From NCBI GenBank assembly GCA_964270895.1, contig OZ185440.1: a DNA stretch of 64,000 nucleotides; one strand, written 5' to 3'. Position numbers and translations under genes: made by a program. Origin of the DNA: Podarcis filfolensis (lineage: Eukaryota). The notes beneath the pieces are model-generated. The model made no database searches and was not told the DNA's origin. It was given only the letters and a program-made list of their open reading frames with translations. Positions 1 through 64,000 of the stretch are shown here, piece by piece (within the stretch, counting starts at the first letter, position 1; every line of letters begins with the position of its first letter).

Positions 1-35
1 CTCTGTGGTATAACCCACAGCGCCACCCGCGTCCC
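1..35 (-). mobile_element. Sauria SINE 5' end (rest lies outside the window)
   Basis: Reverse complement GGGACGCGGGTGGCGCTGTGGGTTATACCACAGAG matches the heads of the full copies at 4640 and 51530. Confidence 0.85.
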
Positions 36-438
36 TTGCGGGTTCAGTCTGCAATGGTTTAGGGAGGTGAGGAGCTAAAAGGAGCAGGCCTCTTGATTTA
101 CTTAATAGTTTTCCTGCTTCCCATCTCTCTTGGTAATGGAATGGTGGCTGCTACTAGCTTTAGCACAAAGGCTAAATGAAAGTTCCCTCTGGTTGGTCTT
201 CAAGGATGGTCTCTAAAAAACAGCCAGAGTTTTCTCTCTTTCCTAATCTCAATGCAGAGATAGAAACTCTTCCTGCTCCTCAGATTTCTTTCTGAAGATC
301 GGGCAAAGCACTTTCATCTCCTTCCTGTGAGCTGGTGGGCCAGGTGTGGCCTGCAGGCTAGTCATCAATGGCACAGAGAACCTGTTGGATCTTGTATGGT
401 GATAGAGAACACGTGTGGCCAAGTTAGTGCAGTACACG

Positions 439-687
439 AGAGCCAGTGTGGTGTAGTGGTTAAGAGTGATAGACTCGTAATCTGGGGAACCGGGTTCGCG
501 TCTCCGCTCCTCCACATGCAGCTGCTGGGTGACCTTGAGCTAGTCACACTTCTCTGAAGTCTCTCAGCCCAACTCACCTCACAGAGTGTTTGTTGTGGGG
601 GAGGAAGGGAAAGGAGAATGTTAGCCGCTTTGAGATTCCTTCGGGTAGTGATAAAGCAGGATATCAAATCCAAACTCTTCTTCTTCT
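439..687 (+). mobile_element. tRNA-derived squamate SINE (Squam2/MIR-like) with (TTC)n tail
   Basis: A-box TGGTGTAGTGG, B-box-like GGGTTCGCGTCT, CORE-like CTGGGTGACCTTGAGCTAGTCAC, TTC tail. Confidence 0.8.
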
Positions 688-1232
688 ACACTGAGAAGAT
701 GACATAACTTGTTTCCCACAAGCTGTTCACACACAGATTATCCTGAACCTCATATGTGGGTGTTGCAGACATTTCCTGTCCTCTCTCATACCACTTCTCT
801 TTGAGTCCTGCCATAAGTGCTTATGTGTTGATGTTCTGCACAGCTTGTTCCAAGCTGTGGGCAGGGAGGAAGGAAGGCACATAGTGGGCACGCAGGCAGG
901 AGGAAGGATAGCGAGATGAGGGGGATACCACTTTGTTGCAGCTTAAAATTTATTTTTCAGCAAGTGGGGCAAAGGAGGAAAAACGTGGATTGGCAAGATA
1001 TATATTAATCTGTTAATGCACAGTATGTTTTTAATGACTTTTGCTATGAGAACCATTAGTTTTAATTATAACTAATTTGGGGACAGTGGGAAAAACATTT
1101 TTCGCCTTTGAATTCCTAGTAGTTACTTTTGTAACTACTTTTGTTACTAGCAGAGCAGAACCCTGTTAAGCCTTTGGATCAAAATAAGAATTTTAAATAA
1201 TAAGCAACCTTGGTTTTCAACATTATTTACAG

Positions 1233-1355
1233 GTAATGCAGACACGCTGAAACATGAGCCGAAGCAAAATGACATTGATACTTATACCAGGCTGAGGGAA
1301 TTCTGGCAGCGCTATTACTCATCTCACTATATGACTTTAGTTGTGCAATCTAAAG
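1233..1355 (+). CDS. NRDC: Nardilysin exon (G)NADTLKHEPKQNDIDTYTRLREFWQRYYSSHYMTLVVQSK; first exon in window, gene 5'-partial
   Basis: AG/GT flanks; matches recalled human NRDC GNAETLKHEP...YSSHYMTLVVQSK. Confidence 0.95.
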
Positions 1356-2516
1356 GTAACGTCTGTTAATTTGAAGCTACAGGTGCAAACTGTGATACAC
1401 TGCCTTGATTATTGTCTTTCAAGAGCTATAAAAATTCTGCATCTGCTTGTAATGTAATGAATGCCTCAATAGTTTACATTTCTAGTCAGAAGTAAGTCCT
1501 GTTGAATACAGTGGGGCTTGTGCTCAGGAAAATGAGTAGGATTGCCATTGTGTACAATGAAAGTAAGCCCCACTGAATCAGGACATATTTCTGATGAGCT
1601 ATACATATGACTGCACTGAAATTAAAACAAAACTAGATGTATCTAGCTAAATATTTTCAACCTTATACTTCTGAATTTAAATACTGAGTTCATTTTGATG
1701 AAATAGGTGTTCTTTTTCAGTGTCTGGTCACCTTTTAAAATAGAGGCTTATATTTTGGACCTAGCAATTCTTATAAGTTTCATTAGTTGCATTACCTAAC
1801 GCTCTTTTTGGTCCTTATTAGTCTAAATGAAGTTCACAATATTAGATAATTTATTTCTCTTTGTAAACAAGGCTATGATTTATCTTGAGCCAAATACAGT
1901 GTTTTCTGAGTTTCCAGTAACACAGACTTGGCATGTGAATTTTCTTTGCCATTACTGACATTTTAATGATGTCTTTTTCTCAGTAAGGATAAAAACCTGC
2001 CCCTCCCTTCCCAACCCTGCCCTAAGGGGCCAATCTGTACATGCACGACATACATGGATGCTTCTTTAAGTGTGGCTGCCATCACAAGGAATATTTCTAT
2101 GCTGCCAGAAGCATCTATTGTGGAGGCTGTTTCAGATAGCTTTTGGGCGCGGCCCATATCACGGAGACCAGCCATAATTTTGTTGTGTGTAAGTTTTAAC
2201 TGATACAACCAGCTTGGGAGGTTGTAAGAATGCAAGCTCAGCTGCCACATATGCCTGATATAGGAAGCAGAAATTGTACTGGTGCAGCCACACCCCAAAA
2301 TAATCCAAGTGCCAAATGCATGTGCAGTTTAGGTATACTGAGAGAATTGAGCCTTTGGGCCTACAGACTTTATAATGTTTGCACCTCTTCTTTAATTAGC
2401 TGACTGGGTTCTTGAGAATGAACAGGTTCTCCAGCTTACCTTTGTTTTACTGAGAACAAGCCTTTCTTCTTCAGTGAATTAGCTGTTGAGCTTTCTCTCT
2501 CTCCCTTCCTCCCTAG

Positions 2517-2574
2517 AAACCTTGGATACTCTGGAAAAATGGGTGATTGAAATCTTCTCAGAGATTCCAAATAA
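2517..2574 (+). CDS. NRDC: Nardilysin exon ETLDTLEKWVIEIFSEIPN
   Basis: ccctag acceptor, gtaaga donor, frame continuous. Confidence 0.95.
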
Positions 2575-3261
2575 GTAAGATTTTTTCCCCCTCTACTATT
2601 TTTGTCATAAGTAAGATGTAAAGTTATATGCACAGTTCTGCATTCAAGTCATATGAGAAGACCACAAATATGATTTCACCTGTTTATCCCTAAACTTTCC
2701 CTGCTTCTTACCCTTTCCCCTTCTTTCCAGCCCTGCTTCTTCTTCTTTCTCTTTCCATGTCATTGCCTGTTACTGCTTCTTAATTATAAAAACTAATTTG
2801 TGGCATAATTTATATAGAATATGTTGCTGTGTGGTGTTGGCTTAAAGGAATCGCATGCCTGACTGGGGGTTGGGGGGGTTTGAACAAGCATGCTAAGGTG
2901 ATAGTTTGACTGGCCAGATTGAATGATTCACCTCCTCATCCTCCCTTGCACTGATGTGGGTACTCTCCTGACCCTCAGAACCAGTTTTGAGGGGTGTTTG
3001 CAGGGAGCGGGTAGGGAAGCCCTATTGCACAAGCATACGTCCTTGTGCATGGCTTCCACTATCAGAAGTCATTAGTTGAAACCTACTTTAGGACTTGGGT
3101 CTCCTCTTCTAACGTACAGAATAAATGCTTAGCACAAATTTGGTGGGGGTTGCTATGCCAGTGCCGGTGCTTTGAATATTTAATAAAATAACAAAGTTGT
3201 TCTGTTTGATGTTTTAAATTTTGATTTCTCAATTTTGAGAAAAAATAGGGGTTCAAAAAAA

Positions 3262-3311
3262 TAGGGGTCGTCTTATACATGGGGGTGTCTTATACATGGA
3301 AAAATACAGTA
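3262..3311. mobile_element. Terminal fragment of a Tc1/mariner(pogo)-like DNA transposon
   Basis: GGGGTCGTCTTATACAT repeated, ending GGAAAAATACAGTA; family assignment from recalled termini. Confidence 0.45.
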
Positions 3312-3568
3312 ATATTTTTAATGAGCATGTTAATCCCAATCTGTAGATACTGGTTTATAGTTTTCTACCAGACATACAACACAATAATCACCTGTTGCAA
3401 CACGTGAGGAGCCAGTCCCTGGAATTGGTACTGTTCCCGCACTGAGTGCTGGGTACAGAAGGATATATCCAGATTAGTCATTGATACACAGGATTGTGAT
3501 GTGATTTGGGGAGCGTCCTAACGGAATTAGGACAATGATGCATAACTTATTTTCTTTTGTTCTTAAAG

Positions 3569-3642
3569 TGATTTACCAAGACCAAATTTTAGCCACCTGA
3601 CAGAACCTTTTGACACACCTGATTTTCAGAAACTTTACAGAG
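3569..3642 (+). CDS. NRDC: Nardilysin exon DLPRPNFSHLTEPFDTPDFQKLYR
   Basis: AG/GTGAGT flanks, frame continuous. Confidence 0.95.
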
Positions 3643-3836
3643 GTGAGTAATGGGAATGAATAATTCCTATAGTGCTAACGGTTAAGAATACATATTGCAT
3701 TCTAAACTTTGTAACTTTCAAAGTTTAAAATACTGCTCTTTGCACTTTTCTTTTTGAGAGAAATTATTATGAGAAAGTTGATGAAGGCAGATCATTTTGT
3801 TTTTACATTTTACAGTAAACATTTCTTTATTTTTAG

Positions 3837-3906
3837 TTGTTCCAATCAGAAAAACACACTCTTTAAATATCACTTGGGCTCTTCCTCCACAAGAACAACA
3901 TTACAG
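3837..3906 (+). CDS. NRDC: Nardilysin exon VVPIRKTHSLNITWALPPQEQHYR
   Basis: AG/GTAAAT flanks, M16 family motif. Confidence 0.95.
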
Positions 3907-4399
3907 GTAAATTTTAAACTCTTGTTATGGTGGAACCCTTTCATGTGGGTACCAGGAAACTGAGTTAGTTGAACAAATTAAATTGTTGATAAAAGAAAAA
4001 GGAACCACTAGTGGCTTTCTGCTGATAGAAGGGGCTCCATCAGCAAAATGTGGAGGGAGGAAATTTTAGACAATCCCTTTGCAGTGGTCTGTGCTCCCTC
4101 TAAATCTGCTCTAGAGGGTGGGGGGAATCTTGAGCAGATTTGGGTGGGTACAGCAGACAATTGTCAAAAGTTGGCCCCTTCCTTGTTCTGCTGATGGATT
4201 CCTTTCTGTCAGCAGCCAGGCACCACTGAATACCACACATAGTTTATGGTAGCTGTAGTAGTTTGTAATGTGATCATCACTAAATCCCAGCATTTTGGAT
4301 ATGCTTATTTTACTTGCTAATTTGTATAATGGCTGGAAACCAATATTTTCAAGGCATGTTTTATGACCTCCATTTTTAAACTTTCCCCTCTTTTTTCAG

Positions 4400-4477
4400 G
4401 GTCAAACCTCTTCACTATATTTCATGGCTGGTTGGACATGAAGGCAAAGGCAGTGTTCTTTCATTCCTTAGAAAAAA
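4400..4477 (+). CDS. NRDC: Nardilysin exon VKPLHYISWLVGHEGKGSVLSFLRK
   Basis: GHEGxGS M16A motif; AG/GTATGT flanks. Confidence 0.97.
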
Positions 4478-4639
4478 GTATGTATGAAAAAATCAGTTAT
4501 AATAGTTTTAATAGTTAATTGACACATTTAAAAGATATATATGCCATGTGCCTTTGCTTCGGCTGGGGAGGGCGGGATAGAAATAAAAAAAATTATTTTT
4601 ATTATTTATTATTATAATTATTATTATTACTTCTGTAAT

Positions 4640-4980
4640 GGGACACGGGTGGCGCTGTGGGTAAAATCTCAGCGCCTAGGACTTGCCGATCGCATGGTCG
4701 GCGGTTCGAATCCCCGCGGTGGGGTGAGCTTCCGTCGTTCGGTCCCAGCGCCTGCCAACCTAGCAGTTCGAAAGCACCCCCGGGTGCAAACCAGTGGGAA
4801 GGTAAACGGCATTCCGTGTGCTGCGCTGGCTCGCCAGATGCAGCTTGTCACGCTGGCCACGTGACCCGGAAGTGTCTGCGGACAGCACTGGCTCCCGGCC
4901 TCTAGAGTGAGATGAGCGCACAACCCTAGAGTCTGGCAAGACTGGCCCGTACGGGCAGGGGTACCTTTACCTTTACCTTT
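4640..4980 (+). mobile_element. Sauria SINE, near full length with internal deletion
   Basis: GGGACACGGGTGGCGCTGTGG head, B-box GGTTCGAATCC, (ACCTTT)n tail. Confidence 0.92.
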
Positions 4981-5399
4981 AATGCAGACAGTTGAGAAAC
5001 ATGTCAGCTTAGTTAGTGACCAAGTTCAACATATATTTCTTATAACCCAAATATTGTGCAACATAAACATTGGATAGACTTGACATGAGCATTTTGAAAA
5101 GTTTCTCCAGAGTGCCTACCCTTTGCTTATATTGTGATTCCATCATGTGAGGAGATGGAAAAATCAGAAATTGGTAACTCCCTATTCTATTGGGGCAGGG
5201 GGAGTGATACAAGCAACCCTTTACTCGCATAGATTGGACTGTGTTGCTGCTTACCCCTGCCTAGGTCATTAGCTGAAATATGTCATTTGTTCTGCATGCT
5301 AAAGCAGGGGTGGCAAAACTTCCTCTTGCTAAAAGCCAGAACTATATTGGAAATCTGTATCAATAGCTCTAACTTCGATGTGTTAATATTTTCTGATAG

Positions 5400-5520
5400 A
5401 TTCTGGGCTCTTGCATTGTATGGAGGAAACGGTGAAACAGGATTTGAGCAGAACTCTACATACTCTGTCTTCAGTATTTGTGTGACTCTGACAGATGAAG
5501 GTTACAATCATTTCTATGAG
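5400..5520 (+). CDS. NRDC: Nardilysin exon FWALALYGGNGETGFEQNSTYSVFSICVTLTDEGYNHFYE
   Basis: AG/GT flanks; also seen in ORF track 5287..5541. Confidence 0.97.
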
Positions 5521-5606
5521 GTAAATTTGAGCTCAGCTTGAAGTGTTTGTTGTTCTTGCTTACTGCAGACGACAGATACCTGAATGTGCTTTGTTTCCAT
5601 TTTCAG

Positions 5607-5665
5607 GTTGTTCATGTCGTATTCCAGTATTTGAAAATGTTGCAGCAGACAGGACCAGAGCAAAG
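5607..5665 (+). CDS. NRDC: Nardilysin exon VVHVVFQYLKMLQQTGPEQ
   Basis: tttcag acceptor, gtaact donor; VFQYLKML. Confidence 0.95.
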
Positions 5666-6461
5666 GTAACTAAGTCCTGATTCTAGTGAGCTGTCGGTGT
5701 TACTGAACTTTTTTTATTCCTAAATGTGAGCAGAAGTAGCAGGTGGAAGGAAATGGTTCTTAAAAAGAACTGGAGGAATTGGAAGTCACCCTAAAATGTC
5801 AACCCCATGAAAAAGGAAAATTAGCTATTAAGGTGGTTGACGATTTAAGAATTGGTTTAGGGCAGAGCTTTTCATGTTGGTGACACACTTTTTAGACATG
5901 CATCATTTCACAACACAGTAATTCAATCTTACTAGCAAACCAGAGGTTAAACAAACCCATTTCCAGCCGTGGGGAGAGCTTTCGCATGGCACACCTACAC
6001 ATAGCAGTCAACACACTAACGTGTCGCAACACACAGTTTGGAAAACTCTGGTTTAGGGGAATATTCACTATCCTGAAACGTTCTCTCTATGTGAAGTATT
6101 ATTAGTTACTATATATACTGCTTTTCTATATAAATTTATTTCAAAGTGGTTCTCAAAAACTTACAAATACATAAAGAGTACATTGTTATCCATGCCATCT
6201 TCCTAATAAAAACAATATGGAACAGTTTCATAAGAGATACATAGTAAAACCTCAGTATTGATACATCAAAACAATTCATTCATAATTCTTTACTAGTAGG
6301 AAGTCAGTAAGACAGCCTCTGACCTAGGAGGTGGTAGCAGCAGAATGAATCTTTTTAAAGAGCTGCAAAAGGAAATGGGGTCAGCCCTCAGTCCCATGTT
6401 AAGATGGGAAATGACAAAATGTTTCCTCTGGCCTGTTGGTCAGGCTGCTGAGAAATAGCCT

Positions 6462-6540
6462 TAGAATCATAGAATTGTAAAGTTGGAGGATCATCTAGTC
6501 CAACCCCATGTGGTGAAGGAATCCTTTGGAATGTTTGTTC
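6462..6540 (-). mobile_element. CR1 LINE 3' terminal fragment
   Basis: TAGAATCATAGAATT tail and CATCTAGTCCAACCCC, same as the copy at 42076. Confidence 0.6.
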
Positions 6541-6617
6541 TGAAACCTTGTTTCTGGAAATGGTCTCTTTCTTGACAAATGTGACTGATTTATTGAGAAA
6601 CATGTTATCCTCCACAG

Positions 6618-6672
6618 AATTTGGGAAGAAATCCAGAAGATTGAAGCTAATGAATTTCATTATCAAGAACAG
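6618..6672 (+). CDS. NRDC: Nardilysin exon IWEEIQKIEANEFHYQEQ
   Basis: AG/GT flanks, frame continuous. Confidence 0.95.
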
Positions 6673-7321
6673 GTATTTCCTCAGCCTTGAATATTTTCAA
6701 ACACCATTTTATAGACCATCATTTTATCTTGGCTTACGGAAACTAATAATTGCTGGGAATCTAATTGTGGTGACTATAGTAGGCTCATTGCTAATTTTAA
6801 TAATATGGGATTATTTTACTGAGATGCTTTTGAAACAATCATGATTTGTGATGACTTTCTGCTTTGGAAGATGTGCATCTTCAATCTTCAGAGCTAAGAA
6901 CTTGAGTGTGGAGACCTGTTTAGGAGCCGTTCAAATGAATGTTGTTTTTCCAACATGAATGAAATTCTTATATTCTTTTTCTTAACTTTGATTCGTAATG
7001 AGCCCAATGGGGATTTCAAGGAACAAGTTTTCTTGTCCAAAATCTACATTGATTTTTGCAGTTGTCATGCATCTGGGAATCAAATGAATTGACTACTGCA
7101 GAAGATTGGCGCAACTGCCAATGCACATTTGGAAAGCAGCCAAAATTTAGGATTTTCCACTAGTTCCACTTGATTCTTGGCACAAAACAACTGCAAAAGT
7201 CAGTGCACAATTATGTGGGGAAACTGACGACCTGGATTCACCCTTAAGCTTAACCAGAAGTAAGGGTAAGGGGGGAAATGTTCAAATGATCGATAGTGAA
7301 CTAGAACTGTTTGTTTTACAG

Positions 7322-7426
7322 ACTGACCCAGTTGAATATGTTGAAAGTATTTGTGAGAATATGCAGCTGTTTCCAAAGGAGGACATTCTGACAGGAGACC
7401 AACTTCTTTTTGAATACAAACCAGAA
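7322..7426 (+). CDS. NRDC: Nardilysin exon TDPVEYVESICENMQLFPKEDILTGDQLLFEYKPE
   Basis: AG/GTAAGT flanks. Confidence 0.97.
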
Positions 7427-7610
7427 GTAAGTGCACTCTTTAGGTCTTTCTTCTTATTAGATGAGATGATTACGAAACCAATTCTACCAATTAGGGAATC
7501 TTATTTTCGGTCCTTCATGCTCTGCTTACAAAGTAGTAGTAGAATAAAGCGCCTTAATTTTGCACAAATAGGGACACATAAGAATATATTTGAATCCTTC
7601 ATTTTTGCAG

Positions 7611-7734
7611 ATCATTGCTGAAGCTCTTAACCAGCTGACACCTCAGCGAGCCAACCTTATTCTGCTTTCTGCTGCCCATGAAGCTCAGTGTCAGCTGAAG
7701 GAGAAGTGGTTTGGTACACACTACGGTGTTGAAG
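7611..7734 (+). CDS. NRDC: Nardilysin exon IIAEALNQLTPQRANLILLSAAHEAQCQLKEKWFGTHYGVE
   Basis: AG/GT flanks; EKWFGT motif. Confidence 0.95.
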
Positions 7735-7870
7735 GTACAACAACTTTGAGTCTTCCTCAAAGGAATTCCAGAGGTGGAGGGAGGCTATGGAAGGAAATGC
7801 ATTGTGTTAGGTTGGAGTGAGGTTGGCCTATAAGTCACTAAGTCTCCTAATAATTAAGGAACCTCAGTGC

Positions 7871-7970
7871 TAGGGGTGGTGAACTTGTGGCCCTCCAGAT
7901 GTTTGTGAATTCTGGCTCCCACCAGCCCCAGCCAGCCTGACCAATGGTTAGGTATGATGTGAGTTGGAGG
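7871..7970. mobile_element. Squamate hAT-like MITE family; related copies near 9331-9463, 17371-17481, 32560-32660, 32760-32880, 36590-36725, 45930-46050, 49400-49540
   Basis: Shared GGCCCTCCAGATGTT...CCAGCC...CATCTGGAGGG internally inverted structure recurs across the window; boundaries approximate. Confidence 0.6.
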
Positions 7971-8069
7971 GCAGTGAGAAGATGACATTTCTGTCATGGT
8001 TAGCAAAGTATGACATGTTGGATCTATGAATGGTGAAGGATTATGTCTAGATCAGGTATATGAGTTCCT

Positions 8070-8108
8070 TGCTGCTGCTGCTGCTGCTGCTGCTGCGGGG
8101 GGGGGGGG
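8070..8108. repeat. (TGC)9 microsatellite followed by G12
   Basis: Direct reading. Confidence 0.95.
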
Positions 8109-8241
8109 ATCTGGTGTGTGCATTAGATAAGAAGAGGATAGGAGCTGTGTGCCCTGTCAATACAGCATTTTGCAGCCAAGTATAACATCTTCATTGGCTT
8201 CAGTTGCACTAAGTTTGTCTGCTTTTATCATTAATTTTCAG

Positions 8242-8328
8242 ATATTGATCAATACTGGAATGATATGTGGGCCAGTGACTTTGCATTAAATCCAGATTTG
8301 CACCCACCAGAAGAAAACAGATACATTG
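8242..8328 (+). CDS. NRDC: Nardilysin exon DIDQYWNDMWASDFALNPDLHPPEENRYI
   Basis: AG/GTGAGT flanks. Confidence 0.93.
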
Positions 8329-8890
8329 GTGAGTGAATTATGACTTCATACATGCCTAAAATAGGGTTGAATGTGACTAGATTATTTTGCTTACATGTTG
8401 TTAAATAAGCTGTCCTAGGTTTTCTAAATGAAGGCTGCCTCTCCAGTTACAAGTGAATTCAACAGATTTATGTAGTTGGGTTTCTGTCATGTTGTATATC
8501 AAAAAAAGTTGTATATCAAAAAAAAGTAAGGAGCAGTACTTTTTTCAGGGAATACTCGAGGGTATGCAGTACCGGTACCTCTTTTTTGTTGTTAAAATAT
8601 GTAGCACTTACTGTAACAACTTCATGGTGAGTACTGGCACCTATTTTTCTAGGGAAAAAGCACTGGTACGGAGTGTTATCCAGCAGAATCAGAAATTTAT
8701 GTTGCTGCATCAGATCAGCAATCCATTTGTGCAGCAGACCACAAATAACTGTTAAGCTAGTAACACTTCAATCCTTACAGTGATGCCTTGACACTTAAGC
8801 ATACAGCTTGCATAATTTATTTGAGATTGATATGTACTTGTTACATTGACATGTGGATGTGCAACAGTAACTCCTCCTCCTTAATTTTAG

Positions 8891-9010
8891 CAACTGATTT
8901 TGCTCTGAAGGCTCCTGACTGCCCACAGACAGAATATCCAGTCAGTATACTGAGCACCCAACAAGGCTGCTTGTGGTACAAGAAGGATGATAAATTCAAA
9001 ATCCCTAAAG
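8891..9010 (+). CDS. NRDC: Nardilysin exon ATDFALKAPDCPQTEYPVSILSTQQGCLWYKKDDKFKIPK
   Basis: LWYKKDxKFKIPK motif; AG/GT flanks. Confidence 0.97.
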
Positions 9011-10019
9011 GTAACCCCTTTATAGGTCTCGTAATGAAACTTGTTAATACACTTCTAGGTTACAAAACACAGGACATTCCAGATTGCACTTATCTCCTTG
9101 GGGCTTTTCATATAGCTTATTTTCAAATTATTTTTTTGTTTTTGTTTTAAGCAGACACACATCCTTACACTGAATCTAGATGCAACTTTAGAACATCTGT
9201 TTCAGTAGTGACATAGATAAAAAAATTAAATGACATGTCCATGCATCCTTGTGCTGAGATCCTTCTCCTGAAATGAATTTCTGTGTTTGTATATACATTT
9301 TTAATCAAACAGTAGTAGCCTTTACACCAATAGTAGTGAACCTGTCGCTATCAAGATGTTGTTAGAATCCAAACCCTATCAGCCCAGCCAATACGGCCAG
9401 TGGTCAGCAATGATGGGAATTGTAGTCCACCAGTATCTGGAGGACCACAGGCTCTCCATCCCTTCTTTCGACTAGACAAGGCAGTATATTGGCATCGTAA
9501 AGCACCAAGTTATTTTCATTTTGCTGGCTCTACATAGCTTAGCTTGCTGGTGTCTGGAGTTTTAGAAAATGAAGATGTGAAACATTTCAGTTGTTAATCT
9601 AAGCATTGTGTTTGGACTTGGGATGTTTAACTCTGGCTACCATGGTTGGGAATTTTTGGGCAGTGTTTCAGTCACTGATCTGTGGAATGGCACTGCTCTA
9701 CAGCTGCCTTCTGCTAGCCAGTGGTGGAGGTGCTGACTCACTCTTCCTGTACGGGGTCGGAAGCTGTGTTTCTTTTATCTGGCAACATACAGACACCATT
9801 CCTTTTCACTGTTCCGAGAGACTACTTGCCAATCAAAAGCTTTCTGGCTGTATATTAGCATGCCCTTTAGATTTCATTGTATTTAATCAGCAGTGGGTAG
9901 GACTAATAATCTGTTTAAAAGAGATTGGGAACCATAGGTCAGGAGGTCCCAAAGAGAAATAATGGCTTGACGAAAGCTCCCCATTGTTTGCTCTAGCTCA
10001 TTATAACCATTTCTTTCAG

Positions 10020-10071
10020 CTTATATCCGTTTCCATCTAATCTCACCGCTGATCCAGCAGTCTGCCGAGAA
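10020..10071 (+). CDS. NRDC: Nardilysin exon AYIRFHLISPLIQQSAE
   Basis: AG/GTAAGG flanks. Confidence 0.95.
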
Positions 10072-10414
10072 GTAAGGGTTGCAGTCTTTTTGTCTGTCCT
10101 TTTGGTTAGCTTATTTTTTCTGCTGTAACAAGCATCTGTGGTGCTTCAGAGCATCCCTGTTACTAATAAACATGGAATACTAGGTGGTGGGTGATGGTAA
10201 AATATTAAATGCTGTGTTTAATTGCATAAACCATAACGTCAAGTGTGCAGGTAATTGTCTAAAAGGGTCTGGAATTGTATACTCCTATATAAGTTAATTT
10301 AATGAGTGACATTTGTCTTTTGAATGAGTGGTATAATTCCACAGAGCCTTTCCATGAAGGACTCTCATTCACATTCTTACTTTTGTTTCCTGTCAAAAAA
10401 ATTGCTGTGTGCAG

Positions 10415-10565
10415 CATTGTGCTCTTTGATACATTCGTAAACATCCTCGCACACAACCTTGCTGAGCCTGCTTATGAGGCGGATGTTGCTCAGTTGGAAT
10501 ACAAGCTGGTAGCTGGAGAGCATGGACTGATCATTCGCGTAAAAGGATTCAATCACAAGCTTCCT
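10415..10565 (+). CDS. NRDC: Nardilysin exon IVLFDTFVNILAHNLAEPAYEADVAQLEYKLVAGEHGLIIRVKGFNHKLP
   Basis: AG/GTAAGT flanks; near identity to recalled human sequence. Confidence 0.98.
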
Positions 10566-10665
10566 GTAAGTGTTGGCAGGATTTTTTCCTTTGGGCTCCT
10601 TTTGGGAAAATGATCCTATTTAGTCTACTGCTCTAGGGAATCAGCATTTTACTTTGTTCTCCCAG

Positions 10666-10793
10666 CTGCTGTTTCAACTCATCATTGACCACCTAGCAGA
10701 CTTCAGTTTTACTCCAGAAGTTTTTGAAATGATAACTGAGCAGTTGAAGAAGACTTACTTCAACATCCTCATCAAGCCAGAGACTCTGGCCAA
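10666..10793 (+). CDS. NRDC: Nardilysin exon LLFQLIIDHLADFSFTPEVFEMITEQLKKTYFNILIKPETLA
   Basis: AG/GTAAGT flanks. Confidence 0.97.
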
Positions 10794-11880
10794 GTAAGTG
10801 TTTGAAACAGTACAGGCAGGCTTGGCTTTTCTTTCTGGGAGAAGTCCCAGTTTGATTTTATTATTTATTTGTTTTTTTAATAAAAATATTTTCATATCAC
10901 TGTATCACAGCAGTTTACAACAATATAAAAGTATTATTAACAATATACAGTATTGTTTATTTGGGAAGAGAGCATGTCTTTGTGGAAATGTGAATGAACA
11001 TGCTTCCTTTGCTTTTTGTCCATTTTCATTGTTCTTTGTAGGGCATTCTTGGCAAGGAATTGGGTTATAGGAACAAGAAAGGAGCAGGAGATCTGTGGGG
11101 TCAAGACAGGGGGGTGGAAGTTTTGAGAGTGTTCAGTGTGACCATGTGTTGACTCTTGTGAACACCTGGAGGCTGTGCTTCCCCTTCCATGCTTTCTGTG
11201 AAAACAGTGTGCCTTTCTAGCCCTTAGGTGTTCTGAAGATAGTTCAAAACACAGATGCAGCATGAACGTTTGATTTTTGGGGTCAACCTCTGATAACCAT
11301 GGTATTGTGCACATTGTACGGGTATCCTGTACTGATGCTTTTCTCAGCAACATATCATTGTGATTTGTTTACCAGCTGCATTTGCAGCATAATGGCTGTG
11401 ATCCAGAAAGCAGTGTGACCTGCTCCACGCACACGACTGAGCATTTGTATTCCCATCTCTTCTGCTGCCCAAATTGAAATCCTCCTGGGCTGTCTGATAA
11501 GCTGCCTTTGGGAAGGGCTGGGGTTTGCAGTGTAGTGGACCTGAAAGCAAACATCTGTCACCCTTAAAGGAGCTGTCTGAATCAGAGTCCATGATAAGGA
11601 GAATCTGTAGTAGGATTAGCTTTGCAATTGCCTGTCTTTCTGTCTATTAGGGAAGTGGCTCATCTGCTGGGAGTCCACAGGGGAGGGGAAATTGCTACTG
11701 ATAGTAAAGATTCCTTAGCTTTGCAAGAATATATTTGGAAGTGGGTGGGGCTGGGTATGCAGATGGGGAATCCTGAGAAGGGAACGGAAATAATTTGTCC
11801 CATCCACAAGGAGCTTCAAGACCCGCCCCCTCACCAGTTGCTTTAAGGGTGGTATGGGTCTGAGCTCTCCCTTTTCTTGA

Positions 11881-11985
11881 AATAATAAGAATAATAATTT
11901 ATTATTTATACCCCGTCCATCTGGCTGGGTTTCTCCAACCACTCTGGGCGGCTCCCAACAGAATTAAAAGCACATAAAAGATATG
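11881..11985 (-). mobile_element. L2 LINE 3' end fragment
   Basis: (AAT)n tail plus TTTATACCCCGTCCATCTGGCTGGGTTT...GGGCGGCT; similar stub near 19690-19740. Confidence 0.6.
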
Positions 11986-12497
11986 GCAACTCTAAAAAAT
12001 TTACTTAACACCATCAGAACCACAATTGGCATGGAAGGGGTATTAAACCTTGGGAGGGGGGGACTCTCATACCCTAACTGTTGCCCTGGGGCAAAGAGAG
12101 ACTGAGATGGTATTCAGGGCCTAAGTTTCCTGCCCCGTGGGTTTAGTCTCTCTTCACCTGTTACTGTTATTGTTGAGGAAATGGTTCTTCCCACCCACAA
12201 ATAGTTCAGTTCTCCATGTGCATTTGGAAGGTTAAGACTCTTACCATTATTATTTATGTACAGTAGTTCATGCATACTGCAGTGTTCATTGGGTAAAAAG
12301 AATGGCAGGTTTCTATTCTAAGGGAGATTTTGGTCTTTTAATGAAAAAGAGGAAAGGAGCAAGATTTGAGCATCTGCGTTTCAAATGAGTGCAGTTGCAC
12401 ATTCTTTGCTTCCTTTCGGATTGGCTTATAGGAGGAACTTGAGAGGCCATCTGTTTTCAATTATCCTGCATTCAGCTGTATTTCTTATTGGTCACAG

Positions 12498-12660
12498 AGA
12501 TATACGCCTCTTAATACTTGAGCACGGCAGGTGGTCTATGACGGACAAATATGAGACACTTATGAAGGGCCTTTCTGTAGATTCTCTACTATTGTTTGTG
12601 AAGGCTTTCAAATCCCAGCTCTTTGCAGAAGGCCTTGTCCAAGGAAACTTCACAAGCACT
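12498..12660 (+). CDS. NRDC: Nardilysin exon DIRLLILEHGRWSMTDKYETLMKGLSVDSLLLFVKAFKSQLFAEGLVQGNFTST
   Basis: EGLVQGN motif; AG/GTGAGT flanks. Confidence 0.97.
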
Positions 12661-13576
12661 GTGAGTATAGACCTATCAGCTTCATCTGCCTCTGTGAACG
12701 ATCCTTTATTTTGATGATTAACAGCTAGTAGTAGCATAGGCTTATTCATCTATGACTTGCCACGCTAGTACCACAGCACAGCAGCTAGTGGTGTTTGCAA
12801 CCTCCATGTTGATGGTATCTGTTTGTTGTTGCTTTAGGACCAAACCTTGCAGAATAGAGTCCATCAAAAGGCTATGGCTAGAAAATCCACTCAACGTGAG
12901 AGAGCAGTTGTGCAGCTTCAAAGGAAGGCTACTTTTCTGTGCAAACAGTCAATGTGAAGGGAATTCATATTGCTATCTGTCCTCTGCTTGTGCTGGTCTA
13001 AGCGCCTGGAAGATTCTCATGCCACTCTTGGAGTGATGACACTCTGCTTATATTGCATGTGTTGAGACTGATACCTGGGAAAGTGTTTCCACATGAGACA
13101 TCACTCAGCTCTCTTTGAAGTTCAGTGAAGGATTTGCAGGATGTTTTGGACTCCATGAAGCTTTGCTGCTGTAGTGTGCTCTCTCACAATGTATTTGTTG
13201 TGTGGTCTGGGACAAAACGATTGGTGTTTACACAGAGTGGCCATTGGGTTGTCTCTTGGTCTCAAGGTTTTGAGGCAAAAAAAAAACCCAGTGTAATACT
13301 GGAAGGGCTTTTTTTCATGGTAGGAAAGTATCCTTAATAGGCTCATGTAAAGGCCAGTAAAGAATAATTTGGAAAATGACTAAGGATTATATATTGGTGG
13401 TAAGCATGAGTTGTTTCTTAGAGCCAGAAACCACAAATTGTTTCTATCCAATTTATTTCTTCAGTGCTGAGAACACCAGATTTAAGTGTGAGCAAAATAC
13501 TTTAGTTTTGTGTGGACTAATTTTGGCTTTGGGTACATATATTCAGAAATTAAAATACATATCATTTATCTTTAAG

Positions 13577-13608
13577 GAATCAAAAGAATTTCTGGATTAT
13601 GTTGTTCA
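13577..13608 (+). CDS. NRDC: Nardilysin 32-nt exon ESKEFLDYVV
   Basis: AG/GTAAGT flanks; corresponds to human ESMDFLKYVV; required for frame. Confidence 0.9.
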
Positions 13609-14239
13609 GTAAGTATATTTATACATTATATTAGAATATATATTAGGCTGTGAGGCATGACCAAAACTTGAATGGGAGAGATACCACTGAAAACTGGGAC
13701 TGCAAACCAGTTGAAAAGAATGCTAATTGATCTCATGAATATGATTGATTACCCTATCAGTTAAAATTATATATGAATAAAAAGAGTATTCCTGAAGCCA
13801 GAAGCATATTCTCTTTGGTTTTAGGTGGCATACAAGTGTTGTAGCAGGTGTCATCTTAGAGGTGTTCCCACCTGTGTGAAAAAAAGGTAGCGGTGCCTCT
13901 CTTAGGATGGTGTTTATATTAAACACACACTATCTGATCAACCTGGACACTTGTTTAGTCAGTTAAAAGGTTTTCTAAATGAATCTAACCAATTCATTTA
14001 TTAAACACTGCAGCCCTATTACAAACATAACTTCTTCCTAAATTAAGACCCAACCCATTCGGGTCATCAGCAACTGCCTCAAATTTAAGTTTTTCTCTTG
14101 TGGGTCTTCATCGATGTGATTTTTGTATTTTATGAAATAGACATGCTCACGTGTTTATAATATCTGAGCCTAGATCATACTGTGTATTGGGTTAAGGAGT
14201 GAGTTGACAGCTGACACTTTGATCTGTGGACTTTTTCAG

Positions 14240-14378
14240 AACATTGAGATTCCTTCCTTTGGTACATCCCTGTCCAGTTCAGTTCCGGGTGATGGACTTG
14301 CCCGGTGCTCATCTGCTGTGCAAAGTGAAGACCCTGAACAAAGGGGATGCAAATTCTGAAGTGACCGTCTACTACCAG
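14240..14378 (+). CDS. NRDC: Nardilysin exon TLRFLPLVHPCPVQFRVMDLPGAHLLCKVKTLNKGDANSEVTVYYQ
   Basis: LNKGDANSEVTVYYQ identical to recalled human sequence. Confidence 0.97.
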
Positions 14379-14680
14379 GTGCTGTGGTGCAAAGAGTGGG
14401 TGTATTAATTCCTTTATTATGCAATTGCTCCTCATAGTATGTGACCCTCCTTTATCACTTGAGAACTTGTTTCATAATCTGCACTGACATGGCAAATACA
14501 GTGGGCTTCTGCAAGCAGATGGAAACTTTGTACATGTAAAGATGTAGCTAGGAATAACTTTTGCTGCTAAACTCTGCTATAGAATGGAATCTAACATAGA
14601 AACTTTACAAGAAAGTGAGTGGCATAAATGTGGCAGTGGTTTGTCTACGGTGTTTACAAAATTCAGTAGCCATTTAAAAA

Positions 14681-14714
14681 GGTGGTATAGTTCAGTGGTA
14701 GAGCATTTGACTGC
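14681..14714 (+). pseudogene. 5'-half tRNA-Cys(GCA) fragment with flanking direct repeats
   Basis: GGTGGTATAGTTCAGTGGTAGAGCATTTGACTGC is 32/34 identical to the recalled vertebrate tRNA-Cys 5' half; no T-arm or B-box follows. Confidence 0.85.
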
Positions 14715-15386
14715 CATTTTAAAAACTTATCACATGGCAGCTTTAATCACATAAGGAGCCTGAAGTCTCTAGCTGAGCGTTGCCATTGCCCTACAACTTT
14801 TTGGAAATCCCAAGAGGTTGGGGGCCATGGTGACACCCTGCCCACACACTAAACATTATTGTGTCTTCTATTTCTCCCTAAGGGTAACTCACAACTTAAC
14901 TCACATTTAGCTTTTGTGCATGCAGCTTTACGTGCTTGGCAAAAAATACAATTGAAATGGGGTGGGTGTCTGGGAAAAAACACTTTGGCAATCCTACCTG
15001 CCGTTGATCCCGATGTGTTTTGACTTTTGGAATTTGGCTTTATGTGCTATCCCCTGAACGTAACCCTAGGCAGTTTAAGTTGGAAGTCAGCTGTATTTCA
15101 TAGCTGTTTCAGGAAACTGGTAATCCTCTCCTTACAGTGCAACTAGAAACTTCTAACTGTGTAGTCAGAGCTTCCATGTGTTGTGTTTAGCATGCTTTAC
15201 TCCCTTCCCTTGCATCCTAGTTCTGAGGTATAGGTGAGAGGTATAGGGCCTTTTATTATCGATTTGTCATGTATTTGGTGATTTAGAGAATTTTAGCATC
15301 TCTTCCCACTTTGGAGATAAACATATAGCATAACTTAAAACCCAAGCCTCATAGTGAATGAATTCTTTGTTATTGTTCCCTTTTAG

Positions 15387-15434
15387 TCTGGAGCTAGGAG
15401 TTTAAGAGAATATTCTCTCATGGAATTGCTTGTG
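15387..15434 (+). CDS. NRDC: Nardilysin exon SGARSLREYSLMELLV
   Basis: AG/GTAAGT flanks. Confidence 0.95.
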
Positions 15435-15667
15435 GTAAGTTTGGATTGCTTTCTAAAAACTGAAATAGGTTAATATCTGACCTTTCTAAGTGCAACTATA
15501 AAAATCACAACACTTGAGTGTAAATTCAGTTGGACAGCATAGTTGTTGCAAATCAAACCATAGAAGCCCATGTTTGGGATGTTTGTGCTGAAACTGTGCA
15601 GGGATAGTACAGAGTGTGGATGGAGAGGCAAAAGGGTGATTAATATGGGAACTGGTTGTTATACAAG

Positions 15668-15800
15668 GGAAGGACAATGGCTCAGTGATAGAGTACATGC
15701 TTGGCATGCAGAAAGCTCCTGGTTTGATCCCTGGTGTCTGTCTGGGAGACACCCCTAGTTAGACCTAATGGTCTGGCACATCATAAGGCCATTTCCTGTT
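15668..15800 (+). mobile_element. Degenerate tRNA-Ala-like SINE (Squam3-like)
   Basis: A-box TGGCTCAGTGATAG, B-box GGTTTGATCCC, 3' AATGGTCTG...ATAAGGC...TTCCT. Confidence 0.65.
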
Positions 15801-16147
15801 ACATGAAGTACACCTTGTTGACCTTTTTGAAGGCTCTTCCCAAATAATCAGTTCATTACATAGTCAATGTGCATTTCCAGAACACAGCCTACAACCTGAG
15901 CATTCACTTCCTGTTTTGTGAAGATACAAACTTTCCTAGCACAGGTGGGACTAGACACAAGTGATATAGTGCAAATTTTTGGGGGGCAAGTATTTTGTAT
16001 CTTAGGGTGATAAGCTGTTCTAATAGGTGGCTTAAAAATAGAAATCATTGCTTCATTTTGTTTCATCCGCCCTGAGCCTTAAATACTGCTTTTTATCTGG
16101 GAGGGAAAATGCAAAAATCCTGCTGTGATTGAAATACTTCGTTTCAG

Positions 16148-16200
16148 ATGTACATGGAAGAGCCTTGTTTTGACTTCCTGCGAACAAAGCAGACCCTGGG
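16148..16200 (+). CDS. NRDC: Nardilysin exon MYMEEPCFDFLRTKQTL
   Basis: FDFLRTKQTLGY motif; AG/GTAAGT flanks. Confidence 0.97.
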
Positions 16201-16254
16201 GTAAGTTTCCATTCAGCTGCCCTTTGGAAGTGAGATGTGTCAAGAAGGATGGGA

Positions 16255-16430
16255 GTGATCCAATAGACAACGTGTACTTGAACTTTCAAGAAGCCTTTGA
16301 TAAAATTCTACACCAAAGACTCCTGAGTAAGCTTTAGCAATCATGGGATGAAAGGGCAGGTTCTCTTATGGATCAGTAAATGGGTACAGTATAGGAATCA
16401 GAGACTAGATGGACCATTCTCACAATGGGT
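16255..16430 (+). mobile_element. CR1 LINE reverse-transcriptase fragment
   Basis: DPIDNVYLNFQEAFDKILHQRLLSKL resembles the CR1 RT motif YLDFxKAFDKVPHxRLL. Confidence 0.8.
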
Positions 16431-16877
16431 ATTGGGATTAGGGGAGAGCAGTTTCCAAACTGGGTGAATAAGCTTCAAAAAATGCAAATTTGGTTCAATT
16501 TCTGTAAGTGAAAAGTCATGTAGATTGAAGCCAAAAAAGTCCACACAGTATAGAACTGGCAGTGACTGACCAGAAAACCTTGGTGAAAAAGTTGACCCTC
16601 CTCACTCTGATGAAATAGAGAGACCTTAGAGTCAATAGCAGATTGATGTCACCTCTCTACTTTTTATCTGTAGTAACAAAACTAAAAGCCAACACTAAAA
16701 TGTTGAGGGTTTTTTGCAGTCTTCCTTCTTGGTAGAATTTTTAGGTGGCATGTGTACTGATGAAGCATTGAGGATAGGAATCTTAAGTTAGCATTCTTAG
16801 CTCATTATTATAGCATTCACATGAAACTTGATGTTTTGAATCATGCTTATGGAATGTGTCTTCTCTTTGGGCTTTAG

Positions 16878-16961
16878 ATACCATGTGTACCCAACTTGCA
16901 GGAATACATCTGGAATTCTTGGTTTCTCTGTTACAGTAGCAACACAGGCAACCAAATACAA
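16878..16961 (+). CDS. NRDC: Nardilysin exon YHVYPTCRNTSGILGFSVTVATQATKY
   Basis: AG/GTGAGT flanks. Confidence 0.97.
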
Positions 16962-18510
16962 GTGAGTTGCGCATTCTGTTAAAACTAATTTCACTGTTTT
17001 CATCAGGCCCTGTAAGCTCATTAGTTCTTCAGACATGACGTTTTAGATACAGCATTCTCAAAACAGGAAATACAAACTCTGGCCTGCATATTCTAATGTA
17101 TTCATCCTACAAAATAATATAATGCAATTTGCGGGGGGGGGGGGGAGTGCAATAAGTAAAAAGTTTTTTATTCTATCTTGCCTATGCAACAGCCGCTTTT
17201 TTTAATCATAAAGGTATTCCTTTTTCCTGTGTGTGACTGCCTGCCTCAGGTGTGCTCCACACACCTGTTTTTAAAATGTCTTTACATCGTATTTCACAGC
17301 ACTGTGGCTTTGTTTTTGTTGTGAGAGTAGTTTATAGTTTCTGTGTCATGTACCTCTCTATTCCAACGATAGGTACCCTGTAGCCTTCCAGATGTTGCTG
17401 GAATCTAACTTCCATCCAGCATGGTCAGAGATGCTGGGACGTGTAGTCCAACAACATCTGGAGAGCCACAGGCTATCCATTTCACCTTTGGTGCTGACAG
17501 GACAATGGTCTATCCACCTCACTCCTGTTAACTTACATACCTACATGCTTACTCTTGGTTTAACTGAGTATGGACTGTCTGCTGCTGTAATATATTGTAA
17601 TTTATAAATAAGGATCAGCAAAAAAAAAAAAAAAAAACCATGGACTGCAGAATGAGGAATAAATACTTGCTCTTTGACTCCTTGTTTCTACATTCTTTCC
17701 AGTCCAGGGTCTTCCTGTGGTTATACAGCATGGGGTTGCTCTTTTCCTTTCACTGGAATCCAGTGATTGCCAATGCCAGCACTTTTAAGTCCAGTGGATG
17801 CCAATTAACTCCACATTGCTGGTTCAAATAGGGACCCTGCTGGCGCTAGGAGAATGTGTCTGGTTCATCCTATCCCACCAGGCTATGAGCAGAACTTATG
17901 GCATGCTGATCTTAGCTCTCTAATGGGGATGTATTATAGTGAGCAGACCACCTGTTCAGCCCAAATCTATACACAGGTGCCAACCCTGACTTACACTGCC
18001 TTGAGGCTTGGATGCATATGGTAGTGACAGGATAGTGAATGTGGACTGCAGGTAGCCCTGTCCTACTATTTTAAGGGTTAGATTAGATCTCTTCCAACAG
18101 TAAAACATATCTAGCTTCTCCTTTATAACCTCTGCTGGTAATCAGCACCAGTCACAGGGTTACTAATGTAAAATTAAGCTTTGTAAAGCGAACTTAGGAA
18201 ACTTATTTTACCTAGGAGTTACTTTCCTGGAATGCTGGATTGCAGCTCAATTTTCCCATGGTGCAGGAAATAGTTTCTCTCTACTCCCAATTGAGATGGT
18301 GGTTTCCACAAGGCAATTTGTTGTGGTAAACTGGTATTCACAGTTAACATTCTGATAACATGCAAAAGCAAAATTCTAGAGCAATGCTCCAGTTTCTCAA
18401 AAATAGGCTTATACTTTTAGTAGAATTCAACTTCGTTTTGCGGAACTAAACTCTTGAATGCAACAGCCACAAGGAATAGATGTTTGAATATAAATTGTTC
18501 TTGCTTTCAG

Positions 18511-18601
18511 CTCTGAACTAGTGGATAAGAAGATAGAAGAATTTCTTTCATGCTTTGAAGAAAAACTCAAACAAATGTCAGAAGAAGCATTCAAGACACA
18601 G
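18511..18601 (+). CDS. NRDC: Nardilysin exon SELVDKKIEEFLSCFEEKLKQMSEEAFKTQ
   Basis: AG/GTAAGG flanks. Confidence 0.96.
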
Positions 18602-19289
18602 GTAAGGGGTTTAATAAGATGCTTCTTTATTGGAAAACATTTCTGGAAAACTAATAAAAGGACAGCTTGATCAGGTCATGCTCTTCTGTATATCCATCTA
18701 TGTGCCAGTAATAGTTTCAGGTTCGTTTTATTTATCTGAGGACCAGAAAACTTCACAGCTGGCGATTTGCAGAAATCAAAGAGGAGTCTTTGTCTGGTGG
18801 AGCATTCCACTGCCATAAAATGCCTAAGTGTGCAAGAGTCCTCTTGCTGCCTATGTTTTTGATGATGTGAGTAGAGGACATACAGACTAAAAAAAGGAAA
18901 CCTAGCTCCAGGCCACCTTACATTGTAACTACTGTTTTTGCTGCAGTGTGCTCAGCAAATTTTAATACACACCTTACTCGGCCATGTACCAGCTTCTCAA
19001 AATTGTCTTACTATACTATAATTTGATTCTTCACAGATATATGGCTGGAAACATAAGGTGGTGCTATGAACATGCACCAGCAAGGAGATAGTTTAGTCCA
19101 TATGTTCCACTCATTTACTTAAAGTATTTTTATATTTCTTTTCAATAAATTCTCAGAGAGGCTGAGAACTGTACTGCAAGTGGCCAAAATTTAGCCAAGA
19201 GAAGAATTAGTGTGAATGGGGCATCTTCAGTATTTTTTGTAGAAACAGCGACTGTGTGTGATTAGCGCGTCTTGTCTTTTCTACCCCAG

Positions 19290-19406
19290 GTCACAGCTCT
19301 CATTAAATTAAAAGAATGTGAAGATTCTCATCTTGGTGAGGAGGTAGATAGAAACTGGACAGAAGTAGTGACTCAGCAATATCTGTTTGACAGACTAGTC
19401 CGGGAG
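19290..19406 (+). CDS. NRDC: Nardilysin exon VTALIKLKECEDSHLGEEVDRNWTEVVTQQYLFDRLVRE
   Basis: AG/GT flanks; near identity to recalled human sequence. Confidence 0.98.
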
Positions 19407-20316
19407 GTAAATGACTTCTTTATTTTTAACAGCAGAATTCCTGCGTCGTTCAGGTTTCGAAAATCTCTTTAGACTAAGGTCTAAAGACTCCAAATAAGTA
19501 CTCCAAATAAATGTATCTAATGCTACTGGAATTATACCCATTATGGTGCCAGTGTGTCCACAAAAGGTCTCAGTAAGCACCCCTTCATAAATCCACAACA
19601 TACATTTGCACTGGCTGGGCTTCTCTGACACTGAACATGCCATGTTTAACAAGGTAAATAGGACTGGACAACCTACCCTCCATCTGTTCTGTTATAATAA
19701 TAATAATTTATTCTCCGCCCATCTGGGGGAGAGCAAGAGATTTTCTCTTTGTGAAGAGTATGGTGGTTGCTAATGTAGACCCCTTTTTTCCTACTGATGC
19801 GGGGAGCATGTGCACACGATTTATTGTCTTTTTCTACTCTTTTAGCTAATGTTAGCGGTCCTGAGAAGAGCAACTCAGAAGGCATCCCCTTTAAATATTT
19901 ACAAGATTGTATCCCAGCATTGAACTTGAACAACTGCAAAGGTCTATGAGCCAGCAGAATGTTTCTGCTAATTTATTTAATTCAAAGCCCGCCTTTTTGC
20001 AAGGAGCTCAAGGTATAGGATTTCCCCCTTCGATGGAAGGGGAAGAGTTTTTGCCAATTTACTGTTCACCCTGCAACTCTGATGTTCTAGAACTGATTTT
20101 GAGGGTACATTTGGAGGCTGCAGGGGGAGGGTAAATTGGCAAAAATAATACTTAAAACATTCCTCACTATCTGTTAGTGAGAAGAATGATGGTAGGTTCA
20201 GCTGTGTTCTGTACAGAGTTCATGGATAAAAGAAAATGGCCGGTGCTTTGGGCTAATTTACAGTAGTTGCATGTTAAGTAGGGTGTTATCATTTTAAACT
20301 ATTCCATCTTTTTCAG

Positions 20317-20406
20317 ATTGAAGCTCTAAAATCTCTTTCACAGTCTGAACTAGTTGACTGGTTTCAAGCACACAGAGGTAAAGAAAGGAAAGTGCTTAGT
20401 GTACAT
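20317..20406 (+). CDS. NRDC: Nardilysin exon IEALKSLSQSELVDWFQAHRGKERKVLSVH
   Basis: AG/GTGAGT flanks. Confidence 0.96.
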
Positions 20407-20947
20407 GTGAGTATTTATGCTTTTAAAAATGTATTTGTCAGGGTCAGCCGAGACTAATCTGTTTTGGAAGTCCCTGGCTTAGAGGCTGAGCACATATTTG
20501 TTGTTTCTGCAATTGTCAGAGCAGAGGTAGTTGAAGCTCTTTTTCTGCAAGGCTAGAAAGAAGCATTCAATCTACCCCCACAATACTTGTTTACTTATGG
20601 ATTGTTGTTTTTTGGTGGGGGTGCTGGGGGTGGGCAAGTAGGTACAAGGCGTTTGAGCTTCCAGTAAACAGTAGAAGCAACCAAAAGGCTCACTCAAAGG
20701 TTTAGCATTACAATCCTGGTTCTGTAGTAACTTGGATGTAGAATTGTAGATATGCAGAGCAGCTGAGTATAGAGCACTTGTAGCAGAGTAGAATATTAGC
20801 TGTTACTAAAGGAGTCATAGATCATGCAGGTACCCATGCCTGGTTTAGGGTGCATTTAGGAAAGTGAATCATAGTTATGGAGGTAAGGCTGCATTTTGTT
20901 TGTTGTGAAATTTATCAGCTGGTAACTTTGCTATTTTGAAATTGCAG

Positions 20948-21142
20948 GTGGTTGGATTTGGAATACATGAAGGTGATACAGAAGCTTCATCTCTCACTAA
21001 TGTTCACAGTCCCTCATGCAATGAAATACCTCAGCTAATGTTTTTGGACTCTTCGTCTTTGACCGATATCACTTGTATCAAGGACATCAAAGTGTATACA
21101 TCAGCACTCAATGTTCTCCCATACCATAAGATATTAAAATAA
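20948..21142 (+). CDS. NRDC: Nardilysin terminal coding exon VVGFGIHEG...LNVLPYHKILK-stop
   Basis: Matches human C-terminus LNLLPYHKIVK; TAA at 21140-21142. Confidence 0.96.
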   Translation: MVGFGIHEGDTEASSLTNVHSPSCNEIPQLMFLDSSSLTDITCIKDIKVYTSALNVLPYHKILK

Positions 21143-21373
21143 CTCATCTCGGAGTGCTATTAACGTGTGGTACAACTTCACTACTGAGCAGCTTGGGGAG
21201 TCTGCTTTACTACAATGAATCCAACCTATCATGCTTTCTGGAAAATACGTAGCATAATACCTTCCACTGTCTTAAGTAATCTGCTACATGCATGTCCTTG
21301 AAGAGAGAAGGCATAAGCAAGTGTGTTCTTGGTGAAGTGGGTAAAATATAGGAAGATTAAAATCTTACATCAA

Positions 21374-21658
21374 AATAAAGGGCTGGACCCACCAGCAATC
21401 TAATGTATTAGGTCTTTTTGTTTGGAGTGCTATTTACTTAGATAAAATGGGGTCAAGTTGAAGTATCGGGTATCAAGTCCCCAAGACGTTTGGTGTTTTG
21501 TTTGGGGAACAGAAGTGATTTAACAGGATTCTCTGGAGAGTAGTTGATTACTTAATAAATCTGCCTGTCTGTAACAACATCCTTGGCCTTAAAAAATGGA
21601 AATAAGAACCATTTGCATGAGAATTCAGGATGAGTGCTCAGATACCATGTGCAATAAA
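21374..21658 (+). terminator. NRDC: NRDC candidate poly(A) signals AATAAA at 21374, 21554 and 21653
   Basis: Three hexamers; U/GU-rich tracts follow the first (21411-21425) and third (21681-21690). Confidence 0.6.
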
Positions 21659-23743
21659 CTAATGAGATCTCAAGTTCTGGTTTTTTATGTACAGGCTGTT
21701 AGATGGACTGCAGAACCCCTTAACTTTGCATTAACTTTAATTTTAGAAAGTGTAGCCCTTGTTGAAGGAAATGCAATGCTGTTAATTTGATAACAAGTTT
21801 GGAAGACAGCCTACTTCAGCTCACAAGACCCTCCCTATATAAACAACTATATATACAGCTCAGGCCCTATAGATCATTTTCTAAATTGATTACCTGCAAT
21901 GGGACACATTCAATTGTGCATTCTCCTGTGGGTAACAGTTTGTCATATAAAGCTTTACAAAGACCAAAAACAAGCCAGACAGTTCTACTGAGTTTTTGAG
22001 GGAAAGGAGAACTCAAGACAGCCCATTCTGTACTGAGAGAATGGGTGGGATAGGGTGCCTAGGGCAGGCTAGCCTATCTGCAGCTTCTATATGCCCAAGC
22101 AACACCAGTGCATTCAGCTGGGGTGAAGAGGCTCTATAGGCAAAGTAATGTACACCACTTTACCCAGTCAGTCCCCGTCCTCCAGTAGAACAACAGTAAG
22201 CAACCGGACAGAAGGAAGTGATGCCTCAAATAACCCTATCACCCATTTTCAGTGCAGAGTAGGGGTTGTCTGGCTCCACCCCACCTCAGAGAATCTGCTA
22301 AACCCAAAACACAAGCTTGAATATGCTATATAGCCCCATTATACACAGCCTATAAAATGAGGCAGTGATTTTGTATAGAATTTAAGAGCAACCCATGACA
22401 ACTCTTAATCAGCTTGCTTCACCCAGCTTTCCTACCCAAATCAGCTCTTAGGCATCTCACCTAGCTAACTCAGCCCGTTGCACTCACAGACTGTCTCATA
22501 AAGGAAACAACCGACTATATACATTTGTCCCAGTACTACAAGAGTTTTCAATAGTGATTCTACAGTGGGTATTAGGCAGCTGCAGCACCAGAGTAAAAGC
22601 ACAAGTCACTCAGATTACCTTGATTCTGGATACAGCACATATTAAAGCAGTAGGAGTTTTTTTTTTTTTTTTTTGCTATTTAATCATAACTGGTCTTAGA
22701 TGGGTTGGTCACCCTACCAGAGCATTTGTGTTTTGCCTGTTATTGCCTATATAATGTTTCTGGCCAAGTCTAGTTACCAGTCTACAAGACTAAAGGAAAA
22801 AGAGAGGCCAGTAAAAGCCAGCCGACTGCGTTCAACGCAATTAGCAGAAACAGGAATGCAGTAAAATTGGTTTCAACACAAGTGCTTGGGTCAAATTGTG
22901 ACCAACCATCTTCTGAACTACCAGCACTGCTGAACAGAAGAACCTGGTTACTTAGATTGTGTTTGTAATCATATTTCAGATGACAACCGTATATATAAGA
23001 GGTTGCTTTTGTTTGCTTGTATCTCACATATTGCCCTGGGTTTTCAAGTGCATATGAGTATATCCCTGTTTAACAGCAAAACACATTCTTAGCATTGTTT
23101 AACTTGAATATAATGCTCTTTCAAAGCATTCTTGCTGTGAAAAGGTTTACTCTGGAATAAAACAATGCATACAATTGAAAATCTATTTTATGAAGCATTA
23201 TAGATGCACCAGCAGGAACCAAATGGTAATCTAAAATTACATTTTAGTTTCTAAAAATACCAAAGTTATTTTGGGGAAACAATGAAATGCCAAAAAAATG
23301 ATTTCTTAAAAAAAACCCAAAACATACCAGTTGGTAGATTAGAATCTTGCATTTTCTAAACTGGCAGAATGAATCCTCATATTTACACAAATTAACTGGC
23401 TCTAATGAAATAAAGTCATGTATTTGTAGGATGCCAGAATCATATGTAACTGGAATCAAATGCCCCATTGCACCTTTTACAGCAGTGGTTAAAACATATA
23501 TGATGGGGATCAAGCCCAGGTTAATTCTTCTAGAAGCATGGGAGGTCAGACAGGAAAGGCCAATATAAATTACTGCTACACAGTCAAGGCTCTTCCTGTT
23601 TTAATTGTTCGCTGCATCAGTGAATCCAGTATCCCTGAGATAGGAACTGTAACTGGAGGAGACAGGCTCTCCAAAAGAAGAGTACTTGAAAGTTACAACT
23701 ATCGCCACTAAGCCAAGGCTTCAACTTCATACAGGTGGTCCAC

Positions 23744-23818
23744 TTAATATTTACTGGCAGCAAGCCGCTTGAGTAGTGGTTCATCATAAACCCAGCATTC
23801 GCCATCTTCATGGAATAG
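23744..23818 (-). CDS. OSBPL9: ORP9 terminal coding exon [24 protein letters not shown]-stop
   Basis: Matches human [19 protein letters not shown]; TAA at 23746-23744. Confidence 0.97.
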
Positions 23819-23902
23819 CTGGAAGAGAAGAGTACTCAATTAATAGTGTGACAGGAGGAACAGGGAGATTTACAAAGGTACTGATTATTGTCTAAAACGT
23901 AC

Positions 23903-24038
23903 CCGTGTCTCCCATGGAATCTCTTTCTCCTTTCTGGCTCTGGCTTCGGCTCTTTGTCTTTCTTCAAGCCTATGCTTTGCTTCAGTAGCTGAATCAATGT
24001 CTCTGATCTTTAAGTTGTAAGTTACATCTTTCCATAAG
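23903..24038 (-). CDS. OSBPL9: ORP9 exon [45 protein letters not shown]
   Basis: ORD motif KHRLEERQR; AG/GT flanks. Confidence 0.98.
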
Positions 24039-24685
24039 CTAAAAAAATAAGAATATTTATACAACATGATACAAAACTCATTTCTTATCGCGGGTTCAGG
24101 AGAAAGATTTTAAACTAAGATGAGGGGAAAATCATCCACAAGGGAACATAAATAGGCAGATGGCCAATTTTGTTTCAAAACCTTGATGACTGACATTCAT
24201 CCCATGTTACTGCTCATAATCCACGTTATATGCAATAAATAAATGATTTATTTCCTAGTATGTGAAAGTAGATTTTTTTCACATAATGCAGCTAAACAAT
24301 GCACTTGTTCTATCAAAATATAGAGGTGAAGTTACTGATATTTAATTTCAAGCAAATTAGATTTATGAGACCCAGAGTCTCTTCTGCAAATATAAGGGAT
24401 CCCATTTGCAGAAAAGACAGATACAGCAGAGGCTATTGCAGGAGGAAGGGAGAAGCATTTTGGTGATTCCTCTGTAACCAGCCCCCTGCCCCACTCCTCT
24501 GTTTTCAGGGGACCTAGGTGGAAGGAGTCGTCCGCAAACACCTGCTTTCCCTCCCTGCTAATTCTAGAAGGAGTGTCATGTGAGGGAAATTTTGCTGGCA
24601 GGAATTCAGGATACAGGGCACCAACCTCTATTTACCTGAAGGTCTGGGTTTTAGTAGGCAAGGGAGGAAGAAGAGTTATGCTTAC

Positions 24686-24777
24686 CAGCGGGATTCGTAT
24701 TCTTCTTGATCTTCTAGTTTTCTTACTTTCTTCTTAATGATAGGCATTTTCTTGGTATCTATAAAGACTACATTCTC
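24686..24777 (-). CDS. OSBPL9: ORP9 exon [30 protein letters not shown]
   Basis: AG/GTAAG flanks, frame continuous. Confidence 0.96.
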
Positions 24778-25161
24778 CTAAAGAAAGAATAGCACTATTA
24801 TTGTTTATATTTTTCAACTTCAATTTGCTCACCATCCAGGTTTTATTTATCATTAAGTTTTGCAAAATTTCTCTGGCGCAATTAAATTTCACAGCAGAGA
24901 TGCTGTCACCTGCCATGGTCTAGCATCAATATCAGCCCCCAAATATGCTGAGCCTCAACCAGCAAGAAGCGCAATTCACTCGGTGCCCCCCTGGGATGTT
25001 AAATCCATTAAAAGGCTTTTGGGCTGAAGCCAATTTACTAGCAACAGGAAAAGGAATTCAGATGACATGCTTTGGATAATCAGTATTTTCTTTGAGTGTC
25101 ACAACATGTTCCTCTAGTCTAGCCTATTGATTAAAACAAAACAGAAAAAGGGATGATTTAC

Positions 25162-25240
25162 CCCAGTTGCATGTTTGGCATACATGACACCATTCCATTC
25201 TCCTTCAACTGAACAGAAAGATTTCTTGTCATTAGGAGAA
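25162..25240 (-). CDS. OSBPL9: ORP9 exon [26 protein letters not shown]
   Basis: GEWNG motif; AG/GT flanks. Confidence 0.97.
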
Positions 25241-25427
25241 CTAAAAGAAAAGATAAAAAACAGGATCCATCACTACGAATAGTATTCATAATTATAAAAC
25301 AAGATGAGCATCTGTCGAAATCACTGGCTTAAGCTGCCAGTAGCTCTACTTCCTGTCTTATGTCTAATTCTATTACTACCACAAGTATGAAATGAGTTTG
25401 TTGCTTAAAACCCCTGAATATACTTAC

Positions 25428-25568
25428 AAGATTTCTGCTGTAACTCTGTGCTTTTTCCCACCATAGAAAGGTTTCGTGTGGAAGATTATGGTAGCATTAT
25501 AGCCTGTCTTGGAGCAGCTAATGTTGCATTCTCCTCCCAGCTCTATCCATGGCACTGTGAGAATAGAT
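25428..25568 (-). CDS. OSBPL9: ORP9 exon [46 protein letters not shown]
   Basis: PWxELGG and FHTKPFYGG motifs. Confidence 0.98.
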
Positions 25569-25660
25569 CTGTCAAGGTAACAGAAGAGGCCCTTCAAGAG
25601 TTAGGAAAATAAACATTTGCTATCATAAAATAAATTTCTGAAAAGTGTGAAGTCACTTAC

Positions 25661-25724
25661 CTCCCGTAACCATTGGGGAATGTTAGAATATAGTGTTCAT
25701 CGTAATCTAGGCATGATACACACC
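25661..25724 (-). CDS. OSBPL9: ORP9 exon [20 protein letters not shown]
   Basis: AG/GTAAGT flanks. Confidence 0.97.
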
Positions 25725-26594
25725 CTGCAAGAGAATAGGGCATTATGAGAATAAGACAGTATTTTCATATGAAATAAGATGAGAAAGGACCACAGAAGAA
25801 TAAAAATGCTGCCATGAAAATCTTGGCTGCAAGTTATTTTCTGTTGAAGAACTAAGCCAACGGAATCAGAAAAGAGAACCTATGCTCCTGCCCCTTGAAA
25901 AGTTTTGGGCATTCACAGTTCCCTCTCCCACCACCTTTTTAGTCCTTAATTTATGATAGCATAATGAAAAGAAACGGCAGTGTAGCTGAATCTTTAATCA
26001 TTGTTCTCTGAATTCCCCCCAAAGGGCCAATAAATCTATTTCCTGTTTGTCCCATTACTTTTTGCTCTGTTGCCATATTTTAAGAACAAACATTCAAGAC
26101 AGTACAACAAAGAAACAGCCATACAAATTATCAATTGCAGTAGCTGCACTCTATGAGATCTGGGCAGACGATTTGCTGATCCCTGCGGCCCAAGTGGTTT
26201 CCTTCCCCCTTAAAACTGGAAATGGGGATCTTATACAGACAATACACATGCTGAACTATGTGCCCCATAGTTAATGCCAGTCATTTTGTGACTTCAGTTC
26301 TCTTGGGTCAGTTGATGCCTAAGTCCTTAAAGCCAAAAATACATGGCATCAGGATGGGCTGGAGCCTTTGCAAACATTGCTGCAGGCAATCAGTGCACAG
26401 TGGGACCTTTTTTATAATGAAAAGCAAGACCCAAAGGATTCTGTATTGGTTTGTGACTACTGCTGTGATTGCCACCAGCCTTCAATGAGAAATGTTATCC
26501 AGCATGAAAAAATAATTCATCAAATACTTTCTCATAAATACATTTATTTAGAGAATCAGAAAGTAGATGCAAATTTCTGTGACAGTAGACATAC

Positions 26595-26705
26595 CTTGGC
26601 CTATATTATGAACGCCAATAGACATTCCCAGGAACTTTGACTTTGTCCAGATGTGGGCATTGAACTGTATTTTCTTGCTAGAGCATTCTGCATAAAATGC
26701 TGAAA
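26595..26705 (-). CDS. OSBPL9: ORP9 exon [36 protein letters not shown]
   Basis: [11 protein letters not shown] motif. Confidence 0.97.
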
Positions 26706-26888
26706 CTTAAGGACAGAAAGAAATGGTAAACTATAAAGCAATAAATTCAGGATAAAACACCTGCAAAGCACAAACTGATATTTATTATTTACTTCCCGAG
26801 TAAAAAATCAGCAGCAAAGCCCAACACTGACTAAACACCAGCATTAAAACAGAGGTTTTAAAAATCTGAAATAGGCTTCTTCACTTAC

Positions 26889-26973
26889 TTGGAGGGTGGT
26901 GAGAAACTTGTTCCGCTACAAACGTTACACTGTTTTGGGTAACCCATGGAAGTGGTCCATCTGCCAGAGTTTC
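26889..26973 (-). CDS. OSBPL9: ORP9 exon [28 protein letters not shown] (OSBP fingerprint)
   Basis: EQVSHHPP signature. Confidence 0.98.
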
Positions 26974-27639
26974 CTATAAAGACGTATTCCAATGTTACAT
27001 GATATACTGTCTTTTTAACACGTATACCGAGGTATTCAGATGTGTTCCCTACCTAGATCTTCCAAGGATGCACAGAATAAAGGGTAAAATACACAAGGGT
27101 ACAATGTATGCTATTACCTAGGATGTGCATGATTTGTATGCCTAGGAAGAGACTGTGAAATAAATCTGGGCACACAGTATGACTTGCACAGTAGAGAAAG
27201 TGCGCTACAGCATGATGTGTAGACATCACATGGATATGGTCTATGTAATCAGCATCTATGAGTATGACAAGGGAGGCAGGCCTGAGCATTCCAGGTCAAA
27301 TACCATGCATGGTGTGGGAAATGTCTGCATAGGATTAGAAGGCATCATCCAGTGGTGGACAAACTTTGTTTCACAAAATTTACTCTCAGATTGGATACAC
27401 CAACTAGGAAAAGTCATCGCATTTGCCCACATATAAAGTATCATTTAGAAAATATGCTCTCCCCCAAAATGAACAATGCGAAGCAAACTAGTCTGGAAAG
27501 GCCCTCAATGCTATCTACAAGTCCCCCATGTATTAGACAAGGATGATCATCAAGTCAAATAAGTGGTCCTAGATGGAAGGGAAGAAAAATAAACCCATTG
27601 TAAGAGCTAGCTCACATTATCACCAAAGCCTTAATAATA

Positions 27640-28110
27640 ATAATATATTTGTATTTATACCCTGCCCTCCCTGGCCAGAGCCAGGCTCAGGGCGGCTATT
27701 ACCAATAAAATTACAATAAAACATAATGGGGGGGGGGGAACCAGTTTATTAAAATAGGGGTTAAAATACAATTTAAAATGCAGCCTCATTTTAATAGTAG
27801 CCCATAAATCAAAACCATAAGGGGAGGGAAACATAAGGGTCAGACTGAATCCAAACCAAAGGCCAGGCAGAACAGCTCTGTCTTGCAGGCCCTGCAAAAA
27901 GATGTCAAGTCCCGCAGGGCCCTAGTCTCTTGTGAAAGAGCGTTCCACCAAGTCGGGGCCAGTACTGAAAAGGCCCTGGCCTTAGTTGAGACCAATCTAA
28001 CCAGTTTGGGACCTCCAAAGTATTGTTATTTGTGGATCTTAAGGTCCTCCATGGGGCATACCAGGAGTGGAGGTCCCGTAGATACGAGGGTCCTAGACTG
28101 CATAGGTCAA
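27640..28110 (-). mobile_element. L2 LINE 3' portion
   Basis: (AAT)n tail, TTTATACCCTGCCC...GGGCGGCT end, GTTCCACCAAGTCGGGGCC...GAAAAGGCCCTG body typical of squamate L2. Confidence 0.7.
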
Positions 28111-28124
28111 TAAAGTATGATGTA

Positions 28125-28290
28125 ACTCTGGGAGACCTAGATTCAAATATTCACTCAACCATGAAGCTCAGTGGGTAACCACGGGCCAGTCACTATTTAT
28201 TCTATCTCACAGGGTTGTGAGGATAACATGGGAGGAGGGGAAACATGTACGTAATCTAGAGCTGCCTGGAGGAAATGTGGAATATAACTG
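28125..28290 (+). mobile_element. Old CORE/MIR-like SINE fragment
   Basis: CTGGGAGACCTAGATTCAAAT, GGGCCAGTCACT, CACAGGGTTGTGAGGATAA; similar to the element at 439. Confidence 0.6.
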
Positions 28291-28550
28291 AACTAAATGC
28301 TAGACAAATTACTTAGAAAGATATCCTGAGAAAGTGTTCAAAAGACAGATGAGACAGTATGAGGTCTGACGCTGAATAAGAAAAATTAAATTTCTCAAGC
28401 TCTGGGTTATTCAAGGCACCTTGAACTTAAAAATGGTGAACTGTCCCTTACTCTCAACAAAATGGAAATGAGAGTTAAACCTCTTATGAAATGGCTGAGA
28501 TTAAAAAAAGTTGCATTTTGTAAACAAGCTGTTAAGTAATTTTTACTAAC

Positions 28551-28725
28551 CGTAGTTTCTTCTTGTTCCACACTTGGCAGGACCCAGTGACACCGGAATA
28601 TTTCTCCCAGGATGGGATTGTAAGGCTTTTTAGCAACAGACCCTTTTCTTCCAGCATGGAAAGCTGAGAGGTACCACTTTACCACCTGAACCATTCGGTC
28701 CTTTGGATCTTTTTGGTCACTAATA
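28551..28725 (-). CDS. OSBPL9: ORP9 exon [58 protein letters not shown]
   Basis: [13 protein letters not shown] motif. Confidence 0.98.
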
Positions 28726-28931
28726 CTAGAGAAGACATAATAGGATAACAAAAGATATTTTTTAAAAAAATTGAAACCACAAAAAAGTTATTCAAGATGT
28801 TTAAAACTGAGCTGAGAGAAAAAAATCTAACTGATGGTTTAGCTACACATAAAAGACCTTACCATTCCTACCTGAAAGATAAAATGCTTTATCAGCAATG
28901 TAAAACTAGCTGCCCAGTTTCAGTCCCTATA

Positions 28932-29173
28932 CAGTGGTACCTCGGGTTACATATGCTTCAGGTTACATACGCTTCAGGTTACAGACTCCACTAACCCAGA
29001 AATAGTACCTCAGGTTAAGAACTTTGCTTCAGGATGAGAACAGAAATCGTGCTCCGGCAGCGCAGCGGCAGCAGGACGCCCCATTAGCTAAAGTGGTGCT
29101 TCAGGTTAAGAACAGTTTCAGGTTAAGAACGGACCTCCAGAACGAATTAAGTACTTAACGCGAGGTACCATTG
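28932..29173. mobile_element. Tc1/mariner (Tigger-like) MITE, 242 bp
   Basis: TIRs CAGTGGTACCTCGGGTTA / TAACGCGAGGTACCATTG (16/18), flanked by TA on both sides. Confidence 0.9.
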
Positions 29174-29358
29174 TATTGCTAGAGGCAGCTGGATCTGCCT
29201 AACAAGTAGGCAGCAAATCAATTAGATCATGGTCCTTAGACAAAAATGCATCCACTGAAGTGGAGCTCTGCACCTATGTGCTTGGATTCTGTGCAAATGA
29301 ATATAAAGCTTGCACTACTGCAGGTATATAAGCTGTATGAAAACAAAATTGAGAATAC

Positions 29359-29444
29359 CTTACAAATAAGTCTGGATGTGCAAAGAAGTCTGCATACATT
29401 TCTAAAAGTGATCTTCTTTCCAAAATAAAAGTTGGAAGAACCAC
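29359..29444 (-). CDS. OSBPL9: ORP9 exon [28 protein letters not shown]
   Basis: Identical to recalled human sequence. Confidence 0.98.
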
Positions 29445-30544
29445 CTGAGGGAAGAAACACACAAGACTCTTAAGCATTTGATTATCTAAAAAACACTAAT
29501 TAACGCTGATCGAAACTGCTCAAGCATAATTTGACATTTGTAAGGGTCAGCACTTACTGCTGGTACCACACTTAGTTAAAAAGCAGATGGTCCTTTCCAC
29601 TAAGCTTTCCAGTACAGGATTATTATTATTATTATTTTACACAATACATCCAAGAAACTTTAAAAGGAGGGACATAATATACCTCTGGTTTGTGATCAGC
29701 CTATTGCAAAAGAAGGAACCTATTATGTGCCCAATATTGTTTATTAAAAGAACAGCCCAGAATGTTGAGCATGGGGGATAATCCAAAACAGAAACAACAT
29801 TGGAAACTCTATTCATTTCACCTGTTTGGAGATGTGAGAAATCACTACTCATCTCAGTTTAAAGGCAATAAATAATGAACATGCTGTTCAATTGGGCCTG
29901 ATTTGCTCTTCAGTATGTAATGGTAAGCCAGCCAGGTAACTGGCTTAGCATTACTAAAAAAAACAGCACTAATCATGAGCAGAAACCAAGGCTTGCTCCT
30001 TGTAATTTTCGAATTTCGTATTAAAATTCTTTACTTATTACTTGTGAGTTTTTTTAAGACTATGACTTACTATCACATGTGGATGAGATCAATAAAAAAC
30101 CGTAAGATTAAGTCTCCATGAAATCAAGTTCAATGCTCCAGTCAAATTAATTTCAATGAGACTGAAACAGGCCTAACATTAAATGCTGAAGCAACTAGGG
30201 CTGTTCTGTGGCAAACCGCCCCCCGCCCCGGTCAGGAGCCCTTAGGAGAGGGAGAGCTTTGGGCTGCAGTGTGGACAGTGCATCTTGTGCAAATATCATG
30301 GTTAAGAGTGCAGCAACTAGATGCCACCCTGTGTTGAATTTGAGCATATAACTATCATGCCATTGAAGAGATTACTTACAAACAAGTTTGTGCAGGTTTA
30401 ACACATGCAGATTCAACAATCATAGTTAGGATTTGGGATAGAGGAGATGCAAAACTGATTTATTTGATGACTGAATACTCTTGCACTCAAAGCAATTAAA
30501 GCCACTAACTGCTCAAACTCCATGAACCTCCTTTTGACTCTTAC

Positions 30545-30663
30545 CTTGGTTAAGTCCATTCCTAACCTAACTTGTGACAAAAGATGCATGATAACGCTCT
30601 TGTGTTCTTCCACAGACTCCCCTTCATTATCGTCATCTCTATCGTCATGGGGATCAAACAGAT
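30545..30663 (-). CDS. OSBPL9: ORP9 exon [39 protein letters not shown] (ORD start)
   Basis: LGMDLTK motif. Confidence 0.98.
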
Positions 30664-31076
30664 CTGTAATAATAAACTGCATTCAACACATGCTTTACTG
30701 AAGAAGTAGAAAACATTCAAATAATTAAAATCTAATTAAGGGGTGGGGAACCTGTTTGCCTTAATTTCATGTGTGTGAGAGAAAATGAGGAAGAAGGCGC
30801 CAGAAAGAGGGAGAAAACAAGGGCTCTGGGCACACCCACTGTCAGCCCAAGTGGGGGAAGGTTCCCCACACCTTATCAAATACGCCAAGATAGGCAAACA
30901 TTGTTTTTTCGCCTTAACAATAGCAGAGATATTGAAAGCAAGCATGCAGATAAAGATTAATTTATCCTCACTACTTAGCATAAAGAAGAAAAAGGAGTCT
31001 TTTGTAGTATCTATACACGCTGCAATTTGTAGCAAAGTGCTGTTGGGGCCCTGGATGGTTTGCGGACTTCTCTTAC

Positions 31077-31189
31077 CAGCATCATTTGTCCCATTAGACA
31101 TAGAAGAGTTGAGGGACTCTGTTGTGTCTGGGCGCTTCATACTACTTCCTGTGCTGCTACGAGTTAGGATTGCCCCGGGCCCTGAAGAG
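31077..31189 (-). CDS. OSBPL9: ORP9 exon [37 protein letters not shown]
   Basis: [12 protein letters not shown] conserved; AG/GTAAG flanks. Confidence 0.95.
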
Positions 31190-32192
31190 CTACAGAAAGA
31201 CACAAAGCATTTTAGACCATTACAAACACGATAAGGATGTGAAGAACTCCCACACTTGGGGAATGGCTGAGAAACACTAAATTCCAGGGCAGATAAAGAG
31301 CAGCTTTAAGGTATGGAAAAGAGACCAAAGGAAGGCCAATAGTTCACTTTCATTTAGCATTTTAAAAGAGTTAAGGAGTGTAGCCAGAGGTTAAGCCTCC
31401 AAGAGTCTGCTGACCCACAAGAGAGGCTTTTCAGGGAACACAGGGGGCTGCAGTGGGTAGAAAGGGAAACCTCTATTGTGTTCCTTTGCAGCTTTGTTTT
31501 TGCCTGCCATTACATTTGACATCAGGTGTGGGAGGAACTGTCTCTGTTGAGCAAATTAGGACACCCGCCAGGCCAAATTAGGCCAGTATATGGTGGGTCA
31601 GCTTTAGCAGTTTAAAGGCTAGATGGCTATAGGCAACTCACTACTTAGTTGATGGCTGAAGTCTATGAACTGAGGAACACCTCTGTGCACCACACAGCAG
31701 CTCATGAATAAAACGTCAATTTCCATTAGCTTCTATAAGAATTTGTGCAATTTTCATATCCACGCAGGGCATAATGTTGGCACATTATAGTTGCTTCATT
31801 CACAGTAAGAATTTTTAAAATCGGAATTGTTCTTAATTTGTATTTTTAAGAAAGTGAGAAAGTGGAGTAAAAATCCTGGGTTAGATCCAACACATTTTGA
31901 TCTGTTGCCCACTTGTACAATGAAGCTTATCTTTCCTTTCTCGCTCCCCTGCACCCTCTAAAATCTGCTCTGGAGGGTCTGGGGATCCTGTGGAACAGAT
32001 TTTGAGGGCACAGAGGGAGCTGCAGGAGTGAGGTAAGAAACCATAAGTCCTGTTGTGCAAGCAGAAGGACATCACTGAGCACTGGCCACTGTCCTAATGA
32101 TTTCTGCTACATGCATGGAATGTGGTCAGTATATGTACCGACTTTGACAGTTCTCAAGGAAAAATAGTGTTCTTTGGCTTCCCATTACTTAC

Positions 32193-32352
32193 TCCAAACA
32201 TCTCTTTGGGGATGAGCTGCTTTGATAGAATTCATCAGCATCATAAAATTCATCTTCACTGCTGGAGTAAGAGAAATCTGGAACTGTATTTGGAGAAATA
32301 TTGGCATGGCTCGGAGAAGTTAAACTGCTGCTAGGTGCTGACTGGCCACTTC
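32193..32352 (-). CDS. OSBPL9: ORP9 exon carrying the FFAT (VAP-binding) motif [14 protein letters not shown]; core EFYDADE at 32231-32251
   Basis: Translation [52 protein letters not shown]. Confidence 0.97.
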
Positions 32353-32931
32353 CTGTAACGATTATGCGTATAAATGTAAAAAAACCAGTTTGTTGTTTTC
32401 AAACAAAACATAAGGAGCTGAACTTTTATTAGCTCATGAAGTTCAAGATCAATAATGATTTATAAATAGATCTAAACACAGTATCTTTTAAAAAGTAACG
32501 ACAACAATCAAAGGAATGGAAGAGACCTGTAACAGAGGTGATTGGATGTAAGGCATGTCTCTCCCAACCAGCACATACCAACCAGCATTCCTGATTGGTG
32601 CAGGTTGGGGCGGATAGGAGTTTGAGTCCAGCAATGTCTGGAGGGCACCAGGTTAGCCACTTTGGTCTAGAACATCACCAGGGTTTTATTCCATCCACTT
32701 GGATATAGTGGGAGCCTATGAAATCACCAATAAAGCATGTGCATCATGAAAAGGGGTACCATTCAAATCCTGGTGTTGCGGTACTACAACACCCATCTGT
32801 TCCAGAGAGAACAGCCAATGGTCAGAAAGGATGGGGGTTGTACTCCAGCAACATCTGAAGGTCCACGGGCGCCCCACTCCCACCAAACTGTGGGAGTGTA
32901 TTTTGAAACAAGATAAGCATTTGTGCTATAC

Positions 32932-33036
32932 CTGTACTATTTGGTGTTGGAGTCTGGTGACTTCCAATTAATGCTACAACTGGTCCAACTGCCAAGGATG
33001 AAGGTCGCTGCTCTGATTTGCAAAGCTGGGTTGGTT
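32932..33036 (-). CDS. OSBPL9: ORP9 exon [34 protein letters not shown]
   Basis: [11 protein letters not shown] and QTPTPNST conserved. Confidence 0.95.
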
Positions 33037-33360
33037 CTAAAAGTTATTACAAAGTGACAAGTGAAATGGTGTAAGCAAAAATCCTGACGTATTCATGGTA
33101 TCATCCTAGGCACAGAATGTATTCTGCTGTTCTACTCTCCGTGTGGGAAGATGAAAGCTCACTGCACTACCACATTTCCTAGTTTAGTTGAGTATCTTTA
33201 ATGCAAAGAACAGGCAATGAAGATAGGGAATGCAAACACACTACTATGTGAACTGATTATAAAAACACCACTTGTAAAAAGAAATCATTTAATTTGAGTA
33301 CAAGAGGAAAGAGTCAAATATACTTCAGCGAGAGAATAAAGTTAGCTCATTTCCAAAGCA

Positions 33361-33383
33361 ACAGCACAGCACAGCACAGCACA
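33361..33383. repeat. (ACAGC)n pentanucleotide repeat
   Basis: Direct reading. Confidence 0.9.
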
Positions 33384-33429
33384 AATAGCTTATAAGCTAC
33401 GTCCTTTATGCAACCACATTCAGCGAATA

Positions 33430-33623
33430 CAGTGGTACCTTGGTTCCCGAACACCGCAAACCCGGAAGTGAGTGTTCCGGTTTGCAAACGTTTTTCGGAA
33501 GCCGAACGTCCGACACGGCTTCCGATTTGAGTGCAGGAAACTCCTGCAGCCAATCGGAAGCCGTGCCTTGGTTTCTGAACCGTTTCGGGGGTTGGACTAA
33601 GTTTGAGAACCAAGGTACCACTG
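33430..33623. mobile_element. Tc1/mariner (Tigger-like) MITE, 194 bp
   Basis: Perfect 17-bp TIR CAGTGGTACCTTGGTTC / GAACCAAGGTACCACTG, TA on both sides, internal hairpins. Confidence 0.9.
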
Positions 33624-34093
33624 TATATGCATTCTACTGGGGTGGTTGTCCTTGCCAGCTCCACTCAACAACCCCACGTACCTGCCAACTCCCCCTCCCC
33701 CACCCCTGACAAAACCCTCCTCCCTTTACACTTCAACTATCCCTTCACCGCTTGCCCCAAGCCCCATCCTCTTTTAAAGGGGTGGTGCTTAGCCAAACTG
33801 CTTCGTGAAGCATCTCCCTCCCTCATTAAACAGCTTCCTTGGGTTGCCTGCCACCCACACTGCTAGCCTGTCTGCATGCTGTTCATCATGCTGGAATTGG
33901 TGTGGCGGCAGCCTAACATTTTTATGCATGTATTTAAGAAATAAAGGGATTGAGGGGGGGGGGGAGTGGGAGAAAGTGTATATAAAATAAGTCACATTTG
34001 AGCTGAAACAGGGTATCTACTATTAATACTAAAATTAAATTTTCATAAGTTTCAGAAACAAACATTTCCACAAGTAGTTTACAAATACTATAC

Positions 34094-34187
34094 CTGAAGG
34101 TAAGACAGTTTGGGTAGGCATTGTGCTGATCACTGAAGATTCCAATAGACTAGGTTGATATATTGCATCAACAGGATTAATAGTGCT
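34094..34187 (-). CDS. OSBPL9: ORP9 exon [31 protein letters not shown]
   Basis: [13 protein letters not shown] conserved. Confidence 0.96.
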
Positions 34188-34953
34188 CTACGACACAAAA
34201 AACAAAATTAAACCTTTTTTGAGAACCACAGCAGTGTGTGCTCCGTGCAGGAACTTTCTTAATGCAATAGCAAAATTCCTGAGAGAAAAGCAAAGTGACA
34301 GAAGTACAGCAAATGTTCTCCAAGCATTAGTGGACTGTACAGAATAGTAGTAGTGAGTTGAAAGTGAAATTAGTTAAGTGTAAATATACTCTATCATAAA
34401 ACCCAGGAGTCCCAGCTTTAATTTTTAACGTAGTGATGTGATAGCAACCCTAAAAGATGACAGTCGATCTAGAGATTGTGGTTTACTCCTGCTTTCAGAG
34501 AAGATATTCAACAACTCCAGAAGTACTACTGAACATGGTGCCATAAGAATTTGTCAAGAATCTTGAACAGGAGTCACTATGAATATGTTTTATGACTCAG
34601 AGATTTCATTTTGCTCCTTTGCAGTTTGAGGGAAAGCATAATACATTGTCTGATCTTGTTTCACACTAGTTCATTCTACAGTGAGACACAGTTCCATTTA
34701 TCTTTCCGCCTTCAATTTTCTTTTTCAGAAAAGCAATCATCCCTTTAATAATACCCCTTAAGACCTTTTCACACACTACCACACTTGCCAGATTCTGATG
34801 CAGGACTGATGTCACTTTGATCAGGACAGGAAATTAACATAGTGTATCAACTGTCACTATTTTAAAGGGGAAAAGGCTATAATACTTTCAGCAAGTTGAA
34901 AAATTGATGAAACTGAAAATTACCAGTATATGGTGGGCGAGGTATTCATATGT

Positions 34954-35237
34954 TAGGGTTGCCACACATCCGGAACTTCCCAGACATAGCCAGTATTCGG
35001 CCCTATTAAACAGCGCCCGGGCAGAAATTGCTGGAATGTCTGGGAAAATCCAGACATATGGCAGCCCATGTTGGAAATGGGAGATTTTGGCAAATTTCAT
35101 TAAAAAGAGCTCGAAGCCTCTCTGCTTATTTAGATTGGGGCGGGGGGAGAACAACGCAACTTCAGCAAAAACAAAAAAAAAAAAGCTTAACAACTTTTTT
35201 TGTCTGGATTTTCACTTTTTGAAATATGGCAACCCTA
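34954..35237. mobile_element. hAT-type MITE with perfect 8-bp TSD
   Basis: TIR TAGGGTTGCCA / TGGCAACCCTA; TSD TCATATGT at 34946-34953 and 35238-35245. Confidence 0.92.
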
Positions 35238-36107
35238 TCATATGTGCCCTCATTATACATGTAACATCTACTAGGATAGATCTGCTTCAAAGAGTAGAAA
35301 AATGAAGGCAGTTGGGTATATGATGTGTACGGATGTGTGGCTCTGGTCACATGTTATGTGGTACAAGTGAAGGCATGCAAAGATCCATCCTACTAAACAA
35401 ACTGCAAGTGATGCCTTTGGGAAATAGCTGACTTTTCATTTTGTTCAAACTCTGTCAGCAGAGTTCTAAATGTGTGGGTTAAATACAACTGAAATCACCT
35501 TTACCGATATTTAAAAACTAAACCTAAAACAATCCCGCCATTTGCAGAGCACACGGTCAGAAATAAAACAAAGTAAGGCTAGAGCAGTCAGCAACCTGAA
35601 AACTCAGCAGACAACACAATCTGATAAGATCCATTTAAATCCAGATATTGTACAAGATTTCATATCAAAGAAAGATAAACCTAGAAAAACAGTAACTCAG
35701 AAGATTAGACACAGACTAAACCGAACATGAGCTTCTTTCTGGAAAAGTAGGACAGCAACAAAAATAATAAGGAGTCCTTGAAGATATGAAGAGAAGGGGA
35801 GCATTTGAGGGTAGTACAAGCAGATAAGTTTTTCTTTTGCAAATGATTAGCAAGAGTGTTAACTGGTTTTCTGCACACACATTGAAGGACTGTTGTGATA
35901 ATATATGGGAACAACTCAGAACTTGAGAAATACGGTAACTTCAGGGGCAAGAAATGCTTCTTGCAGCAAGTAGTCTCTTCCTGCTTTTAAAATGGCAACA
36001 ATGGCTATACTTTGGAATTAGCTTCCTGTGGAGGAAGAACTAGATATGGAACAGCTTTAAATCTATGCAGCACAATAAATTTAAGCAACAGTAAAGGAGG
36101 GCATCCA

Positions 36108-36344
36108 ATACAATCAATCCACTGATGGATCGAATCTGCCAGTGGAATGGGAAGCGAGACAATCTTCAGCAATCTCCCTCCCCCCCAGCCTTCTAAATCT
36201 GCTCTAGGGGATTGGGGGGGGGGGCCTCCAGAGCAGATTTAGAGGCAATGTGGGTTGATAGAGAATCTCCAAACGTTGCCTCCCTCTCCTATTGTGTGAA
36301 TGGATTCCTTTCATCAGTTGATGAACAGTATTGGATACCACCCT
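36108..36344. mobile_element. Palindromic MITE family (AAATCTGCTC...GAGCAGATTT core); relatives near 2900-3060, 4030-4210, 20040-20145, 31880-32050
   Basis: Terminal AGGGCATCCAATAC / GTATTGGATACCACCCT and a recurring central hairpin; boundaries approximate. Confidence 0.55.
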
Positions 36345-37779
36345 AACTACTGGACAAGACAAAATTGCTGTCGGTAAATGAAATTAATTAGAGCTTATTT
36401 TGTTCATTGCCATTTTTAACTATTATAAAATAGCATTTGACTCTAATTTTAAATGTACTGAGGTTGTTTGGAAACTGACTTTATACAATACAATTTGCTG
36501 TCAAAGATGAATGTTTGTTATGCCTCTTACTTCCAACATATTGGAATGATCTCCTTGATATTTTGCCCAGATCCTCACTGTTCTAAAGCTGTTCTAAAAT
36601 GGTGGTGGCCCTCTAGTTGTTGGACTCCAACTCCCCTCTATCCTGCCTAACATGGCCAATGGTGAGGGCTGATGGAAGTTTGAGGTCAACAACATATGGA
36701 GGGTCACAGCTTGCCCACCCCTATTCTAAAGACTTTTATGGATCTTTGAGAATAATGCTTTACTGTTCAGTGTCAAAATGAGTTGTGTTTAAAAGTCAGT
36801 ATTACTAATTCTACAAACACAAAAATCATGCCAGTTGAGAGAATGGGTGTGATCTAACTACCACAGCATTAGGTATAATTACGAGCATGGTTAGTTACTA
36901 ATATTTTTCCCCATAGTGAAGGTGAAATCTTGGTCCTCTCCTCCCTCTCTAATAAATACTATCTCTAGTTAATCTCAGAAGAGTATTTGTGAATGGTGTG
37001 CCTGAAGAACAGCAGTAAGAACGAAACAGTTGGGACAAAGCACTGGGAAATTCTGGAATACTAATTCCTCAGTCCTTGAACCAAACACTACGTAATGTCA
37101 ATGCAAAGGCTTTTATTCCATAGTCGTCAAATCTAGTCAAGGTTTTGAAAGACATTATCAAAACATGGTGATAATTTATCAGAGAACGTTGACAGACTTT
37201 CAGACATCTGAAGTGATGACACCAAAATATTCATTTTCAGGCATTTCAATTTCATTCACCTCAGTTCCTTATTACATTATGATTATATTGGTATACCAGA
37301 GGATCTGTACTTGAGGGGAAAAGACTAGTCAGATTGTTACAGAACTAAAGAATCATGCATTTTACTATGCGTACAATCAGGAAACAAGTTTTCAAAATTA
37401 AAACTACAATAGATAATTAGGAGGCTATCATACTGAAAAAAAATCAAGCTAATTCAACCCTGCAAATATCACGGTATGTTTTTAAAACATGGATACTCTT
37501 AATGCATTTTAAATTACAATATACTCATCTGAAAGTAATTTCAGACAAGTTAGAAGCACTATTAGCTGGAGTTTTAAGGACAACGGACCAGATATTCGGC
37601 TTGTTCTGGATAGAGTTGAACTCCTCAAACAGCATTATAGCTTTTCAACTTACATGTTAGATTATTGGAATTTGCTTTACATAGCACTGCCCCTTGAGAT
37701 AATTGGGAGCTTCAATTGGTCAGAAACAGTGAGGGTTCTGATGGGAGCTGTCCATTTTAGATCACATTGCACCTATCCT

Positions 37780-38200
37780 CTACCAACTTCACCAATTTGC
37801 GTCAAGTTTCAAATCAATGTACAACCTATTATCTTCAGAGCCCTAAATGGTTTAGAACCAGAATCTCTCAGGAAAGTCGTTTCCCTATTCCCAATATGAA
37901 CCTGTACAGGACGCTCACTCTACTTTAGAGGGCCTCACTCAGGTTCTGATTCTGTCTGAGATGAAGTTGGATACATGCGAGAGTGCCCTTTCAGTCATAG
38001 CACCCAGGATGTGGAAAGGCCTCTGAAAAATGCTTGGCCTCTTGACTGTCTGTTTTCAGGTAGGAGTTAGCAGACCTTTTTAGAACTGCAATTTTATCAC
38101 ATACTTTGCTGCCGTCTGGGTTCTTTAGTTTTAGGTTATAACTGTGTTTTGTATTATACTACTATTTTATGAAAGCATCTTGTACACTTGTCTAAAAAGG
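37780..38200 (+). mobile_element. Degenerate L2 LINE 3' fragment
   Basis: TTCAGAGCCCTAAATGGTTTAGAACCAG and GCCCTTTCAGTCATAGCACCCAGGATGTGGAA, typical L2 ORF2 end. Confidence 0.6.
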
Positions 38201-40264
38201 AAGACCGTAAGTGAACAACAATAATCAACACGTTTCTACATTTCACCACAAGGCAGCTTTGTGTATTTTACTGGTCATATTTGATAGTTATAACAGTGTT
38301 GTGTCAAACTAGCTTTATTGGGAGGTTCTTGGTTGAAGGTTTTTCATGAGCTGGTTCCCCCAAGTCAGAGGGGGAAGGCTCTTACAAGTTGTTAAATATA
38401 TTGCAGGATAGAAAATTGTACCAGGGAAAACTGTACAAACAGAAAAGATAGCTAAATTAAGCCTGCAGATGCAAAGTTTAACAAGTCTTTTTTCAGCATT
38501 TTATATTGATGATTGTTACACCTTTGGATGTTATGCTGTACTGTATATTTATATATAGTACTTGGATTTTCTTCTCTCTAAAGTTGTTGTGTTTATTGTA
38601 CCTGGATTTTTTCTTATGTAAACTGCTTCGAGATATATTGATAACAATCTATAAATGGCTTAAATAAATTAAGGCTTCTAGGATTTCAAGTCAAATGTTT
38701 TCTCCAGGTAAACTAAATGAAACTGGACCATTCAATGTTGATGTTTTAGAAATAACTTGTTCATGTTAAGGACATTCAATCCTTTCTACAAGCTCTTCAG
38801 TGTTATTTTTAAAAGGTGTGTGTTATGCTATGTTGATTTCAAGCTTATAGGAAATAACATCTTGTGTTCCATGTGATTGAAAAGCTTTCATTTAATTATA
38901 AACTCTGCAAAGTCTTCACAGCCAGCCTCCTATTAATCTACAAGCAACACCAATTAAAACACTAGAAAAGTAGAAGATTAACACATTGTGTATCTAAAGG
39001 TTCAAGCAAAAACAGATAAACATGACCGGAAATATTTTGAATTGTAATACAGTACAAGTAAGTTTGAGAACTGGTAGGAGCTCAGTACTGTTTAAATTGG
39101 AAACTCAAGAGGACTAAGGCCTTGTTTATTATGCTCATCACAAGAAATCCTGGCAATCGAGTTTCTTAACTGCAGATCTGCCATTCCTGAGTAATTACTA
39201 TTCCTCTTAAAACTGCATTCTCCATTGCTCCCAGAATGCTGCAGTGTTTAGAAGTTATTTATAATCTATTGATTTGATGCTATGCACCCACATCTTATTT
39301 TCAAACTTGTTGTAGCAGAAAGGAAGAACTTGCTTTGAATTTCCACATTTATAAGACATAATCTCCTTTGAGACCATTAATGAATGCATATGAACTCATA
39401 CAGTTAAGAGGCTATCCTTAAACTTTGCAAACTAGTTCACCAACTTTATTTATAGGGGAATTCTCACTGTGACTGTCTTGTGATTCACTAGTGATATCAT
39501 ATACAGTATATAGAAGGTACTTTATATTCCCAACTTTATGGCATGATGAGGGTTTTCTTAAAAACAGACCTACACTTACCCTACCAGACTGCAGTTACAC
39601 TCTTGTCTCATGGGGTCCAGCACTACTTTGTTTCCTGTAGTTCTAAGGGTCTTAAAATGTGTTTTTAAGTTTCAGCAACGAGGGAAATGGGCCATGAAAA
39701 AAGGTCCCAACTATTTATTAAAATGTAGGGTCAACTAGAAAATAAGAAAAACAAGCTACTTCACATAGCTGTTCTGCTCTTGTTTAAGCTAAAATGCCAA
39801 TGTAAGTTCCTACCAATTTACAAACACTCAGAAGTCAGGAAAATGTATACAAATGGAAGACAGAAGTAAAGTTACATGAAGTATATACAACAAAGCAATG
39901 TGACAGAAACTTCTAGCATGTATTTCAAAAGCAGTATTATAAAGAAATGTTATTCTGAAAGCACGTGCATTTTAGGTACAAGAAGAGTGACCAAGTTATC
40001 ATCCCAGTTTTCCCCCATTGCGGGTTTAAATTTCCTTCATTAATAAGAAATAGTGGTGATAAAAGCGAAGCTGGGATTTAATATTCTTAATTGTGATTTT
40101 TGAAGCTTAAGGAAAGTGACAACATATTGAGGAGACACCAGAAGATGTGACTAAGAAAAAGAATGTCAAAATTGAATGGAAGTTCAAGCCCCTGTGGCCA
40201 CATGACTGCAGCTTTAACGTTCTGCCGAAATAAAGGGAGATTGAAAGATTAGATTTAAACTTAC

Positions 40265-40303
40265 TATAAGTCCATCTGCGTGCTTCTCCTCATTACTTTG
40301 GTC
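40265..40303 (-). CDS. OSBPL9: ORP9 39-nt symmetric exon DQSNEEKHADGLI
   Basis: Corresponds to human DQSNAEKHADGMI; AAG acceptor, GTAAGT donor. Confidence 0.93.
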
Positions 40304-41439
40304 CTTAAGGAAAAATGTTACAAATATTAACATATCAATTTTTTTACTAGATGCCATGTCTTTGCTTATATGAGAATAATTGTTTTTCTCCAGAATTTTT
40401 TACTAGATGCTGTGAAAGTGAAATGTCTCTGAAGGAAAAGAAACCGATTAACCATTAGAAACCTTGCACTTTATAAGCCATTGGTATCTTCTTACAATAG
40501 CTAGCTATATTTGCTATCATCTGAAGATAATAAAGGCTAACATATCAATACTGAAAAGCGCTTTCTGTCAGATGAATATAACACTGAAGAAGCATGCTGC
40601 TATGTATCTACTAGTTCTGTTTATTACCAAGTATCATGAAGAGGCCTGCACAAACGCAAGATATTGCAAGATATTTCTGTGACATGCAAGGTATTTCTGT
40701 GACATGCTCCTTGATGTTTTGGAAACTATCACCTGGAAACAATTACAAGTCACTTAAAAGAAAAGCATGATAGTGAAGGGTTTATTTGGCCACGACTAAA
40801 TGCCTCAGTACCAGTTAAATAAACCCCTCACAGGTGTATGCTTTCTCCTACCACAGGTCTTATCTCTGTGGTCTAGAGTAAGTGTAATGCTAGCCAACCC
40901 TTCAAAAATAGTTAAAGGATTAGGTATAGGCTGTAGGATCATGTATTTTCCCTTCTTTCAGGTGCAAGGTTCCATCCTACTCCTCAGCTATACCTTAGCT
41001 GTGAATGAACTGTCATTCATCTTACATTCAAACTGCATCTCCCTATACAGTACAAATAATCCGTAGTTAACCAGAGTACACAAACATTTAGCAGATTTTC
41101 CTTTTATGAAGTCTAGTATTCTCCTCGATACAAACAACGAACCAGACAAAACAAAATTATCCTACCCTTCTTCCAATGAACTCAGGGTGGAGTCCAAGGT
41201 TGTCTTTTCCCACCCCGTATTAGTTTCATGGGCTGAACCCTGTTGGGCTGAGTATGTACCACTGGCCAAAGGTCACACGGTAAGCTTCATGGATTGAACA
41301 TGGTTTAATTGAGGAAGTGCCAATCAGAAATATCAGCTGGAAATTACTTCAAAATTTCATCACTGAGTAGGTACCAAAAGAGCACAGTGAAGGGACCTAC
41401 TTGCCTGATGTCACTAGGCAGTGAGACCCAAAGTATAGC

Positions 41440-41900
41440 TGTTCCCACACTAGAAGATTGCATATTATGTGGCACCTTTAACAGTGCCAGTTCTGGGGCA
41501 GCTGAGTGGGCACACATGGGGCAAGATGAAGCTGCAAGTAAAGAGGTACCAAGTTGCTAAAGGCTTTACATACTAACAGTAACACCTTGAACTTGGCCTG
41601 GTAGCAAACCGGCAACCAGTGCAGATCTCTGAGTAGAGATGTTACATGCTGAGAGGGTCTCAGTCCTGGCAGCAACCGTGTTGCAACATTCCTCACGAAC
41701 TGTAGGCTTTTGGATTAATAACAAGGGAAACCCCACACAGAGTGTACTGCAGCCATCCAATCTTGAAGTCACCAGTGGCTGAACTACCGTGGTCAAGCTC
41801 TTGTGGTCCAGGAACAGCCACAGCTGTAGCACCAGTCACAGTTGGTAAAAGACTCTTCTAGCCACTGATGATACCTGGGCCGCCAGGGACAGAGCTGGAT
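41440..41900 (-). mobile_element. L2 LINE ORF2 C-terminal fragment
   Basis: ORF track HVTSLLRDLHWLPVCYQAKFKVLLLVCKAF and LTTVVQPLVTSRLDGC resemble L2 RT C-terminal motifs. Confidence 0.85.
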
Positions 41901-42075
41901 ACAGAAGCAGCTCTAAACAATGGATGTGATGTTGAATAAAACTGCCAGTATATCAAAAGCCATACTGAAGACTATATGGTAACAGAAGAATGCAGGGAAC
42001 CAAGCGTAACGTGCATTAACAACTTTATTGGGTCTGTAATTAAATGATGAATATTAGTGTGTTATTTAATACTTA

Positions 42076-42400
42076 ATCATAGAATCATAGAGTTGGAAGG
42101 GACCCCAAGGGCCATCTAGTCCAACCCCCTGCAATGCAGTAATTTCAGCTAAAGCATCCATGACAGATGGCCATCCAATCTCTGTTTAAAAATCTCCAGG
42201 GAAAGAGTGTCAACCACCTCTTGTGGGAGTCTGTTCCAATGCTGAACAACTCTTACTGTCAGAAAGTTTTTCCAAATGCTTAAGTGGAACCTCCTTTCTT
42301 GCAACTTGAGTCTTATCCTCCAGAACAGGAGAAAACAAGCAGGCTCCCTCTTCCATGTGACAGCCCTTAAGATAATTGCAGATGGCTATCATATCTCCTA
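42076..42400 (-). mobile_element. CR1 LINE 3' end
   Basis: (ATTCTATG)n-type tail; ORF MIAICNYLKGCHMEEGACLFS resembles the CR1 ORF2 C-terminus. Confidence 0.88.
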
Positions 42401-45400
42401 ATCTGTGGCATATGCATATACTTGAGAGATGAGAGTTCCTAATCAGATTATTCTAAAAGAATATATGTAATTTTTAATGTTGAAAACTTAATTAAAGTCA
42501 TTAACATAATATACAAACTCCGTGGCGGAGTACAGCCAATCATCCATTGCAGAATCCACAGAATGGAAACAAGATCCAATGCATAATCATGTAATGATAA
42601 AGGCGATTACACTAATCCCAAATATTCATTGAAACACGCACACACATATATTAAATGCAGTGATCATGCTCTACGCTCTTTTTTTGTGGACCAGGGACAG
42701 GAAAAGGCTTGCATTTTGCTAAAATAAAGCTGCTACAAAAACGAAGGTAGCTTTGTTTCCTCAACCTAAAGCATAATCATACAAAGTCCATTATTCCAAG
42801 TCACCCAAGGTCCTATAACTTGAGTAAAAAAAAAAACAAACCTAGCTACTTTGATTTCTCTTGCACATTTCCCATGGAACCTATTGTGGGTTTGCAGTAG
42901 CTGAATTCCTAATTCTTTCAAGTAAATGCTGCTCAAAGCATGGCACTATTTTTAGAGCTAGGAGGGAATAGACGAGGGCCTCAAACATCAGTTTTTATCT
43001 TGATGATTTTAAAATATTATAAATGGATTGAGAAGACATAAGGCTGGCAGAGAGTTATGAACAATTCTATGTTAGTAGGAACGTCATTTCTTTATCTGGC
43101 CCACGGGACTCTACCCATAAAATGCCCCCTTTCCATACACTTCACCGGCATTGCTCCACAGCCTCAACAGAGTCCTTGAATTGGGATACTGCCTCTCGAT
43201 CATCTGACTGGAAGTGGAGGGATGCATATATAGAAACCTTTGCCTATTGTGTGGCTAGGAGGCCTATAAAAGGTGAGTGTCTCTACTCACATTTGCCTCT
43301 TCCCATACCTACTTTCACCTCTGATCTTGCTCACCACTGGTATGCATCTCATGGAAGCAGGCTTATTAGGGAATGTGGCACAAGCTGCAAAAAGTTCCCT
43401 ATCCCTATCTTAATGCACTATGTCTGAGATAATGGGCTGGATCCAGACTTTACAGCTGCAGGCAGGAGTATCTCGAGTGGCATTTCACTCAGGGGATGCT
43501 CCTACTGTTGGTGGTTAAGGGAACTTCTGCCAACTCTCCCCTTCTGCTGCAGCCCCCAGAACCCTCAGAACGATGTGGGACACTGGATTGGGGTTAAAGG
43601 GAGAGACAGAATTAGCAAAAGAAGCCTCCCAAAATTCTGCCAGATCAGAAGCCTTCAGTATTGTCTGCCTCAGGTTTGCATAGGTTTGCAAGGCAAGGTA
43701 TGTTCCAAGAACAAAACTGGGATAAGGGTGCACTAAACATTATAGCAAATGGGTTATGGGGAGAGAGAGCAGCAGCAAAGGTCTCTTTTGTGGATGAATG
43801 ACTCAAATATTCTCTTCCCCCATCTTTCCTTTTGCACTTTCTATGGAAGCTTTCTTAACTGGCATGGGTATGGGGAAATTTGGAAAGCCAAGGAGAAAAG
43901 CCTAAGCATCAGATACATTATTAATAGATGCATTTTACAATCTTGTGCAACTGCCTATTCAGAATTCTGAACAGAATATTTATAAATCCAACTTATTCCA
44001 AGGCAGATCAACAGTTTATCTGACCCAGAACTGCCTACCCTGTCCAGCAATGACTTCCCCGAGGACGCCAAAAGATATATTTCCTGACTTTCCTATTACT
44101 AGAGGTCCTTCAGCTGCAGATGTCAAGGACTGAATTTGAAATCAAACATGCAAAGCATGGGTTCCATCACTAAACTACAACCTTTTCCTCACTTGTTTTT
44201 CTTTAGTAAATTGGCAAGCTTGGCCAGAGACATATGGACAACAAACAGCACTGAAGGTGTTCTGTTTCTTCACCAAAATAAAATTTTAGAATATAAAATC
44301 ACAGAATACTCCAGAAACTTTGTTTTATTTATGCTTATCTTCAGATTTGCAGATGGTACACTCTCTCTTCAGCAGTGAGGCATGCATATCTTCCATGTTT
44401 TCACAGAAAAAAAATGAGTAAAAAGTATCCTTACACCACAAGCAAGTCTCACCCTCTTCTCCACCTTGTTAGTCTATTATGTATGGGAGCTATATACAAA
44501 CATAGCTCTCTTTGGAGAAACCTGTTACAATGTTGTACTACAGCACAAGTGCACTGGGGCTCACCTTCTTTGATCATGTATAAAAATTCCATAATCCAGT
44601 TTACGATTAGGATTTTAAGATGCCCAGAAAAACTTAGTGGGTTTTTCACTTCTGATATGGCAGGAACTTCAGTGCTATAGGTTAGGAATTATTAGGCCTA
44701 TTAAGATTAGAGAATAAATCCAAAATTTTAGAGTAGATTAGTACATGCAAACCCATTTGGTGAGTAAGGGCTTTAACCATACATATGCAATATCTTTTCA
44801 TGCCAACAATTGCTCCATTTTATCAATTCTCTATCCAAGGACCATTGTTAAAGGAGGACATGTTTTAACTCAATTATCAGACACTGATATTCAAGATGAG
44901 TTTTTGAAGGCACAAGTACCATCAAATTTCAAGATCAATCTTTAATAGACTATAATTCTGTTATTTATACTGTTCATGTACAACCTAGCAGAGCGCTTTT
45001 TTAAACATTTGTTTCGCCATACTTCCAACCTGGGGGCTTCCACGAAATAGTTGCTTGTGAATGTTTAAAACACCAAAAGTAATCAAACCAATGTAGGCAC
45101 TGACATAAAGAATCTGTTTTTATGTATGCTCAAACAAAGCATGAAGAGCACAGTCACAACATTTGAGATTATGGTAAACACCACTTTGTCAGGATCAATA
45201 GGTCAGTATGATCACCACTTTAATATGAAGAATGGCACAGCATTGAGTATGCTATTGTATGCATTGTATAACTTATACAATGTACATTCATATACCCCTG
45301 GCAATCTACTTACAGTATTTATCAATCTACCTACAGAATGCAACAGGAGGGGAAATAATCAAGTCATATAAATGTACATATATCTATACCTTCCAATTCT

Positions 45401-45515
45401 TATTAACTTTGATGATTCAATGCCTCTACAATATACAAATCGCACAGAACGATTTCTTCCAGAAAACATTATACTGCAAACACTTTTTATTGTATTTTCC
45501 AACAGAGATACTTAC

Positions 45516-45566
45516 TTTAGCAATCTGCAGCAACACAATGCAGTGTTTTATTGATTCAACCATGCT
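45516..45566 (-). CDS. OSBPL9: ORP9 51-nt exon SMVESIKHCIVLLQIAK
   Basis: Identical to recalled human sequence; contains the Met reported as the start of mammalian ORP9S. Confidence 0.97.
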
Positions 45567-46598
45567 CTAAGGGGGGCAAAAATAAACATGTTAGTATTTC
45601 TACAAAACTTTTACTGCTTAGAATAGAGTGTTAAGGAAGCAAAGTACTTCCACTGGTTAGTATGTTCATTATCAGTTTAGTACTTATTTGCCATAGATAT
45701 CTTGTAAGAATTCATTTATGATAACATTTCTGCACTCGAATGAGTGAACAGGGTGGAGAAAATCAGTAACTATTTTGCTAATAGTTTTAATGGATCATTA
45801 TTTCCCCAATTTATGCAGCTAAAGCCACACAGGGAAAGAACATTTGATGGGTGAAAGAAGCTACTTCTTTTTCTAAGAGCAGTTAACTGACATCCTGCAG
45901 GTTATTGCACAAGCAAGATATTGTCTAAACTGGCCTAGGCACCAGTGCCCTGCAAAGGTTTTGGACAAAAGCTCTCCCTGGCCCCAACCCCCTGGGATAA
46001 TGGGAGCTGTAGCTCAAAATATCTGGAGGGCACCAAGTTGAAAATACCTAAACAATACCTTCACAACAGAAGGATTAGAGCTGCTTTTGTTGCTCAGATT
46101 TTATCATTAAGTTATGAAAATACAATAAAATATATACTCCAAAAAGCAACAGGACTTGTAAATGTGTCAAGTTATTTTGTGTCATGCTTTCACAGACCTG
46201 ACTGTTAAGCAGGTTACCATCAAGCATAAAAATATTCTAAAACACTACTATATTTTCTATTTAATATAAACATGGAACATAATTGTAGGGCACAGTCTCA
46301 ATCTCCATTTCCATCAAAAGACAAATATGAAGATAATTTGGACCACAGAAGTGAGAGGATGACCCCTCCCTCCTGAACATATGGTACAATCCATTCCCCC
46401 TCCTCTAATTAGGTGGCATAAGGAGAAGCAGGTTCTCTGCATTTGCCAGCAGGCCATTTGGGAGACTGGGGGGCAACTGATCTCCCACCATTCCATTCTA
46501 AGTGCCTGTCAGCAGAGCAAGTAGCTAAAGAGGAATTAAAGATCCAAGCCAAGCCCTTAAGTTGCTTTAAAATATGTAATGATTAAACACATACTTAC

Positions 46599-46628
46599 AC
46601 TGGTTGTTTCTTTGAGGTCTTCAATCTT
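46599..46628 (-). CDS. OSBPL9: ORP9 30-nt exon KIEDLKETTS
   Basis: Corresponds to human KIETLKETTN; CAG/GTAAGT flanks. Confidence 0.92.
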
Positions 46629-48344
46629 CTGGAGGAAAAGAAAAGAAAAGCAAGGTCTTTAGCAATGTGAAGTTACTCATCTTCAAGATTGCTTCTTGTT
46701 AGTTATTGTTTATTTAAAACATTCACATAAAATATAAGCTTAATATATGAAGCAGCACTGTGCAGAGCTATATGGACTAAGTATTGTCTACTCCAACAGC
46801 TCTCCAAGATCTGTCTTCGCTGCCTTTTGCACCCGGGATCCTGCTGAATGAAAACAACAGGATCCTTACTGCAATCAAAGCAGACATATTCCATTATTAC
46901 ACTGTGACCACTTTGCAACCATTTCTAGATAATTAAAAGAGTACCAGGAATGCAATTTGCTTTAGAAAAGGGTTGCCCAACAACACTAGAAGACGACTTT
47001 AAGCAAAGGGTGTGTTGTGCAAATTGTAAGGGTAGTGCTTTTTCTAGCATGATGCACTGTTAAACCGTGCCCTGCTGAACAACCAAAGATTATTAATGCT
47101 TGGTTTACATTCCCATCCCACCCTGCAGATAAATAGTCTAAAGAGAAAGCTTGAAAGCAAGTACTGTACAAGGCGGCTTCAACTGAAACATGTTCATCCA
47201 GGAAATTTAATCTTCATTCCACATTTATCCCAACTGAAAGTGATATATTTGCATTTGAATCAGTTCAGACACTGTATTCCTATACTTGTGTGTGAAATCA
47301 TGCAAGTACAGAATTGTTCAGACAGCGGTGATTCATCTTCATATTGTTAATTGTCATAGGTTGTTCCAAACTGCCACACACTTGTCCAATACAGTGAAGA
47401 CTCAAGTCTGCCTTTTCCCCGTCTATGTAGACCAAAAACAAACTTTGGTCAAAGCTCAGGTTTGTCTGAAGAAAGATAAACTATAAGTGACACAGTAATC
47501 CAAATCATGATTTAGCTCTGGGTAGTGCAGCAGCAGGAGGAGTACTAGGGTAGGAGTGCAGCAGCTGTGATCCCCTCTAGGAACCTGCATGTTCGCTCTA
47601 TGTCATTGTTTGGCTTAGCGTTATGTGTTGTCCTGTTGTGGCATCTATTTTTCTACAGGGTCTATAGATGTGACAGTTTTGACACAGCTTTCCATAAAGA
47701 TTAAAAGGAAAAGAGAAGTGATGTCATGGTTTCCAGTAACATTTCCTTAAACTACATTTCTACAGGAAGCAGCTGCTAGTTGTCTTGAGTCAGGGGAAAT
47801 AACTACCTTATTGCTTAATCAGAAAATGTCTAGCATTACTGAAGTTGTTAGCCGCCTGGAATGGCTGGGGCAACCCAGAGGGGCAGGGTAAATAATAATA
47901 ATAATAGTATCATGCTGATTTTAAAGAAATACTTTGGGGTGAGTGTAACTGGAACCTCTTCCTTCTGCATGAGAGGAAGCAGCTTTAAAATACTGAATGC
48001 CAGAACAAATCAGGAAGAAAACAGCTCATCCGTTGCAACACTAATCTGCCATTACAACAAATTAAGACTAGAGGCCAAACAAGTACAAGGTCACACCCCA
48101 GCGGCAAGATTGTATAATGATAAGACAGTGCCAAGTGCTAGATTACAATCTAAAATATGAAGTACAGTTAGCAAATTACCCTGTTCTAGAACACAAAAAG
48201 CCAGCTACATGGCTAGTTGGTTTAGAATCATTCTAACAGTGCTGGAAGTTATTGCAAAGAGAGGCCCAATTACTTCTCAATAATTGACTAAAGCGTGAAC
48301 TTAATTTTATTTGAATTGGATATATAATTTTACCTGACATGTGT

Positions 48345-48410
48345 AGAATCATAGAAATGTAGAGCTGGAAGGGACCCCAAGGGGCATCTAGTCAAACCCA
48401 CTGCAACCAC
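48345..48410 (-). mobile_element. CR1 3' terminal stub; a + strand stub lies near 59140-59195
   Basis: TAGAATCATAGAA...GGAAGGGACCCCAAGGGGCATCTAGTC. Confidence 0.65.
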
Positions 48411-48917
48411 CAACCTTCTGGTTAACAGTCAGACGCCTTGTCATTTTATGCTCCTTATTTCATCCTTACATTACATATTTCATTAAGCCCTATGAACTAT
48501 GCTAATGGTACAATAGTTCATGAAAAGTGAGTGGGGCACAAGGCACTGCTAACTGAACTTCCAATAACTGACTTCTCCAGGAAGCTCACAGAGAAAAAAA
48601 TATTTAAAACAACTGCAGCATGAAACTTATTGAAATAAAAGGATAAAACCTTTTCTATGGCTCTCCAAGCTTGTTTTCATCTTTTTAATTATATTCCACT
48701 GTAATGGAACAATTGAAGACCCGTTAGCAATTATTATTACAAGTGTTTTCCGTCCCAACAACTAAAAAAAATAAAAATCTATAAAGCAACGCTCAATGCT
48801 AGTTATCAGCTGTATATAAAAGGAGTGCTTAAATTGCATTTTAGACAATTACAGGAAGGCTGAAAAGTGAACTTCAGGGAGAGGAAGAAGCAACATCTAT
48901 ATAAAAAGTATACTTGC

Positions 48918-48965
48918 TTTTCTCTGTTCGTCATCTTTGCAGTTCTGAAGCTTTTCATCAAAGAG
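48918..48965 (-). CDS. OSBPL9: ORP9 48-nt exon LFDEKLQNCKDDEQRK with GC donor
   Basis: Corresponds to human LFDDKLQNCKEDEQRK; followed by GCAAGT. Confidence 0.93.
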
Positions 48966-50009
48966 CTAAAAAGAAAAAGGCACACAGTATCAAACATTGC
49001 TAGTAAAGCTTTTAAAATGCAAACATGATAGCAATTTATTCATTTATTTTTTAAAAAATCCAGAGTCTGCTGATCATTTGGTTCCATCTTACCAGAAACA
49101 TGTTTAAATTACCAGTGGTCTTAATCATCAGTATTTCACACAAAAATAATAATCAATATCACATACTAAGTCAGGAAAGATGTTTTGTCTTTAACCCAAA
49201 CATGAAACTATTTGGAGGGGATGGGGGCTTCTTTATTATTGCAGAATTACATTTTTAAAAAGCCAAAGAAAGTGCTTAAAATTGTTCTGCGTTCTGTTGC
49301 TTCTGTCTCCTTAATTATCTGTTTCCAGTCAATATAATGTCTGAGCTAAAGATCTTTAGACAGTTTCTTTACAACACAAAATAATGTGCTGCATGTAAAG
49401 CAGAGATGGAGACTCTGTGTCCCTCCAGATGGAGTTCAATGATAATTCCCTTCAGTTCCAGCCAGCATGGCCAATGATCAGGGATGGTGCCAGTTGGAAT
49501 CCAACAGCATCTAGAAGGTTACAGGCTAGCCACCACTCTGTAAATGATTGAATAAGCTTTAAGCCTTCAAGGCATGCAAAACAGAACCTCTCTTGCACAT
49601 ATTTTTACTTCTCAAATACTTACCCCATTTCAAAGATTAAATATGTTAAACATATCATGGATAAATCACAAAGGCAACATTTACTCTCTCCCTCTCCTAA
49701 TATATATAATAAACAGTACAGGAACTACTGTTTTAAAACAGCTTTTTTAAAAAAACCAAAAAACTGAAACCATTTCAAGTATGCTTGTGATCCAAGTCTC
49801 TACAGTTGAGTTGTGTCATAGATGACTGGGAAATTTTAGGTTTTGCCTGATTTTTAGTTTTAATTCAGTATTGTACAATTTAAAGATTGCACGACACAAA
49901 TTAGATTGTATTCAAGCTACTTATCGCTCCTAGCTTAGTTTCACTGTTCTAAGGAACAAGTTAGGAATGAAGAACTTGAATACTGAAATCTTCATCCAGA
50001 ATCCCTAGC

Positions 50010-50229
50010 CAGTGGTGTCCAAACTTTTTTCAAAAAGGGCCAGATTTGATGAAGTGAAGACCCGTGAGGGCCAACCAAACTTGTTAACCTTTTTTAAGGA
50101 TTGAAGTTGTTGAGGGTTTTTTTTAAGTTTAGTTAGGATTTTACCCCAGGAAATAAACTACCACAGGAGCCGTATTAAACCGACTGGCAGGCCGGATTAT
50201 GCCCCCAAAATGGACTTTGGACATGCCTG
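50010..50229. mobile_element. hAT (Charlie-like) MITE
   Basis: TIR CAGTGGTGTCCAAA / TTTGGACATGCCTG; CCCTAG on both flanks. Confidence 0.75.
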
Positions 50230-50428
50230 CCCTAGAGATATAGTCTTTTAGCAGGAACTGCTGTTAAATTTCGGAAACCCATCTAACTACTTAGTGAAAA
50301 CATGGATCAATGAGCTTCAATGATGACAATCTTTCATAACCCATTTATACCATGGAGGTTAGGGAGAAATCAAAGTGCATCTTTACTAGATTATTGTAAG
50401 TCCGGTTACAATAGCAAGTTCAACATAC

Positions 50429-50524
50429 CTTCAATTGGTCTATCAAAATTTGTAGATAAGCATCAGCTTCTGTAAGTTTTTTATCAAAATCTTGGACACT
50501 GGGAACAAATCCAGGATCCACACC
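50429..50524 (-). CDS. OSBPL9: ORP9 exon [32 protein letters not shown]
   Basis: Near identity to recalled human sequence; AG/GTATGT flanks. Confidence 0.97.
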
Positions 50525-51141
50525 CTATGTAAGAGAAATGCATTACATTTGAACATATTTACAGAACACACTGAACAGCACCTCATTAGCTGCAAGATTG
50601 AACTGGGCAAATTTCAAAACCATGGAATAACCTGCCTAGATACACTTTAAAGAATGAAAAAGGCTAGAACATTATATTATTCCTACAGCATAGTGAAATG
50701 ATTAACTCACTGCGAGGACTAGGGCTCTCCTAGCACTATTCTAAAGCCTAAATATTATGTTCTTGTGAGGTTAACTATTTTGCTACGTAAGCCACATCAC
50801 AGCAAAATTGTTACTAAGGTGAAGCATCCAATACTCTTCCAACTAAAGTTTCCTTGTAAAACCAGGCCTTACAAATGAATTCTCAAATAATAGAAATAGA
50901 AGCAACAATCCAGAGCAGCTCAATTGTTCAAGCCTATACGTGTTTACTCTGAAAGAAGTCCCGCAGTGTTCAATAGATCATATCCCCAGGATAAATACAC
51001 ACAAGACTGTGCTGAAAATCTACACTGGATTGTGACCACAGATGAATCAAGAAGAAAGGGTATTTCCACACCTCTGCTTTTTTCCTGCTTTTTCATCTAC
51101 TTCATTTAAACAGCCTCTCTTATCCTCCTCCAAAATGCATA

Positions 51142-51531
51142 AAAAGGTAAAGGTAAAGGACCCCTGACACTTAAGTCCAGTCGCAGACGATTCTGGGGTT
51201 GCGGCGCTCATCTCGCTTTACAGGCCGAGGGAGCCGGCATTTGTCCACAGACAGTTTTTCCAGGTCATGTGGCCAACATGACTAAGCCCCTTCTGTCACA
51301 ACGGAACACCGAAACCAGAGCACACAGAAACACTGTTTACCTTCCCGCAGAGCGGTACCTATTTATAAGTAGCTAATACTTGCACTTTGGGTGTGCTTTT
51401 GAACTGCTAGATTGGCAGGAGCTGGGACCAAACAACGGGAGCCTCCCATCGTGGGGATTTGAACCGCTGACCTTCTGATCGGCAAGCCCAAGAGGCTCAG
51501 TGGTTTAGACCACAGCGCCACCTACGTCCCT
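51142..51531 (-). mobile_element. Full-length Sauria SINE with about 13-bp TSD
   Basis: Head GGGACGTAGGTGGCGCTGTGG, (ACCTTT)n tail; TSD TCCAAAATGCATA (51129-51141) and TCCAAAATGGATA (51532-51544). Confidence 0.92.
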
Positions 51532-53079
51532 TCCAAAATGGATATAAGGCTTAAATGCTTATATCCATGTTTTAAATGCTATGTTTTAGCATTTAAATGC
51601 TAAATCCAATGTTTTAAATGCTAAGCAACCTTCACTTTTAAGAGAAGCAATTTTAGAAGACACATACTTTAACAAAAAATATTTAAGGAACAGAAGATTC
51701 CTAACAGAATCCAAACTGTCACTCTTTCACTTCCCTGCATCTGTTTCCACAATAATGTGACCTCTAGTGAAATACGTGCAGTGCTTCTATCATAGCTATC
51801 TTTCACATGCATGTAAATGACATAAAATGCTACAAACTTCATTCAGTTTTAAATGTTAGTTAACTCATTTACATTTTATGTATTTCAGTGAGCATTTGCA
51901 TTATTTCCAATGAAAACGAAGTTAAATATACTCAAGTCTTAGAGGTATTAAAAAACCAAGTAATTAAGCTATTAGCATTATGTTACAAGTTCTGCACTAC
52001 ATTCCTTTTTAAACTAGTATGATTACTAAGCTATTTAAGTACCTCAGCATTCATTAGAAAGCAATTCTACCTGACCAGGTTATATAAAAGAGGCCTTATA
52101 AGCTCACTCACCAGAACATGGGAGCCAATTGTGACTTCTGAAATGCATAAATTCCTTCTGAAGTACCACAGAAGTGCACACTGAATGCTCAAAATGGCCA
52201 CAGAACAGTGCTTGAGTCCCTTTGGGCATCCTGTACATTTGCTACTCTTTCCTTCCTGTGAAATGCCTAAAGGTATGTGATCCTTGTTAGAGTTATACCT
52301 TATTTGCTGTAGAAGTCTGAATGATCCTTAAAATGAACTGGGATGTTTGCCCCACATTATGTAACATTTAGGACATAGCATGACCACTACAAGAAATACA
52401 CTACAAATGCTACCTGCCCAACATTGTTTCACCAGCAAGTATTTGGCTCTTGAAATTCTTTAGAAAAAAATCAGGGTCTACCCAGCAACTGTAGAGCCTA
52501 CCCTCTCCCCATTGTTTCTAGGACCAATTTTCCTAATCTGCAAAGAAATACACCCACTTTCCAGAGAGTCATGGAAACATGTTGGGCATATGCTGAGGGA
52601 AGGAAGGATCACAAGATCCTTTAGTTGTGGGAAGCATTTCTAATCACTGGGAGAGATTGGCTTCCATGTCCATTCTGGGCTACAGGACCAAGTTCCTATG
52701 ACCTCTTGGAAGTAACTGAAGCATTTCAGTATGTCTTCTTATTTGAATAATGTTGTATGCTTTAACAGTGTACACTACTTTGATGTTCCATGACACAGCG
52801 GTATAGAAATCCTTTTCTAAATAAAACGTAACTCAAACCTACATACTGTGAAAGAAGCTGATTTCAATAGGATGTGAAAGGAAAACTAACTTTCCTGCAG
52901 CCGAAATACGAACTAGGCTAACCATCGAGTGGGTTTTAGAAACGATCTCCTTATATCGCGGTCGAGGTGATCAAACTGGAACTGCTTGTTTTTAAACAGC
53001 AAAGTCAGTGGCAGTAATTAGCCACTTCCACCAATGGCAGACAATGGAGCCTGCCGGACTGAAATCAGGCAGGGCTGCT

Positions 53080-54400
53080 GGGGGGGGGTGAGTGCACCCC
53101 CTGGTGTAGCGCGCACACAAGCGCCGCGCTCTTCCTCTCCTGCGATCAATGGCTAGAGCTGCTGCGTGCGATCCCCGGCCCCGGCTGCAGGTACAGGTTC
53201 AGGGCCGCGGGCTTCGCAGCCCGCCCCCTCTCCTCCCCACCCACCCCGATTATACACGGGGTCGACCACAGAACCGAGGCGTCCGGGTGGGCCTCCGTAA
53301 GCGCAGGCTGACGGAGATCGAGGGCGCCCCCTCCTGCCAATGTCAACGCTGCGCCGCCCCAACGCCCGGCCCTACTCACGCAAGCCATGCTTCCTCCCCT
53401 CCCGGGCACGCTGCCGGGCGGGGTCTGTCGTCGGCTGGGCCCCCTGCCCGCAGGGAAGCCGCGTCCCCAGCCCGCCGCTCGAGAGCAGCGAGGCTCTCCT
53501 TCGCACCGAGCCGGCTCCCGATTGGCTGCGGGTCAGGTGCCTCCCAGCCCGGCCCTTTCCTCTCCCCCGCCCCGCGCACCGACTGAGAGGGGGACGCATA
53601 ATAGCCATACACACCGGGCTGCTTCCTTCCAGCCGGCGCTGCCGGCTTCCTCCCGCTTTCTCTCGAGGGCATCCTTCGTCCCGGGAATCTCCCGCCTTCA
53701 GCGGTAGCCTCTACCCAGCAAGGCTGCAATCGGGGCAGGAAGACCAAATCGCCGCGCGCTGAAAGGAAGCCCTGATTGGAAGGGCTGCCTTGGAATCCGC
53801 AGCACCGACTGACCTCGGCCGCCGCCTCGCTACCCAGCGGGCTGCTTGGAGTCTAACCTCACGCGCAGCGCCACGGAGGACACGGGCTCATCCGGATATG
53901 TCACCCGCCCCCTGCCTTCTTGCATCATCTGAAATGCCTCCGGCAGCTTTCTTGTTATTGGCTACAGCGCCGATCGCTCTTTTCCATTTCGCAATCCTGA
54001 CCCCCGTTTTACCTACGAGCGGACTTACTTCTGAGCAGGCATGGCTAAGATGCTAAGACTAACTTTTCGCATCCGCCTAGATTTCTGTAGCTCACTGTCC
54101 TTCACCACCTTTAAGCGCAGCGTGTGCACAGTTTCTGCAGAACGCAGTTAAGAACCTTTGCAAGGCTAGGCCTGCGAATCCTGACTATTTGGAATTGGGT
54201 ATCACTGGCGTGGATCCAGGCTAGACCAATTCCACTCTGCGCATCGGGGTTTTTCCGCCCAGCAGTCCCTTACACTGCCTGGAAAGCTGCTCCTGTCAGA
54301 GGAATCTTCACCATAGCAGGAGGCGGGGCTGCGGCCAGAGGAAAATCTAGTTTCCCCGATTTCCAGCACCTTTTGGGGGGGGGCGACACACGGAGCAGCC
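53080..54400 (-). promoter_or_regulatory. OSBPL9: Intronic CpG island, internal promoter of OSBPL9
   Basis: Abrupt GC/CpG-rich block in AT-rich DNA; CCAAT boxes on the - strand at about 53521, 53776 and 53957; GC box CCCGCCCC at about 53566. Confidence 0.85.
53380..53388 (-). CDS. OSBPL9: Candidate alternative first coding exon Met-Ala-Cys
   Basis: GGAAGC-ATG-GCT-TGC followed by GTGAGT; strong Kozak (A at -3, G at +4); phase 0 matches the exon at 50524. Confidence 0.75.
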
Positions 54401-55331
54401 ATGAGAAGGGGAGCATAAAACATCACCTGGCCTGAATGCGGCTTAAGCCCAAGTAAAGCATGCTTCAGTGCCAAGCTGCCATTTTCTAACGTTTCTCACT
54501 TGAAACGTCACTATGATTGATGCCCATTAATATTAGGCAGTTGTGCCTCTGCATTTGCTCACTACCTTAAATATTAAAAGTGCACCTGCTGTTATCCATA
54601 GCTGGTGCCAGTGTCTCCAAAGAAATCCCTTTCTGTGATAGCACCTTGGAGTGGCTAATATTCTCAGGAGGAATATTTACATAGCAAAGGTTTCAAAGCA
54701 AGAATATGCAGGTTTAGTTTTGTTTGGTTCCCTTTCCCCTTCTGCCAATGTGCAACACAGACAGCACTAATTTCTCCATCATTATGCACTACAAAAACAC
54801 AGGAGTTGGGATGTGTTTCTGTATAGTTCAGTGTTATTTGTATGCTACCATAAGCAATGCTTGATAAGCAAGATTTTGGCAAAGAGTACAGGTTCATTAT
54901 TTGGATGAACTGGAGATCCAGAGGTGCAGTGACTTGAAAATTCCTGCAATGATCTTAACATTGCCTCCATTCTTTTTTTTTTTTTTAATCCAAGGCTTTG
55001 TTTCAGGTAAAGAAAATAGAAATTAAAACTGCGAACAGGTCATTGAGTAGAGTCCACATAACAATCATCACAGGAATCTTCCCATCATTGTATTCTTAGA
55101 TCTCCAGTTCAGTTACAAAGGTTTCTCATTCACAGACCGGCAATAATGTAAAATTTGTCAACTGAGGTGCTATATTTGCAAGATGGAGACATGATATATG
55201 GCTTAATTTCACAATAAATGTAAGAACAAATATACACTCATGGAATAGAGATTAGTATGGATTACATTTTATACAGGTATTATGCAGAACATATGCATCT
55301 CTTTTAGCTTAGGCTAAACTGACTAACGCAC

Positions 55332-55408
55332 CTGAAGCTGAAGAGTATGACGAAGGATGGTTTCCTCTAAAGCATGAATCCATTTCTCTCTCTCATCAGC
55401 ATCTCGAG
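55332..55408 (-). CDS. OSBPL9: ORP9 exon (A)[25 protein letters not shown] (C-terminal helix of PH domain)
   Basis: Identical to recalled human sequence; CAG/GTGCGT flanks. Confidence 0.97.
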
Positions 55409-58400
55409 CTGGAAGAGTATTAAAAATATACTTAAGTGGCCTTAAAGAAACAACTGGAAACTTAAACCAATCCCAGGTCAGTAATAAAATGTCCTGTTAG
55501 TTAAGCAAAGCTAATCAAATGAAAATTGCTTGCTGAGAGACAAGCCTACATTATAGCTAATGAGAAAGTTTGAAGATATTGTGAAAAATAAGTACATGAC
55601 TGAAATCCGAACACAGTTTTTATGGCAACTACAGTACAAATACTCCTGAATATTAGCTAAACTGAAATAATTCACAATTCCATACTAGTATGTCCCAAGC
55701 AATAGCTATCAACTTGTACTTGTAGCCATCTTAAGGATGGAAATATATGGGAACGGAAGAAATGAACTGATTCAAGGTCCTCCATTTATAAAATGACAAG
55801 ACAGCCAGACAGCTGCAATGCTCCCATCCTGTCTATTATATTTCTAGTCCACATTATATTACTTATTTTAGAGAATGGAGCTAGTTTTTACATAGTTCAC
55901 TTACATGGTAACTTCCAGCGGTTCTACTTTCATTTTAAATGCATCCAAAAAATCCTATACATAAAAAGCAAGCTCCGGCATTCAAGATATCACAAATCTA
56001 GCATGAGAGAAACATGGATTTCAGACCAGTTCATGCAGATTAAGAGGTGGGACTATGCAGGTAACAGCTGCCTCAGAACAAAGTAAACAAGCTGCAATCT
56101 GGGAATAGCTGAAAGTGGAGAAGATACAGCATGAATATACTATCAGAAGTCCTGCACTACAGGCACCTCATTTGCTGAGGCCCTCTGTGGTTTTGACATT
56201 CTGCTATTCTTAATGATAACTGAGTCAAAATTGAAACTGATAGGATCTTCAGAGTTTATTGGAAGTACATCTGCACACTTCTAAGCAATAAAAAGTCTTT
56301 TAAAAAGGGTATGTAAATAACTCAAAATGCAAAGGTGGGCAATAATTCAAATGGTGAAATTTTGTTTTCATTCAGTGAATCAAGCACAGATATAGTAATC
56401 AAAATAGCTCACTCAGTGCAATAGATATCTGGGGGAAGAATCACAGTTAAGCAAGCAAAGATGCTGAAACATTGGCCTGCCTCCAGTCCAGTCACCCTAA
56501 CTCAAAGATTCACAGCTGTCTGTTTCACAGATGAAGTAGGTCAATACTCTGCCAAGAAACTGAAAAAATCAGCATGTGATATGTGAGCCAGGAAGGAGCT
56601 TGGTGTACTCCTAAATACTGCCCACACTTCTATGGGAAGGATGTGGTCACACTTCAAGCATCCTGAAACTAGTCTGCTTATAACAAAGTCCTATGGCACT
56701 TTAAAGATTAACAAGTTTATTCTGGCATAAGCTTTTGTAGCAGGAGCAGCTACAATATTAAAAGCAGCTTCTAATAGTGTTAGGTTTATATATGTAATTA
56801 ATAAAAAGACAACACACATCTAGGTCCTGCAAAGCTCACAGGGTCAAATCACTGCTTGATCATGGAGCTCAGTGTATGAGTGTTCACACAGATGGGTCCA
56901 AAAGTCAGTAAACTAAATAGATTCAAAATGCTGTAAACAAATGTTACATTCACATTTGCCATAGCAATTACATCAAAGCAGCTATTTACGTTACTGCAAA
57001 TATTCAGATTTATCCTGGTATGTTCAGCCTTTTAATTATCAGTGCATATTTTATTGCGGTACTGCATCAATATTGCAGCCTTGTAGTAGCTAAGTGACAG
57101 TTCAATTTATGGAAGCAATATTACAGTGTTGTTCATATTACCCAGTGAGGGAATAGATGAACTGTAGACAGAACAGGCCCACAAAACCAAGATAAACATC
57201 ACGAATCCCTAGAGACTGCCAAGAGCCAGCAGCCTTCTCAAGCTAGAACTAAGCATTAAAACTGAGGTATGATTCACAGCTCATTTTTCCCACTGGCACC
57301 ATAACAACTAGAAATAAAATTTTGATATTATGTCAGTATGATGTCAAGCTTCCCCCATCTCCACAAGTGGCAGCCTATGAAATGGAGCAGGGGTGGGATG
57401 TCTGTCAGTACAGTCATGTTACAACATATATATCACACATGGAGGAGGGGGCAGATTACAAACTGACTTCAACAGCCCCATAGTAAAATATGTTACTGTG
57501 ATCAGGTAAGAAATTATGAAGACATGCATAAGTACTACAAGGTCTGAATCAGCCCAAAAGGGTAGCAGTTTTCTCATTGGCTAGTGTTGGACAAAAGAGC
57601 ACCTAATCACCATTAAAACCCTGATTTCTAGGTACCACAATAGAGCCACATATACGTCAGATAACTAACTAACTAATGGAGGTTCATCTCTATTAATTAT
57701 AAACCAGTGTTCCACTAATCCCTATGTCAAAGGTACTGATTCTTGGTCTTCCTAAATTTAGTTTCAGTATGCTTGCTTTTAGTTCCAACCACTGAATAAA
57801 CACACGATAATATAGGTCTTAGGACATGTAAAAGTGGTGATACTGAGCTCTTTTGTCAGTCAGATGATGAAATGATGACACCCAGCAGCATCATATACTT
57901 GTTTAACAGGATTGGAAACAGGAGCAAACACTGCAAATTTGGCACAGGAAAGATAAGCAACCATTACTCACTGGGGCCTCCCTCCCAGGAATCTGCAGGC
58001 ACAGACTGGAAATCTACCCCACCCCCATAGATTTCTCAGCATCAGCATCCAAATTTCAGACACAGAATCAAGTGAGGAATGTTAGCAATCCTGAAAAGAG
58101 CAACTCAAAAGCCATCTCATTTAACCACCGCCAGTGCCCACAACTGCACAAAGGCTGCATCTCAAGGTAGTGTGAGCGTCATGACTGAGAACTCTTGCAG
58201 TAGCACCTAAGCCCTACATATCAATTTGGGACAATGGATATATATTTAATATTCTAAACTTGCCCATTGATATTCACCATGCTGAGGATTAACATACAGG
58301 CGCACTACTTCATGATCAAAGTATTATTTCCATTACTGAACCATATCTGAGTTAAGAGGCCTCCTAGTTTGTGCCAAAAGGCACAAAGTACATGATGGGT

Positions 58401-60348
58401 CCTGAAGTTACCGAGCCATTGCATGCTCAGCAACCTTCCAAAATATCAACACATTTGGAATTGTATCCAACTATGTCATTGTGTGCATGGAACAATTTCT
58501 GTGAGAACATTGGAACTTCTTGCTCTCTTTTCTTACTCATCACCAGCATTGTCCCCAAATCTAATCTGGATGATTAGTAGAACCCACCAGAGTAAATATG
58601 ATGAGTGTACAGGAGGAAGAGAGGCAAAGAGAAGTTTCGTTTCATGCAGACAACTGTTTAGTTAAAGACAGCTTTTGGAAAATAACACAGAAAGAAACTG
58701 AAGAAAACTAATTTCCTTTACACATAATTAGAAGCTATCCTGTGCCCTAAGCTTCCTGGAGGAAAACATTTATAACCCCCTACCCCAAAAAGAACAGTTT
58801 TCCCTAGTTGTCTCTCACTAAGAAGGGCTGGTGTTGCATTAGCCATTCACTCACATGCATCCTCTGGTGACCTCTGATGTCATTAACTGACATGTCTCAA
58901 ACTCCCACCATTGCAAGAAAGGCTTTAGCTATGGTTTCTGCCTGTTGCGTGGCTGCTAAGAGCAATTCTCAGGGACTATTTAAAAAGGAGGATAAATGGA
59001 TGATGGCGATAAAGGGACTACTTTGTAGTACACTGTGACTATGCTGTGAAACACTGAACAAAGTTGCTCCACCTTGGTTTCCACATAATTACAAATTCAG
59101 GGGATGTATAATTGAGGACTGCTTGGTGTGTGGATTATTTAAAGTTTGCATAGCTTGAGTATGTGGACAGGATTCATAGACACTGTCTTCATTGCAGGGG
59201 GTTGGAGTAGATAACTCTTGGGCTGCCTTCCAACTCAACAATTCTGATTCTATAAACAGAACAAGTCTACGCCTCCTATGTCATTAATATTGATGCTTTG
59301 GTAACGCAGAAGTCCCACATCTAGCCACAACTCAGAGTGAAGAGAGGGTTGTGTGGTCTCTCAGCAAGCACAAAGGCAGGTAATATTTGGGGGACCTCCT
59401 CCCAAAAAGAAGTTTCTAGTATAACAATATGTATAGGATCCATTTTCTGTGGGCAGGCTACATTTAACGTTACAATAAGATAAATTTAGTGAATATATTA
59501 TGATTAATGGATATATTTCAGATTTGAGAATATTACTTCAGAGATTTAGGTTAGGGGTGGGCAATCTGTGACCCGTAGTCTAATTTCATGTGTCCCTATG
59601 CACTTTGAGCTCTTTTCCCACCTAACTGCTAGCTTTGGCTCTACCCACTGCTCACATATGGCTCCTAACTGATTGCCCTTGAAATAATATGCCCCATTCA
59701 GAGTTCTTCATCCCTAGCGTAGACTAATTTCACTGCAAGGATTCTCTACTTCAGTTCATCCCTCCAAATATCAACAGAAATCTTGTCTCAGAATAAAGGT
59801 TTCTCTGTTACTGAACAATGGACCATCATGTATCAGTAACTGTGACATTTATAAAGCATACCTCCAGTGGATCTGCAGAGAAGACAAGATCATCTTTAAA
59901 CCCAATGACAGATGTAACACTAGTTATGGTGCTAAAAATGCAAGCTTTTATCTATCTGAAGGCCCAATATAACCAAATAAGGGAAGGTTCTTGAGGATGA
60001 CATCAGAACACATTTCAATAACCATATTTCAAAAGCCATACAAGTATTTTCAGGAAAAAAATTACAATGTAGCAAAGGATGAAATGTTCCCCATTTTCTT
60101 CTTAGAAAAGTAGTGTTCAGTTGGGCATAGGCAGGGCCAGGATTAGCAAAGCAAGCGGGCCCTCATATCTGGCTCCAGCTGTAGTAAGGGAGGGAGGATG
60201 TACAGGTAAGGAATGGCATTATGATAAGAAACTAGAATTCTCATTCCTATTCCATTTTACCCCAATCCATCAAATTCAAATGAAAGCACTGAAGGACAGC
60301 TAGACGTTCCAACATTAGTAAAGCGTCTCCTCCCTCAAAGAGGGTACG

Positions 60349-61113
60349 TGTTGCGGTGAGACCTAGAGACTGCCCTCCTGTGTTGTGGGTGGGTATATTG
60401 GACTAGCCACAACACCTGATTGGTAGGTCCCTCATTGCTGGGTGCAGCTGGCCAATGGGGTGCAGTCTAAACTGATCAAGGGACCTATATATGCCTATGC
60501 ACGTGACCCAGAGCTTCCTCTTTCGGCTCGTGCATCGGAACACCCGCCCACCTCTCCCTATATTTACGATATTTTGTGACTGACCTTGCTATGCCATCAT
60601 GTGTCGTCTGTCGTTGGGACAGGGGCACATCAGGAATTTTCCCCTCTTGGCTGATTGGCTGTTGCCATTTGGGTTTCACCTGCCACATAGCAAATCGTCA
60701 CAACTTGTAAGGTTGCTGATAGGCACTGGTTCAGGTGATAGGGATGGGAGAACTGTCTCGCCATCCCTATGTGAAGGGTATTCCGTTAAAGGAATCCAGG
60801 GACTCAACTTGGTTTGGTCAACCCCCAAGCGCAGGTTGTGCCCATGCCTGAGTCCAGGGGAGCATCTGGGGAGTGGACATAGTCCGTTCCTGGGCTTTCC
60901 CCCAACTTCAGGTGTTCACCCTTGGCTGACCTATGATAGAGCTCTGGGTCAGCGCTACCTGCAAGGGTGCAGGGAGCTATTCGAACCAGAGCCTATGCAA
61001 CCGCTCACTTTCTGTAATAAAATTGTGGCCTAAATTCTGCCAAAAACCAAACTAAAATTTGAGTCAAATGTGTCTTTATTTAGGGGGGAGGTCTCTGGGT
61101 CTGAACACGCAAA
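60349..61113 (+). mobile_element. Probable solo LTR, about 765 bp, antisense to OSBPL9
   Basis: Starts TGTTGCG, ends near CGCAAA; CCAAT 60452, TATATAT 60486, AATAAA 61016; GC/CpG-richer than flanks; no clear TSD. Confidence 0.55.
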
Positions 61114-62812
61114 TGGCCAATTATATTCACAACCATCTAATAAAAAGAAACTTTCCGGTGACTAAATTGGTTAGGCACAGTTACATCATTCCTCCTTATG
61201 AGTAAGGCCGAATGATTTCCAACAACAAAGACCTCACAAGTTAGAGCAAGAAAACAAAGTACATAGGACATAAAGTTCTACATTTATTCAGCATAAAATA
61301 CTATGCATACTTTCAAATGTTAAGTAGTTCTACTGCCACTTGCAAATAATGTGCAAGCACTGTGATTCAAGCAAGTTAGTATTTTATTTTTATTATTTTA
61401 CTATGGGGAAGGGCCTACTAGAACATGCAGTGAATGCAAGCATTCAGTATTAACCAGCAGCTTGATCCAGCAGTTTCCTGGTGGTGCAGAAACAGTAACA
61501 TGCACACTAAGTCCCCTGTCATAAAGCTCTTCTCCACTTGCCTCAGTGCGGGGGAGACTACCCCAACATTAGGAACACTGGGCATAAGGTTACATTGATA
61601 AAGGCACACAATATTCAGTATCAGCATTGGCCATATACTCTGAATAAATCTGTACTTGTAATCTCACCTCTTGTAAATATACTAAAGTGAACCAACATTT
61701 GATAAAAATGCTACATTCCATAGAGGATGCATGTCATCATACAAACTGTATGTGTTGCATACAGATACGATTTTTTAATGTGCATTTTATTTTACATTCA
61801 GTCTTAAATTGATAATGCACCATTGATATTCGTAACTTCTAGTACACATCAGTAACCACTAATCCATATAAGAGCAATTTCCTAACTATGGATTGCCATC
61901 TAAAATAATTTACTTCTAAAAAATGCATCATCATCTTCAATACCTAAACAAGCCAGCAGAAATGCCAAATCATAGAAAAAATAAATTTCATTGAATTAAG
62001 CCAAGACCCTTTAGATACCATGTAAGTTGAATATGTTATTTAAAGGCAGCATTATTAAATACTACTTTGTTCTGCTATAAGGTGTTTATCTCTCAAGAGA
62101 CTTGCCTTTCTGCAGGCAGCAAACACAAAAGCTAGAGAACTGCTGCAAAATTAGAACTGCAGAAGGTATTCCTTTAATAGCTGCAGTTTTCTACTGCAGA
62201 TTTCACCCTTTATCTGCATCATGATACACAATACAGCTGCTACTTTTTGAAGAATGCATGTGATGTGGTCTGTTTGTATTAACAATTAATTAGTTTGCTC
62301 TCAAGAATAAGTTAAGAATATGTTCTCTTTTTGTGTGGAGCTGTAAAAAATTATTAATGATGCTTAATGCAGCTACTGAAAAGCCACATGACAGCAGAGT
62401 CATTAAGACACCATAGCAGAGGATACACAATTTGGATCGTAAGGTTTATCACTGGTACTATTTGAGGAATACTTTGCCAGAATATTAGTGTCCTCAGTAC
62501 TAAATAATAGTGCTGAAGATAAACCACCACAACAGTTTGCAGTTCACAAAAACTAAGTAAAGAATAGCATGAATCAATCTAATTTCTACAACTGAATTCT
62601 CACTGTTTCAAGTAAAGCATTTTATCTGCAACTCATCTGACACTGAAAAGTAAAGAAAAATATCCGATGTCAACAGCAGAGTAAATTACAATTTAAAGGA
62701 AAGATGATAACCAAAAAAATGGGAGCATTTTATAAAAAAGACCATTTATTAGGAATTTCAAAAGGAATTAAGGGAATATATAGAAGTACAAATGAAAAAT
62801 ACAGTACCTTAC

Positions 62813-62971
62813 CCTTTCTACTGGTGAACCATAGCATGCAATGACGAAACATAGCAGTAACAGATGGCATTGGAGTTGTAAATATGAATAAAAAGATAAA
62901 ATAGCAGGAAAATGATGTTTGGCAGACAAGAACAAAGAAATAGAGATGAAATGAATGAGAACTTGTAGATC
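62813..62971 (-). other. Candidate unannotated OSBPL9 exon (159 nt, phase 1/1, stop-free)
   Basis: TTTTTGCTTCAG acceptor, AAGG/GTAAGG donor, open frame joining the exon at 55408. Confidence 0.4.
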
Positions 62972-63405
62972 CTGAAGCAAAAATCCACCTTTAAATCTAC
63001 TCCCTCTTGTCTCCTCACATATTCAAGCCTTTAAGTTCAATATCAACAAAAGCTGCAACCTCACGCGATCTTGTGGCTTTCTCCATGCAGAAAGGCACAA
63101 CAGAACATCTTGATAATAAAGATCAGCGATGCTTTTTTTGCAAGCAAAACCCATCAACGAAAGCCCATTATTCTCTCCCCCCCGACTGATATATCCTTTA
63201 AATTTTTAATCTCCAGATCCTGCCAAAGCTACCGTCCTTTCTAGCACATATGTATACACTGCAGATATAAATCCCTGCCTAACCCACAGTGCTCCTGACT
63301 CCAGAATGTTCCCTGTACATTGATTCATGCAGTTCTGATTATAAAATGCTTAAAATTAGCCCACTGAACTGTAATTCAATATAATTTTCTGTTATTTATT
63401 CTAAT

Positions 63406-63545
63406 NNNNNNNNNNNNNNNNNNNNNNNNNNNNNNNNNNNNNNNNNNNNNNNNNNNNNNNNNNNNNNNNNNNNNNNNNNNNNNNNNNNNNNNNNNNNNNN
63501 NNNNNNNNNNNNNNNNNNNNNNNNNNNNNNNNNNNNNNNNNNNNN
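63406..63545. other. Assembly gap (140 N)
   Basis: Direct reading. Confidence 1.
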
Positions 63546-64000
63546 GAGCAGTGACATCAGCAGCATGCAGTCTATTGCTACACGACCAGAATGCAAAATT
63601 CATGAACAAATTTTTGCAAGGCTTCGAGAGTCAATACTTGAAAATTAAATGAGGAATTTACAAAACCAGTTTTATTCCTTCTTTTGTTAAAGCCCCATGT
63701 GCATTTTTCTTCTGTGTGTTTTGCTTTTTCATAAGAGGATAAGGAATTTTGCACTTTAAAAACTTGCATTCTATAAAGGAAACAAATTTACAATTAAAGA
63801 AAGCCTCTGGGAATTTATGCTATTCAATCTATAAAACAGAGCTATGAGTGCCTAGATAATCATCCATATCAGTGCAATGCCTTTATTAGGCCAACCAAAA
63901 TATCACACAGCTTTCATGTGCAAGCTTTTTAGTTCTTCATAAGACTCTTCATCAGCCTGGAAAATACCAAGCTTGCACACTACTTTTGAGACATTTTGAC

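Follow-up and report, generated by a model that had tools for sequence, protein, structure and literature searches.

An internal start that yields an ORD protein without its N-terminal targeting domains is a principle known from ORP1S and ORP4S. The short ORP9 form analysed here would follow the same principle, but ORP1S and ORP4S are encoded by different genes. For OSBPL9 itself, the short form described in human is ORP9S (Wyles and Ridgway 2004, as cited in PMC11966592 and PMC4177916), a PH-less promoter variant in which the FFAT motif and the ORD are kept. It lacks the PH domain and has been called 'a truncated promoter variant' (PMC4177916); it contains 558 residues, versus 723 for the long form (PMC11966592). 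In mammals, ORP9S has been reported from liver. The same 165-residue offset is seen in the mutant numbering L393D / L228D (PMC10964951), and ORP1S and ORP4S have been used alongside ORP9S (PMC10964951). The region between the PH domain and the ORD carries two helices through which ORP9 dimerises with ORP11 (PMC11302984). Like human ORP9S, the form that we describe below is a PH-less OSBPL9 product with FFAT and ORD; its predicted start lies elsewhere in the gene.

The sequence under study, hereafter the window, is the whole stretch of 64,000 nucleotides taken from the lacertid lizard Podarcis filfolensis (assembly GCA_964270895.1, contig OZ185440.1). ORP9 exons were mapped on its minus strand from 55408 down to 23750 by tblastn with ORP9 proteins. 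Window exons were searched as separate rows in a five-row alignment (MAFFT), and homologue searches also used parts of the ORP9 proteins of other species (residues 140-340, 38-636 and 40-480). All top database matches of the window exons were named ORP9. Twelve sampled exons were 99.1% identical to Podarcis ORP9, 98.4% to Lacerta agilis ORP9 and 94% to that of Pogona. The last PH-domain exon, located by tblastn and read directly from the sequence, spans 55332-55408 on the minus strand; it ends in ...LQLQ with the junction ...CAG/gtgcgt, in phase 0. It is followed by a 96-nt exon of 32 codons, GVDPGF...DQLK, at 50429-50524 (minus strand, read and translated), which is common to the long isoform, has phase 0 at both ends and is preceded by the acceptor ...acatag/GGT, with its AG at 50526-50525. 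According to the tblastn maps and exon translations, the remaining exons, used by both isoforms and encoding the helical linker, the FFAT motif and the ORD, lie between 48965 and 23750 on the same strand. The FFAT exon, between linker and ORD, was identified by translation at 32350-32201, and the ORD exons by tblastn at 30664-23750; one of them, 28730-28587, matches PF01237 Oxysterol_BP in Pfam with an E-value of 1e-11.

Some further features of the region were observed along the way. A second CpG island (GC 0.58-0.66, observed/expected CpG 0.70-0.89) at 4701-5000, about 19 kb beyond the 3' end of OSBPL9, is probably the promoter of a neighbouring gene, and the window contains a run of N at 63406-63545. 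At the Podarcis muralis locus (L003, 1-1014), a calreticulin-family gene (PF00262) stands head-to-head with the main OSBPL9 promoter island. The long forms of ORP9 in Gekko and Terrapene span more than 100 kb. On the minus strand of the window at 62813-62870, an ATG opens MPSVTAMFRHCMLWFTSRK, followed by one more base and a GTAAGG donor; because it matches the N-terminus of Pogona vitticeps ORP9 X4 and X5, this segment is, judging from its sequence, a further alternative first exon, with a predicted phase-1 splice to the last PH exon at 55408.

The original prediction placed an internal CpG-island promoter in the intron that separates the last PH exon (ending at 55332) from the exon starting at 50524. 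Measurements of GC content and of the observed/expected CpG ratio bear out the island, which we delimit at 53000-54000 and which presumably acts as a TATA-less alternative promoter of OSBPL9 on the minus strand. In 200-nt windows from 53101 to 54000 GC content ranged from 0.60 to 0.76 and the CpG ratio from 0.82 to 1.04; the means for the whole window are 0.40 and 0.25, respectively. Eight consecutive 200-base windows over this interval exceeded the limits usually set for a CpG island (GC above 0.55 and ratio above 0.65 over more than 500 bases). The three CCAAT boxes announced on the OSBPL9 strand were all found there, with their first gene-strand bases at 53961, 53779 and 53525: a distal box at 53957-53961 (-573 from the ATG of the first exon described below), a middle box at 53775-53779 (-391) and a proximal box (AGCCAATCGGGAGCC) at 53521-53525 (-137). 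In simulations matched for dinucleotide composition, 0.30 CCAAT boxes were expected in the island, and the probability of finding at least three on one strand was about 0.003. GC boxes had also been put forward. Four are indeed present, but 2.1 were expected in the dinucleotide-matched simulation, so that their number is not above what composition predicts. We therefore dropped them as promoter evidence. One of these, CCGCCC within CCCCGCCC at 53416-53421 on the minus strand (-33 from the ATG), is conserved in Pogona at -32. No TATA box was found in the island promoter of the window, and Rfam returned no family match between 50600 and 55300. Forward CCAAT boxes lying upstream at conserved positions are the configuration of a CCAAT-type TATA-less promoter, at which binding of NF-Y is predicted. 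Because of these boxes, the island promoter is probably NF-Y dependent.

Within this island, an ATG GCT TGC sequence encoding Met-Ala-Cys was read at 53380-53388 on the minus strand (ATG 53388-53386, GCT 53385-53383, TGC 53382-53380) and forms the coding part of the candidate alternative first exon. It directly adjoins a GTGAGT 5' splice site in phase 0 at 53374-53379. The ATG lies in the context GGAAGCATGG, with A at -3 and G at +4, in agreement with the strong Kozak context ascribed to it; an in-frame stop is found 49 codons 5' of it, and the window contains no upstream ATG from -211 to this start codon. As both the Met-Ala-Cys exon and the last PH exon end in phase 0, either can be joined in frame to the exon at 50524. 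The coordinates and phases of the splice that had been proposed were thus confirmed by direct reading, with consensus on the intron side only: GTGAGT is a consensus sequence, but the exon side, TGC, is not. Scored with an approximate position weight matrix, the donor reached about 0, and with the same approximate matrix several GT sites located 5' in the island, none of them associated with an in-frame ATG, outscored it. In view of the weak exon side we abandoned the label of 'strong donor'. Among the higher-scoring sites, the donor-like sequences GAG/GTCAGT and GAA/GTAAGT at 53813 and 54028 on the minus strand could serve non-coding first exons.

In order to evaluate the conservation of this arrangement, the window was compared with the OSBPL9 loci of Podarcis muralis (L003), Pogona vitticeps (L002) and the thrush Turdus rufiventris (L004). 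An intronic CpG island is present at the same place in all of them (L003 30001-30900, L002 47001-48000 and L004 27101-27900), and each of these islands contains the pattern ATGGC..G.GTGAGTA. The first-exon DNA of Podarcis muralis, ATGGCTTGC, is the same as that of the window; Pogona has ATGGCTTGT, which also encodes Cys, and Turdus ATGGCCGGT, which encodes Met-Ala-Gly. GTGAGTA follows in every case and is invariant across the four species, as are the purine at -3 and the G at +4 of the ATG. The window and Podarcis islands are 95.5% identical. With Pogona, the sole part of a 1.4-kb island query to align was 53553-53277 (77% identity over 288 bases, E = 2e-55), a promoter-proximal block that takes in the proximal CCAAT box and the presumed 5' UTR as well as the first exon and some 100 bases of the intron behind it. 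In each of the three lizards (window, Podarcis and Pogona) the proximal CCAAT box stands at exactly -137, embedded in the block CAGGCACCTGACCCG.AGCCAATCGGGAGCCG, which does not vary among them. The distal box is common to Pogona, where its counterpart TAGCCAAT stands at -556 with partly conserved flanks; the middle box is limited to the lacertids, with a counterpart at -383 in Podarcis and none in Pogona. The thrush promoter has the ATG-donor core and one CCAAT box, at -168 from the ATG, in common with that of the lizards and little beyond, and is otherwise not alignable. That lizards and a bird have kept the ATG with its Kozak context, together with the GTGAGTA donor, is the pattern expected of a start codon and a splice site that are used.

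Annotated proteins agree with this exon structure. RefSeq contains 635-residue ORP9 isoforms with a MACGVDPGF start in Podarcis raffonei (X5, XP_053248437.1), P. muralis (X5, XP_028589338.1) and Pogona vitticeps (X6, XP_078249000.1), all of them computed models as their XP_ accessions indicate, and the Met-Ala-Cys start also occurs in two further Pogona splice variants. The 635-residue product that had been predicted equals these isoforms of Podarcis and Pogona; for the window product, whose exons were left unjoined, the length is taken from these orthologues. The three isoforms have the same N-terminus and the same number of residues as the window form. Podarcis differs from it in that its sampled exons are nearly, not fully, identical, and Pogona in that its Cys3 codon is TGT instead of TGC and the middle CCAAT box is absent. 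Pfam detected Oxysterol_BP alone in the 635-residue form of P. muralis X5, and both PH (residues 4-98) and Oxysterol_BP in the Podarcis long form. These orthologous assignments, together with the FFAT exon and the ORD exons mapped in the window, support the prediction that the short form lacks the PH domain and keeps FFAT and ORD.

The same type of first exon extends well beyond these species. A MAS-GVDSGF start was found in 635-residue isoforms of eight turtle genera (Carettochelys, Terrapene, Chelonoidis, Gopherus, Mauremys, Chrysemys, Malaclemys and Trachemys), in Gekko (637 residues) and in the cordylid Hemicordylus (631 residues), while sea turtles and a 105-member bird cluster have a MAG- start. 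Like the window form, these turtle, gecko, cordylid and bird isoforms (631-637 residues) join a three-codon Met-Ala-x first exon onto the same exon, but their third residue is Ser or Gly, versus Cys in the window. In its intronic position within the island, its phase-0 splice to the GVD(S/P)GF exon, its N-terminus and its ortholog-based length, the window feature conforms to these Met-Ala-x isoforms. Other first exons join this GVD exon in more distant lineages: MALRAPRY- in the echidna, MAVEGCSS- and MAVKGCSS- in frogs and the short, unrelated MFIGARRP-, MSHKD- and MKPVASQ- in ray-finned fish. Judging from the short first exons of frogs and fish spliced onto the same exon, the PH-less arrangement is older than amniotes; the suggestion that it is ancestral to amniotes, based here on the turtle, gecko, cordylid and bird isoforms as well as on frogs and ray-finned fish, holds and is conservative. 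Besides these isoforms, we noticed mammal-like ORP9 fragments (MAFLLATCG...), among them P0039, P0054, P0071 and P0055, which start with MAFLLATCGVRFVPSVQ... and some of which have internal defects; these resemble mammalian, possibly primate, retrocopies of short-isoform OSBPL9 mRNA.

Taken together, we are highly confident that this lacertid lizard has, in the window feature, a conserved alternative OSBPL9 promoter together with its first exon. Transcription would start in the intronic, TATA-less CpG island downstream of the PH exons, at a site that should lie between the proximal CCAAT box and the ATG. The first exon would supply Met-Ala-Cys only, and its GTGAGT donor would join it in phase 0 to the exon at 50524, so that all PH exons are bypassed. 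The predicted product is a 635-residue ORP9 devoid of PH domain, in which the helical linker, the FFAT motif and the lipid-transfer ORD are retained. We infer that the island promoter is active in Podarcis filfolensis.

This form had to be positioned with respect to classical ORP9S. The earlier statement that mammals make PH-less short forms of ORP9 is right in that a PH-less promoter variant exists, but classical ORP9S is shorter, with its 558 residues, and is a different form. From the 165-residue offset, human ORP9S would start at the Met of MVESIKH. In reptiles, isoforms of 573 residues starting with MVESIKHCIVLLQIAK are annotated in Lacerta agilis (X6), Podarcis (X6/X7), Pogona (X7) and many turtles, and we take them to be the counterpart of classical ORP9S. 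In the window, the exon SMVESIKHCIVLLQIAK at 45516-45563 on the minus strand holds the Met that opens these annotated isoforms of Lacerta, Podarcis, Pogona and turtles. The window form does not begin about 165 residues into the long form, as classical ORP9S does: it would start directly after the PH domain, about 62 residues before the 573-residue reptile forms, and thus keep the first part of the helical linker. The offset of the 558-residue ORP9S and the existence of separate 573-residue reptile forms both argue that the 635-residue form is a different, longer PH-less isoform.

The coexistence of these forms raises another explanation, which we find unlikely but which deserves to be weighed. 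The island could be a real OSBPL9 promoter of which the Met-Ala-Cys isoform is a minor by-product, most island transcripts using other donors or skipping exons and leading to the downstream Met, with the MVESIKH start of 573 residues in reptiles and 558 in human. The annotation of the 573-residue isoforms in the same species, Lacerta agilis, Podarcis, Pogona and turtles, is consistent with this reading, as are the 558 residues of the human ORP9S that has been studied experimentally (PMC11966592) and the stronger donor-like sites at 53813 and 54028, which have no in-frame ATG. However, isoforms starting with Met-Ala-Cys and with MVESIKH are not mutually exclusive, and a by-product does not sit well with an ATG, a Kozak context and a GTGAGTA donor conserved from lizards to a bird, with the lack of any upstream ATG from -211 to the start codon, or with the presence of the isoform, with Cys, Ser or Gly as third residue, in many independently annotated genomes. 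We thus retain the conserved alternative promoter with its three-codon first exon as the preferred reading.

Much less probable is the possibility that the Met-Ala-Cys exon is an annotation artefact: gene predictors would have taken incomplete models without the PH exons and prolonged them to the closest ATG followed by a donor in the CpG island. The island itself would then act as an enhancer, drive an antisense or non-coding transcript, or be an orphan island. The protein support consists entirely of computed models and the exon side of the donor is weak, as an artefact would have it. Yet protein similarity cannot place a three-codon exon several kilobases upstream, and models from many species nevertheless have it at the homologous site. 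Conservation of the 15-base ATG-donor core and of the proximal CCAAT block also reaches across a divergence at which the rest of the 1.4-kb island query no longer aligns, and a spliced fragment, MMAS-GVDSGF...MVESIKH, spans at least three exons. As to other functions of the island, the search of 50600-55300 against Rfam speaks against a non-coding RNA gene of a known family, and no other protein-coding gene was called inside the Podarcis or Pogona loci compared. An alternative first exon of OSBPL9 hence remains our reading of the Met-Ala-Cys codons.

The original prediction also considered Cys3 as a possible lipidation site that could substitute for the PH domain in membrane targeting, a proposal that found no support. 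Across sauropsids, Cys occupies position 3 in lacertids and Pogona only; most turtles, the gecko and the cordylid have Ser there, and sea turtles and birds have Gly. Ser, Gly and Cys at this position are set apart only by the first base of the third codon (A, G or T), whose last base adjoins the splice site. This variation looks like drift among small residues in a codon constrained by splicing. Myristoylation at Gly2 or a basic or hydrophobic patch usually accompanies N-terminal palmitoylation. In the window form, Ala stands in position 2 where myristoylation would require Gly, and the residues that come after Cys3 are neutral or acidic, with no basic or hydrophobic cluster, so that neither the conserved Cys of N-terminally S-acylated proteins nor the Gly2 or cluster that goes with it is found. 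Conservation of Cys in lacertids and Pogona despite the synonymous TGC/TGT difference would favour acylation, although a single site carries little weight, and a Cys also occurs near the end of the first exon elsewhere, in the frog sequences MAVEGCSS and MAVKGCSS and in the mammal-like fragments (...ATCG). Given the Ser or Gly of turtles, gecko, cordylid and birds and the simpler membrane route offered by FFAT-VAP binding and helix pairing with ORP10 or ORP11 (PMC11302984), S-acylation of Cys3 in place of the PH domain is the least probable of the explanations considered, and we give scarcely any credence to its lineage-specific version, in which Cys3 arose in the lacertid-iguanian ancestor and has been kept since as a membrane anchor of PH-less ORP9.

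For the PH-less product of the alternative promoter, we rather propose that the retained FFAT motif would bind VAP on the ER, and that membrane contact would be achieved by this binding combined with pairing of the helices with PH-bearing ORP10 or ORP11, not by lipidation of Cys3. Considering that the helical region is retained and that ORP9 pairs with ORP11, pairing with a partner is, in our view, a more economical membrane route than a new lipid anchor. In a milder, likewise speculative variant of the idea of a specialised isoform, the 635-residue form may be a functionally distinct third ORP9 isoform equipped with the ORP10/ORP11-pairing helices, which classical ORP9S may lack in part.

The Met-Ala-Cys isoform and its first exon are already known, RefSeq listing both for sister species, and PH-less ORP9 of alternative-promoter origin was already recognised in mammals in 2004, so that the value of the present observations as a discovery is small. 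The gain is comparative: lizards and a bird share the Met-Ala-x micro-exon with its GTGAGTA donor, the proximal CCAAT box keeps its place at -137 across lizards, and equivalent short first exons are found in frogs and fish. The 635-residue form appears not to have been studied separately from classical ORP9S. It would keep the start of the helical linker involved in ORP9-ORP11 pairing, unlike the 558-residue ORP9S, and could on this account be of interest for work on the ORP9/10/11 complexes.
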